The translations under genes and the position numbers were made by a program. DNA of 63,934 nucleotides, the filler included, from Vicugna vicugna (taxonomy: Eukaryota), in NCBI GenBank assembly GCA_013265495.1. It is 77 parts of 75 records of this genome, joined end to end, with 100 filler letters (N's around TTAATTAATTAA, not from the genome) between each part and the next. Parts side by side here need not be neighbours in the genome. Positions count along the whole stretch, not along the records: positions 7,528 to 8,580 come from MU060932.1; positions 8,681 to 9,538 come from PNXW01016752.1; 75 more parts are not named here. One strand, 5' to 3'. The notes under the pieces were generated by a model. The model was not told the origin of the DNA. It made no database searches and saw only the letters and a program-made list of their open reading frames with translations. This document shows positions 1-63,934 of this stretch, piece after piece (positions within the stretch are counted from its first letter, which is position 1; each line of letters starts with the position of its first letter).

Positions 1-1377
1 GTAGAGCACAGAATATAGAATATAGACTACAGAATGCAGAATATATAATATAGAGTTAGAATGATGAACAAAAAATATAGAGTATAGAATAGAGAATATA
101 GAACCCAGAATTAAGAACATAGAATGTAGAACACAGAATTTAGAATATAGAATACAGAATACTGAATTTCGAATATAAAATAATGAATGTAGAACACAGA
201 ATATGGAATGTAGAATACGGAATGCAGAATATTGAATACAGAATATAGAATGTAGAACACAGTATATAGAATATAGATTANNNNNNNNNNNNNNNNNNNN
301 NNNNNNNNNNNNNNNNNNNNNNNNNNNNNNNNNNNNNNNNNNNNNNNNNNNNNNNNNNNNNNNNNNNNNNNNNNNNNNNNNNNNNNNNNNNNNNNNNNNN
401 NNNNNNNNNNNNNNNNNNNNNNNNNNNNNNNNNNNNNNNNNNNNNNNNNNNNNNNNNNNNNNNNNNNNNNNNNNNNNNNNNNNNNNNNNNNNNNNNNNNN
501 NNNNNNNNNNNNNNNNNNNNNNNNNNNNNNNNNNNNNNNNNNNNNNNNNNNNNNNNNNNNNNNNNNNNNNNNNNNNNNNNNNNNNNNNNNNNNNNNNNNN
601 NNNNNNNNNNNNNNNNNNCTGAATATAGAATATAGGATATAGAATATATAACACAGAGTATAGAATATAGAATACGGAATACTGAATATAGAATATAGAA
701 TATAGAATATAGAACACAGAATATATAATGTAGAAAAAGGAATGCAGAATATAGAATACATTATATAGAATATAGAACATAGAATATAGAATATACAATA
801 GAGTATATGGAACCCAAAATTTAGAACATGGAATGCAGAACACAGAATTTAGAATATAGAATACAGAATACTGAATATAGAATTTAGAATATAGAATTTA
901 GAACACAGAATATGGAATGTAGAACACTGAAGGCAGAATATGGTATACAGATTATACAATGTAGAACACAGAATTTAAAATATGGAAAGCAGAATATAGA
1001 ACACGGAATTTAGAACAGGAATGCAGAACACAGANNNNNNNNNNNNNNNNNNNNNNNNNNNNNNNNNNNNNNNNNNNNNNNNNNNNNNNNNNNNNNNNNN
1101 NNNNNNNNNNNNNNNNNNNNNNNNNNNNNNNNNNNNNNNNNNNNNNNNNNNNNNNNNNNNNNNNNNNNNNNNNNNNNNNNNNNNNNNNNNNNNNNNNNNN
1201 NNNNNNNNNNNNNNNNNNNNNNNNNNNNNNNNNNNNNNNNNNNNNNNNNNNNNNNNNNNNNNNNNNNNNNNNNNNNNNNNNNNNNNNNNNNNNNNNNNNN
1301 NNNNNNNNNNNNNATATAGAATTTATAAATTGGGGAACACAGAATATATAATATAGACTACGAAATACAGAATATAG
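1..1377. repeat. Satellite A (heptamer AGAATAT/AGAACAC/AGAATTT-based)
   Basis: Continuous degenerate 7-bp nGAAYRY period, purine-rich on +. Confidence 0.95.
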
Positions 1378-1477
1378 NNNNNNNNNNNNNNNNNNNNNNN
1401 NNNNNNNNNNNNNNNNNNNNNTTAATTAATTAANNNNNNNNNNNNNNNNNNNNNNNNNNNNNNNNNNNNNNNNNNNN
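1378..1477. other. Artificial scaffold-joining linker (44 N + TTAATTAATTAA + 44 N); first of ~76 copies
   Basis: Same 100-bp structure recurs throughout (12-mer at 1422, 1967, 2830, 4351 ... 62182, 63084). The palindromic 12-mer gives stops in all six frames and separates unrelated sequences. Confidence 0.98.
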
Positions 1478-1922
1478 TTTTTCTGGGATCAAAGATTGAT
1501 TCTTGAACTGGTGATAGGAAGAAGCTACGAAGTCACTGTAAATATTTCAGAGTGCATATATAACATGTTTGGTGGTTGAAACATCAGTCATGCGCATGTT
1601 CACAACTCAGAAATGCATGTTTGAGGAATCCGTGACGCATGAAACATGTTCGTAATAAGATNNNNNNNNNNNNNNNNNNNNNNNNNNNNNNNNNNNNNNN
1701 NNNNNNNNNNNNNNNNNNNNNNNNNNNNNNNNNNNNNNNNNNNNNNNNNNNNNNNNNNNNNNNNNNNNNNNNNNNNNNNNNNNNNNNNNNNNNNNNNNNN
1801 NNNNNNNNNNNNNNNNNNNNNNNNNNNNNNNNNNNNNNNNNNNNNNNNNNNNNNNNNNNNNNNNNNTATAATTTCCGAATTCATCATACATGTAGCATGT
1901 ACGGAACCCAGAATGCCATGTT
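1478..1922. repeat. Satellite C (~740-bp trimer of ~245-bp subunits)
   Basis: Shares 'catcagtcatgcgcatgttcacaactcagaaatgcatgtttgaggaatccgt' with 12.4, 19.2, 28.6 and 40.1 kb. Confidence 0.92.
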
Positions 1923-2022
1923 NNNNNNNNNNNNNNNNNNNNNNNNNNNNNNNNNNNNNNNNNNNNTTAATTAATTAANNNNNNNNNNNNNNNNNNNNNN
2001 NNNNNNNNNNNNNNNNNNNNNN

Positions 2023-2115
2023 ATGCATGAGGTCCTGGGTTCAATCCCCAATGCCTCCATTTAAAAAGAAATAAATAAACATAATTATGCCCCCCCAAAA
2101 AAGAAAAAATAAATT
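2023..2115 (+). mobile_element. Camelid tRNA-derived SINE (Vic-1-like), 3' part
   Basis: 'atgcatgaggtcctgggttcaatcccca' B-box region followed by an A-rich tail with a C-run. Confidence 0.8.
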
Positions 2116-2329
2116 AACATGAGGATGAAGCTACAGAGTGATTATTTGTGTCTTCTGAAACTTCCTTCTGTCTTTCTGCAGGAAATTCTACGGAGAGAAA
2201 GTCAGAATCTACTATGCTTGGCTGGGCTATTACACTCACATGCGCCTCCTGGCAGCAGTCTTGGGGGTGACTTGCTTTCTGTGTGTATATTTTAATCAAA
2301 ATAACTGTACCTGTGGGTAACTTGTCTTT

Positions 2330-2785
2330 ATTCCTTGTTACCGTGCTTACTTAACTTAGAATGACATTCTCCAGGAGCATCCATGTTGCTGCAAATGGCC
2401 CTATGTTGTCAGTTTCATGACTGAGTAGTATTCCATTGTATAAATATATAACTTCTTTAGCCAGTCATCCGCTGATGGACATTTAGTTGTCAGTTTCATG
2501 ACTGAGTAGTATTCCATTGTATAAATATATAACTTCTTTAGCCAGTCATCCGCTGATGGACATTTAGGCTGTATCCATGTCTTGGCTACTGTAAATAGTG
2601 CTGCTATGAACATTGGGATGCAGGTGTCATCCTGAAGTAGGGTTCCTTCAGGATACATGCCCAGGAGCAGGATTCCTGGGTCATATGGCAAGTCTATTCC
2701 TAGACATTTGAGGGAACTCAATACTGTTTTCCATAGTGGTTGCACCAAACTGCATTCCCACCAGAAGTGTAGGAGGTTCCCCTTT
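2330..2785 (-). mobile_element. LINE-1 ORF2 3' fragment with internal 81-bp tandem duplication
   Basis: Minus [11 protein letters not shown]...[14 protein letters not shown]...MFIAALFTVAKTWIQPKCPS matches the L1 ORF2p C-terminus; 2405-2485 is repeated at 2486-2566. Confidence 0.93.
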
Positions 2786-2885
2786 NNNNNNNNNNNNNNN
2801 NNNNNNNNNNNNNNNNNNNNNNNNNNNNNTTAATTAATTAANNNNNNNNNNNNNNNNNNNNNNNNNNNNNNNNNNNNNNNNNNNN

Positions 2886-4306
2886 AACAAATTAAAATGA
2901 CACACTTGAAAATGCTTACTTTGTACAAAAGTGTAGTAATAGAGTAATGGGAAAAAATGACATATAGAAAGTAGACAGCAGATGTAACTTCAACCTGATA
3001 AGAAATTACATTAATGTAAATGAATTAAACATTCTAATCAAAATACTAAAGGCAGAAATAAATGGAATAGACAATAGATAAACAACAGAGAATAATCAAC
3101 AGAAGGAATAGTTGGTTCTTTGAAAAGATCAATAAAATTGACAAATTTTATCTAGTACAGAAAAAAAANNNNNNNNNNNNNNNNNNNNNNNNNNNNNNNN
3201 NNNNNNNNNNNNNNNNNNNNNNNNNNNNNNNNNNNNNNNNNNNNNNNNNNNNNNNNNNNNNNNNNNNNNNNNNNNNNNNNNNNNNNNNNNNNNNNNNNNN
3301 NNNNNNNNNNNNNNNNNNNNNNNNNNNNNNNNNNNNNNNNNNNNNNNNNNNNNNNNNNNNNNNNNNNNNNNNNNNNNNNNNNNNNNNNNNNNNNNNNNNN
3401 NNNNNNNNNNNNNNNNNNNNNNNNNNNNNNNNNNNNNNNNNNNNNNNNNNNNNNNNNNNNNNNNNNNNNNNNNNNNNNNNNNNNNNNNNNNNNNNNNNNN
3501 NNNNNNNNNNNNNNAACAAAAACAAAAATGCTTCACAAATTCATCTGAAAATAAAGAGGTGGGCACACTTCCCAATTCATTTAATGAGACTAGTATCACA
3601 CTAATACGAAAACCAGTCAAAGGCATCAAAAGAAAACTAAAGTCTATCTCTTATGAATATAAATGCAAAAATACTCAACAGAATACAAGCAAATCCAAAA
3701 CAGTAACATATAAAATAGACCACCATTAAGTGGGATGTATCCAGGTATGCAAAGGCAGTACAACATACAAAAGTCAATTCATGTAATACACCATATTAAT
3801 AGAATAATGGATAAAAACTAGGAATAGAACNNNNNNNNNNNNNNNNNNNNNNNNNNNNNNNNNNNNNNNNNNNNNNNNNNNNNNNNNNNNNNNNNNNNNN
3901 NNNNNNNNNNNNNNNNNNNNNNNNNNNNNNNNNNNNNNNNNNNNNNNNNNNNNNNNNNNNNNNNNNNNNNNNNNNNNNNNNNNNNNNNNNNNNNNNNNNN
4001 NNNNNNNNNNNNNNNNNNNNNNNNNNNNNNNNNNNNNNNNNNNNNNNNNNNNNNNNNNNNNNNNNNNNNNNNNNNNNNNNNNNNNNNNNNNNNNNNNNNN
4101 NNNNNNNNNNNNNNNNNNNNNNNNNNNNNNNNNNNNNNNNNNNNNNNNNNNNNNNNNNNNNNNNNNNNNNNNNNNNNNNNNNNNNNNNNNNNNNNNNNNN
4201 NNNNNNNNNNNNNNNNNNNNNNNNNNNNNNNNTTACAATAGTAAAGAATAAAATACTTAGGAATATTAAGAAAAATATGCGGAATACTGAGAAAAATATC
4301 TGAAAC
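2886..4306 (+). mobile_element. Old LINE-1 ORF2 fragments
   Basis: 'gttggttctttgaaaagatcaataaaattgacaaa' and 'acacttcccaattcatttaatgagactagtatcacactaatacgaaaacc' are L1 ORF2 hallmarks. Confidence 0.88.
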
Positions 4307-4407
4307 NNNNNNNNNNNNNNNNNNNNNNNNNNNNNNNNNNNNNNNNNNNNTTAATTAATTAANNNNNNNNNNNNNNNNNNNNNNNNNNNNNNNNNNNNNN
4401 NNNNNNA

Positions 4408-4700
4408 ATTGAATGTGACCTCAGACAGCTCGGTGGGTGCTGGGGCTGTTAGTAAAATGGGGAGTGTGGGAGATACCTGCCAGGAATGGAATTCCAGAGT
4501 AAATGGTGGACATGAGGCATTTTTAAGATGCCATTTGTCATCCAAGTTAGAACTTCAAAGAGGCACTCGGGTCGATGAGCGTGGGGCTCAGGTGAAGGAG
4601 CCGGACTAGAGATACACGTTGGGAGTCGTCATTCTTAGCTGGTGTTCACAGCCTTGCATGTGAATTAGATCATCTCGAAGACTGAGGCTGGGGCAGGGCT
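4408..4700 (-). mobile_element. LINE-2 fragment
   Basis: 'ggacatgagg...agatgccatttgtcatccaagttagaacttcaaagaggca...gctcaggtgaaggagccggactagagatacac' resembles antisense L2. Confidence 0.6.
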
Positions 4701-4988
4701 GTGTCTGGGTTGGAGGAAAGCCCAGACCATACAGCATTGGTGTGTCAGTCAGTGGCGTTTGCCATTGTCAAAGCAATGCCAGTTATCCTTAAGGGGCTGG
4801 GGGCTGGGCAGGGCCAGCCAGGAAGAAATCTGAAGGGAGGGTTATGGCCACATGTGCATCTTGGGAAGGTGCAGAGTCTGCAGGGTCCNNNNNNNNNNNN
4901 NNNNNNNNNNNNNNNNNNNNNNNNNNNNNNNNTTAATTAATTAANNNNNNNNNNNNNNNNNNNNNNNNNNNNNNNNNNNNNNNNNNNN

Positions 4989-5788
4989 AATCTAAATTCT
5001 GTGTTCTGCATTCCATCTTGTAAATTCTATATTTAGTATTCTCTAATGAATATTCTAAATTCTGTGTTCTGCATTCTATATTCAATATTCAGTATTCTAT
5101 ATTCTATAGTCTAAATTCTGTGTTCTGCATCCCATGTTCTATATTCTGCGTTCTGTGTTACGTTTCCATAATCTATATTCTGTGTTCTAAATCCTATATT
5201 CTGTATACTATATTCTGCATTCCGTAATCTATATTCTATATTCTGTGATCTACATTCAATATTCTAAATTCTATATTCAGTAATCTGTATAGTATATTCN
5301 NNNNNNNNNNNNNNNNNNNNNNNNNNNNNNNNNNNNNNNNNNNNNNNNNNNNNNNNNNNNNNNNNNNNNNNNNNNNNNNNNNNNNNNNNNNNNNNNNNNN
5401 NNNNNNNNNNNNNNNNNNNNNNNNNNNNNNNNNNNNNNNNNNNNNNNNNNNNNNNNNNNNNNNNNNNNNNNNNNNNNNNNNNNNNNNNNNNNNNNNNNNN
5501 NNNNNNNNNNNNNNNNNNNNNNNNNNNNNNNNNNNNNNNNNNNNNNNNNNNNNNNNNNNNNNATATTCTGTGTTCTACATTCTATATTCTAAATTGTATA
5601 TTCAGTATTCTGTATTCTATATACGAAATTGTGAGTTCTGCTTTCCATGTTCCAAAATCTGGCTTCAATATTCTTTAAGCTATATTTTTATTCTGTTTTC
5701 TGCATTCTATATTCTAAATTATATATTGAGTATTATGTATTTTTATTCTATATTCTGTGTTTTACATTCAATTTTTAAATTGTTTATT
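4989..5788. repeat. Satellite A (opposite orientation)
   Basis: (ATATTCT)n-type heptamer period. Confidence 0.95.
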
Positions 5789-5888
5789 NNNNNNNNNNNN
5801 NNNNNNNNNNNNNNNNNNNNNNNNNNNNNNNNTTAATTAATTAANNNNNNNNNNNNNNNNNNNNNNNNNNNNNNNNNNNNNNNNNNNN

Positions 5889-6639
5889 ACCAAAAATATT
5901 AAATATACTGCGACAACAGAGTATGAGTTTCTAATGGTACCTATTCTTTTTATCCAATATGAACAAACGTAACTCCATTTGCTCAGTACTGAGAGTTCAG
6001 ACTGTGTGGAAGCCATCAATAAACTAGCTTGAAGGGAACACAGAGTTTAATTCACTGGGAAAACAATCTACATACATATATATGGGGGAAATAGCTCAAC
6101 CCTGTTTTACAGTGAAAATTGCATGAACTTCAAATTGNNNNNNNNNNNNNNNNNNNNNNNNNNNNNNNNNNNNNNNNNNNNNNNNNNNNNNNNNNNNNNN
6201 NNNNNNNNNNNNNNNNNNNNNNNNNNNNNNNNNNNNNNNNNNNNNNNNNNNNNNNNNNNNNNNNNNNNNNNNNNNNNNNNNNNNNNNNNNNNNNNNNNNN
6301 NNNNNNNNNNNNNNNNNNNNNNNNNNNNNNNNNNNNNNNNNNNNNNNNNNNNNNNNNNNNNNNNNNNNNNNNNNNNNNNNNNNNNNNNNNNNNNNNNNNN
6401 NNNNNNNNNNNNNNNNNNNNNNNNNNNNNNNNNNNNNNNNNNNNNNNNNNNNNNNNNNNNNNNNNNNNNNNNNNNNNNNNNNNNNNNNNNNNNNNNNNNN
6501 NNNNNNNNNNNNNNNNNNNNNNNNNNNNNNNNNNNNNNNNNNNNNNNNNNNNNNNNNNNNNNNNNNNNNNNNNNNNNNNNNNNNNCCAACTCTCTTTAAT
6601 ATTGAAAATCGCAGGAATTTAAAATCGGCACTAAGAAAA
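5889..6639. repeat. Satellite D, diverged variant
   Basis: 'aactagcttgaagggaacacagagttt...catacatatatatggggga...gttttacagtgaaaa' shared with 9639-10324 and 37231-38013. Confidence 0.85.
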
Positions 6640-6739
6640 NNNNNNNNNNNNNNNNNNNNNNNNNNNNNNNNNNNNNNNNNNNNTTAATTAATTAANNNNN
6701 NNNNNNNNNNNNNNNNNNNNNNNNNNNNNNNNNNNNNNN

Positions 6740-7427
6740 AGAATATAGAAGCCAGAATTTAGAACATGGAATGCAGAACACAGAGTTTCGAATATAAAAA
6801 CAGAATACAGAATGTAGGATTTTGAATATAGAATGCAGAACACAGGATATATAATAGAGTATACAGAACCCAGAATTTAAAACATGGAAAACAGAACTCA
6901 GAATTTAGAATATAGAATACAGAATACTGAAGATAGAATTTAGAATATAGAATGCAGAACACAGAATATAGAATAAAGAATACAGAACCCAGAATTTAGA
7001 ACATGGAATGCAGAACACAAAATTTCGTATATAGAACACAAAACACTGAATATAGTATTTAGAACATAGAATGCGGAACACAGATTTTAGAATATAGAAT
7101 AGAGAATACTGAATATATAATTTTGAACATGGAATGCAGAACACAGTATTTAGAATATAGAATACAGCACGCTGAATATAGAATCTAGAATATAGAATGT
7201 ACAACACAAAATATAGAATATAGAATAAAGAATATTGAACCCAAAATTTTGAACATGGAATGCAGAACACAGAATTTAGAATATAGAATACAGAATACTG
7301 AATATAGAATTTAGAATATAGAATGTAGAACACAGTATAAAGAATATAGAATATGGAATGCAGAATATACACAATGTAGAATATATAATGAAAACACAAA
7401 ATATACAATATAGAATAGAGAATATAG
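6740..7427. repeat. Satellite A
   Basis: Heptamer period. Confidence 0.95.
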
Positions 7428-7527
7428 NNNNNNNNNNNNNNNNNNNNNNNNNNNNNNNNNNNNNNNNNNNNTTAATTAATTAANNNNNNNNNNNNNNNNN
7501 NNNNNNNNNNNNNNNNNNNNNNNNNNN

Positions 7528-8120
7528 ATATATATATAATATATACACAGAAGTCTTATAGACAAACAATAAATAACCTATTAACATAAAAATGGACCAA
7601 TAAACATATAAATTTTAAATTACTAGTTATCACTAAAATGAAAATTGAAAATAAAATCAAATCAAAGAAATGAAAACAAAGCATCAGAGAGTTACTGATT
7701 TTCTTTCATTACATTAGCAAAATTTTAAAAGATTGATAATATTCACCTTGATGAGAATACTGGGAAATAGGTTTTCTCAAAGATTACTGGGAATATAAGT
7801 TCATAAAGACTTTTTAAGTAGCAGTTTGACAATATCTATTAAAATTCTTATGTGTGTCTTAGATCAGGCAGTTTTACTTCTGGGATTATATTTCACTGAG
7901 AAACTTGTACATGAAGATACAGTACAAATTATTATAGTGATACTTGCAATAGATTAAAAATTAAAAATAAGAGAAACGTTCATCAATGGGGAAATCATTT
8001 ACTAAATTATGGTACATTTAAGCTATAGTATGCAGTTTATTGAAAAATCTTCTATAATCTACTCTGAGGTTAAAAACCCAAATCACAGAAAATACATATA
8101 GGATGACCCCATTTATGTAC
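7528..8120 (+). mobile_element. Ancient L1M 3' fragment
   Basis: 'agcagtttgacaatatctattaaaatt...ggcagttttacttctgggattatat...aaattatggtacattt' resembles an old L1 3' end. Confidence 0.65.
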
Positions 8121-8864
8121 ATGTATGTTAGTGTGTGTGTATGCACATGTGTGGGAGACACTAGCTTCCTCACAAGTATCCAGTTCCTCTAAGGTTCACA
8201 TGCACTTTCTTTTAGTGTTTCAGTACAACTAATTTTTTTTAACAAATCTTTTTACCTGAACTTTTCTTTTAGTAGATTTCTGTTCCTTGCAGGTAAATAA
8301 CCCCTAAGTCAAATTGAGTNNNNNNNNNNNNNNNNNNNNNNNNNNNNNNNNNNNNNNNNNNNNNNNNNNNNNNNNNNNNNNNNNNNNNNNNNNNNNNNNN
8401 NNNNNNNNNNNNNNNNNNNNNNNNNNNNNNNNNNNNNNNNNNNNNNNNNNNNNNNNNNNNNNNNNNNNNNAGGCATAGAAATTTAGTCTTTGAAAGAAGG
8501 AGAGTTACATTTTCTTTTGCCAGTAAGGGAGGAAGATAAATTTAGAACAAATGGTCAAAATTGCTCCCTGGTTTATATACNNNNNNNNNNNNNNNNNNNN
8601 NNNNNNNNNNNNNNNNNNNNNNNNTTAATTAATTAANNNNNNNNNNNNNNNNNNNNNNNNNNNNNNNNNNNNNNNNNNNNCAAAAGCTGGGTAATGTGAT
8701 CCGAGCTACAGTGGCCATGTGCAGATTCTGAGGACAAACTATACCATTGGATTTGCTTTGGCTTCCCTTGCTTTCTGGCTGGTACACACCAGGTCACCGC
8801 AACCCAGATGGGCCCGTAGAACACAGCAGAGTATGTACCTCGATCTCCTTTCCCCTCTTGGCAG

Positions 8865-9417
8865 GGCCTGCAACATGAGCATCCCTGACTATGTGCAGTG
8901 TGCTGAGGACCACCAGACTTGTCCCGTTGTGGTCCAATCCATAGAGATCATCTCAGAGGAGAATTTCTTTTGCATCTATCAGCTACTCACCTTGGTGAGC
9001 CATATCAGCCCATGATATCCACTACAGGCACCACTATGTGCCCGACAATGGGTGGAGCATCTTCCAGACCCACCGCTAGGTCGTGGGCCTTGTCACCATT
9101 ACCGACTGTCTCTCTGCCAAGGCCTTCGAGAAGCTCCACGTGCAGAGGAGCTGTATGGCACCTCGTTTAAAGACTCTTAGCTTTTTCTCTTTGTGCAGCA
9201 TGGGGAGGTAGCCGAGCAGCCGCGCACCGACGTTGCCTTCAAACTAAGAGGACTGCAGGGTGGTGGAGAAGAGGATCGAGGAATTCACTGACTCACTCTT
9301 CATCTTGCTCAAGTCCAAGTGGCTGGCTGGTGGCCCCAAGAAATCTGGGGACAAGATCTCCCTCCTCTGCATCCCGTTTGAGAAGGAGGACTACATGAGA
9401 CTGGACACAGACTGCAG
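8865..9417 (+). pseudogene. TRAPPC9: Degenerate genomic duplicate of the TRAPPC9 (NIBP) first coding exon, copy 1
   Basis: ATG 8875 [29 protein letters not shown]; later frames give [52 protein letters not shown]. Pyrimidine tract + AG ends at 8864, donor GTAAGT at 9418. Stops and frameshifts present. Confidence 0.93.
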
Positions 9418-9638
9418 GTAAGTTTACCTAGAGGACAGTCCACCCTGGCTGTGTGCCGGATTGCTTCCCTACATGCAGAAAGGGATCAACAAAGAAGAAG
9501 TCTGTCTTGTAGCCAAGGGGAGGGGAGGTGCAGCCCGCNNNNNNNNNNNNNNNNNNNNNNNNNNNNNNNNNNNNNNNNNNNNTTAATTAATTAANNNNNN
9601 NNNNNNNNNNNNNNNNNNNNNNNNNNNNNNNNNNNNNN

Positions 9639-10324
9639 TAAGTGTGTGTGAAAGCCGTCCTTCAACTAGCTTGAAGGGAAAAATAGTTTCTTTTCAGATT
9701 CAAACTCCAAACCATACATATATATGGGGAGGTACAAGCTCCAACTCGGTTTTAAAGTGAGAACGGCAGGCACTTCAAACCGGCACTAGGAAACATACTG
9801 AGAAACCTGAGTAAGTGTTTCTCCTGNNNNNNNNNNNNNNNNNNNNNNNNNNNNNNNNNNNNNNNNNNNNNNNNNNNNNNNNNNNNNNNNNNNNNNNNNN
9901 NNNNNNNNNNNTCAGCTATCTGGAACACAAAGTTTCTTTTCAGTTGCAAACTCCACTCCATACATATATATGGGGAGGTACAAGCTCCAACTCGATTTTA
10001 CAGTGAAAACGGCAGGCACTTCAAACCGGAACGGAACTNNNNNNNNNNNNNNNNNNNNNNNNNNNNNNNNNNNNNNNNNNNNNNNNNNNNNNNNNNNNNN
10101 NNNNNNNNNNNNNNNNNNNNNNNNNNNNNNNNNNNNNNNNNNNNNNNNNNNNNNNNNNNNNNNNNNNNNNNNNNNNNNNNNNNNNNNNNNNNNNNNNNCA
10201 GTTCTGAGAGTGTGTGTGAAAGCCGTCCTTCACCTAGCTTGAAGGGAACACAAAGCTTCTTTTCCGTTGCCAACTCCACTCCATACATATATATGGGGAG
10301 GTACAAGCTCCAACTCGGCTCGGT
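9639..10324. repeat. Satellite D (~249-bp monomer)
   Basis: Three partial copies of 'ccatacatatatatggggaggtacaagctccaactcg' within the scaffold. Confidence 0.92.
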
Positions 10325-10424
10325 NNNNNNNNNNNNNNNNNNNNNNNNNNNNNNNNNNNNNNNNNNNNTTAATTAATTAANNNNNNNNNNNNNNNNNNNN
10401 NNNNNNNNNNNNNNNNNNNNNNNN

Positions 10425-10767
10425 AGCTGCGTGGAGTTTTCTCACGAGCTCCCCCACGCACTGACATTGCTTCCGGAATCATGAGGTTGGGGAGGTTCCA
10501 CCAATGTTCGGCAGCGCGTGGGTTCTAACGGAATGCCTAAGCTCGTCTCCCCTGAGGGTTTTCCTAATGTCTCTGTGCCAGGGAATGCTAGGGGTGATTG
10601 CAGGATATCCCAGTGACCGAGGTTGCCTCCCAAAGGTCAGGGAATTATTTCCCGGACTTCCCCTGACAGGGAACTTCTGTGACTCAAGAGAGCTGCGTGG
10701 AGATGTCTCTCGAGCTCCCCAGCACACTGAAAATTGTTCCGGAATCCTGAGCGTGGGGAGGTTCCAC
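10425..10767. repeat. Satellite B (267-bp CpG-rich monomer)
   Basis: 'ttccggaatc.tgag..tgggga.gttccac' recurs one monomer apart. Confidence 0.95.
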
Positions 10768-10867
10768 NNNNNNNNNNNNNNNNNNNNNNNNNNNNNNNNN
10801 NNNNNNNNNNNTTAATTAATTAANNNNNNNNNNNNNNNNNNNNNNNNNNNNNNNNNNNNNNNNNNNN

Positions 10868-11271
10868 TCTATATTCTAAAAACTTTATTCAGTATTCTTT
10901 ATTCTATATTCTTAATTCTCTGTTCCGCATTCCATTTCTGAATTCTTGTTTGTATATTCTGTATTCTTTATTGTATATTTTGTGTTCTTCATTCTATAAT
11001 CAAACTACTATGTTCTCGATTCCGTAGTCTATATTCTATATTCTGTTTTATTCATTCTATATTCTGAATTCTATATACATTATTCTGAATTCTATATTCT
11101 AAATTCTATGTTCTGCATTAATTTTCTTAATTNNNNNNNNNNNNNNNNNNNNNNNNNNNNNNNNNNNNNNNNNNNNNNNNNNNNNNNNNNNNNNNNNNNN
11201 NNNNNNNNNGGTATTCTGTATTCCATATTCTATATTTTGTGTTCTATTTTCTATATTCTGTATTCTATATT
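10868..11271. repeat. Satellite A, diverged
   Basis: Heptamer period, pyrimidine strand. Confidence 0.9.
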
Positions 11272-11371
11272 NNNNNNNNNNNNNNNNNNNNNNNNNNNNN
11301 NNNNNNNNNNNNNNNTTAATTAATTAANNNNNNNNNNNNNNNNNNNNNNNNNNNNNNNNNNNNNNNNNNNN

Positions 11372-11869
11372 AAACCAGGATGGGGATTCCTCTAAAGAAT
11401 ATAAATAGACAACATATAAACCAACTATCCCAATTCTGGGTATATATCAAAGGGAACTCTAATTCAAAAAGACATCTGCACCAAAGTGTTCTTAGCAGGG
11501 CTATATACAACAGCCACGACATGGAAGCAACCTAATTGTCCAACAACAGATGACAGTATTCAGAAGTTATGCTGCATTTAATCAATGGAATAATATACTG
11601 CACTAAAAAATGATAAAACAATGACATTTACAGAAAAATGGATGTCCCCAAAAAGTGTCATTCTAATTGAAGTAAGCCAGAAAGAGAAAGAAAAATAACA
11701 CATAACATGCCATATGTGGAACCTTAAAACAAAAATTTGGTTGAGAAGACTATGGCTTCATCTACAAAACTGAAACACAGTCACAGATCTACTAAAACAA
11801 ATTTAAAATTACTGTGGAAATGGGCTGCGAGAGGATAAATCTGGGAGCTGTAGATTTATAAATGTTATC
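11372..11869 (+). mobile_element. LINE-1 ORF2 end/3'UTR fragment
   Basis: 'atggaagcaacctaattgtcc', 'attctaattgaagtaagccagaaagagaaagaaaaata'. Confidence 0.88.
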
Positions 11870-11969
11870 NNNNNNNNNNNNNNNNNNNNNNNNNNNNNNN
11901 NNNNNNNNNNNNNTTAATTAATTAANNNNNNNNNNNNNNNNNNNNNNNNNNNNNNNNNNNNNNNNNNNN

Positions 11970-12630
11970 CATGCTCATAAGTCAGAAACGCATGATTGCC
12001 AAATCCGTCATATACGTATAATGTACGGAACCCGGAATGCCATGTTGTTGGATTTCATGTAAATTAAATATCTGTTAGGTTGAAATTGCTCCAGAACTAT
12101 TTTTCTGTGAAAAAAGCACGAATTCGAAACTGGTTTTGGGGAAAGCTTGTGAAAATGTGTACACGACTCTAGATGAAAATATTCCTTTTATAGAGGATGA
12201 AAGATTAAAACTCAGGAATGTATGTTTGTCAAACCATTCATGTATGAACAATGAAATGAACACGGAATATAATGTAGATGGAATATATTCAAATTACATA
12301 TCTATAGGGTAGATTTCGCTCCAAGAATGTTTTTCTCGGATCAAAGTGTGATTCTTAAAACTGGTGACAGGAAGAAACTATGATGTCAAAGTAAATATTT
12401 CAGAGTGCATAGGTAACTTGTTTGGTGGTTGAAAAATCAGTCATGCGCATGTTCACAACTGAGAAATGCATGTTTGAGGAATCCGTGATGCATGAAACAT
12501 GTTCGTAGTACGGAATGCCATGGTTATGTAAACAATGTAATTTACATGTGTATTGGTGAGATTTCGCTCAAAGACAGTTTTCTGTAGCCAAATGTCTGAT
12601 TTTAGAACCTGGTGATAGGAAAAACCTATG
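11970..12630. repeat. Satellite C
   Basis: All three subunit types present, colinear with 28096-28712. Confidence 0.93.
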
Positions 12631-12730
12631 NNNNNNNNNNNNNNNNNNNNNNNNNNNNNNNNNNNNNNNNNNNNTTAATTAATTAANNNNNNNNNNNNNN
12701 NNNNNNNNNNNNNNNNNNNNNNNNNNNNNN

Positions 12731-13661
12731 GAACACAGAATTTAGTATATAGGATACAGAATACATAATGTAGAAAGTAGAATGCAGAATATAGAATATA
12801 GGATACAGAATGAAGAACCGAGAATTTAGAACATGGAATTCCGAACACAGACTATAGAATACAGAATAAATAATACAGAATATAGAAAAAATAATAGAGA
12901 ACGTAGAACAGAGTGTATGGAATATAGATTTCAGAATACAGAATCCAGAATTTAGAACATGGGATTCAGAACACAGAATATAGAATATAGACTTTAGCAT
13001 ATCGAATATAGGATATTGAATGTAGAACACGGAAATTAGAATACAGAATACAGAATGCAGCACCGAGTAATTTAGAACATGGAATGCAGAACACAGAATA
13101 TACAATATAGAATACAGAATTCAGAATAAAGAATGTATAATATAGAATGTAGTGCACAGAATATAGAAAAGAAGATACGGAATACAGAACAGAAAATTTA
13201 GAATATGGAATGCAGAATACAGAATATAGAATATAGAATACAGAATACAAAACACAGAATTTAGAACTTGGAATGCAGAACACAGAATTTAGAGAATAGA
13301 ATACAGAATACAGAATATAATATGTAGAATATAGAATGTAGAACACAGAATATAGAGTATAGAATGCAGAATACAGAATATAGAATGTAGAATAAAAAAT
13401 GTAGAACACAAAATATAGAATATAGAAAAGAGAATACAGAACACAGAATTTAGAACATGAAATGCAGGACACAGAATCTAGAATAAAGAATAGATTATAC
13501 AGAATATAGAATGTAGAACCTAGAATATAGAACTCAGAATATAGAATATAGAATGCACAATACTGAAACAAGTATTTATAACATGGAATTCAGAACACAG
13601 GATATAGAATATACATTATAGAAAACAGAAAATAGAATGTAGAATACAGAATGTAGAACAC
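12731..13661. repeat. Satellite A
   Basis: Heptamer period. Confidence 0.95.
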
Positions 13662-13761
13662 NNNNNNNNNNNNNNNNNNNNNNNNNNNNNNNNNNNNNNN
13701 NNNNNTTAATTAATTAANNNNNNNNNNNNNNNNNNNNNNNNNNNNNNNNNNNNNNNNNNNN

Positions 13762-14400
13762 TGGGCAGTGTGACCATTTTTAACAATATTGATTCTTCCA
13801 ATCCAGAAGCATTGAATATCTTTCCATTTTTAAAGTCTTCTTTAATTTCCTTAATCAATGTTTTGTAATTCTCCATGTATAAGTCTTCACCTCCTTGATT
13901 AGATGTATTCCTAGGTGCTTTATTACTTTGGGTGCTATTTTAAAAGGAATTATTTCTTTACTTTCTTTTCCTGTTGATTCATCATTAGTGTAAAGAAAAG
14001 AAACTGATTTTTGTACATTAATCTTGTATCAGTATCATGTCCATATAGTGATAGTTTTACCTCTTCTTTTCCAATTTGGATCCATTTTGTTTCTTTTTCT
14101 TGCCTGATAGTTGTGGCTAGGACTTCCAAGACTATGTTGAATAGGACTGGTCTGGTGNNNNNNNNNNNNNNNNNNNNNNNNNNNNNNNNNNNNNNNNNNN
14201 NNNNNNNNNNNNNNNNNNNNNNNNNNNNNNNNNNNNNNNNNNNNNNNNNNNNNNNNNNNNNNNNNNNNNNNNNNNNNNNNNNNNNNNNNNNNNNNNNNNN
14301 NNNNNNNNNNNNNNNNNNNNNGCTTTTATTAAGATATGTTCCCTCTATACCTACTTTGGTAAAAAGTTAATCATAAATGTTTTGTCACTTACAGCCTTTG
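13762..14400 (-). mobile_element. LINE-1 ORF2 fragment
   Basis: 'ttaacaatattgattcttccaatcca', 'gtggctaggacttccaagactatgttgaatagg' are antisense L1 RT-region motifs. Confidence 0.92.
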
Positions 14401-14548
14401 TGTCCTTATTGAGAAGCTGGCATATCATTTGGAATATCCTTTCCTTGGNNNNNNNNNNNNNNNNNNNNNNNNNNNNNNNNNNNNNNNNNNNNTTAATTAA
14501 TTAANNNNNNNNNNNNNNNNNNNNNNNNNNNNNNNNNNNNNNNNNNNN

Positions 14549-14668
<120 letters not shown>

Positions 14669-15129
14669 TTAACTCAGTGACCCACGCCTCCTTTCTTCTT
14701 GTGTGATGGTGATCTTACACCTCAAGTGTTCAAAGCCCTTTCTCCAAGCCTTTTAGAGACCTTATTTTAGCAACATGAACTGTGCTCCAAACTACTACTC
14801 ATTCTGCTTTCATTTCACCTCAGGATAATAAAAGAGGAAAAAAAGTCACTGTTGTCTCCCTGAATACCTAGACAAAAGCAGTCATATATTTTAGGTCACA
14901 CATATTGAGGTGCAATATATTCAGCAATCAGATCTCAAAAAGTACGTATTCAAGTTACATAGCAATGCATTTTCATAGGATAACATGCAATTAATAAAAT
15001 TTACAGTTTAAATACATTGTCAGTTGCATNNNNNNNNNNNNNNNNNNNNNNNNNNNNNNNNNNNNNNNNNNNNTTAATTAATTAANNNNNNNNNNNNNNN
15101 NNNNNNNNNNNNNNNNNNNNNNNNNNNNN

Positions 15130-15610
15130 TTCTTTTCTGGGCTCTCTATTCTGTTGCATTGACCTATATGCATGTTTTTCTACCAATACAGAGCTGTCAT
15201 GTTGACTATAGCTCTATAGTATTATCTAAATCGTTAGCGTAAAGAAATGCCACTGATATTTGAACCTTAATCTTGTAACCTTCTACCTTGTTTAATTCTT
15301 TGATCAGCTGTAGTAAATTTTGTCCGGATCTTGCAGGGTTTTCTATATATAGTAAGATATTCTCTGCATATACTGAGACTTTTACCTCTTCCTTCCAATA
15401 ATTTACATCCACTTCTCTCTCTTGTTTGATTGCTGTGGCTAGGACTTCCAAGACTATCTTGAGTAGCAGTCGTGATAGTGTGCATCCTTGTCTTGATCCA
15501 GATTTTAGTGGGACGGATTTGACTTTCTCAACATTGAGTACTATTTTTGCTGTAGGTTTGTTATCTATAGCTTTCAAGATGCTGAGATATAGTCCCTCTA
15601 TGCCCACTTT
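15130..15610 (-). mobile_element. LINE-1 ORF2 reverse-transcriptase fragment
   Basis: [63 protein letters not shown] is a degenerate L1 RT (FADD motif decayed). Confidence 0.95.
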
Positions 15611-16386
15611 NNNNNNNNNNNNNNNNNNNNNNNNNNNNNNNNNNNNNNNNNNNNTTAATTAATTAANNNNNNNNNNNNNNNNNNNNNNNNNNNNNNNNNN
15701 NNNNNNNNNNTAGTGTCCCATGGGCCTTTGTTCTTCCCTCTTTCCTTTTGTTCCGTTCTGTATGCACAGTACCAACGGGGGGAAGTGTGTCCATTTGCAG
15801 TTGATGTTTTACACGTCTTTAAACTTTCTAACAGTTCACAGTACACAGAGACCCACTACAGGAATCTTATGTTCCTGTAATATCCGTACATCCAGAATAC
15901 ATAACCGTCGGTTGATTTCTGCTGAAATACCCGCACTCTCAAGACATGGATCCATTGGTTTCATGGGGGCTGAAATGCCTAGAAATGAAACCAACCCCAA
16001 TGTGCACTTTACTGTCTGTTTCCTTTGCTCTTAGTACACTTTTGCAGAGCATTGTTATAGGGTCATTTCTTCTCTACGTAGTGTAGAATATGGCATTCAT
16101 TCATCCTGTTGGAAACTTGCAAGACTATATCACAGACTAGGAATCCATTTGACTCTAAATCGGCATTTGGGTTAGGTCAGGATATGCTCTTATGGATCCA
16201 TATTTACGAATATAAATGTACACCTCTGATTTCCAAATACGAGTGTGCTGAGTATATGCAAGCCGTGATACTGGGTCGATGCGTGCNNNNNNNNNNNNNN
16301 NNNNNNNNNNNNNNNNNNNNNNNNNNNNNNTTAATTAATTAANNNNNNNNNNNNNNNNNNNNNNNNNNNNNNNNNNNNNNNNNNNN

Positions 16387-16654
16387 AGGGAAAGCTGGGG
16401 GTTGGGCTTGGAGGCCATGTAGCAGTGAGTGACCCCTGATCCATTGAGGAAGTTCTTAGAGGACTACTCCGTAAACGGAACACCTTTTCCTCCATTCATC
16501 TGGGTGGAGTGGGGCTGCACAACTCTCTCACACCTTAGAATGTGTTCTGGAATTCTGAGTGCTGGGAAGTTCCTCCAACTGACAGCAGCGCCTGGGTTCT
16601 AATTGAATCCCTTTGCTTGTCTTCCCTGATGGAAAGCCTAGGCGGGAGTGCGGG
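16387..16654. repeat. Satellite B' (diverged relative of B)
   Basis: 'ctggaattctgagtgctgggaagttcctccaactgacagcagcgcctgggttctaattgaatccc' aligns with the B core. Confidence 0.85.
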
Positions 16655-16754
16655 NNNNNNNNNNNNNNNNNNNNNNNNNNNNNNNNNNNNNNNNNNNNTT
16701 AATTAATTAANNNNNNNNNNNNNNNNNNNNNNNNNNNNNNNNNNNNNNNNNNNN

Positions 16755-17512
16755 GGTGATTGCAGGATATCCCAGTGACCGACGCTGCCTCCCCAAGTTT
16801 AGGGAAGATATTACTCGGACTTCCACGAACCGGGAACTCCTGTGAATGAAGAGAGCTGCGTGGAGTTGTCTCTCGAGCTCCCCGACGCACTGACAAGGGT
16901 TCCGGAATCCTGAGAGTGGGGAGGTTCCACAAACGGTCGAAAGCGCGTCGGTTCTAACGGAATGCCTAAGCTCGTCTCCCCTGAGGTTTTTCCTAATTTC
17001 TCTGTGCCAGGGAATGTTACGGNNNNNNNNNNNNNNNNNNNNNNNNNNNNNNNNNNNNNNNNNNNNNNNNNNNNNNNNNNNNNNNNNNNNNNNNNNNNNN
17101 NNNNNNNNNNNNNNNNNNNNNNNNNNNNNNNNNNNNNNNNNNNNNNNNNNNNNNNNNNNNNNNNNNNNNNNNNNNNNNNNNNNNNNNNNNNNNNNNNNNN
17201 NNNNNNNNNNNNNNNNNNNNNNNNNNNNNNNNNNNNNNNNNNNNNNNNNNNNNNNNNNNNNNNNNNNNNNNNNNNNNNNNNNNNNNNNNNNNNNNNNNNN
17301 NNNNNNNNNNNNNNNNNNNNNNNNNNNNNNNNNNNNNNNNNNNNNNNNNNNNNNNNNNNNNNNNNNNNNNNNNNNNNNNNNNNNNNNNNNNNNNNNNNNN
17401 NTTGTCTCTCGCCCCACGCACTGACAATGGTCCCGGAATCCTGAGCGTGGGGGAGGTTCCACCAAATATCGGCAGCGCGTGGGTTTTAACGGAATGCCTA
17501 AGCTCGTCTCCC
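16755..17512. repeat. Satellite B
   Basis: Colinear with the 48761-49687 monomers. Confidence 0.95.
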
Positions 17513-17612
17513 NNNNNNNNNNNNNNNNNNNNNNNNNNNNNNNNNNNNNNNNNNNNTTAATTAATTAANNNNNNNNNNNNNNNNNNNNNNNNNNNNNNNN
17601 NNNNNNNNNNNN

Positions 17613-18470
17613 AAGTGGGGAAACATACACACTCATATTTCAGGGGGCACAGGTATTCCATGGTTGTGGGTTTTAGTTCAAACTCCCACATCCCATGGAT
17701 AGGCTCTCGCTAATACTTGGTTTAGAGCCAAATCCCAACTTTCCCCCACTCTCCAGCTTAGGCATGCCATCAGGGAAGACAAGCTAAGGGATTCTATTAA
17801 AACCCAGGCGCTGCTGTCATTTGGAGGAGCCTCCCCACAATCAGGATCCCTGAGCACGCCTCCGTGTGTGTGCTGGAGGTGGGGAAACAGACTCCACGGA
17901 TCTTTATGGGGCACAGGTGTTCNNNNNNNNNNNNNNNNNNNNNNNNNNNNNNNNNNNNNNNNNNNNNNNNNNNNNNNNNNNNNNNNNNNNNNNNNNNNNN
18001 NNNNNNNNNNNNNNNNNNNNNNNNNNNNNNNNNNNNNNNNNNNNNNNNNNNNNNNNNNNNNNNNNNNNNNNNNNNNNNNNNNNNNNNNNNNNNNNNNNNN
18101 NNNNNNNNNNNNNNNNNNNNNNNNNNNNNNNNNNNNNNNNNNNNNNNNNNNNNNNNNNNNNNNNNNNNNNNNNNNNNNNNNNNNNNNNNNNNNNNNNNNN
18201 NNNNNNNNNNNNNNNNNNNNNNNNNNNNNNNNNNNNNNNNNNNNNNNNNNNNNNNAGCCCAACCCTTTCCCTCATGCCCTGGCCTAAAGGAACACTCAGT
18301 GAACAGAAGTTAAGGGATACTAATAGAACCCAGGTGCTGCTGTCAGTTTGAGGAACCTCCCCACAATCAGAATACCAGAACACTTATTAGCGTGTGTGCT
18401 GGATGTAGGGAAACAATCAAAGCATTTGTCAGGGGGCACATTTATTCCATGGTTGTGGGTTGTAGGTTAA
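17613..18470. repeat. Satellite B'
   Basis: Colinear with 34029-34883. Confidence 0.88.
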
Positions 18471-18786
18471 NNNNNNNNNNNNNNNNNNNNNNNNNNNNNN
18501 NNNNNNNNNNNNNNTTAATTAATTAANNNNNNNNNNNNNNNNNNNNNNNNNNNNNNNNNNNNNNNNNNNNTCATTTTAACTGGATGAATGAGAAGTAAAC
18601 ACTGGCTTAAAGTTATACTTGAGTTGATAGGAGAACAGACGTTTTGGAATATCACGACTACTCAGGTTGAGAACCATTGTGATGGCCTAGCAGTTTATCT
18701 GTGCAGTCCTGCCAAAACAGCATTTGAAGCTGCAGTGCTCAAAATCATGCAGATTTGAAAAGTAGCTGTAGAAAAAGTTATAAGAA

Positions 18787-19022
18787 ATGGCACATGTTTC
18801 TTCAGAAATTCAAGGTGTGTCTCGTAAAAATGGACCAACTGGTTCAGGAAACTCCGGTAGATCTCTATTGTGTGATCAAACAATCTCTGGGGACTTGGAC
18901 CTGAGATCTATGATTGAAGAAAATGCTTTTCAGACTTTGTCTGAAGAATCCTTAATTAAAATTAAAAGGCCATGATACACACATTGTGTCTGGGAAAACT
19001 CTGGGAAATGTCTGGGAGTGAC
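18787..19022 (+). pseudogene. HSFY: HSFY (Y-type heat shock transcription factor) 5' coding fragment, disrupted
   Basis: MAHVSSEIQGVSRK..TGS..S.RSLLCDQTISGDLDLRSMIEENAFQTLSEESL matches the recalled human HSFY N-terminus MAHVSSETQDVSPK..RSPLCEHTFPGDSDLRSMIEEHAFQVLS. In-frame TGA at 18973-18975 precedes a homologous YT.CV motif. Confidence 0.9.
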
Positions 19023-19122
19023 NNNNNNNNNNNNNNNNNNNNNNNNNNNNNNNNNNNNNNNNNNNNTTAATTAATTAANNNNNNNNNNNNNNNNNNNNNN
19101 NNNNNNNNNNNNNNNNNNNNNN

Positions 19123-19654
19123 AAACTGGTGAAAGGAAGAAGCAACGAAGTCTAAGTAAAGATTTCACAGTGCATAGGTAACATTTTTGGTGTTTGAAAT
19201 ATCTGTCATGCGCATGTTCACAGCTCAGAAATGCATGTTGAGGAATCCGTGATGCATGAAACATGTTCGGAATACGGAATGCCATGGTTATGTAAACAAT
19301 GTAAATTACATGTGTATTGGTGAGAATTCGATCAAAGAGAGTTTTCTAGGGCCAAATGTCCGATTTTAGAACCTAGTGATACAAAAAACCTATGAAGTCA
19401 GAGTAAATAATTCAAAGTGTATATATGCCTNNNNNNNNNNNNNNNNNNNNNTCACTAATCCACATGCTCACAACTCAGAAACTCATGTTTCTCGAATCCG
19501 TCATGCATGTAACATGTACGGAACCCGGAATGCCATGTTGATGGAATTCATGTAAATTATATTTCTATTAGGTTGAATACACGCCAGAAGTATTCTTCTG
19601 TGAAAAAATCACAAATTCGAAACTTGTGTTAGGGAAAGCTTGTGAAAATGTGTA
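19123..19654. repeat. Satellite C
   Basis: Spans the subunit 3 to subunit 1 junction. Confidence 0.93.
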
Positions 19655-21317
19655 NNNNNNNNNNNNNNNNNNNNNNNNNNNNNNNNNNNNNNNNNNNNTT
19701 AATTAATTAANNNNNNNNNNNNNNNNNNNNNNNNNNNNNNNNNNNNNNNNNNNNCTACATTCAGCAAATGCTGGGTTTATGCCTTCTCTGGGGTGAATGT
19801 ATTGTTGTAAGTGAGGGGATTCTTTGACTGAACTTGAATATGTATTAGGCCTCCATTTTTCAAGACATTATAGGTAAATATTAAAAGTCAGATAGGGAAC
19901 TGAACAATAAAAGTCGCCAATGACATTAAAGATACAGATTATGAGGACCGTCTTTCAGTTGAGTCAAGCCCCCGGGAGCTCTATAGCATGGGGTTTGCAG
20001 ACTTGGTTGCGTTAAATTGCTTTACCCAANNNNNNNNNNCGGATGATTAAGCGTTCTCATCACTGATAGAAGAACACCTGGCTCTCAGTAGACTAGCATG
20101 GCTTCAGCAGGGTTCTCATAGCTACAATGCTTCTAGGTGATTTTGCATTCAAACCTAAATGCATATATTTGGTTTGTTTTCTCTTGTATTTTCCAAGAGA
20201 GGGATGTTACCCCTTGAAATGCCATCATTGGCCAGTAGGTGTCATTGGGAGTAAAGGGCACCACTTGCACAAGTGAATCCAAGGTTGGGGGTTATTTCAT
20301 ATTTCCAATAGATATTTCATGGTTCCTGTTGGTTTCAGAGGCTTCAAAAGGAAAGAGTTGACATGAGACCTTTAGCAGTTTGGACTGCTACTTTGAATTC
20401 TATCTGTGTATGTTTTCCTTACAGCTGAAAAAATGTTACCGAAATTGACAATTCTGGTTTCTAGGTCCATTTAGTACGTTTCAAAACTAACTTCATTTTC
20501 GTATAACTCCCAAAACATGTATATCATTCCTATTAAACTTTTTAAAGACTGTAAATGAGGTATCAACACAATGTCAAAACAGTAGTGTTCGGACAATCCC
20601 TCCCACCACGGCTGTATAGAAACAAANNNNNNNNNNNNNNNNNNNNNNNNNNNNNNNNNNNNNNNNNNNNTTAATTAATTAANNNNNNNNNNNNNNNNNN
20701 NNNNNNNNNNNNNNNNNNNNNNNNNNGAAATGAATTTCACCATAACTCACCTGCCTCCACCCCCCCAATTCAATGTGGGTTTCTTGAGTAGCATTCTGGG
20801 AGCAAATGGAGAAGGACAGTGATGCCGTAATCCAGGCTCCCCCTGGGGTCTCCCCATCACTTGGATCGGCACCTGGTATAAAGTAGGTCTCAGTCCGAGC
20901 CAGCTGAGTGAGTGACTCACAGGCATCAAACGTGTGACATCAGTGAATTAATAGCATTCTTTGTAGGACTCAGAGAATAAGCTGAGAGCCCTGTGGCCTT
21001 CCCAGCCTCACATACTATTTTGAAATTGGGGTCATTTGTGGGAATGTTATTCTGTACTTGACAAAATGCATAGTACAATTCCAGGGTTAAGCAACTTGCC
21101 CTAGGGAAATTTTATGATAAAATATTAAGAAAAACAGTTAAATGCCCAAAATAGCATAGCATTCTCCTTTGATGTTTAGATAATGTATGGCTATATTTTT
21201 CTTACTTTATATGTTTTNNNNNNNNNNNNNNNNNNNNNNNNNNNNNNNNNNNNNNNNNNNNTTAATTAATTAANNNNNNNNNNNNNNNNNNNNNNNNNNN
21301 NNNNNNNNNNNNNNNNN

Positions 21318-21793
21318 ATATTCAGTAGTGTTTATTCTATATTCTAAATTCTGTGTTCTTCACTCCATGTTCTAAATCTGGGTTCTATAAACTTTATTCT
21401 ATTTTCTATATTTTGTGTTATTCATTCTATATTTTATATTCTATATGTTGCTTCCGTTTACTATATCCTACATTCTGTTTTCTGCCAATCTATATTTAAA
21501 TTCTATATTTAGACTATATTGAGGATTCCGTATGCTATATTCTAAACTTTGTGTTCTGCATTCTATGTTCTAAATTCTGGGTTCTGTAATCTATATTCTA
21601 TATCCTATATTCTGTGTTCTACATTCTATATTCTAAATACTATATTCAGCTTTCTGTATTCTATATTATAAATTCTGTGTTCTACATTCTATATTCTAAA
21701 TTCTATATTCAGTATTATGTAATTTATATTCTAAATTCTGTATTCTGTATAGCATGTTCTTTATTTTGGATTCTATATTCTGTATTCTACATT
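21318..21793. repeat. Satellite A
   Basis: Heptamer period. Confidence 0.93.
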
Positions 21794-21960
21794 NNNNNNN
21801 NNNNNNNNNNNNNNNNNNNNNNNNNNNNNNNNNNNNNTTAATTAATTAANNNNNNNNNNNNNNNNNNNNNNNNNNNNNNNNNNNNNNNNNNNNTGAGAGA
21901 TATGTAAGGCCATCTGGCCTCTCAACATATAAATGATGCCCCCACATTCGTAGTTATCAT

Positions 21961-22346
21961 TGTAACCTCCCGGCTCCACCAGGGAGCAGAGGCCATGGCC
22001 TGTTGTCCACCAAGTTTTGTTTCCTTGCACGACAGCTACAATGGAGTGAGTTAACACCAGACCAGAAAATCTACAAAGCCCTCGTGTACTATTTCCTGAT
22101 ACTTGCAGGTCACCAAAATACCCCAGATCCTCCAAGTAAAGAACTAGTAAGAGGAACTGAGCTGGTTCGTCTGTCAGACCCCTGATAACCTCTCCTGCTC
22201 TCACGATGATCCGTTCTCCTTCTGTGTGACCTTCCCCAAGTGAAAGAGACTATTCTTTGTTTATGGGTTATGGAATATTTGTTGCTGTCTGACCAAAACC
22301 TTCAAAAGTAAAACTCTTGTTGAGAATCGAAGCATGGCACCCACGT
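21961..22346 (+). mobile_element. Possible ERV LTR with PBS-like motif
   Basis: TGTAAC start, AGTAAA near the end, then '...aagCA' followed by 'tggcacccacgt' (similar to tRNA-Lys PBS TGGCGCCCAACGT). Confidence 0.3.
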
Positions 22347-22551
22347 TTCATGAGCTCAGCTACCAAACAACCTCATTTAGCCAAGACTGTGGCCAGCACC
22401 AGGGGCCCATTCTGTTGAGTGTTGGGTCTGGAGAGCAATGCCTCCACCACTNNNNNNNNNNNNNNNNNNNNNNNNNNNNNNNNNNNNNNNNNNNNTTAAT
22501 TAATTAANNNNNNNNNNNNNNNNNNNNNNNNNNNNNNNNNNNNNNNNNNNN

Positions 22552-23333
22552 AGAATATAGAATTTAGAATTTAGAATGTAGAACACAGAATATAAATTAT
22601 AGACTACGGAATGCAGAATATATTATATACAATATAGAATGATGAACACAAAATATAGAATATAGAATAGACAATATAGAACCCAGAATTTAGAACATGG
22701 AAGGTAGAACACAGAATTTACAATATAAAATACAGAATACTGAATATCAAATTTAGAATATAGAATGTAGAACACAGAATATGGAATGTAGAATACAGAA
22801 TGCAGAATATTGAATACAGAATATAGAATGTAGAACTCAGAATTTAGAATATGGAACACAGAATAGAGAACCCAGAAATTAGACATGGAATGCAGAACAC
22901 AGAATTTGGAGTATAAAATACAGAATACAAGAAATTAGACATGGAATGCAGAACACAGAATTTGGAATGTAAAATACAGAATACTGAATATAGAATTCAG
23001 AACATAGAATAGATAATAAAGAATATAGAATCCAGAATTTAGAACATGGAATGCCGAACACAGAATTTAGAATATAGAATACAGAATATTGAATATAGAA
23101 TTTAGAACATAGAATTCGGAACAAAGAATTTAGAATATAGAATACAGAATACTTAATATAGAATCAAGTATATAGAATGCGGAACATAGAAATTAGAATA
23201 AAGAATACAGAAAATTATATAAAGAATTTAGAATATAGAATGTAGAACACAGAATTTAGAATATAGAGTAAAGAATACAGATTATTGAATAAAGAATATA
23301 GAATGTAGAACACAGAATATAGAATAGAGAATA
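22552..23333. repeat. Satellite A
   Basis: Heptamer period. Confidence 0.95.
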
Positions 23334-23433
23334 NNNNNNNNNNNNNNNNNNNNNNNNNNNNNNNNNNNNNNNNNNNNTTAATTAATTAANNNNNNNNNNN
23401 NNNNNNNNNNNNNNNNNNNNNNNNNNNNNNNNN

Positions 23434-24102
23434 TCTCTGTGCCAGGGAATGGTAGGGGGGTTTGCAGAATATCCCAGTAACATACGCTGCCTCCCCAAGC
23501 TCAGGGAAGCTATTTCCCCGACTTCCCCGAACAGGGAACTCCTGTGAATGAAGAGAGCTGCGTGGAGTTGTCTCTCGAGCTCCCCTACGCACTGACAATT
23601 TTTCCGGAATCCTGAGCGTGGGGAGGTTCCACCAACGGTCGGCAGCNNNNNNNNNNNNNNNNNNNNNNNNNNNNNNNNNNNNNNNNNNNNNNNNNNNNNN
23701 NNNNNNNNNNNNNNNNNNNNNNNNNNNNNNNNNNNNNNNNNNNNNNNNNNNNNNNNNNNNNNNNNNNNNNNNNNNNNNNNNNNNNNNNNNNNNNNNNNNN
23801 NNNNNNNNNNNNNNNNNNNNNNNNNNNNNNNNNNNNNNNNNNNNNNNNNNNNNNNNNNNNNNNNNNNNNNNNNNNNNNNNNNNNNNNNNTCCCCGAACAG
23901 GGAACTCCTGTGAATGAAGAGAGCTGCGTGGAATTGTCTCTCGAGCTCCCCAACGCACTGACAATGGTTCCGGAATCCTGAGCGTGGGGAGGTTCCACCA
24001 AAGGTCGGCAGCGCGTGGGTTCTAACGGAATGCCTAAGCTAGTCTCCCTGAGTTTTCTACTAATATCTCTGTGCCAGGGAATGCTAGGGGTGATTGCAGG
24101 AT
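23434..24102. repeat. Satellite B
   Basis: Colinear with the B monomer. Confidence 0.95.
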
Positions 24103-24879
24103 NNNNNNNNNNNNNNNNNNNNNNNNNNNNNNNNNNNNNNNNNNNNTTAATTAATTAANNNNNNNNNNNNNNNNNNNNNNNNNNNNNNNNNNNNNNNNNN
24201 NNTCGTCCAACAGTTTGTCAGTAGTCTGTTGGACAACGTCATAAAACGCTGATTGAAGGTTGCTGGAATGGAATCTGTTCTTATTAATATTAAGTAAGCA
24301 CATATTGAGTGCTTACTGTATGATGGAATTGTCACTCAGCCTCACATGAATATTATTTCTCTTAAAACCTCACATATTTCCTTGTTATTCTCACTTTACA
24401 TATAAGGAGTCTGAGGATTAGGTCTTCTCTCTTTTGTGGGGAGCTCATTATCAATGATGGGAAGTTGTAAGGAAAAAGATATTGATTCATCCTGAGAAAA
24501 CATTTTTATGAGAGTCAGCAATGAAGAAGATGAACACTGAAGAAGGTGATGATTTTTCGAGTGAGACAAGCCCTGGGTTGTACGGATTCAGCATCCCTGT
24601 CCTGGACACGTCACGTGTAGAAATGCTTGGAGGGTGAGGCGGGGCAGCCGCACAGAGAACGTGGATGCTGGGTCATTCGGCTGTGCTCAGGCCCAGTGGG
24701 GCTTTCTCCTAAGGGCAGTGGACCGTCATTGACAGATTTTATGTAGGGGAGTGGGGTGGTATCGTAGTTCACTTTTGTCTTGTAGAGTGCTTGGAAACAT
24801 TTAGAAGGCTTGGCAGGAGGTGATGTGATGAGTCAGAGTAGGGTGGCTGGGAGGTGTAGCAGTGTTCAATTTTCAAGTG

Positions 24880-25085
24880 GTTTTCAGTCCCAGGCTTGTG
24901 GCTCAGTAGCTGTGTCACTTTGGATGACGCACTCAAGAAAGTGAAAAATTTATCTAATCAATTAAATCAGTGATGTACCCAATTCCCAGGACTGTTGTGG
25001 AGATTCATTGAGATAACTTGTGCACAGTGTGCAGCGTTGTCTCCAGCACAGATTCAGTACTGAATGAGTGCCAGTGAGTACCTGG
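24880..25085 (+). mobile_element. MIR SINE fragment
   Basis: 'cccaggct..tagctgtgtcactttgga...caggactgttgtggagattcattgagataacttgtg...cagcacagattcagtactgaatg'. Confidence 0.6.
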
Positions 25086-25344
25086 TAGGTCAGGTGAGGG
25101 TGGTNNNNNNNNNNNNNNNNNNNNNNNNNNNNNNNNNNNNNNNNNNNNTTAATTAATTAANNNNNNNNNNNNNNNNNNNNNNNNNNNNNNNNNNNNNNNN
25201 NNNNAACAAAGATAAGAGGGCAGCAAAGAAAGGAAAAGTGAAAATGCTGAAAGTGAGCTATAGATCAAGTGTAAATGAATAGTAAGAGAATTAGCTGATC
25301 GTGGGAATGTTGAGTCCCGCTATTGCTCCAGATTCTATTCAATC

Positions 25345-25590
25345 TTTCTTTTTTAATTGAAGTACCATCAGTTACAATGTGTCAGTTTCTGGTGTACAGC
25401 ATCATGTCCCAGTCAGGTATATACATACATAGATTCATTTTCATATTCTTTTCCATTAAAGGTTATCACAAGCTATTGAATGTAGTTCCCTGTGCTCTAC
25501 AGAAGAAATTTGTTGTTTTATCAGTTTTTATATGCAGTGGCTAAGATTTGCAAATCTCTAACTACCAAATTTATCCCTTCCCATCCCCTT
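25345..25590 (-). mobile_element. LINE-1 3' end
   Basis: T-tract then 'aattgaagta..agttacaatgtgtcagtttctggtgtacagcat...atattgaat-like..gttccctgtgct'. Confidence 0.85.
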
Positions 25591-25594
25591 TTCC

Positions 25595-26066
25595 ATAAAC
25601 TCTAGACATGAAGTCAGAGGAACTTACCGAAGGCAAAGTTATAACATAAATGAGAAAAATGGTTGTGGGGAAAAAAAACCGGATGAAGGTGTCCCTGAGG
25701 AAGTGTCAGTGGCAAAAAAATTCACATTAAATAAACTCCTGGAGGTATCTCACAATGTGGAAAGTCCAAAGGCTAAAACGTTGGAAGCTGATCTAAACTC
25801 GGAGAAGGGTATGAAAATTTGCCAGAGCACAGAAAACTGCACGTTCCCTAACATGTTTTAGAACGAGAAGGCAAGCACTGTTCCAATTACTTCTGATAAA
25901 TTTTCCACAAAGAAAGAAAACATTATTCTCAATATTTATGACACTTAAAATAGCAGTGTCATAAACATTAGTTTCACTTAAAAAATGTACCCAACATTAA
26001 ATAAACAGTAAGAGAGTTTTATAATATTTTGACAAAAAATGGTTAAAGGTCAGGGAGCCAGTGTAA
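25595..26066 (+). mobile_element. TcMar-Tigger DNA transposon fragment
   Basis: 'gaggaagtg..gcaaaaaaattcacattaaa..aactc..gag.tat.tcacaa..tggaaag..caaagg.taaaa.gttggaagctgatc.aaact' recalled as a Tigger-family 3' region. Confidence 0.6.
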
Positions 26067-26166
26067 NNNNNNNNNNNNNNNNNNNNNNNNNNNNNNNNNN
26101 NNNNNNNNNNTTAATTAATTAANNNNNNNNNNNNNNNNNNNNNNNNNNNNNNNNNNNNNNNNNNNN

Positions 26167-27003
26167 GGTTCCGGAATCCTGAGCGTGGGGAGGTTCCACT
26201 AACGGACGGCATCGCGTGGGTTCTAACGGAAAACATATGCTCGTCTCCCCAGAGGGTTTTCCTAATATTTCTTTGCCAGGGTATGCTAGGGGGGTTTGCA
26301 GGATATCCCAGTGTCAGAGGCTGCCTCCCCAAGGTCAGGGAATTTATTTCTCGAACTTCCCCGAAGAGCGAACACCTGTGACTGAAGAGAGCTGCATGGG
26401 GTTGTCTCTCGAGCTCCCCCACGCACTGACAACGTGTCCGGAATCCTGAGCGTGGGGAGTTTCCACCAACGGTCAGTGTGTTCTAATGCCTAAGCTCGTC
26501 TCCTTTGAGGCTTGTAATAATATCTCTGTGCCAGGGAATCTAGGGGTGATTGCAAGATATCCCAGTGACCTCGGCTGCCTCCCCAAGATCAGGGAAGGTA
26601 TTTCTCGGACTTCCCCGAACAGTGAACACCTGTGTGTGAAGAGAGCTGCGTGGGGTTGTCTCTCGTGCTCCCCCACGCACTGACAGTGGTTCCGGAATCT
26701 TTAGCGTGGGGAGGTTTCCCTAACGGTCGACAGCGCGTGGGTTCTAACGAAAAGCCTATGCTCGTCTCCCCTGAGGGTTTTCCTAATATCTCTGTGCCAG
26801 GGAATGCTAGGTGTGATTTTAGGATATCCCAGTGTCAAAGGCTGCCTCCCTAAGTTCAGGGAAGTTATTTCTCGGACTTCCCCGAACAGGGAACACCTGT
26901 GAATGAAGAGAGCTGGGTTGAGTTGTCTCTCGAACTCCCCCACGCACTGACAGTTGGTTCCGGAATCCTGGGCGTGGGGAGGATCCACCAACGGTCGGAA
27001 GCG
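26167..27003. repeat. Satellite B (~3 monomers)
   Basis: Tandem monomers, one with small deletions near 26475. Confidence 0.95.
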
Positions 27004-27149
27004 NNNNNNNNNNNNNNNNNNNNNNNNNNNNNNNNNNNNNNNNNNNNTTAATTAATTAANNNNNNNNNNNNNNNNNNNNNNNNNNNNNNNNNNNNNNNNN
27101 NNNATGACCTTGCACATGGGAGCGCTTCCTGTTAATCCTTCCTCCAGTT

Positions 27150-27224
27150 TGCGTGTTTGTGTGCGTGCACGCGCGCATGGGAGTGTGCATGTGTGCATGT
27201 GGGTGTGTGTGTGTGTGTGTGTGT
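27150..27224. repeat. (TG)n microsatellite with degenerate flank
   Basis: gtgtgtgt run at ~27203-27224. Confidence 0.85.
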
Positions 27225-28095
27225 ACAGGCTGGAATCAGGCTTTGAGTTTTTTCCTAGGAGGAGGAGAACTATATATTACTCTGATTGTTTTGGCTGCCA
27301 CCTGAGGGTCTGAATGACTTCTAACTCACCTATTTTTTTCACTGTGAGCTCATGAGGCCCTGCACTCACTAGGCTGCTCAGCGTGTACAGAGAACAAGTC
27401 AGCGGTCTCTATCAGCCTCATGTCCTCTCCTGTGACTCCCTTCCCCGGCTCAAGTCTGAAGTGACTCAAAGATCACTGCCCTTTCTGGGAAGAAGTTTCC
27501 CTTCACCACTGCTGCAGCAGCGTTTCCAGCTACTGAACAAAGGGGTCTCTCCTATATTGTCTCTCTCTGCAAGTGATGAAAAAGACAACCCCCAGTCCTC
27601 TGCTAATTTTTATGGGTAGGTGAATACTTAATGCAGCTCCTTCCCCACCCAGCTCCACAGATTAACTCAAGCCTCCAGCTGCCTCACCCACCTCTGAGAG
27701 CATACAGAACCCAGCAGCCACCAGATTCCTGGCAGTGACAAAGTTCAAAGAAACGTCTTGAAAGAGTATGTGGTCTGAACAAAAGTGCAGGCATTTTCCA
27801 TAGGTCCTGCTCCCAATTTATTGTAGAATGTGTAGGAGAAAAATCCCACTCCCCTGCCTCTACCTGAGGAGAAGAGAGGATGGATGGCACACAGGGCATC
27901 AACTTTTCTGGCTGCTACTGAACAGAGAGGTTTCTATCTCATTTGCTAACGATACTTACAGGACTTGGCACAACCTAGTACCCTGTGCACACTGTNNNNN
28001 NNNNNNNNNNNNNNNNNNNNNNNNNNNNNNNNNNNNNNNTTAATTAATTAANNNNNNNNNNNNNNNNNNNNNNNNNNNNNNNNNNNNNNNNNNNN

Positions 28096-29251
28096 CTTGT
28101 TTGGTGGATGAAAGGTCAGTAATCCACATGGTCACAAGACAGAAACCCATGATTGCCGAATCCGTCATTCATCTAGCATGTACGGAACCCGGAATGCCAT
28201 GTTGATGGAATTCATGTAAATTACATACCTATTACGTGGAAATCGCTCCAGAACAATTTTTCTGTGAAAAATGCACGAATTCGATTCGAACCTGGTGTTA
28301 GGGAAAGCTTGTGAAAATGTGTATACGTGTCTAGATGAAAATATTCCATTTATAGAGGATGAAAGAATAGTAATCCAGATGCCCTCAATTCACGAATGCA
28401 TGTTTGTCGAATCCGTCATGTATGTAGCATGTACGGAACACGAAATATTATGTAGATGGAATCTATTCAAATTAAATATCTCAAGGGTAGAATTCGCTCC
28501 AAGAGGGTTTTTCTGGGTTAAAGTGTGCTTCATGAAACAGGTGATAGGAAGAAGCTACGAAGTCAAATATTTCAGAGTGTATAGGTAACTTGTTTGGTGG
28601 TAGAAACATCAGTCATGCGCATGTTCACAACTCAGAAATGCATGTTTGAGGAATCCGTGATGCATGAAACATGTTCGAAATACTGAATGCCATGGTTATG
28701 TAAACAATGTAANNNNNNNNNNNNNNNNNNNNNNNNNNNNNNNNNNNNNNNNNNNNNNNNNNNNNNNNNNNNNNNNNNNNNNNNNNNNNNNNNNNNNNNN
28801 NNNNNNNNNNNNNNNNNNNNNNNNNNNNNNNNNNNNNNNNNNNNNNNNNNNNNNNNNNNNNNNNNNNNNNNNNNNNNNNNNNNNNNNNNNNNNNNNNNNN
28901 NNNNNNNNNNNNNNNNNNNNNNNNNNNNNNNNNNNNNNNNNNNNNNNNNNNNNNNNNNNNNNNNNNNNNNNNNNNNNNNNNNNNNNNNNNNNNNNNNNNN
29001 NNNNNNNNNNNNNNNNNNNNNNNNNNNNNNNNNNNNNNNNNNNNNNNNNNNNNNNNNNNNNNNNNNNNNNNNNNNNNNNNNNNNNNNNNNNNNNNNNNNN
29101 GATTAGTAATCACATGCTCTCAACTCAGGTATGCATGTTTGTCAAATCAGTCATGTATGTCACATGTAATGAACACGGAATATCATGAAGATGGAATCTA
29201 TTCAAATAAATATCTCTATGGTAGAATTCGCTCCAAGAGGGTTTTTCTGGG
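28096..29251. repeat. Satellite C
   Basis: Subunit anchor 'catgt[a/t]cg[g/a]aa' at 28177, 28428 and 28670 (spacings 251, 242). Confidence 0.94.
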
Positions 29252-29459
29252 NNNNNNNNNNNNNNNNNNNNNNNNNNNNNNNNNNNNNNNNNNNNTTAAT
29301 TAATTAANNNNNNNNNNNNNNNNNNNNNNNNNNNNNNNNNNNNNNNNNNNNCTCTCTTCCTTTCCTTAAGACTTGCCACCAACAGGAAGGCTCCAGCTTC
29401 CACACACATGGAAACGGTCATTTAGTCATCATTGACCAAGCCAGCATATTAAGAAAGAT

Positions 29460-29544
29460 TTTTTTTCTTTTTTTTTCTTTTTTTTGGCGGGGGGAAGTAT
29501 ATTTAGGTTTTTTATTTGTTCATTTTTAGAGAAGGTACTGGGGT
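29460..29544 (-). mobile_element. 5'-truncated camelid SINE tail with probable target-site duplication
   Basis: polyT + 'ggggggaagta..ttagg..tttatttgtt..aggtactgggg', flanked by a(a/g)gaaagattt on both sides. Confidence 0.65.
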
Positions 29545-30297
29545 AGGAAAGATTTGGTTTTTTTAATGATTCAGATAAGTCAGCAGATTTCTGTCAGAAT
29601 GAAATTAAAGTCTCTTACATTTTGATAAGGCTCTTAAAATATTTCTAGGGCCATCAATAATTTTCATGTTAACCGCTCACATTTTTGATTTAAATTGTTC
29701 AGAAATCAAATCCATGTACCCGTGAAGGAGGATTTACTCAGCATTACTCTCTCCTATTCTTTTCCTTCCACATATAACAGCTTAAGTTCTGATTTTCTTC
29801 AGAATAAAGGGGCTTGAGAAGGCGTGCATTTTGGCAGGCAAGCTCACGGCAAGAATGATTCACAGTTTGTGAAATGGGCTATCGGGGATGTGCGATCTTG
29901 AGCGGTTAGCTGCCCCAGCCACGTTTTAAGAAGTTTCCGTGCGTTATTTAATATGATTTACATCTGTGCTCAAAGAAACCCATTATATACCCATTATATG
30001 GAGGTATCAGACCTGGGGTGAGCTTGAGAAACGAATGCCATGTCACACAAGATAGAGGCAGGATGTGAACACAGGTGGTCCCATTGCAAAGGTTTATACA
30101 GTGGAATGGTTTATGGTACATTAACATTCAGACTTACTTTATCCCATCTTACTTGTCATCATTAAGCACTTCTGCAGAGGTGATTACTTTAACCCTCNNN
30201 NNNNNNNNNNNNNNNNNNNNNNNNNNNNNNNNNNNNNNNNNTTAATTAATTAANNNNNNNNNNNNNNNNNNNNNNNNNNNNNNNNNNNNNNNNNNNN

Positions 30298-30756
30298 ATT
30301 TATACCATTATAAGAAAGCATTTCTAAGAATAATATCAAGAAAAAAACCCAAAAAGAAAACATTTACTATCTATAGGTTATTTTGGGCCACAACAAAAAT
30401 GAACCTACTGAACAAAATGAAAGGCAAAAAGTGACAAGGGAAAGCTCTGTGATACATGTTGATGAAGACAAGGGGCTAATGTTCATAATATACATAGAGC
30501 TGTCACAAAGCAACAAGAAGCTCCCTCACTGAAATATTTGCAAAGGACAAAGGGATCATTCACTTTTTAAAAGTTAGGTGGCTAATGAGTGAAAAATGCT
30601 CAATACCACACTGGTCATAAAGTGCAAACTAAAACAATGAAAATCATTTTGCTCATCATATTGCCAAATATTTGTAAAATATATTCCAGCTAGTGTCCAT
30701 TTTTGAGGAGTGATCTTTTGGAGGACGACATGTCAATGGATATATAAACCCTGGAA
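30298..30756 (+). mobile_element. Ancient L1M ORF2 3' fragment
   Basis: 'gacaaggggctaatgttcataatatacatagagct', 'gtgaaaaatgctcaa..cactggtcataaagtgcaaactaaaacaatga'. Confidence 0.7.
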
Positions 30757-30856
30757 NNNNNNNNNNNNNNNNNNNNNNNNNNNNNNNNNNNNNNNNNNNN
30801 TTAATTAATTAANNNNNNNNNNNNNNNNNNNNNNNNNNNNNNNNNNNNNNNNNNNN

Positions 30857-31647
30857 AGCTGGGGCTCAGCCACAGCCACCATACCCTCTGGTGCTTTGCA
30901 CATAGGTGGCAGTGGGGGCAAAACCTGTATCCTCTCCTAAGGACTTAGCAGCCTCAAAAGCCAAATGGGGCTTGTCTACAGTCCAAGGCAGATAGGATAC
31001 TTCTGTCGTTTTTCCTCAGAATACTTGCTCTGCCTAGACAAACATGGAGATGTGTTTTGGCCCAAACAGGGACAGGTCTGTTCCTAAGTCTACCCTGAGC
31101 CCAATTCCGGTGTGCAAGCCTGAGGCGGAGCATTCAGTGGCACAGAGCAGTGGAGAGACTGGCACCCTGAGGTGGCTGATGGCCCACCAAATTTTGGGGT
31201 TGAATGCAGCCTCTGACCATGGTACTGGGAGAGGGCATGACACCCACTCCTGCCTGCTCAGTCAGAAACATTTGACTGCAGCCTCAGACAGGGCAGTGAG
31301 AAGCCAGCTCACAGTAAAGAGAGCTGCTCCAGAACCAGTTTTCAGTGTAGGAGCAATCTACTTGCTGATAGGCTCTGGGAGCAGCACAGATGAGGGCTCC
31401 AATGGAGGGCCTCTGGAAAAAGCAAGCTCAGCTTCAAAAACAGGATGAATACAGAAAGAGTTCACATTAAATGTACACAGTCTCCAGGAGGACACTGACC
31501 ATCCCCTTGTCTTAATCTGTTTTTACCTGTTCCATTTTCTATTACCCTCTTAATTTTTACTACTAAGTCAATTATATATACCCCCATATTAATCCCTTTG
31601 AAATTTTTAAAAATATTTTTAATATTATTATTTTTCAAAACTCTGCA
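30857..31647 (+). mobile_element. Possible LINE-1 5'UTR fragment
   Basis: GC-richer segment grading into a T-rich tract, an architecture typical of artiodactyl L1 5'UTRs; no protein evidence. Confidence 0.35.
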
Positions 31648-32417
31648 CCAACTTGCTTTTCTATTANNNNNNNNNNNNNNNNNNNNNNNNNNNNNNNNNN
31701 NNNNNNNNNNTTAATTAATTAANNNNNNNNNNNNNNNNNNNNNNNNNNNNNNNNNNNNNNNNNNNNGGGTAGTATTTTTATACACTTTAACATGTGGGTT
31801 AATGCAAAGGGCCCAAATCTATAAAGGCTGGAGCATCTTGCACCCCATAAGCTCTCAGAACTAACCGGAAGGATCTCATCCATTGGAGAGAAGTTGTTGG
31901 GGGTTGTATAAATTAAGAGGAATAGAGAAAAGAGAAAAGAAAAGAAAAATGCAGAAAATACAGAATATACAGAAAAGAGAATGGGGACAAAGCCAGGAGA
32001 TGACAGAAATTATAAGGTAATATTTCTGAGCTCATCACAGAAAATAACAGAAGACGGACAACTACAAACAGCAGAAGGAACTCCTATTCTTACCTCTCAG
32101 TCTTAGAAAGTTAATTTAAACCCCATGTATAAATGAGTGACCTAAAGGATCGTGATTAATTCTCACACAGAGCTACTGCACCAAAAGAAAGGGTAAGTTG
32201 TAAAATATTGTCCCTACAATCAATGAGATCACGCAACAAATGTATGCATGTAAAACACATAAATTTCTAACCTAATATTTAAAACAAGCTAAATGCAATC
32301 CAAAATATGAAATAGTANNNNNNNNNNNNNNNNNNNNNNNNNNNNNNNNNNNNNNNNNNNNTTAATTAATTAANNNNNNNNNNNNNNNNNNNNNNNNNNN
32401 NNNNNNNNNNNNNNNNN

Positions 32418-32804
32418 CTCGCTCCAAAGCGGTTTTCCACAGCAAACCGCTCTTCCTTAGAATCTGGAATTAGGAAACCTGCTGAGAATTCAGAGTAAGT
32501 ATTTCTGTAAGTCACTTAACCTTCAATGCTGGATGAAAGAACGCCTCTCCACAAGATCACTTCTGACATTTGAATTTGTGTTGGAGACGTCCTTCTCCTA
32601 ACATGTTGGAAAGCCAGAGTTTCTGGAATACTTCGGGAACTACCCAATTTACATATCAAAGCGGAGGAACTCGATTCAAAGCAGTTTACCAAAGCAAAGT
32701 GATTTTTCTTTGAAACCAGCGTTTCACAGTAAACATAAAAGGCAGAGTAATACAAACAAGTTCTCTGATTTCTCAGTATGTTTCTTAAACCCGGTTTCAA
32801 GTAA
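32418..32804. repeat. Satellite E (~252-bp diverged member of the C/D superfamily)
   Basis: 'gctccaaagcggtttt' at 32421 vs 'gattcaaagcagttt' at 32673; motifs 'cagagtaagtatttc' and 'gctggatgaa.gaacg..tctccaca' shared with D. Confidence 0.75.
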
Positions 32805-32904
32805 NNNNNNNNNNNNNNNNNNNNNNNNNNNNNNNNNNNNNNNNNNNNTTAATTAATTAANNNNNNNNNNNNNNNNNNNNNNNNNNNNNNNNNNNNNNNN
32901 NNNN

Positions 32905-33928
32905 GTTTGCAGGATATCCCAGTGATGGAGGCTTCCTCCCCAAGGTCAGGCAAAGTATTTCTCGGACTTCCCCAATCAGGGAACACCTGTGACTGAAGAG
33001 AGCTGCGTGGAGTTGTCTCTCGAGCTCCCCCACGCACTGACATTTGTTCCGGAATGCTGAGAGTGGGGAGGTTCCACCAACGGTCGGCAGCGCGTTGGGT
33101 CTAACGGAAAGCCTAAGCTCGTCTCCCCTGAGTGTTTTCCTAATATCTCTCTGCCAGCGAATGCCAGGGGGGTTTGCAGGATATCCCAGTGACAGAGGCT
33201 GCCTCCCCAAGNNNNNNNNNNNNNNNNNNNNNNNNNNNNNNNNNNNNNNNNNNNNNNNNNNNNNNNNNNNNNNNNNNNNNNNNNNNNNNNNNNNNNNNNN
33301 NNNNNNNNNNNNNNNNNNNNNNNNNNNNNNNNNNNNNNNNNNNNNNNNNNNNNNNNNNNNNNNNNNNNNNNNNNNNNNNNNNNNNNNNNNNNNNNNNNNN
33401 NNNNNNTGCCAGGGAATGCTAGGGGTGTTTGCAGGATATCCCAGTGACAGAGGCTGCCTCCCGAAGGTCAGGGAAAGTTTTTCTCGGACTTCCCCGAACA
33501 GGGAGCACCTGTGACTGAAGAGAGCAGCGTGGAGTTGTCTCTCGAGGTCCCCCACGCACTGACAATGGTTCCGGAATCCTGAGTGTGGGGAGGTTCTACC
33601 AACGGTCGTCAGCGTGTGGGTTCTAGCAGAAAGCCTAAACTCGTCTAACCTGAGGGTTTTCCTAATTTCTCTGTGCCAGGGAATTCTAGGGGGGTTTGCA
33701 GGATATCCCAGTGACAGAGGCTGCCTCCCCAAGTTAAGGGAAGGTATTTCTCGGACTTCCCCGAACAGGGAGCACCTGTGACTGAAGAGAGCTGCGTGGA
33801 GTTTTCTCTCGAGCTCCCCCAAGCACTGACCATGGTTCCGAAATCCTGAGCATGGGAGGTTCAACCAACGGTCGACAGCGCGTGAGTTCTAACAGATAGC
33901 CTAAGCTCGTCTCCCCTGAGGGTTTTCC
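32905..33928. repeat. Satellite B
   Basis: Tandem monomers. Confidence 0.95.
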
Positions 33929-34028
33929 NNNNNNNNNNNNNNNNNNNNNNNNNNNNNNNNNNNNNNNNNNNNTTAATTAATTAANNNNNNNNNNNNNNNN
34001 NNNNNNNNNNNNNNNNNNNNNNNNNNNN

Positions 34029-34883
34029 GAAACAAAGCACACGCATTTTTCAGGGGCCACATTTATTCCCATACTGTGGGTTGTAGGTTACATTTCTCCA
34101 CCTCCCACGGAGAGGCACACACTGATACTTGGATTAAGAGCCCAAATCCCTCTTTCAGTCACACTCTGGCCTAGGTAAACCATCAGGGAATACAAGCAAA
34201 TCGATTCTATTAAAACCAAGATGCTGATGTCACTAGGAGGAACTACCTCACCCTCAGAATTCTGGAACACAACCTTGTGTGGTGGGGAAATGTGGAGCCC
34301 CACTCCACGCAGATGAATGGGTGCTCAGGTGTTTCCCTTTAGGGAGAATTCCTCTAAGAACTTCCTCAGTCCATCGGGGGGTACTCGCTGCTACTTGGAC
34401 TCCAAGCCCAACCCCCAGCTTTCTCTCATGGCCCGGCCTAAGGAAACACTCAGGGAACACAAGCTAAGGGATCCTAATAGAACCCAGGTGCTGCTGTCAT
34501 TTGGAGTAGCCACCCCAAGCTCAGGATTCCAGAAAACTACTTCGTGTGTGTTCTGTTGGTGGAGAAACAGAGTCCACGCATATTTCAGGGGGCACAGGTA
34601 TTCCCTTGTTGGGAGGGGATTGTTGATTAAACACCTCCACTTCCCATGGAGAGGCACTCACTAATACTTGGATTTAGAGCACAAATCCCACTTTGAACTG
34701 CACTCCGGAATACGCAATCCATCAGGGAAGAGAAGCTTAAGGATTCTACTAGAACACTGGCACTGCTCTCAGTTGGAGGATATTTCCCACTCTTAGGATT
34801 CCGGAAGCTAGACTTGTGGGGAGGGGGATTTGTGTATTCCCAAACCACGTAGTTGGATGTGGGCACAGGTGTTCCCCTTTAGG
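34029..34883. repeat. Satellite B' (~540-bp dimer)
   Basis: 'cagggaa.a.aagc' at ~34184, 34451 and 34723; 'tacttggatt.agagc' only at 34126 and 34665 (539 apart). Confidence 0.88.
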
Positions 34884-34983
34884 NNNNNNNNNNNNNNNNN
34901 NNNNNNNNNNNNNNNNNNNNNNNNNNNTTAATTAATTAANNNNNNNNNNNNNNNNNNNNNNNNNNNNNNNNNNNNNNNNNNNN

Positions 34984-35756
34984 TTGCCGAATGCGTCATG
35001 CATGTAGCATGTACGGAACCCGGAATGCTATGTTGAATGAATTCATATATATTAGATATCTATTAGGTGGAAATAACTCCAGAAATATTTTTTTGTGAAA
35101 AAAGCATGAATTCGAACCTGGTTTTAGGGAAAGCTTGTGAAAATGTGTACACGTGTCTAGATGAAAACAGTACTTTTATAGAGGAGGAAAGATTAGTAAT
35201 CCAGATGCCCTCAACTCAGGAACGTATATTTGTCGAATCCGTNNNNNNNNNNNNNNNNNNNNNNNNNNNNNNNNNNNNNNNNNNNNNNNNNNNNNNNNNN
35301 NNNNNNNNNNNNNNNNNNNNNNNNNNNNNNNNNNNNNNNNNNNNNNNNNNNNNNNNNNNNNNNNNNNNNNNNNNNNNNNNNNNNNNNNNNNNNNNNNNNN
35401 NNNNNNNNNNNNNNNNNNNNNNNNNNNNNNNNNNNNNNNNNNNNNNNNNNNNNNNNNNNNNNNNNNNNNNNNNNNNNNNNNNNNNNNNNNNNNNNNNNNN
35501 NNNNNNNNNNNNNNNNNNNNNNNNNNNNNNNNNNNNNNNNNNNNNNNNNNNNNNNNNNNNNNNNNNNNNNNNNNNNNNNNNNNNNNNNNNNNNNNNNNNN
35601 NNNNNNNNNNNNNNNNNNNNNNNNNNNNNNNNNNNNNNNNNNNNNNNNAGAACCTGGTGATAAAACTATGAAGTCAGAGTAAATATTGGTAAGTCTATAT
35701 GCGCCTTGTTTGGAAGGTGAAAGGTGTGTAATCCACATGCTCACAAGTCAGAAATG
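34984..35756. repeat. Satellite C
   Basis: Colinear with 28096-28712. Confidence 0.93.
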
Positions 35757-35856
35757 NNNNNNNNNNNNNNNNNNNNNNNNNNNNNNNNNNNNNNNNNNNN
35801 TTAATTAATTAANNNNNNNNNNNNNNNNNNNNNNNNNNNNNNNNNNNNNNNNNNNN

Positions 35857-36564
35857 ATATTAGGAAAACCCTCAGGGGAGATGAGCTTAGTCTTTCCGTT
35901 AAACACACGCGCTGCCCACCGTTGGTGGAAAATCCCCAAGCTCAGTATTCCGGAATCATTGTCAGTGCGTGCTGGAGCTCGAGAGACAACTCCACGCATC
36001 TCTCTTCAGTCACAGGTGTTCCCTGTTCGGGGAAGTCCGAGAAGTACCTTCCCTGGCCTTGGGGAGGCAGCCTCTGTCACTGGGATATCCTGCAAACACC
36101 CCTAGCATTTCCTGGCACAGAGACATTAGGAAAAACCTCAGGGGAGNNNNNNNNNNNNNNNNNNNNNNNNNNNNNNNNNNNNNNNNNNNNNNNNNNNNNN
36201 NNNNNNNNNNNNNNNNNNNNNNNNNNNNNNNNNNNNNNNNNNNNNNNNNNNNNNNNNNNNNNNNNNNNNNNNNNNNNNNNNNNNNNNNNNNNNNNNNNNN
36301 NNNNNNNNNNNNNNNNNNNNNNNNNNNNNNNNNNNNNNNNNNNNNNNNNNNNNNNNNNNNNNNNNNNNNNNNNNNNNNNNNNNNNNNNNNNNNNNNNNNN
36401 NNNNNNNNNNNNNNNNNNNNNNNNNNNNNNNNNNNNNNNNNNNNNNNNNNNNNNNNNNNNNNNNNNNNNNNNNNNNNNNNNNNNNNNNNNNNNNNNNNNN
36501 TTCTGGAGGAGACACCTCAACGCAGCTCTCGTCAGTCACAGGTGTTCCCTGTTGTGGGAAGTCC
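35857..36564. repeat. Satellite B (opposite orientation)
   Basis: Reverse complement of the B monomer. Confidence 0.94.
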
Positions 36565-36664
36565 NNNNNNNNNNNNNNNNNNNNNNNNNNNNNNNNNNNN
36601 NNNNNNNNTTAATTAATTAANNNNNNNNNNNNNNNNNNNNNNNNNNNNNNNNNNNNNNNNNNNN

Positions 36665-37130
36665 AGAAAGTAGAACACAGAATATAGAATATAGAAGCCA
36701 AAATTTAGATCATGGAAATCAGAACTCAGTATTTAGATTATAGAATACAGAATACTGAATATACAATTTAGAATATAGAATGTAGAACACAAAATTTAGA
36801 ATATATAAAAAAGAATACTGAATATAAAGTTTAGAATATACAATGTAGAACACAGAATATAGAATGTAGAATACAGAATATAGAATCCAGAATAAAGAAT
36901 ATGCTATGCAGAATACAGAATTTAGAANNNNNNNNNNNNNNNNNNNNNNNNNNNNNNNNNNNNNNNNNNNNNNNNNNNNNNNNNNNNNNNNNNNNNNNNN
37001 NNNNNNNNNNNNNNNNNNNNNNNNNNNNNNNNNNNNNNNNNNNNNNNNNNNNNNNNNNNNNAATACAGAAAACAGAATTTAGAAAAAGGATTCCAGAACA
37101 CAGTAATTAGAATATAGAATAGAGAATAGT
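36665..37130. repeat. Satellite A
   Basis: Heptamer period; closely similar to 38690-38891. Confidence 0.94.
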
Positions 37131-37230
37131 NNNNNNNNNNNNNNNNNNNNNNNNNNNNNNNNNNNNNNNNNNNNTTAATTAATTAANNNNNNNNNNNNNN
37201 NNNNNNNNNNNNNNNNNNNNNNNNNNNNNN

Positions 37231-38013
37231 GGAACACAATGTTTCTTTTCAGTTGCAAAATCCACTCCATACATACATATGTTGAGGAACAATCTCCAAC
37301 TCGGTTTTACAGAGAAAAAGGCAAGCACTTCAAACCAACACTAGGAAACAGACTGAGAAACCAGAGTAAGGGTTTCTCCTGCAACCCGTTCCCTTTGTGC
37401 TGGATGAACGAACGTCTCTCCACATGCTCAGTTCTGAGAGATAAGTGNNNNNNNNNNNNNNNNNNNNNNNNNNNNNNNNNNNNNNNNNNNNNNNNNNNNN
37501 NNNNNNNNNNNNNNNNNNNNNNNNNNNNNNNNNNNNNNNNNNNNNNNNNNNNNNNNNNNNNNNNNNNNNNNNNNNNNNNNNNNNNNNNNNNNNNNNNNNN
37601 NNNNNNNNNNNNNNNNNNNNNNNNNNNNNNNNNNNNNNNNNNNNNNNNNNNNNNNNNNNNNNNNNNNNNNNNNNNNNNNNNNNNNNNNNNNNNNNNNNNN
37701 NNNNNNNNNNNNNNNNNNNNNNNNNNNNNNNNNNNNNNNNNNNNNNNNNNNNNNNNNNNNNNNNNNNNNNNNNNNNNNNNNNNNNNNNNNNNNNNNNNNN
37801 NNNNNNNNNNNNNNNNNNNNNNNNNNNNNNNNNNNNNNNNNNNNNNNNNNNNNNNNNNNNNNNNNNNNNNNNNNNNNNCCCGTTCCCTTTGTGCTGGATG
37901 AACGAACGTCTCTCCACATGCTCAGTTTTGAGAGATAAGTGTGTGTGAAAGCCATCCTGCAACTAGCCTGAAGGGAACACAAAGTTTCTTTTCAAATGCC
38001 AACTCCACTCCAT
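37231..38013. repeat. Satellite D (~249-bp monomer)
   Basis: Overlap of the two contigs (37385 = 37879, 37231 = 37974) reconstructs a 154+95 = 249-bp unit. Confidence 0.92.
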
Positions 38014-38113
38014 NNNNNNNNNNNNNNNNNNNNNNNNNNNNNNNNNNNNNNNNNNNNTTAATTAATTAANNNNNNNNNNNNNNNNNNNNNNNNNNNNNNN
38101 NNNNNNNNNNNNN

Positions 38114-38891
38114 GAATTTAGAACACAGAATATAGATTATGGAAACTTAATACAGAACGCAGAATTTAGAACATGGGATGTAGAACACAGAATTTAGATT
38201 AAAGAATACAGAATACTGAATATAGAATTTAGAACACAGAATATAGATTATGGAAACTTAATACAGAACGCAGAATTTAGAACATGGGATGTAGAACACA
38301 GAATTTAGATTATACAATACAGAATACTTAATAAAGAATTAAAAAATTGAATGTAGAACACAGAATATAGATTATGGAAACTTAATACAGAACGCAGAAT
38401 TTAGAACATGGGATGTAGAACACAGAATTTAGATTAAAGAATACAGAATACTGAATATAGAATTTAGAATATAGAAAATAGAACACATAATATAGAATAT
38501 AGATAGAGAATTTGCAACATGGAATATAGAGCACAGAATTTAGATTATACAATACAGAATACTTAATAAAGAATTAAAAAATTGAATGTAGAACACAGAA
38601 TATAGAATTTAAAACACATAATACTGAATTTATAATTTAGAATATAGAAAGTAGAAAACAGAATAGAATATATAGCTTAAAGAATATTCAAGCCAGATTT
38701 TGGAACATGGAAATCAGAACTCAGTATTTAGAATCTAGAATACAGAATACTGAATATACAATTTAGAATATAGAATGTAGAACACAGAATTTAGAATATA
38801 TAATAAATAATACTGAATATAGAGTTATATAGAATGTAAAAAATATTGAATGTAGAATACAGAATAAAGAATCCAGAATAAAGAACATGCT
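38114..38891. repeat. Satellite A with longer near-identical blocks
   Basis: Heptamer period; block starting 38114 is repeated at 38225 and again near 38356. Confidence 0.95.
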
Positions 38892-39524
38892 NNNNNNNNN
38901 NNNNNNNNNNNNNNNNNNNNNNNNNNNNNNNNNNNTTAATTAATTAANNNNNNNNNNNNNNNNNNNNNNNNNNNNNNNNNNNNNNNNNNNNTAACCACTT
39001 TGGCTTAAAATTAGCAACAACAATGTCAGTAATGAAAACAGTGGCGAACATTTATTTGGTGTTTATGTCAAATTTTGTGTTAAACATTTTTCACAGCTGG
39101 GATGGAATTCTGTGAGCCATGATAATTGTGTTCCCTTAAAAAGGTGAACTTAACCAAATAATCAAGATGTATTTTTGTTAAAGATTTAATCATAATATAG
39201 CTAATCAAAAATTGTCCTGTAACATTAGTCTTCTATTTGAATCTGAATATTTGACGTTATTTTTCTCTTTCTTTCACTTCTTTAATTTGAAATGCTGCTA
39301 AAATATACTGCAGCTGGTAAGTGGCACGTGTTCCTTGTCTTGGATGGCTTTGAAGGTCTCCTGAAATCGTGTTTCACTTTCTTCAAATTTTATTTTTGCA
39401 TTCTTTGAGGAAGTGCAATGAATAAGGATATTTGCACTCTTCACATATAGTATCATAGAGAAAAAAACAAAAAATCAATTCAAAAGAAATAAGGCAGATG
39501 GTAAATGAAATTCAAAAGTATCTT

Positions 39525-39702
39525 TTTAAAAGACGTAAATGAACTTACTTACAAAGCAGAAACAGATCCGCAGACATAGGAAACAAACGTCGGCTACCAG
39601 AGGGGGAACGGGTGGGAAGGGATAAATTGGAAGTTTGAGGTTTACAGATACTATTACACACACAATAGATAAACAGTTTTCTACTGTATAGCACAGGGAA
39701 CT
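39525..39702 (+). mobile_element. LINE-1 3'UTR fragment (artiodactyl type)
   Basis: 'aaatgaacttacttacaaagcagaaacaga...gggataaattggaagtttgag...ctactgtatagcacagggaact'. Confidence 0.88.
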
Positions 39703-39802
39703 NNNNNNNNNNNNNNNNNNNNNNNNNNNNNNNNNNNNNNNNNNNNTTAATTAATTAANNNNNNNNNNNNNNNNNNNNNNNNNNNNNNNNNNNNNNNNNN
39801 NN

Positions 39803-40495
39803 TTTTATAGAGGAGGAAAGATAAGTAATCCACATGCCATCAACTCACGAATGCATGTTTGTCAAATCCGTCATATATGTAGCTTGTACGGGACACGGAA
39901 TATCATGTAGATGGAATCTATTCAAATTACATATCTCTAGGGTAGAATTCGCTCCAAGAGGGTTTTTCTGGGATCAAAGTGTGATTCTTGAACCTGGGGA
40001 TAGATAGAAGCTACAAAGACAAAGTAAATATTTCAGAGTGCATAAGTAACTTGTTTGGTGGTTGAAACATCAGTCATTCGCATGTTCAACTCAGAAATGC
40101 ATGTTTGAGGAATCCGTGATGCATGAACCATGCTCGTAATACGGAATTCCATGGTTATGTAAACAATGTAAACTACATGTGTATTGGTGAGAATTCGCTC
40201 AAAGAGTGTTTTCTGGTGCCAAGTGTCCGATTTTAGAACCTGGTGATAGGAAAAACCTATGAAGTCAGAGNNNNNNNNNNNNNNNNNNNNNNNNNNNNNN
40301 NNNNNNNNNNNNNNNNNNNNNNNNNNNNNNNNNNNNNNNNNNNNNNNNNNNNNNNNNNNNNNNNNNNNNNNNNNNNNNNNNNNNNNNNNNNNNNNNNNNN
40401 NNNCCCGGAATGCTGTTGAAATATATGTAAATTACATATCTGTTAGGTAAAAATCGTTCCAGAAATATTTTTCTGTGAAAAATGCACGAATTCGA
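39803..40495. repeat. Satellite C
   Basis: Subunits 2-3-1 in order. Confidence 0.93.
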
Positions 40496-40595
40496 NNNNN
40501 NNNNNNNNNNNNNNNNNNNNNNNNNNNNNNNNNNNNNNNTTAATTAATTAANNNNNNNNNNNNNNNNNNNNNNNNNNNNNNNNNNNNNNNNNNNN

Positions 40596-42005
40596 ATTCT
40601 ATATTCTGTGTTCTACATTCTATAATCTAAATTTTATATTAAGTATTCCTTATTCTGTATTCTAAATTCTATGTTCTGCATTCCATTTCTAAATTCTGGG
40701 TTCTCTATTCTCTATTCTCTATTCTATATTTTGTGTTCGTCATTCCTTATTCTACCTCCTATATTCTCCATTCCGTAGTCTATATTCTATATTCTGTGTT
40801 ATTTNNNNNNNNNNNNNNNNNNNNNNNNNNNNNNNNNNNNNNNNNNNNNNNNNNNNNNNNNNNNNNNNNNNNNNNNNNNNNNNNNNNNNNNNNNNNNNNN
40901 NNNNNNNNNNNNNNNNNNNNNNNNNNNNNNNNNNNNNNNNNNNNNNNNNNNNNNNNNNNNNNNNNNNNNNNNNNNNNNNTTTATTCAGTATTCTGTATAC
41001 TATATTTTATATTCTGTGTTCTGCATCCATGTTCTAAATTATGAGTTCTGTATTCTGTTTTCCATATTCTATATTCTCTGTTCTGCATTCACTATTCTGT
41101 ATTGTATATTCTGCATGCCGTATTCTATATTCTGTGTTCAACATTCTTTGTTCTAATTTTATATTCAGTATTCTATATTCTATATTGAAAATTCTGTGTT
41201 CTGCATTCCATGTTCTAAATTCTGTGTTCTCTATTCTTTATTCTATATTCTGTGTTCTACATTCTATACTCTAAATTCTACATACAGTATTCTTTATTAT
41301 ATATCTAAATTCTGTGTTCTACATTGTATATTCAAAATTCTATATTCAGTATTCTGTATTGTATATTCTTAATTATGTGTTCTGCAGTCCATGTTCTCAA
41401 TTATCTGTTTTGTATTCTGTTTTCCATATTCTATATTCTGTGTTCTATATTCTATTTTCTGTNNNNNNNNNNNNNNNNNNNNNNNNNNNNNNNNNNNNNN
41501 NNNNNNNNNNNNNNNNNNNNNNNNNNNNNNNNNNNNNNNNNNNNNNNNNNNNNNNNNNNNNNNNNNNNNNNNNNNNNNNNNNNNNNNNNNNNNNNNNNNN
41601 NNNNNNNNNNNNNNNNNNNNNNNNNNNNNNNNNNNNNNNNNNNNNNNNNNNNNNNNNNNNNNNNNNNNNNNNNNNNNNNNNNNNNNNNNNNNNNNNNNNN
41701 NNNNNNNNNNNNNNNNNNNNNNNNNNNNNNNNNNNNNNNNNNNNNNNNNNNNNNNNNNNNNNNNNNNNNNNNNNNNNNNNNNNNNNNNNNNNNNNNNNNN
41801 NNNNNNNNNNNNNNNNNNNNNNNNNNNNNNNNNNNNNNNNNNNNNNNNNNNNNNNNNNNNNNNNNNNNNNNNNNNNNNNNNNNNNNNNNNNNNNNNNNNN
41901 NNTTCTCCATTCTGTAGTCTATATTCTATATTCTGTGTTATATAGTATATATTCTAAATCCTATATTCAGTATTCTTTATTCTCTTTTCTAAATTCTGTG
42001 TTCTG
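40596..42005. repeat. Satellite A
   Basis: Heptamer period, pyrimidine strand. Confidence 0.95.
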
Positions 42006-42105
42006 NNNNNNNNNNNNNNNNNNNNNNNNNNNNNNNNNNNNNNNNNNNNTTAATTAATTAANNNNNNNNNNNNNNNNNNNNNNNNNNNNNNNNNNNNNNN
42101 NNNNN

Positions 42106-42871
42106 AGGGAAGGTATTTCTCCGACTTCCCCGAACAGGGAACTTCTGTGACTGAAGAGAACTGCATGGAGTTGTCCCTCGAGCTCCCCCACGCACTGACA
42201 ATGGTTCCGGAATCCTGAGCGTGGGGAGGTTCCACCAACGGTCGGCAGCGCGTGGGTTCGAACGGGATGCCTGTGCTCGTCTCCCCNNNNNNNNNNNNNN
42301 NNNNNNNNNNNNNNNNNNNNNNNNNNNNNNNNNNNNNNNNNNNNNNNNNNNNNNNNNNNNNNNNNNNNNNNNNNNNNNNNNNNNNNNNNNNNNNNNNNNN
42401 NNNNNNNNNNNNNNNNNNNNNNNNNNNNNNNNNNNNNNNNNNNNNNNNNNNNNNNNNNNNNNNNNNNNNNNNNNNNNNNNNNNNNNNNNNNNNNNNNNNN
42501 NNNNNNNNNNNNNNNNNNNNNNNNNNNNNNNNNNNNNNNNNNNNNNNNNNNNNNNNNNNNNNNNNNNNNNNNNNNNNNNNNNNNNNNNNNNNNNNNNNNN
42601 NNNNNNNNNNNNNNNNNNNNNNNNNNNNNNNNNNNNNNNNNNNNNNNNNNNNNNNNNNNNNNNNNNNNNNNNNNNNNNNNNNNNNNNNNNNNNNNNNNNN
42701 NNNNNNNNNNNNNNNNNNNNNNNNNNNNNNNNNNNNNNNNNNNNNNNNNNNNNNNNNNNNNNNNNNNNNNNNNNNNNNNNNNNNNNNNNNNNNNNNNNNN
42801 NNNNNNNNNNNNNNNNACCTAATGTTTCTGTGCCAGGAAATGCTAGGGGGGTTTGTAGGAAATCCCAGTGA
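42106..42871. repeat. Satellite B
   Basis: Colinear with the B monomer. Confidence 0.94.
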
Positions 42872-42971
42872 NNNNNNNNNNNNNNNNNNNNNNNNNNNNN
42901 NNNNNNNNNNNNNNNTTAATTAATTAANNNNNNNNNNNNNNNNNNNNNNNNNNNNNNNNNNNNNNNNNNNN

Positions 42972-43557
42972 TGGGGGAGCTCGAGAGAAAACTCCACGCA
43001 GCTCTGTTCAGTCACATGTGTTCCCAGTTCGGCGAAGTCCGAGAAATACCTTCCCTGAATTTGGGGAGGCAGCCTCTGTCACTGGGATATCCTGCAAACC
43101 CCCCAAGCATTCCCTGGCACAGAGAAATTAGGAAAACCCNNNNNNNNNNNNNNNNNNNNNNNNNNNNNNNNNNNNNNNNNNNNNNNNNNNNNNNNNNNNN
43201 NNNNNNNNNNNNNNNNNNNNNNNNNNNNNNNNNNNNNNNNNNNNNNNNNNNNNNNNNNNNNNNNNNNNNNNNNNNNNNNNNNNNNNNNNNNNNNNNNNNN
43301 NNNNNNNNNNNNNNNNNNNNNNNNNNNNNNNNNNNNNNNNNNNNNNNNNNNNNNNNNNNNNNNNNNNNCTGTTCGGGGAAGTCCGAGAAATAACTTCCCT
43401 GACCTTGGGGAGACTGCCTCTGTCACTGGGATATCCTGCAAACCCCCCTAGCATTCCATGGCACAGAGACATTAGGAAAAGCCTCAGGGGAGACGAGCAT
43501 AGGGATTCCGTTTAAACCCACGCGCTGCCGACCGTCGGTGGAACCTCCCCACGCTCA
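42972..43557. repeat. Satellite B (opposite orientation)
   Basis: Reverse complement of the B monomer. Confidence 0.94.
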
Positions 43558-43954
43558 NNNNNNNNNNNNNNNNNNNNNNNNNNNNNNNNNNNNNNNNNNN
43601 NTTAATTAATTAANNNNNNNNNNNNNNNNNNNNNNNNNNNNNNNNNNNNNNNNNNNNTGGCTCATGTACAAACTGTGAGCAGTTTCATGGCTGCCTTTAG
43701 GCCTGAGGAGCCACAGAAGAGCCCAGGTTAGACCAAGGATGGCTTTCTATGCACTTGAAAGCCAGCTTTCCTGCCTGTATGGTGAAGCCTGGTGGGCGTG
43801 GCAGGTAGATGATCAAGGTCTGACCAAGGTCATTGGCTGCACAGCGCGCTGTGTCTGTGAGAACTGGTGACCACTACCATGGGAAATGCTTGGTGCCAGG
43901 AACACTGCAGGGGAGCTGGGGAGCCTGTGTGTTAAGGATTTTCCACAGTCCTGG

Positions 43955-44071
43955 GGAAGATCAGACTCTGCATTCAAATCTGAGTTTGAATTCATCCTCT
44001 TTAGTTTACTGGTCCTCTGACTTTTGTCAAGTTATACATCCTGTTTGAACTCCTGCTTTCTTGCCTTGCCT
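43955..44071 (+). mobile_element. MIR fragment
   Basis: 'ctgagtttgaattcatcctct..tttactgg..tctgacttttgtcaagtta..catcctgtttgaactcctgctttct'. Confidence 0.5.
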
Positions 44072-45833
44072 NNNNNNNNNNNNNNNNNNNNNNNNNNNNN
44101 NNNNNNNNNNNNNNNTTAATTAATTAANNNNNNNNNNNNNNNNNNNNNNNNNNNNNNNNNNNNNNNNNNNNCAATAGGCACCTCACGCAGGTGGGACTCG
44201 GGTCCCCTCTGCCTATAACTCACAGGGTTGGTCTCGACATTCTTTTTATCAATTATCTGGCATCTTCTCCTCCAACTTACCAACAACCAGAAAGTAGAAT
44301 CTGATCTTAGTTAAGTTCAAGAATCACAGAGCACCGCCTCCACAGCGGGTCCGGCAGCATGTACCAGGTCCTCCNNNNNNNNNNNNNNNNNNNNNNNNNN
44401 NNNNNNNNNNNNNNNNNNNNNNNNNNNNNNNNNNNNNNNNNAGCCCAGAAGGTCTGCACTTCCAACGCAAAGTGGGGCCGTTGACTTAATCACAGTGACA
44501 AAGTGAGAATGAGCATTTCTCTGTTCTCTACCATACTCCGTGATACGCCTTTCCCTGCATTGCATTAGGNNNNNNNNNNNNNNNNNNNNNNNNNNNNNNN
44601 NNNNNNNNNNNNNNNNNNNNNNNNNNNNNNNNNNNNNNNNNNNNNNNNNNNNNNNNNNNNNNNNNNNNNNNNNNNNNNNNNNNNNNNNNNNNNNNNNNNN
44701 NNNNNNNNNNNNNNNNNNNNNNNNNNNAATCCAAACCTGGTGGCTGTCGGACAGGAAGAGAGGGCCTGAGCCGAACAGGTGCTGGGCCTGGGGGGCAGGA
44801 GACACTGGCTCCAGCCCCAGCTCAACCAGCGCCTCGTTCTGCCTCTCCTCTCGNNNNNNNNNNNNNNNNNNNNNNNNNNNNNNNNNNNNNNNNNNNNNNN
44901 NNNNNNNNNNNNNNNNNNNNNNNNNNNNNNNNNNNNNNNNNNNNNNNNNNNNNNNNNNNNNNNNNNNNNNNNNNNNNNNNNNNNNNNNNNNNNNNNNNNN
45001 NNNNNNNNNNNNNNNNNNNNNNNNNNNNNNNNNNNNNNNNNNNNNNNNNNNNNNNNNNNNNNNNNNNNNNNNNNNNNNNNNNNNNNNNNNNNNNNNNNNN
45101 NNNNNNNNNNNNNNNNNNNNNNNNNNNNNNNNNNNNNNNNNNNNNNNNNNNNNNNNNNNNNNNNNNNNNNNNNNNNNNNNNNNNNNNNNNNNNNNNNNNN
45201 NNNNNNNNNNNNNNNNNNNNNNNNNNNNNNNNNNNNNNNNNNNNNNNNNNNNNNNNNNNNNNNNNNNNNNNNNNNNNNNNNNNNNNNNNNNNNNNNNNNN
45301 NNNNNNNNNNNNNNNNNNNNNNNNNNNNNNNNNNNNNNNNNNNNNNNNNNNNNNNNNNNNNNNNNNNNNNNNNNNNNNNNNNNNNNNNNNNNNNNNNNNN
45401 NNNNNNNNNNNNNNNNNNNNNNNNNNNNNNNNNNNNNNNNNNNNNNNNNNNNNNNNNNNNNNNNNNNNNNNNNNNNNNNNNNNNNNNNNNNNNNNNNNNN
45501 NNNNNNNNNNNNNNNNNNNNNNNNNNNNNNNNNNNNNNNNNNNNNNNNNNNNNNNNNNNNNNNNNNNNNNNNNNNNNNNNNNNNNNNNNNNNNNNNNNNN
45601 NNNNNNNNNNNNNNNNNNNNNNNNNNNNNNNNNNNNNNNNNNNNNNNNNNNNNNNNNNNNNNNNNNNNNNNNNNNNNNNNNNNNNNNNNNNNNNNNNNNN
45701 NNNNNNNNNNNNNNNNNNNNNNNNNNNNNNNNNNNNNNNNNNNNNNNNNNNNNNNNNNNNNNNNNNNNNNNNNNNNNNNNNNNNNNNNNNNNNNNNNNNN
45801 NNNNNNNNNNNNNNNNNNNNNNNNNNNNNNNNN

Positions 45834-46063
45834 NGTGGGTCTGGAAGTCGCTCCACCCATTCTCGGGCGCATAGTGGTGCCTGTAGTGGATACAGATTGC
45901 CCACTGGGAGCCGCACGGGCTGATCTGGCTCACCGAGGAGATTCGCTTATAGATGCAAAAGAAATTCTCCTCTGAGATGATCCCCACGGGTTGGACCACC
46001 ACGGGAAGAGTCTCATAGTCCTCAGCACACTGCACGTAGTCAGGGATGCTGATGTTGCAGGCC
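45834..46063 (-). pseudogene. TRAPPC9: Genomic duplicate of the TRAPPC9 first coding exon, copy 2 (ATG>ATC; frame open until the N gap)
   Basis: [47 protein letters not shown]....[19 protein letters not shown]; acceptor AG at 46065-46064; upstream flank 46064-46235 is homologous to 8681-8864. Confidence 0.93.
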
Positions 46064-46419
46064 CTGCCGAGAGGGGAGAGGAGATCGAGGTACATACTGT
46101 GCTGTGGGCTGTGGGCCCATCTGGATTGCGGTAACCAGTCACAAGGCAAGGGAAGCCAAAGCAAATCCGGGGGTACAGTTTGTCCTCAGAGTCTGCACAT
46201 GGCTACCGTAGCTCGGATCACATTACCCAGGTTTTGGTCCAGGCTTCCTGCCCCTGCAGTGAAGGGTCATTTCTTGTTTTCTGTTTCCAAGCACCTAGCA
46301 AGGCCCTNNNNNNNNNNNNNNNNNNNNNNNNNNNNNNNNNNNNNNNNNNNNTTAATTAATTAANNNNNNNNNNNNNNNNNNNNNNNNNNNNNNNNNNNNN
46401 NNNNNNNTTTGGCAGTGTC

Positions 46420-46590
46420 CTAAATTATAGTGCCATTCCCAGAAATAAGAAGAGCAGGAAGAGAGGCAGGTCATGAGAGGAGACAACTGATTCAGTTCTG
46501 GCTGGGTGCCTGTGGGCTCCAGGAGAGATGTCCAGTAGGCAAATAAAAGTCTAGAAATCGGGAGAAAGTTCTAGGCTGAGCCAAGTAATT
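46420..46590 (-). mobile_element. LINE-2 fragment
   Basis: 'tccaggagagatgtccagtaggcaaataaaagtctagaaatcgggagaaagttctaggctg' resembles antisense L2. Confidence 0.55.
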
Positions 46591-46744
46591 TTCCTGTTTC
46601 AAGAGGCTAATGGGTGTGAGGGGACAAGCTCACGAGAAGAGGTGTATAGGGATAGCTCTCACCATTCTGCACATGGGAAGCATCTGGGAGCCTTTAAAAC
46701 ATATTGCGTCCCAGACTGGAGTGGGGCCTTTGTACTTTTTATTG

Positions 46745-46847
46745 TTTTTTAAATACTTCTTTCCTTTTTGTGGGGGGTAGTTAGCTTTATTTACTTTAAT
46801 GGAGGTACTGGGAATTGAACCCAGGACCTCTTGCATGCTAAGCAAAC
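46745..46847 (-). mobile_element. Camelid tRNA-derived SINE (Vic-1-like)
   Basis: 'ggaggtactgggaattgaacccaggacctcttgcatgctaagca' is the reverse complement of the SINE body. Confidence 0.85.
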
Positions 46848-48760
46848 CCGTAACGCACCCCACCTTTTTTTGTTTTTAGACATTAGCTATACTGAGCAGT
46901 CANNNNNNNNNNNNNNNNNNNNNNNNNNNNNNNNNNNNNNNNNNNNTTAATTAATTAANNNNNNNNNNNNNNNNNNNNNNNNNNNNNNNNNNNNNNNNNN
47001 NNTAGAATTAATTGTTTTCCAGGCAGCAGATCTGTTGGTATAACAGAAACTTAGTCCATTGAATTAATCTAGAAATCCTTCCTGCTCTGCTTCTGTCCAC
47101 ACTTGCCATGTGACTGCCTGCCCGTGTTTGGGCCGTGGAGGAGAACATATACTCATGGTNNNNNNNNNNNNNNNNNNNNNNNNNNNNNNNNNNNNNNNNN
47201 NNNNNNNNNNNNNNNNNNNNNNNNNNNNNNNNNNNNNNNNNNNNNNNNNNNNNNNNNNNNNNNNNNNNNNNNNNNNNNNNNNNNNNNNNNNNNNNNNNNN
47301 NNNNNNNNNNNNNNNNNNNNNNNNNNNNNNNNNNNNNNNNNNNNNNNNNNNNNNNNNNNNNNNNNNNNNNNNNNNNNNNNNNNNNNNNNNNNNNNNNNNN
47401 NNNNNNNNNNNNNNNNNNNNNNNNNNNNNNNNNNNNNNNNNNNNNNNNNNNNNNNNNNNNNNNNNNNNNNNNNNNNNNNNNNNNNNNNNNNNNNNNNNNN
47501 NNNNNNNNNNNNNNNNNNNNNNNNNNNNNNNNNNNNNNNNNNNNNNNNNNNNNNNNNNNNNNNNNNNNNNNNNNNNNNNNNNNNNNNNNNNNNNNNNNNN
47601 NNNNNNNNNNNNNNNNNNNNNNNNNNNNNNNNNNNNNNNNNNNNNNNNNNNNNNNNNNNNNNNNNNNNNNNNNNNNNNNNNNNNNNNNNNNNNNNNNNNN
47701 NNNNNNNNNNNNNNNNNNNNNNNNNNNNNNNNNNNNNNNNNNNNNNNNNNNNNNNNNNNNNNNNNNNNNNNNNNNNNNNNNNNNNNNNNNNNNNNNNNNN
47801 NNNNNNNNNNNNNNNNNNNNNNNNNNNNNNNNNNNNNNNNNNNNNNNNNNNNNNNNNNNNNNNNNNNNNNNNNNNNNNNNNNNNNNNNNNNNNNNNCTGA
47901 ACAGTTTTTAGTGTTTTCTGGGACTCCCCAGTGCCCCAAGGTTCCATGCAGCTGGGTGTCCCCTCATTGCAGCTCCGTCAGCGCTTGCCCTGGGCTGATG
48001 TGGTGTCTTGGGAAGCAGGACGGCCAGCGTCCCCGGCTCCTCTGAGCTCCGTCTNNNNNNNNNNNNNNNNNNNNNNNNNNNNNNNNNNNNNNNNNNNNTT
48101 AATTAATTAANNNNNNNNNNNNNNNNNNNNNNNNNNNNNNNNNNNNNNNNNNNNATTATTGACTAAGTGGTGGGGGAAGCTTTGAACTCCAGTGTTCTGG
48201 CTTCAGAGCCACATCTCAGTCCTGATTTTTAGAAGGTGGAGGTCCAGGCACTAGGGACCCTCCAACTTCCTCACTTGTAGTCGTACTCAAGGGCTGCCGC
48301 TCCCAAGGCGTCTGGGTGAACACACTTAATCCGCTTACTCTGCACCAGCTGAGCCCTTGGCTGCCAGTCTGTTGTCACTGCCTGAAACCAGCTGAGGTTT
48401 TACAAGTGAACCATCAACCCCTGCCAGCCCACCTGCCCTGCCATGTGGACTGCCCTGCCGGGCAGACCCCTCCTAGCCTGGACATTCTAAACCCTTAGCT
48501 CACACATTTGCACAACTGCATCAAAAGGGCCCTACTCCCTGTGTGGAGATATCGACAAGGGGAAGGGAGGGGAGTTTGGGGTGGCCGATTACTGTGAAGG
48601 TGACACATGACAGGAACATGTTCATGTCCATAATGGCACTCAATTTGAAGCTAAGAACATNNNNNNNNNNNNNNNNNNNNNNNNNNNNNNNNNNNNNNNN
48701 NNNNTTAATTAATTAANNNNNNNNNNNNNNNNNNNNNNNNNNNNNNNNNNNNNNNNNNNN

Positions 48761-49687
48761 CTCGTCTCCCCTGAGTGTTTTTCTAATATCTCTGTGACAG
48801 GGAATCCTTGGGATGGTTGCAGGATATCCCAGTGTACGAGGCTGCCTCCCCAAGGTCAGGGAAGATATTTCTCGGACGTCCTGGAACAGGGAACTCCTGT
48901 GACTGTAGAGAGCTGCGTGGAGTTGTCTCTCGAGCTCCCCCACGCACTGACAACGGTTCCGGAATCCTGAGCGTGGGGAGGTTCCACCAACGGTCGGCAG
49001 CGCGTGGGTTCTAACGGAATGCCTAAGCGCGTTTCCCCTGAGGTTTTTCCTAATGTCTCTGTGCCAGTGAATGCTAGGCGTGATTGCAGTATATCCCAGT
49101 GTCACAGGCTGCCTCCCCAAGGTCAGGGAAGGTATTTCTCGGACTTCCCCAAACAGGGAACACCTGTGACTGAAGGGAGCTGCGTGGAGATGTTTCTCGA
49201 GCTCCCCCACGCACTGACAACGGTTCCGGAATCCTGAGCGTGGGGAGATTCCACCAACGGTCGGCAGCGCGTGGGTTTTAACGGAATGCCTAAGCTCGTC
49301 TCCCCTGAGGGTTTTCCTAATGTCTCTGTGCCAGGGAATGCTAGGGGTGACTGCAGGATATCCCAGTGACCGAGGCTGCCTCCGCAAAGCCAGGGAAGTT
49401 ATTTCTCGGACTTCCCCGAAAAGGGAACTCCTGTGACTGAAGAGAGCTGCGTGGAGTTGTCTCTCGAACTCCCCCACGCACTGACAACTGTTCCGGAATC
49501 CTGAGCGTGGGGAGGTTCCACATGGTTCTAAAGGAATGCTTAAGCTCGTCTACCCCTGAGGGTTATCCTAATGTTTCTGTGCCAGGGAATGCTAGGTGTG
49601 ATTGCAGGTTATCCCAGTAACCTAGGCTGCCTCCCCAAGGTAAGGGAAGTTATTTCTCAGACTTCTCCGAACAGGGAACTCCTGTGA
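48761..49687. repeat. Satellite B, ~3.5 tandem 267-bp monomers
   Basis: 'ggaatcctgagcgtgggga' at 48961, 49228 and 49495 (exact 267 spacing). Confidence 0.97.
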
Positions 49688-49787
49688 NNNNNNNNNNNNN
49701 NNNNNNNNNNNNNNNNNNNNNNNNNNNNNNNTTAATTAATTAANNNNNNNNNNNNNNNNNNNNNNNNNNNNNNNNNNNNNNNNNNNN

Positions 49788-50235
49788 GTGGAAGAGGAGG
49801 AGGAGGTGGAAGAGGAGGACGTGGAGGAGGAGATGGAGGAGGAGGAGATGGAGGAGGAGGAAACGGAGGTGGTGGAGGAGGAGGTGGAGGAGGAGGTGGA
49901 GGAGGAGGAGATTTAGGAGGAAGAGGAGGTGGTAGAGGAGGAGGAGGTGGAAGAGGAGGAGGAGGAGGATGTGGAGGAGGAGGATGTGGAGGAGGAGGAT
50001 GTGGAGGAGGAGGAGGAGCTGAAGGAGGAGGAGGAGTTGGAGGAGGAGGTGGAGGAGGACTTGGAGGAGGTGGAGGAGGAGGTGGAGGAGGACTTGGAGG
50101 AGGAGGTGGAGGAGGAGGTGAAGGAGGAGGAGGTGGAGGAGATGGAGGAGGAGGAGGTGGAGGAGGAGGTGGAGGAGGAGGAGGGGGAGGAGGAGGAGGA
50201 GGAGGAGGAGGTGGTGGAGGAGGAGGAGGAGGTGG
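49788..50235 (+). repeat. Degenerate (GAG)n purine-rich trinucleotide repeat
   Basis: ~150 triplets; poly-Glu in one frame with an in-frame TAG at 49914. Confidence 0.9.
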
Positions 50236-50546
50236 ACTTTAGTTGATCTTCTTGTGAGGTGGAGTGAAATCAGTTATGACCTTTGGTACCATCTTGGGGA
50301 CACTGCCTTCTAGATAAACATTTCCTAAATGAACACGGACAACACTAACTGTAAAGAACAAGTGATACACTGGTTTTTATGAACTGAAAGACTTAACAAA
50401 TACACCATTAAGAGAGCAGTGAGGCACCCTGGGAGATGATACTCACNNNNNNNNNNNNNNNNNNNNNNNNNNNNNNNNNNNNNNNNNNNNTTAATTAATT
50501 AANNNNNNNNNNNNNNNNNNNNNNNNNNNNNNNNNNNNNNNNNNNN

Positions 50547-51320
50547 GCTGCGGAGAATTGTGAACACTCCTACACTGTGGTGGGAATGCAGATTGGTGGA
50601 GCCACTGTGGAAAACTGTATAGAGGTTCCTCTAAAGGCAAAAAATTGACCTCCCATATGAACCAGCAATCCCACTCCTGGGCATATATCTAGAAGGAACC
50701 CTAATTCAAAAAGACACCTACACCCCAATATTCACATCAGCATTATTTACAATAGCAAGANNNNNNNNNNNNNNNNNNNNNNNNNNNNNNNNNNNNNNNN
50801 NNNNNNNNNNNNNNNNNNNNNNNNNNNNNNNNNNNNNNNNNNNNNNNNNNNNNNNNNNNNNNNNNNNNNNNNNNNNNNNNNNNNNNNNNNNNNNNNNNNN
50901 NNNNNNNNNNNNNNNNNNNNNNNNNNNNNNNNNNNNNNNNNNNNNNNNNNNNNNNNNNNNNNNNNNNNNNNNNNNNNNNNNNNNNNNNNNNNNNNNNNNN
51001 NNNNNNNNNNNNNNNNNNNNNNNNNNNNNNNNNNNNNNNNNNNNNNNNNNNNNNNNNNNNNNNNNNNNNNNNNNNNNNNNNNNNNNNNNNNNNNNNNNNN
51101 NNNNNNNNNNNNNNNNNNNNNNNNNNNNNNNNNNNNNNNNNNNNNNNNNNNNNNNNNNNNNNNNNNNNNNNNNNNNNNNNNNNNNNNNNNNNNNNNNNNN
51201 NNNNNNNNNNNNNNNNNNNNNNNNNNNNNNNNNNNNNNNNNNNCAAGAAACTGACACAACATTATAAACTGACTAGACTTCAATGAAAATATATTTAAAT
51301 AGATCAAAAACGAAAACAAA
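50547..51320 (+). mobile_element. LINE-1 3' end
   Basis: 'acactcctacactgtggtgggaatgca..agccactgtggaaaac..accagcaatcccactcctgggcatatatc'; 'ctgacacaacattataaactgacta.acttcaat' + A-rich tail. Confidence 0.9.
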
Positions 51321-52850
51321 GAAAAAGGATACTATCAAACAAAAAGAATAAAGTACTGATTCAGGCTAAAATATGGAAGAATCTCGAAACGTTATGCTAA
51401 AATAAGCCAGACACAAAAAGGCAAATAATGACCTTTAAGGTGAACTGTATCTAAGCGTTTATTGTACTACTCCTGTAAATTTCCCGGAGGTTTGAAATCT
51501 ATCCATATCAAAATAAAATTTATTATACTTTAAAAACTTAAAACGCTTCCTCACAGNNNNNNNNNNNNNNNNNNNNNNNNNNNNNNNNNNNNNNNNNNNN
51601 TTAATTAATTAANNNNNNNNNNNNNNNNNNNNNNNNNNNNNNNNNNNNNNNNNNNNCTGCAGTCGGGCAGCGAAGAGCCTGGCAGGATGCGTTGGACAAA
51701 ATTAGGTCAGAATCAACAAGGAATGGGGAGGGAACAGAACGTGTACTGAGGACCGTGACTTCAGTGGCGGATTGTCTGTGTTGAGGACTCTGAGTCAGTA
51801 TGAGTAGGTGGATTGGTGTGGACTAAAATGGTGGCCATTGTTCAGATAAGTTTATGTGATTTGGACTATATTTATTAGAGGAGGGTTTCTCCCCTTCAAC
51901 ATTGATCATTTCTAGGGAGCAGAAAAATACTCTGCCACACAACATCTAAGTGCAAAAGAGATGCTACGGGATGATGGTGGTATGAAAAATTTCAGTTCTG
52001 CAGTTCCAAGATTTCCTTAAAGAGGTTAACAGCAGTTGGTACTTAAAATAAAATAAGGTACTTATAATAAAGAGATCATCATATGTATATATCCTTAAAG
52101 ATACACATATGGTGCTATAAGTGGGCCTGAAATGTGTTCTGCATTCTAAAATCCGATGAAATAAAATCAGTAGCTCAATATGCCTGTCAACTCAATAAAC
52201 ATGATGTAGCTAATGATCACAGAAAGCAAGATCAGTTAGGAAATTTGAGATTTGTCTTTTCCGGTGTCAAAGTTAATATTTTTTACTTTACTTAAAATGC
52301 NNNNNNNNNNNNNNNNNNNNNNNNNNNNNNNNNNNNNNNNNNNNNNNNNNNNNNNNNNNNNNNNNNNNNNNNNNNNNNNNNNNNNNNNNNNNNNNNNNNN
52401 NNNNNNNNNNNNNNNNNNNNNNNNNNNNNNNNNNNNNNNNNNNNNNNNNNNNNNNNNNNNNNNNNNNNNNNNNNNNNNNNNNNNNNNNNNNNNNNNNNNN
52501 NNNNNNNNNNNNNNNNNNNNNNNNNNNNNNNNNNNNNNNNNNNNNNNNNNNNNNNNNNNNNNNNNNNNNNNNNNNNNNNNNNNNNNNNNNNNNNNNNNNN
52601 NAAGAAAAACAACAAACTGACAACAGGTTGCACACTGCTCCCTGTAGGAGAATCCATGCAGATGGACTCTTATGTGAACGGGGCTGGAGCTGTAGAATTA
52701 GTTAATCTTGCAAGAAACTCAGTTAAAAACAAATGCAAATGGGATACACTNNNNNNNNNNNNNNNNNNNNNNNNNNNNNNNNNNNNNNNNNNNNTTAATT
52801 AATTAANNNNNNNNNNNNNNNNNNNNNNNNNNNNNNNNNNNNNNNNNNNN

Positions 52851-53161
52851 ATCAGCTCTAGTAGTTTTGTGTGGACCTTTTAGGGTTTTCTATATGAAGT
52901 AACATGTCATCAGCATATAATGACACTTTTACCCCTTGTTTTCCAATTTGGATCCCTTTTATTTCTCTCTCTTGCCTGCCTGCTGTGGCTAGGACTTCCA
53001 GGACTATGTTGAATAGGAGTGGTGATAGTGGGCATCCTTGTCTTGTCCCAGATTTTACTGGGAAGCTTTGAGTTTTTCACTGTTGAGTAGTATGCTGGCT
53101 GTAGGTTTGTCATATATAGCTTTTATTATGTTGAGATATGTTCCCTCTATACCCACTTTGG
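52851..53161 (-). mobile_element. LINE-1 ORF2 RT fragment
   Basis: 'gtggctaggacttccaggactatgttgaataggagtggtgatagtgggcatccttgtctt'. Confidence 0.93.
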
Positions 53162-53261
53162 NNNNNNNNNNNNNNNNNNNNNNNNNNNNNNNNNNNNNNN
53201 NNNNNTTAATTAATTAANNNNNNNNNNNNNNNNNNNNNNNNNNNNNNNNNNNNNNNNNNNN

Positions 53262-53416
53262 ATAGGTTTTGAGTGGTTGTGCTTTCATTATCATTTGTCT
53301 CAAGGTATTTTTTAATTTCTGCTTTGATTTCCTCATTGATCAATTTTTTTTCAATAACATATTGTTTAATTTCCATGTTTTTCTTTTCTTCTCCTTTGTT
53401 TCTCTGTTGTTGATTT
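53262..53416 (-). mobile_element. LINE-1 ORF2 fragment
   Basis: 'catttgtctcaaggtattttttaatttc..tttgatttcctcattga...atattgtttaatttccatg'. Confidence 0.85.
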
Positions 53417-54419
53417 NNNNNNNNNNNNNNNNNNNNNNNNNNNNNNNNNNNNNNNNNNNNTTAATTAATTAANNNNNNNNNNNNNNNNNNNNNNNNNNNN
53501 NNNNNNNNNNNNNNNNATTTACAAGAATTTACATGAGTGTGATGAGGACAGGGACGTGGGGTCTGTGAGACCCACCCTCACCTCCTGATCCAGGGAAGGC
53601 AGGGGCCTGAGGGGAGCGGCGCTGCCGGGGAACCCCAACGTGGTCAGCGCCCCAAACCAAAACTTCACCTAGATGCATGTAGACAGCTTTTGAGCTACAA
53701 AATGTGGTCGCATTTCAAGCTGGACAATTTTACTCACTCCCACCAAGAGAAACAGGGGAGAATTAGGCTCTGCTCCTGCACCAAAGCATTCTTTTAAAAA
53801 TTAATGACTGTGGAATAGTAAAAGCAACAATGGAGTAAAAGTGACTGGAAGAGAACTTGCTTGACCCGAGCTCACTGGCCGCACTGGCTGAGCCCTTGTG
53901 GTACCAAAACAGACAGACCCACAAGGAGGGAGGTTTAATGCGCTGCTGTATTTTGATGCCTGGAGCCATGCCTGGTACACGAGGTTCTGGGTAAACAATG
54001 GTGACAGTGTCAACCACTATGGGCTAAGCACACATCCAGCTACTCCGCCAAACCCCAAGGACAGACTTCAAAGGGAAAAACAACCTGGCATTCTCTGGTG
54101 GGTCTGCAGACTCAGAGCCAAGCAGTTGCTGAGCAAAAATGTCACCAGTTCCTCCTATGACAAAAGAGGAGGCACTGGCCTGGGGGCTGGGGCAGGGCTC
54201 CAGGCTTCCACTGCTCACTCACCAGTCTGTCCACGGGGAGAAGGTGGTCCCTGCTTACTTTACACCGATGCACCTACCTTGACTAACTCCTGGGGGCTCA
54301 GCAGGTGGTGACAGATCAGNNNNNNNNNNNNNNNNNNNNNNNNNNNNNNNNNNNNNNNNNNNNTTAATTAATTAANNNNNNNNNNNNNNNNNNNNNNNNN
54401 NNNNNNNNNNNNNNNNNNN

Positions 54420-54846
54420 GCACTGACAATGATTCCGGAATCCTGAGCGTGGGGAGGTTCCAACTAAGGTCGGCACCGCGTCGGTTCTAACGGGATGCCT
54501 GAGCTCGTCTCCCCTGAGGGTTTTCCTTATTTCTATGTGTCAGGGAACGCTAGGGGGGGTTTTCAGGAAATCCCAGTGACAGAGGCTGCCTCCCCAAGGT
54601 CAGGGAAGGTATTTCTCGGACTTCCCCGAACAGGGAACACCTGTGACTGAAGAGAGCTGCGTGGAGTTGTCTCTCGAGCTCCCCCACGCACTGNNNNNNN
54701 NNNNNNNNNNNNNNNNNNNNNNNNNNNNNTACGGTCGGCGTAGGTTCTTACGGGATGCCTGAGCTCGTCTCCCCTGAGGGTTTTCCTTATGTATATGAGC
54801 TAGGGAATGCTAGGGGGGGGTTTGCAGGAAATCCCAGTGACAGAGG
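54420..54846. repeat. Satellite B
   Basis: Colinear with the B monomer. Confidence 0.94.
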
Positions 54847-55376
54847 NNNNNNNNNNNNNNNNNNNNNNNNNNNNNNNNNNNNNNNNNNNNTTAATTAATT
54901 AANNNNNNNNNNNNNNNNNNNNNNNNNNNNNNNNNNNNNNNNNNNNACATGCGCAGTTCGGCCAGGGAGCACAAGGGAAGACCAAAACGACGGCAGGTGA
55001 TGCCGGGGCGGAAGAGACAGCAGGAGAAGAGAGCGTTGATTTCGGCCAGCCGGTAACTTTGCTACCATCTCCCAAGCAGCCTGGCCGCGAGGTGACCTCT
55101 GCTGCACCAGGGACCCTGTAGGCATCCCCTCAAGTCATCCTGATCCTGAGAGGTGGGCGTGGTGTAGTCAATGTGCAGGGGTGGGGGCTGAGACAGGGAC
55201 AGAGAGAGCGACAGCGGGAAATGGGAGTAAGTCCTACATCTAGCAGCATGGGGCAGCCCCAATCCTGCAATCTCCAGCGCTGATGCAGCCACTGCCGCCG
55301 CCCCGCCCCCCTGTACACAGCCGGGTTGCCTCCCACGGGCAGGCTGACAGGGGGACACACACTGATTCCAGGAAGC

Positions 55377-55435
55377 ACTGACAGCAGAGGACGGGCGAAG
55401 GGGGAGACTGACAGCAGAGGACGGGCGGAGGGGGA
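55377..55435. repeat. 30-bp tandem duplication in a GC-rich scaffold
   Basis: 'actgacagcagaggacgggcg(a/g)aggggga' at 55377 and 55407. Confidence 0.85.
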
Positions 55436-55678
55436 CGTGGGAGAAAGGGGACTGGCTCTCCAAGGGCAGCCGGCGAAAGCCTCCGCCATCGACACCACTA
55501 GAATGGCAGGCCGCTGTCCATCCCAGGGGACGAGGGCCGAGGGCCGGGCTAAGGCTGCACCCTCCCTCCACGCACCAGNNNNNNNNNNNNNNNNNNNNNN
55601 NNNNNNNNNNNNNNNNNNNNNNTTAATTAATTAANNNNNNNNNNNNNNNNNNNNNNNNNNNNNNNNNNNNNNNNNNNN

Positions 55679-56146
55679 TATACATAACACTTACCACTTA
55701 ATCATTTTTAAGTGCTCATTTTAGTGGCACTAAGTACATTCACAGTATTGTGCAACCACCAGCGCTGTCCACCTCCAGCACTTTTTCACCTTCCCAAACT
55801 GAAACCCCAGTCCATGAGACAACCCCCGACTCTCCCATCCCCCAGCCCCTGGCAACCACTGTTCCATTTTCCATCCCTTTGAATTTGTCTTTTCTAAAGG
55901 TACCTCACATAAGTGGAATCACATAGAATTTGTCCTGTTGTGTCTGGCTTATTTTACTATGCATAATATTTTCAAGATTCATTCATCTTGTAGCAAATGT
56001 CAGAATCTTCTTCCTCTTTTTTAAGGCTTTCATATTCCATTTTGTTTATCCCTTCATCTACTGAAGGGTGCTTCTAATTTTTGGCTACTAGGAATAAGGC
56101 TGCTGTGAACATGAGTGTGTAAATATCTGTTCGAGCCCCTGCTTTC
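55679..56146 (-). mobile_element. L1MA/MB-type 3'UTR fragment
   Basis: 'taagtacattcacagtattgtgcaaccacc...cccagcccctggcaaccact...tacctcacataagtggaatca'. Confidence 0.9.
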
Positions 56147-56542
56147 AAAAACCCACACTCCACACCATGCTAACATCAGCTCCCATAAACCTCAGGGAAG
56201 CTGTGAGCTGGTGTGGGAAAACAGAGGATGAAGAGGTGAAGGAGCAGGGTAAAATGGAGTGCAAGAGAGACTGGGCTGCAGGCTGAGGGGGGCACCCTGA
56301 GAGAACCCCGAGGAGAACTGCCTGCTCTCAGGAGGGGGTGTAGGACTTCCCAGACACCCTGGTGTCAGAGCTGCAGGGGCCCCCGGGGAGCCCTGGTGCC
56401 CTTGCAGGAAACTGCCTTCCTCCTCATCCCTGCTCGGACCATNNNNNNNNNNNNNNNNNNNNNNNNNNNNNNNNNNNNNNNNNNNNTTAATTAATTAANN
56501 NNNNNNNNNNNNNNNNNNNNNNNNNNNNNNNNNNNNNNNNNN

Positions 56543-57291
56543 GTTCGAATTCGTGCATTTTTCACAAAGAAATATTTCTGGAGCGATATCCACCTAATAG
56601 GAATGTAATTAAAATGAATTCCATCAACATGGCATTCCGGGTTCCGTACATGCTACATGCATGACGGATTCGGCAATCATGCATTTCTGACTTGTGAGCA
56701 TGTGGATTACTGACCTTTCATCCACCAAACAATGCGTATATACACTTAGAAATATNNNNNNNNNNNNNNNNNNNNNNNNNNNNNNNNNNNNNNNNNNNNN
56801 NNNNNNNNNNNNNNNNNNNNNNNNNNNNNNNNNNNNNNNNNNNNNNNNNNNNNNNNNNNNNNNNNNNNNNNNNNNNNNNNNNNNNNNNNNNNNNNNNNNN
56901 NNNNNNNNNNNNNNNNNNNNNNNNNNNNNNNNNNNNNNNNNNNNNNNNNNNNNNNNNNNNNNNNNNNNNNNNNNNNNNNNNNNNNNNNNNNNNNNNNNNN
57001 CTTTGAGTTTGTAGCTTCTTACTATCACCAGTTTCAAGAATCACACTTTGATCCCACAAAAACACTCTTGGAGCGAATTCTTCCCTAGAGATATGTAATT
57101 TTAATAGATTCCATCTACATGCTATTCCGTGTTCCGTACATGCTACATACATGACGGAGTTGACAAAAATGCATTCCTAAGTTGAGAGCATGTGGATTAC
57201 TAATCTTTCTTCCTCTATAAATTTAATATTTTCTTCTAGACACGTTTACACATTTTCATAAGCTTTGCCTAAAACCAGGTTCGAATTCATG
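56543..57291. repeat. Satellite C (opposite orientation)
   Basis: Reverse complement of C, e.g. 'catggcattccgggttccgtacatg'. Confidence 0.93.
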
Positions 57292-57550
57292 NNNNNNNNN
57301 NNNNNNNNNNNNNNNNNNNNNNNNNNNNNNNNNNNTTAATTAATTAANNNNNNNNNNNNNNNNNNNNNNNNNNNNNNNNNNNNNNNNNNNNGACTTTACA
57401 ATCTTTATTCATATGCCAAGGATTCACTGTCACTGCACAATATTTTCACTATTATCATCTTTGTGATTGAGAGGCTTCTGATGACCCTGCTTTGTGCATC
57501 TGTATATAAAGTAACAAAACAGAGAAAAAGACCTTATTAAAGATAATTTA

Positions 57551-57649
57551 GGGGGGAGGGTATAGCTGAAGTGAACGATCATGTTCTTAGCATGCACAAG
57601 GGCCTGGGTTCAATCACCAGTACTTCTTCTAAAAATAAAATAAATAAAT
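57551..57649 (+). mobile_element. Camelid tRNA-derived SINE (Vic-1-like)
   Basis: 'ggggagggtatagct.aagtg...cttagcatgcacaagggcctgggttcaatcaccagtac' + A-rich tail. Confidence 0.85.
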
Positions 57650-58159
57650 NNNNNNNNNNNNNNNNNNNNNNNNNNNNNNNNNNNNNNNNNNNNNNNNNNN
57701 NNNNNNNNNNNNNNNNNNNNNNNNNNNNNNNNNNNNNNNNNNNNNNNNNNNNNNNNNNNNNNNNNNNNNNNNNNNNNNNNNNNNNNNNNNNNNNNNNNNN
57801 NNNNNNNNNNNNNNNNNNNNNNNNNNNNNNNNNNNNNNNNNNNNNNNNNNNNNNNNNNNNNNNNNNNNNNNNNNNNNNNNNNNNNNNNNNNNNNNNNNNN
57901 NNNNNNNNNNNNNNNNNNNNNNNNNNNNNNNNNNNNNNNNNNNNNNNNNNNNNNNNNNNNNNNNNNNNNNNNNNNNNNNNNNNNNNNNNNNNNNNNNNNN
58001 NNNNNNNNNNNNNNNNNNNNNNNNNNNNNNNNNNNNNNNNNNNNNNNNNNNNNNNNNNNNNNNNNACTTTAGAAACTGATTTGAATTTTGCTGTCTACCT
58101 GCAAGGCTATTTTTTGGGTAATAACATAAGCTGGCCACTGTACTAAATTTTGTTTCCCT

Positions 58160-58320
58160 GTTTGCTTAATCCTCACAACAACTCTGTAAGCTGCTTTTAT
58201 TACCCCCATTTAACAGATAAAGAGCTTGAGGCAGAAAATGATTTTGGAAACTTGGTAAATGGTGGAGCTGGGTAAGACGGCCGCCAGTCTGACACTCAAG
58301 TCCATTCTTCTCACCGATGT
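58160..58320 (-). mobile_element. MIR SINE fragment
   Basis: 'ttaatcctcacaacaactctgtaag...tattacccccatttaacagataaagagcttgaggcaga...aaatggtggagctggg'. Confidence 0.75.
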
Positions 58321-58514
58321 CTGATACTGCTAACTACATTCAGCAATGACCGCTGATTTCAAATTAAGCGTGTCATTTCTAAAAGTGCAAAGCTATATTA
58401 GTACTGCTGTGTAANNNNNNNNNNNNNNNNNNNNNNNNNNNNNNNNNNNNNNNNNNNNTTAATTAATTAANNNNNNNNNNNNNNNNNNNNNNNNNNNNNN
58501 NNNNNNNNNNNNNN

Positions 58515-58991
58515 TAAGAGAGTAATTGAAAATAGAACAGGTAAAAACAGATTAAAAACTAAACAAACAAAAACAAAAAAAACAAAAAACAAAACAAAAA
58601 AAAAGGGGTTGTCGGTGTTCTCCTGGAGTCTGTGTGCTTTTAATGTGAAGTCCTTCTGTCTTCGTCCTGTTTTGGAAGCTCAGCTTGTTTTCATAGGCCC
58701 TCCGTTGGCGCCCTCTTCTGTGCTGCTCCCAGCACCTGTCNNNNNNNNNNNNNNNNNNNNNNNNNNNNNNNNNNNNNNNNNNNNNNNNNNNNNNNNNNNN
58801 ATGCAGCTCTCCTCTGCTGCGGGCGGGCGGGTCACTGCCCCTCCAGATGCCGCAGTCAGATGTTGCAGACTGGCCAGGCAGGAGGGCGGGTCGTGCCCCC
58901 TCCCAGCACCTCGGTCAGGGTTTGTGTTCCTATCCGACAGGCGGGAGGGGCTGCTCTCCCCCTGCCTGCGCCGCCGGTAGCTCCGCTGCTC
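58515..58991 (-). mobile_element. Possible LINE-1 5'UTR (antisense)
   Basis: A-rich tract followed by a CpG-rich segment, typical of a reversed young L1 5' end; no protein evidence. Confidence 0.45.
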
Positions 58992-59091
58992 NNNNNNNNN
59001 NNNNNNNNNNNNNNNNNNNNNNNNNNNNNNNNNNNTTAATTAATTAANNNNNNNNNNNNNNNNNNNNNNNNNNNNNNNNNNNNNNNNNNNN

Positions 59092-59527
59092 ATTCTATAT
59101 TCAGCATTCAGTATTCTATATTCTATATACTGTGTCTTACATTCTATATTGTAAATTCTATATTCAGTATACTGTATTCTATATTCGAAATTCTGTGTTC
59201 TGCATTCCATGTTATAAATTCTGTGTTCTATANNNNNNNNNNNNNNNNNNNNNNNNNNNNNNNNNNNNNNNNNNNNNNNNNNNNNNNNNNNNNNNNNNNN
59301 NNNNNNNNNNNNNNNNNNNNNNNNNNNNNNNNNNNNNNNNNNNNNNNNNNNNNNNNNNNNNNNNNNNNNNNNNNNNNNNNNNNNNNNNNNNNNNNNNNNN
59401 NNNNNNNCTAAATTCTGGATATTCTCCTTTATATATTCTATATTTTGTGTTTTTCTTTATATATACTACATTCTATATTTTTCTTTCCGTATTCTATATT
59501 CTATATTCTGTGTTCTGCATTCTATAT
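59092..59527. repeat. Satellite A
   Basis: Heptamer period. Confidence 0.93.
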
Positions 59528-59627
59528 NNNNNNNNNNNNNNNNNNNNNNNNNNNNNNNNNNNNNNNNNNNNTTAATTAATTAANNNNNNNNNNNNNNNNN
59601 NNNNNNNNNNNNNNNNNNNNNNNNNNN

Positions 59628-60416
59628 CATTTCTGAGTTGTGAACATGCGCCTGACTGATGTTTCAAACACCCAACATGTTACCTACTCACTTTAATATA
59701 TTTATTTTGACTTCGTAGTTTCTGCCTATCACCAGTTTCAGGAATCACACTTTGATCCCCAAAAAACCCTCTTGGAGCCAATTTTTCCCTAGAGATATGT
59801 AATTTGAATAGATTCCATCTAGATGNNNNNNNNNNNNNNNNNNNNNNNNNNNNNNNNNNNNNNNNNNNNNNNNNNNNNNNNNNNNNNNNNNNNNNNNNNN
59901 NNNNNNNNNNNNNNNNNNNNNNNNNNNNNNNNNNNNNNNNNNNNNNNNNNNNNNNNNNNNNNNNNNNNNNNNNNNNNNNNNNNNNNNNNNNNNNNNNNNN
60001 NNNNNNNNNNNNNNNNNNNNNNNNNNNNNNNNNNNNNNNNNNNNNNNNNNNNNNNNNNNNNNNNNNNNNNNNNNNNNNNNNNNNNNNNNNNNNNNNNNNN
60101 NNNNNNNNNNNNNNNNNNNNNNNNNNNNNNNNNNNNNNNNNNNNNNNNNNNNNNNNNNNNNNNNNNNNNNNNNNNNNNNNNNNNNNNNNNNNNNNNNNNN
60201 NNNNNNNNNNNNNNNNNNNNNNNNNNNNNNNNNNNNNNNNNNNNNNNNNNNAATCAGACATACCAGAAAACACTGTTTGAGCGAAATCTCGCCAATACAC
60301 ATGTAATTTACATTGTTTACATAACAATGGCATTCCGTAATTTGAACATGTTTCATGCATCATGGAATACGCAAAGAAGAATTTCTGAGTTGTAAACATG
60401 CGCTTGACAGATGTTT
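59628..60416. repeat. Satellite C (opposite orientation)
   Basis: Reverse complement of C. Confidence 0.92.
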
Positions 60417-60618
60417 NNNNNNNNNNNNNNNNNNNNNNNNNNNNNNNNNNNNNNNNNNNNTTAATTAATTAANNNNNNNNNNNNNNNNNNNNNNNNNNNN
60501 NNNNNNNNNNNNNNNNATTAGTGTAAATATATGCCAACACCTTGAAATGGAGGAGAAAGGTTTCAGAAGTCTATACGGAATTTCTTTCTACCTTCCTGAA
60601 ATCACACACACCAACGTT

Positions 60619-60645
60619 CACACAGACACAGACACAGACACAGAC
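60619..60645. repeat. (CACAGA)n microsatellite running into a gap
   Basis: cacagacacagacacagacacagac. Confidence 0.8.
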
Positions 60646-61397
60646 NNNNNNNNNNNNNNNNNNNNNNNNNNNNNNNNNNNNNNNNNNNNNNNNNNNNNNN
60701 NNNNNNNNNNNNNNNNNNNNNNNNNNNNNNNNNNNNNNNNNNNNNNNNNNNNNNNNNNNNNNNNNNNNNNNNNNNNNNNNNNNNNNNNNNNNNNNNNNNN
60801 NNNNNNNNNNNNNNNNNNNNNNNNNNNNNNNNNNNNNNNNNNNNNNNNNNNNNNNNNNNNNNNNNNNNNNNNNNNNNNNNNNNNNNNNNNNNNNNNNNNN
60901 NNNNNNNNNNNNNNNNNNNNNNNNNNNNNNNNNNNNNNNNNNNNNNNNNNNNNNNNNNNNNNNNNNNNNNNNNNNNNNNNNNNNNNNNNNNNNNNNNNNN
61001 NNNNNNNNNNNNNNNNNNNNNNNNNNNNNNNNNNNNNNNNNNNNNNNNNNNNNNNNNNNNNNNNNNNNNNNNNNNNNNNNNNNNNNNNNNNNNNNNNNNN
61101 NNNNNNNNNNNNNNNNNNNNNNNNNNNNNNNNNNNNNNNNNNNNNNNNNNNNNNNNNNNNNNNNNNNNNCAGACTAAAAACCACTGCAATCTAGGTGCTA
61201 CAATTATACTAAAAAAACAAGTGTTTCTATCAAATATTAACTATATGCCAATCACAGAGACAACCACAGGTTACACCTGAAGCATCACGTGTGATTCTCA
61301 GCAACCCTACTAAGTAGNNNNNNNNNNNNNNNNNNNNNNNNNNNNNNNNNNNNNNNNNNNNTTAATTAATTAANNNNNNNNNNNNNNNNNNNNNNNN

Positions 61398-62137
61398 NNN
61401 NNNNNNNNNNNNNNNNNTTGGAACATGGAATGCAGAACACAGAATTTAGAATATAGAACACCAAATAGTAAATATAGAATATGAATATACAATTTAGAGC
61501 ACAGAATTTAGAATATAGAATACAGAATACTGAATATAGAATTAAAANNNNNNNNNNNNNNNTTTAGAGCACTTAGAATATAGAATACAGAATACTGAAT
61601 ATAGAATTAAAAATATACAATGTAGAACACAGAACATAGAATAAAGAATAGAGAATATAGAACCAAGAATATAGAACATGGAATGCAGAACACAGAATTT
61701 AGAATATAGAATATAGAATACTGAATATAGAATTTAGAATATACAATGTAGAACACAGAATATAGAATGGAGAATAGTGAATATAGAACACAGAAATCAG
61801 AACATGGAATTCATAACACAGAATTTAGAATATAGAATTCAGAACACAGCATTTAGAATATAGAATACAGAATAATGAATATAGAATTTACAGTATTGAA
61901 TGTAGAACACAGAAAATAGAATATAGCGTATGGAATGTAGAATACAGAATTTAGAATACAGAATGTAGAACACAGAATTTAGAATATAGATTAAGAATAC
62001 TGAATATACAATTTAGAATATAGAATGTAGAACACCAAATATAGAATATGAAAAAAAAATATAAAACCAGGAATTGAGAACATGGTATGCACAACACAAA
62101 TTTAGAATATAGAAAACAGAATACTGAATATAGAATT
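61398..62137. repeat. Satellite A
   Basis: Heptamer period. Confidence 0.95.
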
Positions 62138-62237
62138 NNNNNNNNNNNNNNNNNNNNNNNNNNNNNNNNNNNNNNNNNNNNTTAATTAATTAANNNNNNN
62201 NNNNNNNNNNNNNNNNNNNNNNNNNNNNNNNNNNNNN

Positions 62238-63040
62238 TCACAGATGTTCCCTGTTCGGGGAAGTCCGGGAAATACGTTCCCTTAGCTTGGGGAGGCTGCC
62301 TCGGTCACTGGGATATCCTGCAAATCCCCCTAGCATTCCCTGGCACAGAGAAATTAGGAAAACACTCAGGGGAGGCGAGCTTAGGCTTTCCGTTATAACC
62401 AATGCGCTGCCGACCGTTGGTGGAACCTCCCCACGCTCAGGATTCCGGAANNNNNNNNNNNNNNNNNNNNNNNNNNNNNNNNNNNNNNNNNNNNNNNNNN
62501 NNNNNNNNNNNNNNNNNNNNNNNNNNNNNNNNNNNNNNNNNNNNNNNNNNNNNNNNNNNNNNNNNNNNNNNNNNNNNNNNNNNNNNNNNNNNNNNNNNNN
62601 NNNNNNNNNNNNNNNNNNNNNNNNNNNNNNNNNNNNNNNNNNNNNNNNNNNNNNNNNNNNNNNNNNNNNNNNNNNNNNNNNNNNNNNNNNNNNNNNNNNN
62701 NNNNNNNNNNNNNNNNNNNNNNNNNNNNNNNNNNNNNNNNNNNNNNNNNNNNNNNNNNNNNNNNNNNNNNNNNNNNNNNNNNNNNNNNNNNNNNNNNNNN
62801 NNNNNNNNNNNNNNNNNNNNNNNNNNNNNNNNNNNNNNNNNNNNNNNNNNNNNNNNNNNNNNNNNNNNNNNNNNNNNNNNNNNNNNNNNNNNNNNNNNNN
62901 NNNNNNNNNNNNNNNNNNNNNGGCATACCGTCCCACGCGCTGCCGAACGTTGGAAGAACCTCCCCACGCTCAGGATTCCGTAAACATTGTCAGAGCTTTT
63001 GGGAGCTCGAGAGACAACTCCACGCAACTCTCTTCATTCN
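62238..63040. repeat. Satellite B (opposite orientation)
   Basis: Reverse complement of the B monomer. Confidence 0.94.
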
Positions 63041-63179
63041 NNNNNNNNNNNNNNNNNNNNNNNNNNNNNNNNNNNNNNNNNNNTTAATTAATTAANNNNN
63101 NNNNNNNNNNNNNNNNNNNNNNNNNNNNNNNNNNNNNNNTGTTTGAGTACCTGGGTTTCATGTCTTCCTCTACCGCCTG

Positions 63180-63870
63180 TGTGATCCATGATTCCCACAT
63201 ATCTGTCTCCCGCTAGACTTTTTCTCTCCAACTCTGGACTCTTACAATCTTCTGCTGATTTGACATCTTCACTTGGAAATCTGGTATCTTAAAACCTACA
63301 TGTGTAAAAACTGAGATCTTGGTCCTCCTACCCACCAAACTGGTTCTTTCTCAGCCTCCATTCAGTTAGTGAAAACTTAATCCTTCCAGCTGCTTGAGTC
63401 AAAAAACTTGGAGTTATTCAATTCTGACTTGACATACCACATGAATTCTGTCAATAGATCTGGTTTAACACTGCCTTTAAAACATATCCAGAGCCCAGCC
63501 ACTTCTCACCATGGGTACTTCCCCCACTGCTGCTTCCCTGCCCTGAGCTACTGTCCTCTCCTCCTGCAAAGCCCTTCTCAGTGGCTTCCCTCCTTTCATC
63601 TCTGACCCGTTTCGACTATTCTCACCTGGCAGTCAAGTGAGCCTTGAAAACCTAAGTTAGATTGTGTCGTCCTTCTGCAGTGCCTCCCCATTTCACTCCG
63701 GGTAAAAGCCACAGTCCTTACAACGTCCTCCAAGGCCGTACAGGATCTGCACTGAAACCCTTCTCCACAGCTCCAGCCGTGCCCCCATTCTGGAACATGC
63801 GAGGTGCTCGCTGGCCATAGTGATGGTTATTCCGTCCACCTGGGACTTCTCACCTCCTAGTCCTAGTGCT
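63180..63870 (+). mobile_element. LINE-2 3' fragment
   Basis: 'ttgacatcttcacttgga...aaacctacatgtgtaaaaactgagatcttg...caaaaaacttggagttattc...gcctccccatttcactccgggtaaaagccacagtcctta'. Confidence 0.85.
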
Positions 63871-63934
63871 AACCTCAGACCTCAGTGTAGCCTGCTCTGG
63901 TATTTAATACAACATCACCCTCATCCCATACCCT

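What the first reader, a model, noticed from the sequence alone, without database searches (positions are those of the whole stretch)
8681..9538. TRAPPC9 first-coding-exon duplicon found twice in 64 kb of unplaced scaffolds: likely an amplified camelid paralog family
Seen: two non-identical copies (8865-9417 + and 45834-46063 -). Both have the same upstream intronic flank and splice acceptor, and copy 1 keeps its GTAAGT donor, so they are DNA-level duplications, not retrocopies. Compared with recalled human TRAPPC9, both share FFRIY>FFCIY, IRYRHH>IHYRHH and a one-residue-shorter NNEWG>NGWS. Known: TRAPPC9 (TRAPPII subunit/NIBP) is normally single copy. Inference: one diverged founder duplicate was amplified, and two hits in ~77 scaffolds suggest a high copy number, possibly within heterochromatic blocks.
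Basis: partly seen in the sequence, partly recalled or inferred. Interest (0 to 1): 0.75.

Follow-up and report, generated by a model that had tools for sequence, protein, structure and literature searches.

The report
Camelid TRAPPC9 pseudogene repeat family
These are two broken copies of the front part of the trafficking gene TRAPPC9, members of a large family of partial duplicates spread over many chromosomes of camels and alpacas, which matters mainly because such copies can be mistaken for the real gene.

Summary
Observation confirmed. Both copies are DNA-level (unspliced) duplicates of the first coding exon of TRAPPC9, 89% identical to each other, and both are broken: copy 1 has a private frameshift and stops, copy 2 has lost its ATG. 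They belong to a large camelid family already auto-annotated as 'TRAPPC9-like': 40 of 82 protein hits, in alpaca and all three Camelus species, on 13 chromosome-scale alpaca contigs. All copies descend from one diverged founder (tree support 100/100). Copy 2 sits in a subfamily shared with camels, copy 1 in an alpaca-only one. The unit is larger than one exon, is often tandem, and shows in 4 of the window's 77 scaffolds. The window pair evolves neutrally (dN/dS 1.3, p=1). New detail: the founder's four indels net to an open frame across the exon, still open in 8 Bactrian models, so a coding subfamily is not excluded. I could not retrieve the parental camelid gene or test a heterochromatic location. 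In print I found only a gene-family count. This scan reported the family twice before, on other genomes. Verdict: real, new member of a known kind, moderate interest.

The parts
8681..8864 (+). Copy 1 upstream intron flank with pyrimidine tract and acceptor AG (8863-8864)
   Evidence: 19 of 173 paired bases differ from copy 2
8865..9417 (+). Copy 1: whole first coding exon of TRAPPC9 (residues 1-195), broken; ATG at 8875; alpaca-only subfamily
   Evidence: 120 of 180 aligned residues identical to pig TRAPPC9; clade of 14 alpaca segments, support 100/98
9001..9017 (+). Net 20-bp deletion in copy 1 relative to copy 2 and the parent (frameshift)
9053..9245 (+). Family-wide indels relative to the parent: 3 bp lost at 9053, 12 bp at 9122, 1 bp at 9146, 5 bp at 9241 (sum 21, in frame). 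Stops at 9077 and 9245, plus 9178 (parent frame) or 9209 (family frame)
   Evidence: shared with NCBI models; nearly all laid depth reads another base at 9077 (table 3)
9418..9538 (+). Donor GTAAGT and start of the next intron; some Camelus models read on into this sequence
   Evidence: (P0363, P0080)
46064..46307 (-). Copy 2 upstream intron flank and acceptor
45835..46063 (-). Copy 2: 5' part of the exon (residues 1-74), start codon lost (ATC at 46053), cut by an assembly gap; subfamily shared with Camelus
   Evidence: 96% identical to alpaca model P0005; clade of 11 rows with 9 Camelus, support 95/97
44446..44850 (-). Sequence downstream of copy 2 in the same scaffold, matching read-through or extra exons of camelid TRAPPC9-like models
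   Evidence: tblastn E 2e-15 (P0083) and 1e-6 (P0077)
53517..54319 (-). Separate scaffold from the same repeat unit: matches model segments that lie between the first exon and the 287-354 exon
   Evidence: tblastn E 1e-14 (P0158) and 3e-7 (P0148); shuffled models give no hit
24399..24467 (+). Probable further piece of the unit: matches the last exon of model P0156 (weak)
   Evidence: 18 of 23 residues, E 1e-4
8581..8680 (.). Artificial scaffold spacer; another at 9539-9638. Copy 1's scaffold is only 858 bp

Best explanation
In a camelid ancestor, before Old and New World camelids split, a genomic segment holding the 5' part of TRAPPC9 (first coding exon, introns and at least two later exons) was duplicated at DNA level [shown: flanks, splice sites, later exons, shared subfamilies]. 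That founder diverged (about ten amino-acid changes and four indels) and was then amplified many times [shown by tree and contig counts]. Amplification most likely went by unequal crossing-over in head-to-tail arrays and by exchange between repeat-rich regions of different chromosomes [inferred: tandem junctions and many-chromosome spread are shown, the recombination mechanism and location are not]. Later bursts were lineage-specific, such as the alpaca-only subfamily of copy 1. Most copies, including both here, are unprocessed pseudogenes that behave as repeat DNA; some are probably transcribed and spliced into chimeric RNAs without a selected protein [inferred].
For: 40 of 82 hits are short camelid TRAPPC9-like models from four species; the other 42 are non-camelid TRAPPC9. 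Alpaca models lie on 13 contigs over 20 Mb and 6 under 10 Mb, Bactrian models on 8 contigs over 40 Mb, counted by distinct contig length. Tree of 49 distinct camelid segments, 2 window copies and 9 outgroups: outgroups split off at 100/100; two supported clades mix alpaca and Camelus (95/97, 98/92); one is alpaca-only (100/98). C33 and the one-residue deletion are in 51 of 51 paralog rows, the four-residue deletion in 46 of 46 rows that cover it. 0 of 102 models keep the parent frame after residue 102; 75 show the shifted frame. 9 of 102 models splice the first exon onto another first exon, 18 splice a later exon onto it, 33 hold the 287-354 exon, 4 the next one. 3224, 476 and 716 distinct contigs from three presumed DNA runs lie on the 858 bp. 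Copy 1 against copy 2: pN 0.120, pS 0.094, flank 0.110.
Against: The parental camelid gene was not retrieved, so founder-specific changes are judged against other mammals only. No genome is held, so unit length, copy number and location were not measured. The dN/dS test rests on 22 differences in 64 codons and has little power. 8 of 102 models keep an open frame across the whole exon. The tree has only 98 columns and 20 of 55 inner branches are open. No listed run holds more than 0.29 of copy 1's words, so this exact copy may be rare, polymorphic or partly misassembled.
Confidence: 0.85

Rival explanations
1. A young camelid protein-coding family: the founder made a 190-250-residue protein (TRAPPC9 N-terminus with a ~30-residue shifted middle) that is still made from some copies, and the window holds dead members.
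For: The four shared indels sum to 21 bp, with a 1-bp and a 5-bp loss cancelling out. 8 of 102 models, all Bactrian, read the exon in one frame; a dromedary model (P0364) does so by eye. One Bactrian locus has 14 annotated isoforms, which suggests transcript support (my knowledge of NCBI annotation).
Against: Neutral divergence of the window pair. Paralog branches are several times longer than those among placental orthologues in the same tree. No alpaca model among 43 matched the whole-exon pattern. Annotated models are biased towards open frames. Models end in many unrelated C-termini.
Confidence: 0.12
2. The exon is part of the monomer of the ~5.3-kb short-arm macrosatellites (VpaSat08/09/11/12), found in all camelids on 16-20 chromosome pairs.
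For: Same species range and many-chromosome spread (PMC13751797 Results); tandem junctions in models.
Against: None of 8 published primers matches the window with 4 or fewer mismatches; the paper does not mention TRAPPC9 in its main text; a unit with several exons and introns is probably longer than 5.3 kb; an earlier scan note gives about 54 kb (e1-7791955, not checked). Full monomers could not be read.
Confidence: 0.05
3. The two scaffolds are assembly artefacts: alleles or error-laden fragments of the single gene or of one duplicate.
For: Scaffolds are tiny and unplaced; copy 1 has many private changes and at most 0.29 of its words are in other runs.
Against: 11% divergence between copies; each is nearest a different subfamily of independently annotated models; hundreds to thousands of related contigs in three other runs.
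Confidence: 0.02
4. Retrocopies of TRAPPC9 mRNA.
For: Dispersal over many chromosomes is typical of retrocopies (general knowledge).
Against: Intron flank and acceptor in both copies, donor and intron in copy 1, no join to the next exon: bovine residues beyond 195 find nothing in the window.
Confidence: 0.01

Closest known systems
TRAPPC9 (NIBP, TRAPPII subunit; Pfam PF08626 on the full-length hits), the parent gene
   Same: Exon covers residues 1-195; 120 of 180 aligned residues identical to pig; splice sites kept.
   Different: Partial, multi-copy, frameshifted; Pfam finds nothing in the window translations.
[quoted passage not shown]
   Same: Same family: copy 2 is 96% identical to P0005, copy 1 91% to P0023.
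   Different: The paper gives only a count; its zero for Bactrian camel disagrees with 32 Bactrian models seen here. No origin, structure or spread is described in the section read.
Pseudogene-rich repetitive blocks of alpaca (NEK10-like, ATF5, FMN2-like, ABHD17A-like; PMC13751797)
   Same: Fragmented, multi-copy gene pieces in camelid repeat DNA.
   Different: Those blocks sit on one or two chromosomes and are absent or reduced in Camelus assemblies; this family spans many chromosomes and both camelid groups.
Primate core-duplicon families (NPIP, TBC1D3, GOLGA) and pericentromeric gene-fragment duplications (recalled, not from a call)
   Same: A gene segment seeds lineage-specific, tandem and interchromosomal duplication with chimeric transcripts.
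   Different: No evidence here of a selected protein; the window pair is neutral.

Membership tests
Functional TRAPPC9 orthologue | Intact frame from ATG through the first coding exon | tested here: not met
   Copy 1 frameshifts and stops; copy 2 ATC
Functional TRAPPC9 orthologue | Conserved R/K33 and R56 | tested here: not met
   Both copies C33 and H56; of 77 distinct non-camelid N-termini 69 have R/K33, 1 (a fish) C33, 76 R56, 0 H56
Processed pseudogene (retrocopy) | Exon-exon joins, no intron sequence | tested here: not met
   Intron flanks, acceptor and donor present; no residues beyond 195
Unprocessed (duplicated) pseudogene | Intron and splice sites copied with the exon | tested here: met
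Unprocessed (duplicated) pseudogene | Disabling lesions and neutral divergence | tested here: met
   Lesions; pN 0.120, pS 0.094, flank 0.110, Fisher p=1 on 64 codons, low power
Segmental duplication (usual definition, recalled: at least 1 kb at 90% identity or more) | Length and identity thresholds | tested here: inconclusive
   Window copies are 89% identical over 382 bp and limited by scaffold size; many contigs at 95-99+% point to closer copies
Camelid TRAPPC9-like family (NCBI models) | Shared founder changes and placement inside the paralog clade | tested here: met
Alpaca pseudogene-rich repetitive blocks (PMC13751797) | Fragmented, multi-copy gene pieces | tested here: met
Alpaca pseudogene-rich repetitive blocks (PMC13751797) | Location in a satellite-rich chromosomal block | not testable with these tools
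   No genome held; neither scaffold joins a satellite
Alpaca pseudogene-rich repetitive blocks (PMC13751797) | Absent or much reduced in Camelus | tested here: not met
   57 of 102 models are from Camelus
5.3-kb short-arm macrosatellite (VpaSat08/09/11/12) | Sequence match to the monomer | tested here: inconclusive
   0 of 8 primers within 4 mismatches; monomers cut to about 400 bases and the positive control failed
Core-duplicon gene family (NPIP/TBC1D3 type, recalled) | Tandem and interchromosomal spread of one core | tested here: met
Core-duplicon gene family (NPIP/TBC1D3 type, recalled) | Transcribed, translated core under selection | tested here: inconclusive

The most novel reading that the evidence does not exclude
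The TRAPPC9 5' segment is a camelid core duplicon: the founder's cancelling frameshifts were fixed because it made a new ~190-250-residue protein, which is still expressed from some copies (the open-frame Bactrian and dromedary subfamilies) and could compete with or modulate TRAPPII assembly, while its amplification built repeat blocks on a third or more of camelid chromosomes.
Probability: 0.12. Interest if true: 0.72.

Novelty: new member of a known kind. Interest (0 to 1): 0.38.

Why it matters
It defines a major gene-derived repeat of camelid genomes that is older than the split of camels and South American camelids and has lineage-specific bursts, useful for finishing assemblies and for dating repeat turnover. 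Practically, 'TRAPPC9' hits in camelid studies may be to these copies: two dromedary GWAS name TRAPPC9 at chr14:31.08-31.37 Mb, next to SUPT20H. From recall, SUPT20H is a human 13q gene and TRAPPC9 an 8q24 gene, so these hits probably tag a paralog, and the SNPs may be differences between collapsed copies (inference, not tested). If some copies are translated it would be a non-primate example of a duplication core giving a new gene.

Tried and rejected
Whole-genome search: no genome held. PDB sequence search with copy 2: 0 hits. Pfam: 0 of 3 exon translations hit; of the 150 longest of 294 window ORFs only two L1 reverse-transcriptase pieces and spurious matches hit, so no second gene fragment was identified; 144 shorter ORFs were not scanned. 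Parental camelid TRAPPC9: not among the 120 rows listed of 713 or of 616, nor among at most 15 members listed per cluster; absence there is a listing limit, not evidence of loss. Metagenome scan for DNA of relatives: 215 pattern matches, none confirmed. Expression: no RNA holder listed; one run guessed to be RNA gave 40 contigs that also cover the intron flanks, so it is uninformative. Summed contig depths (about 1e4-1e6) are not used as a copy number, as the tool states. Macrosatellite link: primers did not match and the monomers could not be read. Camel-human synteny for chr14 was not found in passages of PMC6598621 or PMC7288448. The VicPac4 assembly paper is not held. The 95 of 102 'CIY' count used a loose pattern and is not used; counts come from the alignment. 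Satellites elsewhere in the window were rejected as evidence of adjacency because scaffolds are concatenated.

Full report
Setting. The window is a concatenation of 77 small scaffolds (median 749 bp, 43,920 non-N bases) separated by an artificial spacer. It is rich in repeats: a 7-mer satellite in 12 scaffolds and a group of 14 scaffolds that includes a 267-bp tandem repeat. Position in the window says nothing about position in the genome. No whole genome is held.

Observation. Copy 1 (scaffold 8681-9538, plus strand) holds 184 bp of intron, the acceptor at 8863-8864, the exon 8865-9417 with ATG at 8875, the donor at 9418 and 121 bp of the next intron. Copy 2 (minus strand, 46307 down to 45835) holds intron, acceptor and the first 229 bp of the exon before a gap. 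They match at 340 of 382 paired bases. Bovine TRAPPC9 hits only these two places and only with residues 1-195. So these are unspliced DNA duplicates, not retrocopies. A frameshift-aware alignment to pig TRAPPC9 shows for copy 1 a net 20-bp loss near 9001-9017, then losses of 3, 12, 1 and 5 bp, and stops at 9077, 9178 and 9245; 120 of 180 residues are identical. Copy 2 has ATC for ATG and the same 3-bp loss.

The family. Searching with copy 2 gave 82 proteins among 88 candidates: 40 short camelid models, most named TRAPPC9-like (alpaca, Bactrian, dromedary, wild camel), and 42 non-camelid TRAPPC9. Cluster look-ups for 13 of the 40 camelid clusters added members, giving 102 models: 43 alpaca, 32 Bactrian, 20 dromedary, 5 wild camel, 2 unnamed. 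These include isoforms, so they are not 102 loci. By distinct contig length, alpaca models lie on 13 contigs over 20 Mb and 6 under 10 Mb, Bactrian models on 8 contigs over 40 Mb; for 3 of the 13 I saw no accession, so they could come from another assembly. Four dromedary models share one 1.47-Mb contig and two share one 82-kb contig, so copies are also clustered.

One founder, old subfamilies. 85 of the 102 models held the first ~100 residues; 49 were distinct. With both window copies and 9 outgroups (17 models left out for lacking the segment), the outgroups separate from all paralogs at 100/100 on a long branch (0.26). All 51 paralog rows have C33 and the one-residue deletion, 49 have H56 (2 have Y, none R), and 46 of 46 rows covering it lack the four residues near 91. 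Among 77 distinct non-camelid N-termini, 69 have R or K at 33, only a fish has C, and 76 have R56. Two supported clades contain both alpaca and Camelus (95/97 with copy 2; 98/92), so at least two subfamilies predate the split, which PMC13751797 (abstract) puts at more than 11 million years. Copy 1 falls in a clade of 14 alpaca segments and no Camelus (100/98), which also marks the window as South American camelid DNA. The tree has 98 columns and many open forks, so deeper order is unresolved.

The parental gene. I could not retrieve camelid full-length TRAPPC9 (searches list only part of their hits). The indirect answer is strong: 0 of 102 models keep the parent frame after residue 102, and a gene that differs by only 3-8% in this region between cattle and the other listed mammals and birds is unlikely to carry a shifted 30-residue stretch. 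Two contigs in run X19 carry the 12 bp that the family lacks (table 7), so an undeleted form exists in such DNA; it may be the parent or an early paralog.

Size and arrangement of the unit. 33 of 102 models contain a later exon matching residues 287 onward and 4 the following exon. 9 models splice the end of the first exon to the start of another first exon and 18 splice the later exon back onto a first exon; on a linear genome this needs copies in tandem and in the same direction (inference). Residues 196-286 were not found in frame in any model tested (75 models). Two more window scaffolds (53517-54319; 24399-24467, weak) and the downstream pieces of copy 2's scaffold match non-TRAPPC9 parts of these models, while shuffled models give no hit. 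So 4 of 77 scaffolds come from this unit.

Abundance. I laid 4 of 24 listed runs on copy 1 at 80% likeness. The three presumed DNA runs gave 3224, 476 and 716 contigs covering 30 of 30 bins. Single contigs reach depths of 2751 and 1531 where long listed contigs of the same runs have 12-62. The tool warns that depth sums are no copy number and I had no single-copy control; the pattern fits tens to hundreds of copies (inference). Against a simple reading: no run holds more than 0.29 of copy 1's words, and at many sites, including the stop at 9077, nearly all depth shows another base. Copy 1 is thus a decayed outlier, possibly rare or imperfectly assembled.

Selection. Over 64 codons copy 1 and copy 2 differ at 22 bases: pN 0.120, pS 0.094 (ratio 1.3, Fisher p=1), against 0.110 in the flank. 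That is what neutral decay gives, with low power. One point keeps a coding reading alive: the four family-wide indels sum to 21 bp, the 1-bp and 5-bp losses cancel, and 8 of 102 models, all Bactrian, read the whole exon in one frame. Chance can give this, and annotation favours open frames. Expression could not be judged.

Mechanism. Shown: DNA-level copy of a multi-exon 5' segment, a single diverged founder, subfamilies older than the camelid split, tandem junctions, spread over many chromosomes, decay of the window copies. Inferred: amplification by unequal crossing-over and interchromosomal exchange in repeat-rich regions, and chimeric transcription. Untested: heterochromatic location, unit length, copy number.

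Literature. Searches for TRAPPC9 with camel (17 papers), alpaca (0), pseudogene/duplication/Camelus, the full name with Camelus (1), 'TRAPPC9-like' (0) and camelid terms found no description of the family in the held library; most subscription papers are missing from it, including the VicPac4 paper. PMC10568864 (passages and section 9) lists the orthogroup with 0, 4 and 8 copies. PMC13751797 (abstract, Methods, first parts of Results and Discussion, passages, one spreadsheet with cut cells) describes other pseudogene-rich blocks and 5.3-kb short-arm satellites; its supplementary figures were not visible and could bear on location. PMC10357240 and PMC8027435 (passages) name TRAPPC9 as a GWAS candidate at chr14:31 Mb. 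bioRxiv 10.1101/2025.08.28.672513 (part 1 of 2) does not mention it in the part read; its CNV table was not visible. PMC6598621 and PMC7288448 (passages) added nothing. Two earlier notes of this scan describe the same family on other genomes; I had inferred the multi-exon, tandem and many-chromosome features before seeing them and did not check their 54-kb and over-100-copy figures.

Verdict. Real; a camelid-wide amplified pseudogene repeat derived from the front of TRAPPC9; new member of a known kind; interest 0.38. The coding-subfamily reading has about 12% probability.

Noticed in passing
window 1-1377, 4989-5788, 6740-7427, 12731-13661, 22552-23333 and 7 more scaffolds: Degenerate 7-mer satellite (AGAATAT type) with 21-, 63- and 126-bp higher periods in 12 of 77 scaffolds.
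   Followed up: no
window 48761-49687 and 13 related scaffolds (e.g. 26167-27003, 34029-34883): A 14-scaffold repeat group including 3.5 copies of a 267-bp tandem unit, probably a major camelid satellite.
   Followed up: no
window 15209-15610 and 52861-53076 (minus): L1-type reverse transcriptase fragments; a third scaffold, 13762-14448, groups with them.
   Followed up: no
window 5889-6639, 9639-10324, 32418-32804, 37231-38013: Four scaffolds share an unidentified repeat at 74-86% identity; groups of 8 and 6 scaffolds share other repeats.
   Followed up: no
window 49788-50446: GGA-rich low-complexity array, about 440 bp.
   Followed up: no
papers PMC10357240 and PMC8027435: Many top dromedary GWAS SNPs cluster at chr14:30.8-31.4 Mb with TRAPPC9, POFUT2, CSE1L, DDX27 and SUPT20H, and within the first 100 kb of several chromosomes; this looks like collapsed duplications rather than true loci (inference).
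   Followed up: partly
table 7, run X19 at 9126: Two contigs keep the 12 bp that the family lacks but read L where most mammals have P: parent allele or an early paralog.
   Followed up: no
P0022, P0363-P0366 (Camelus) against window 9418-9520: A Camelus subfamily reads through the exon end for about 36 residues into the intron, giving 222-254-residue open frames.
   Followed up: partly
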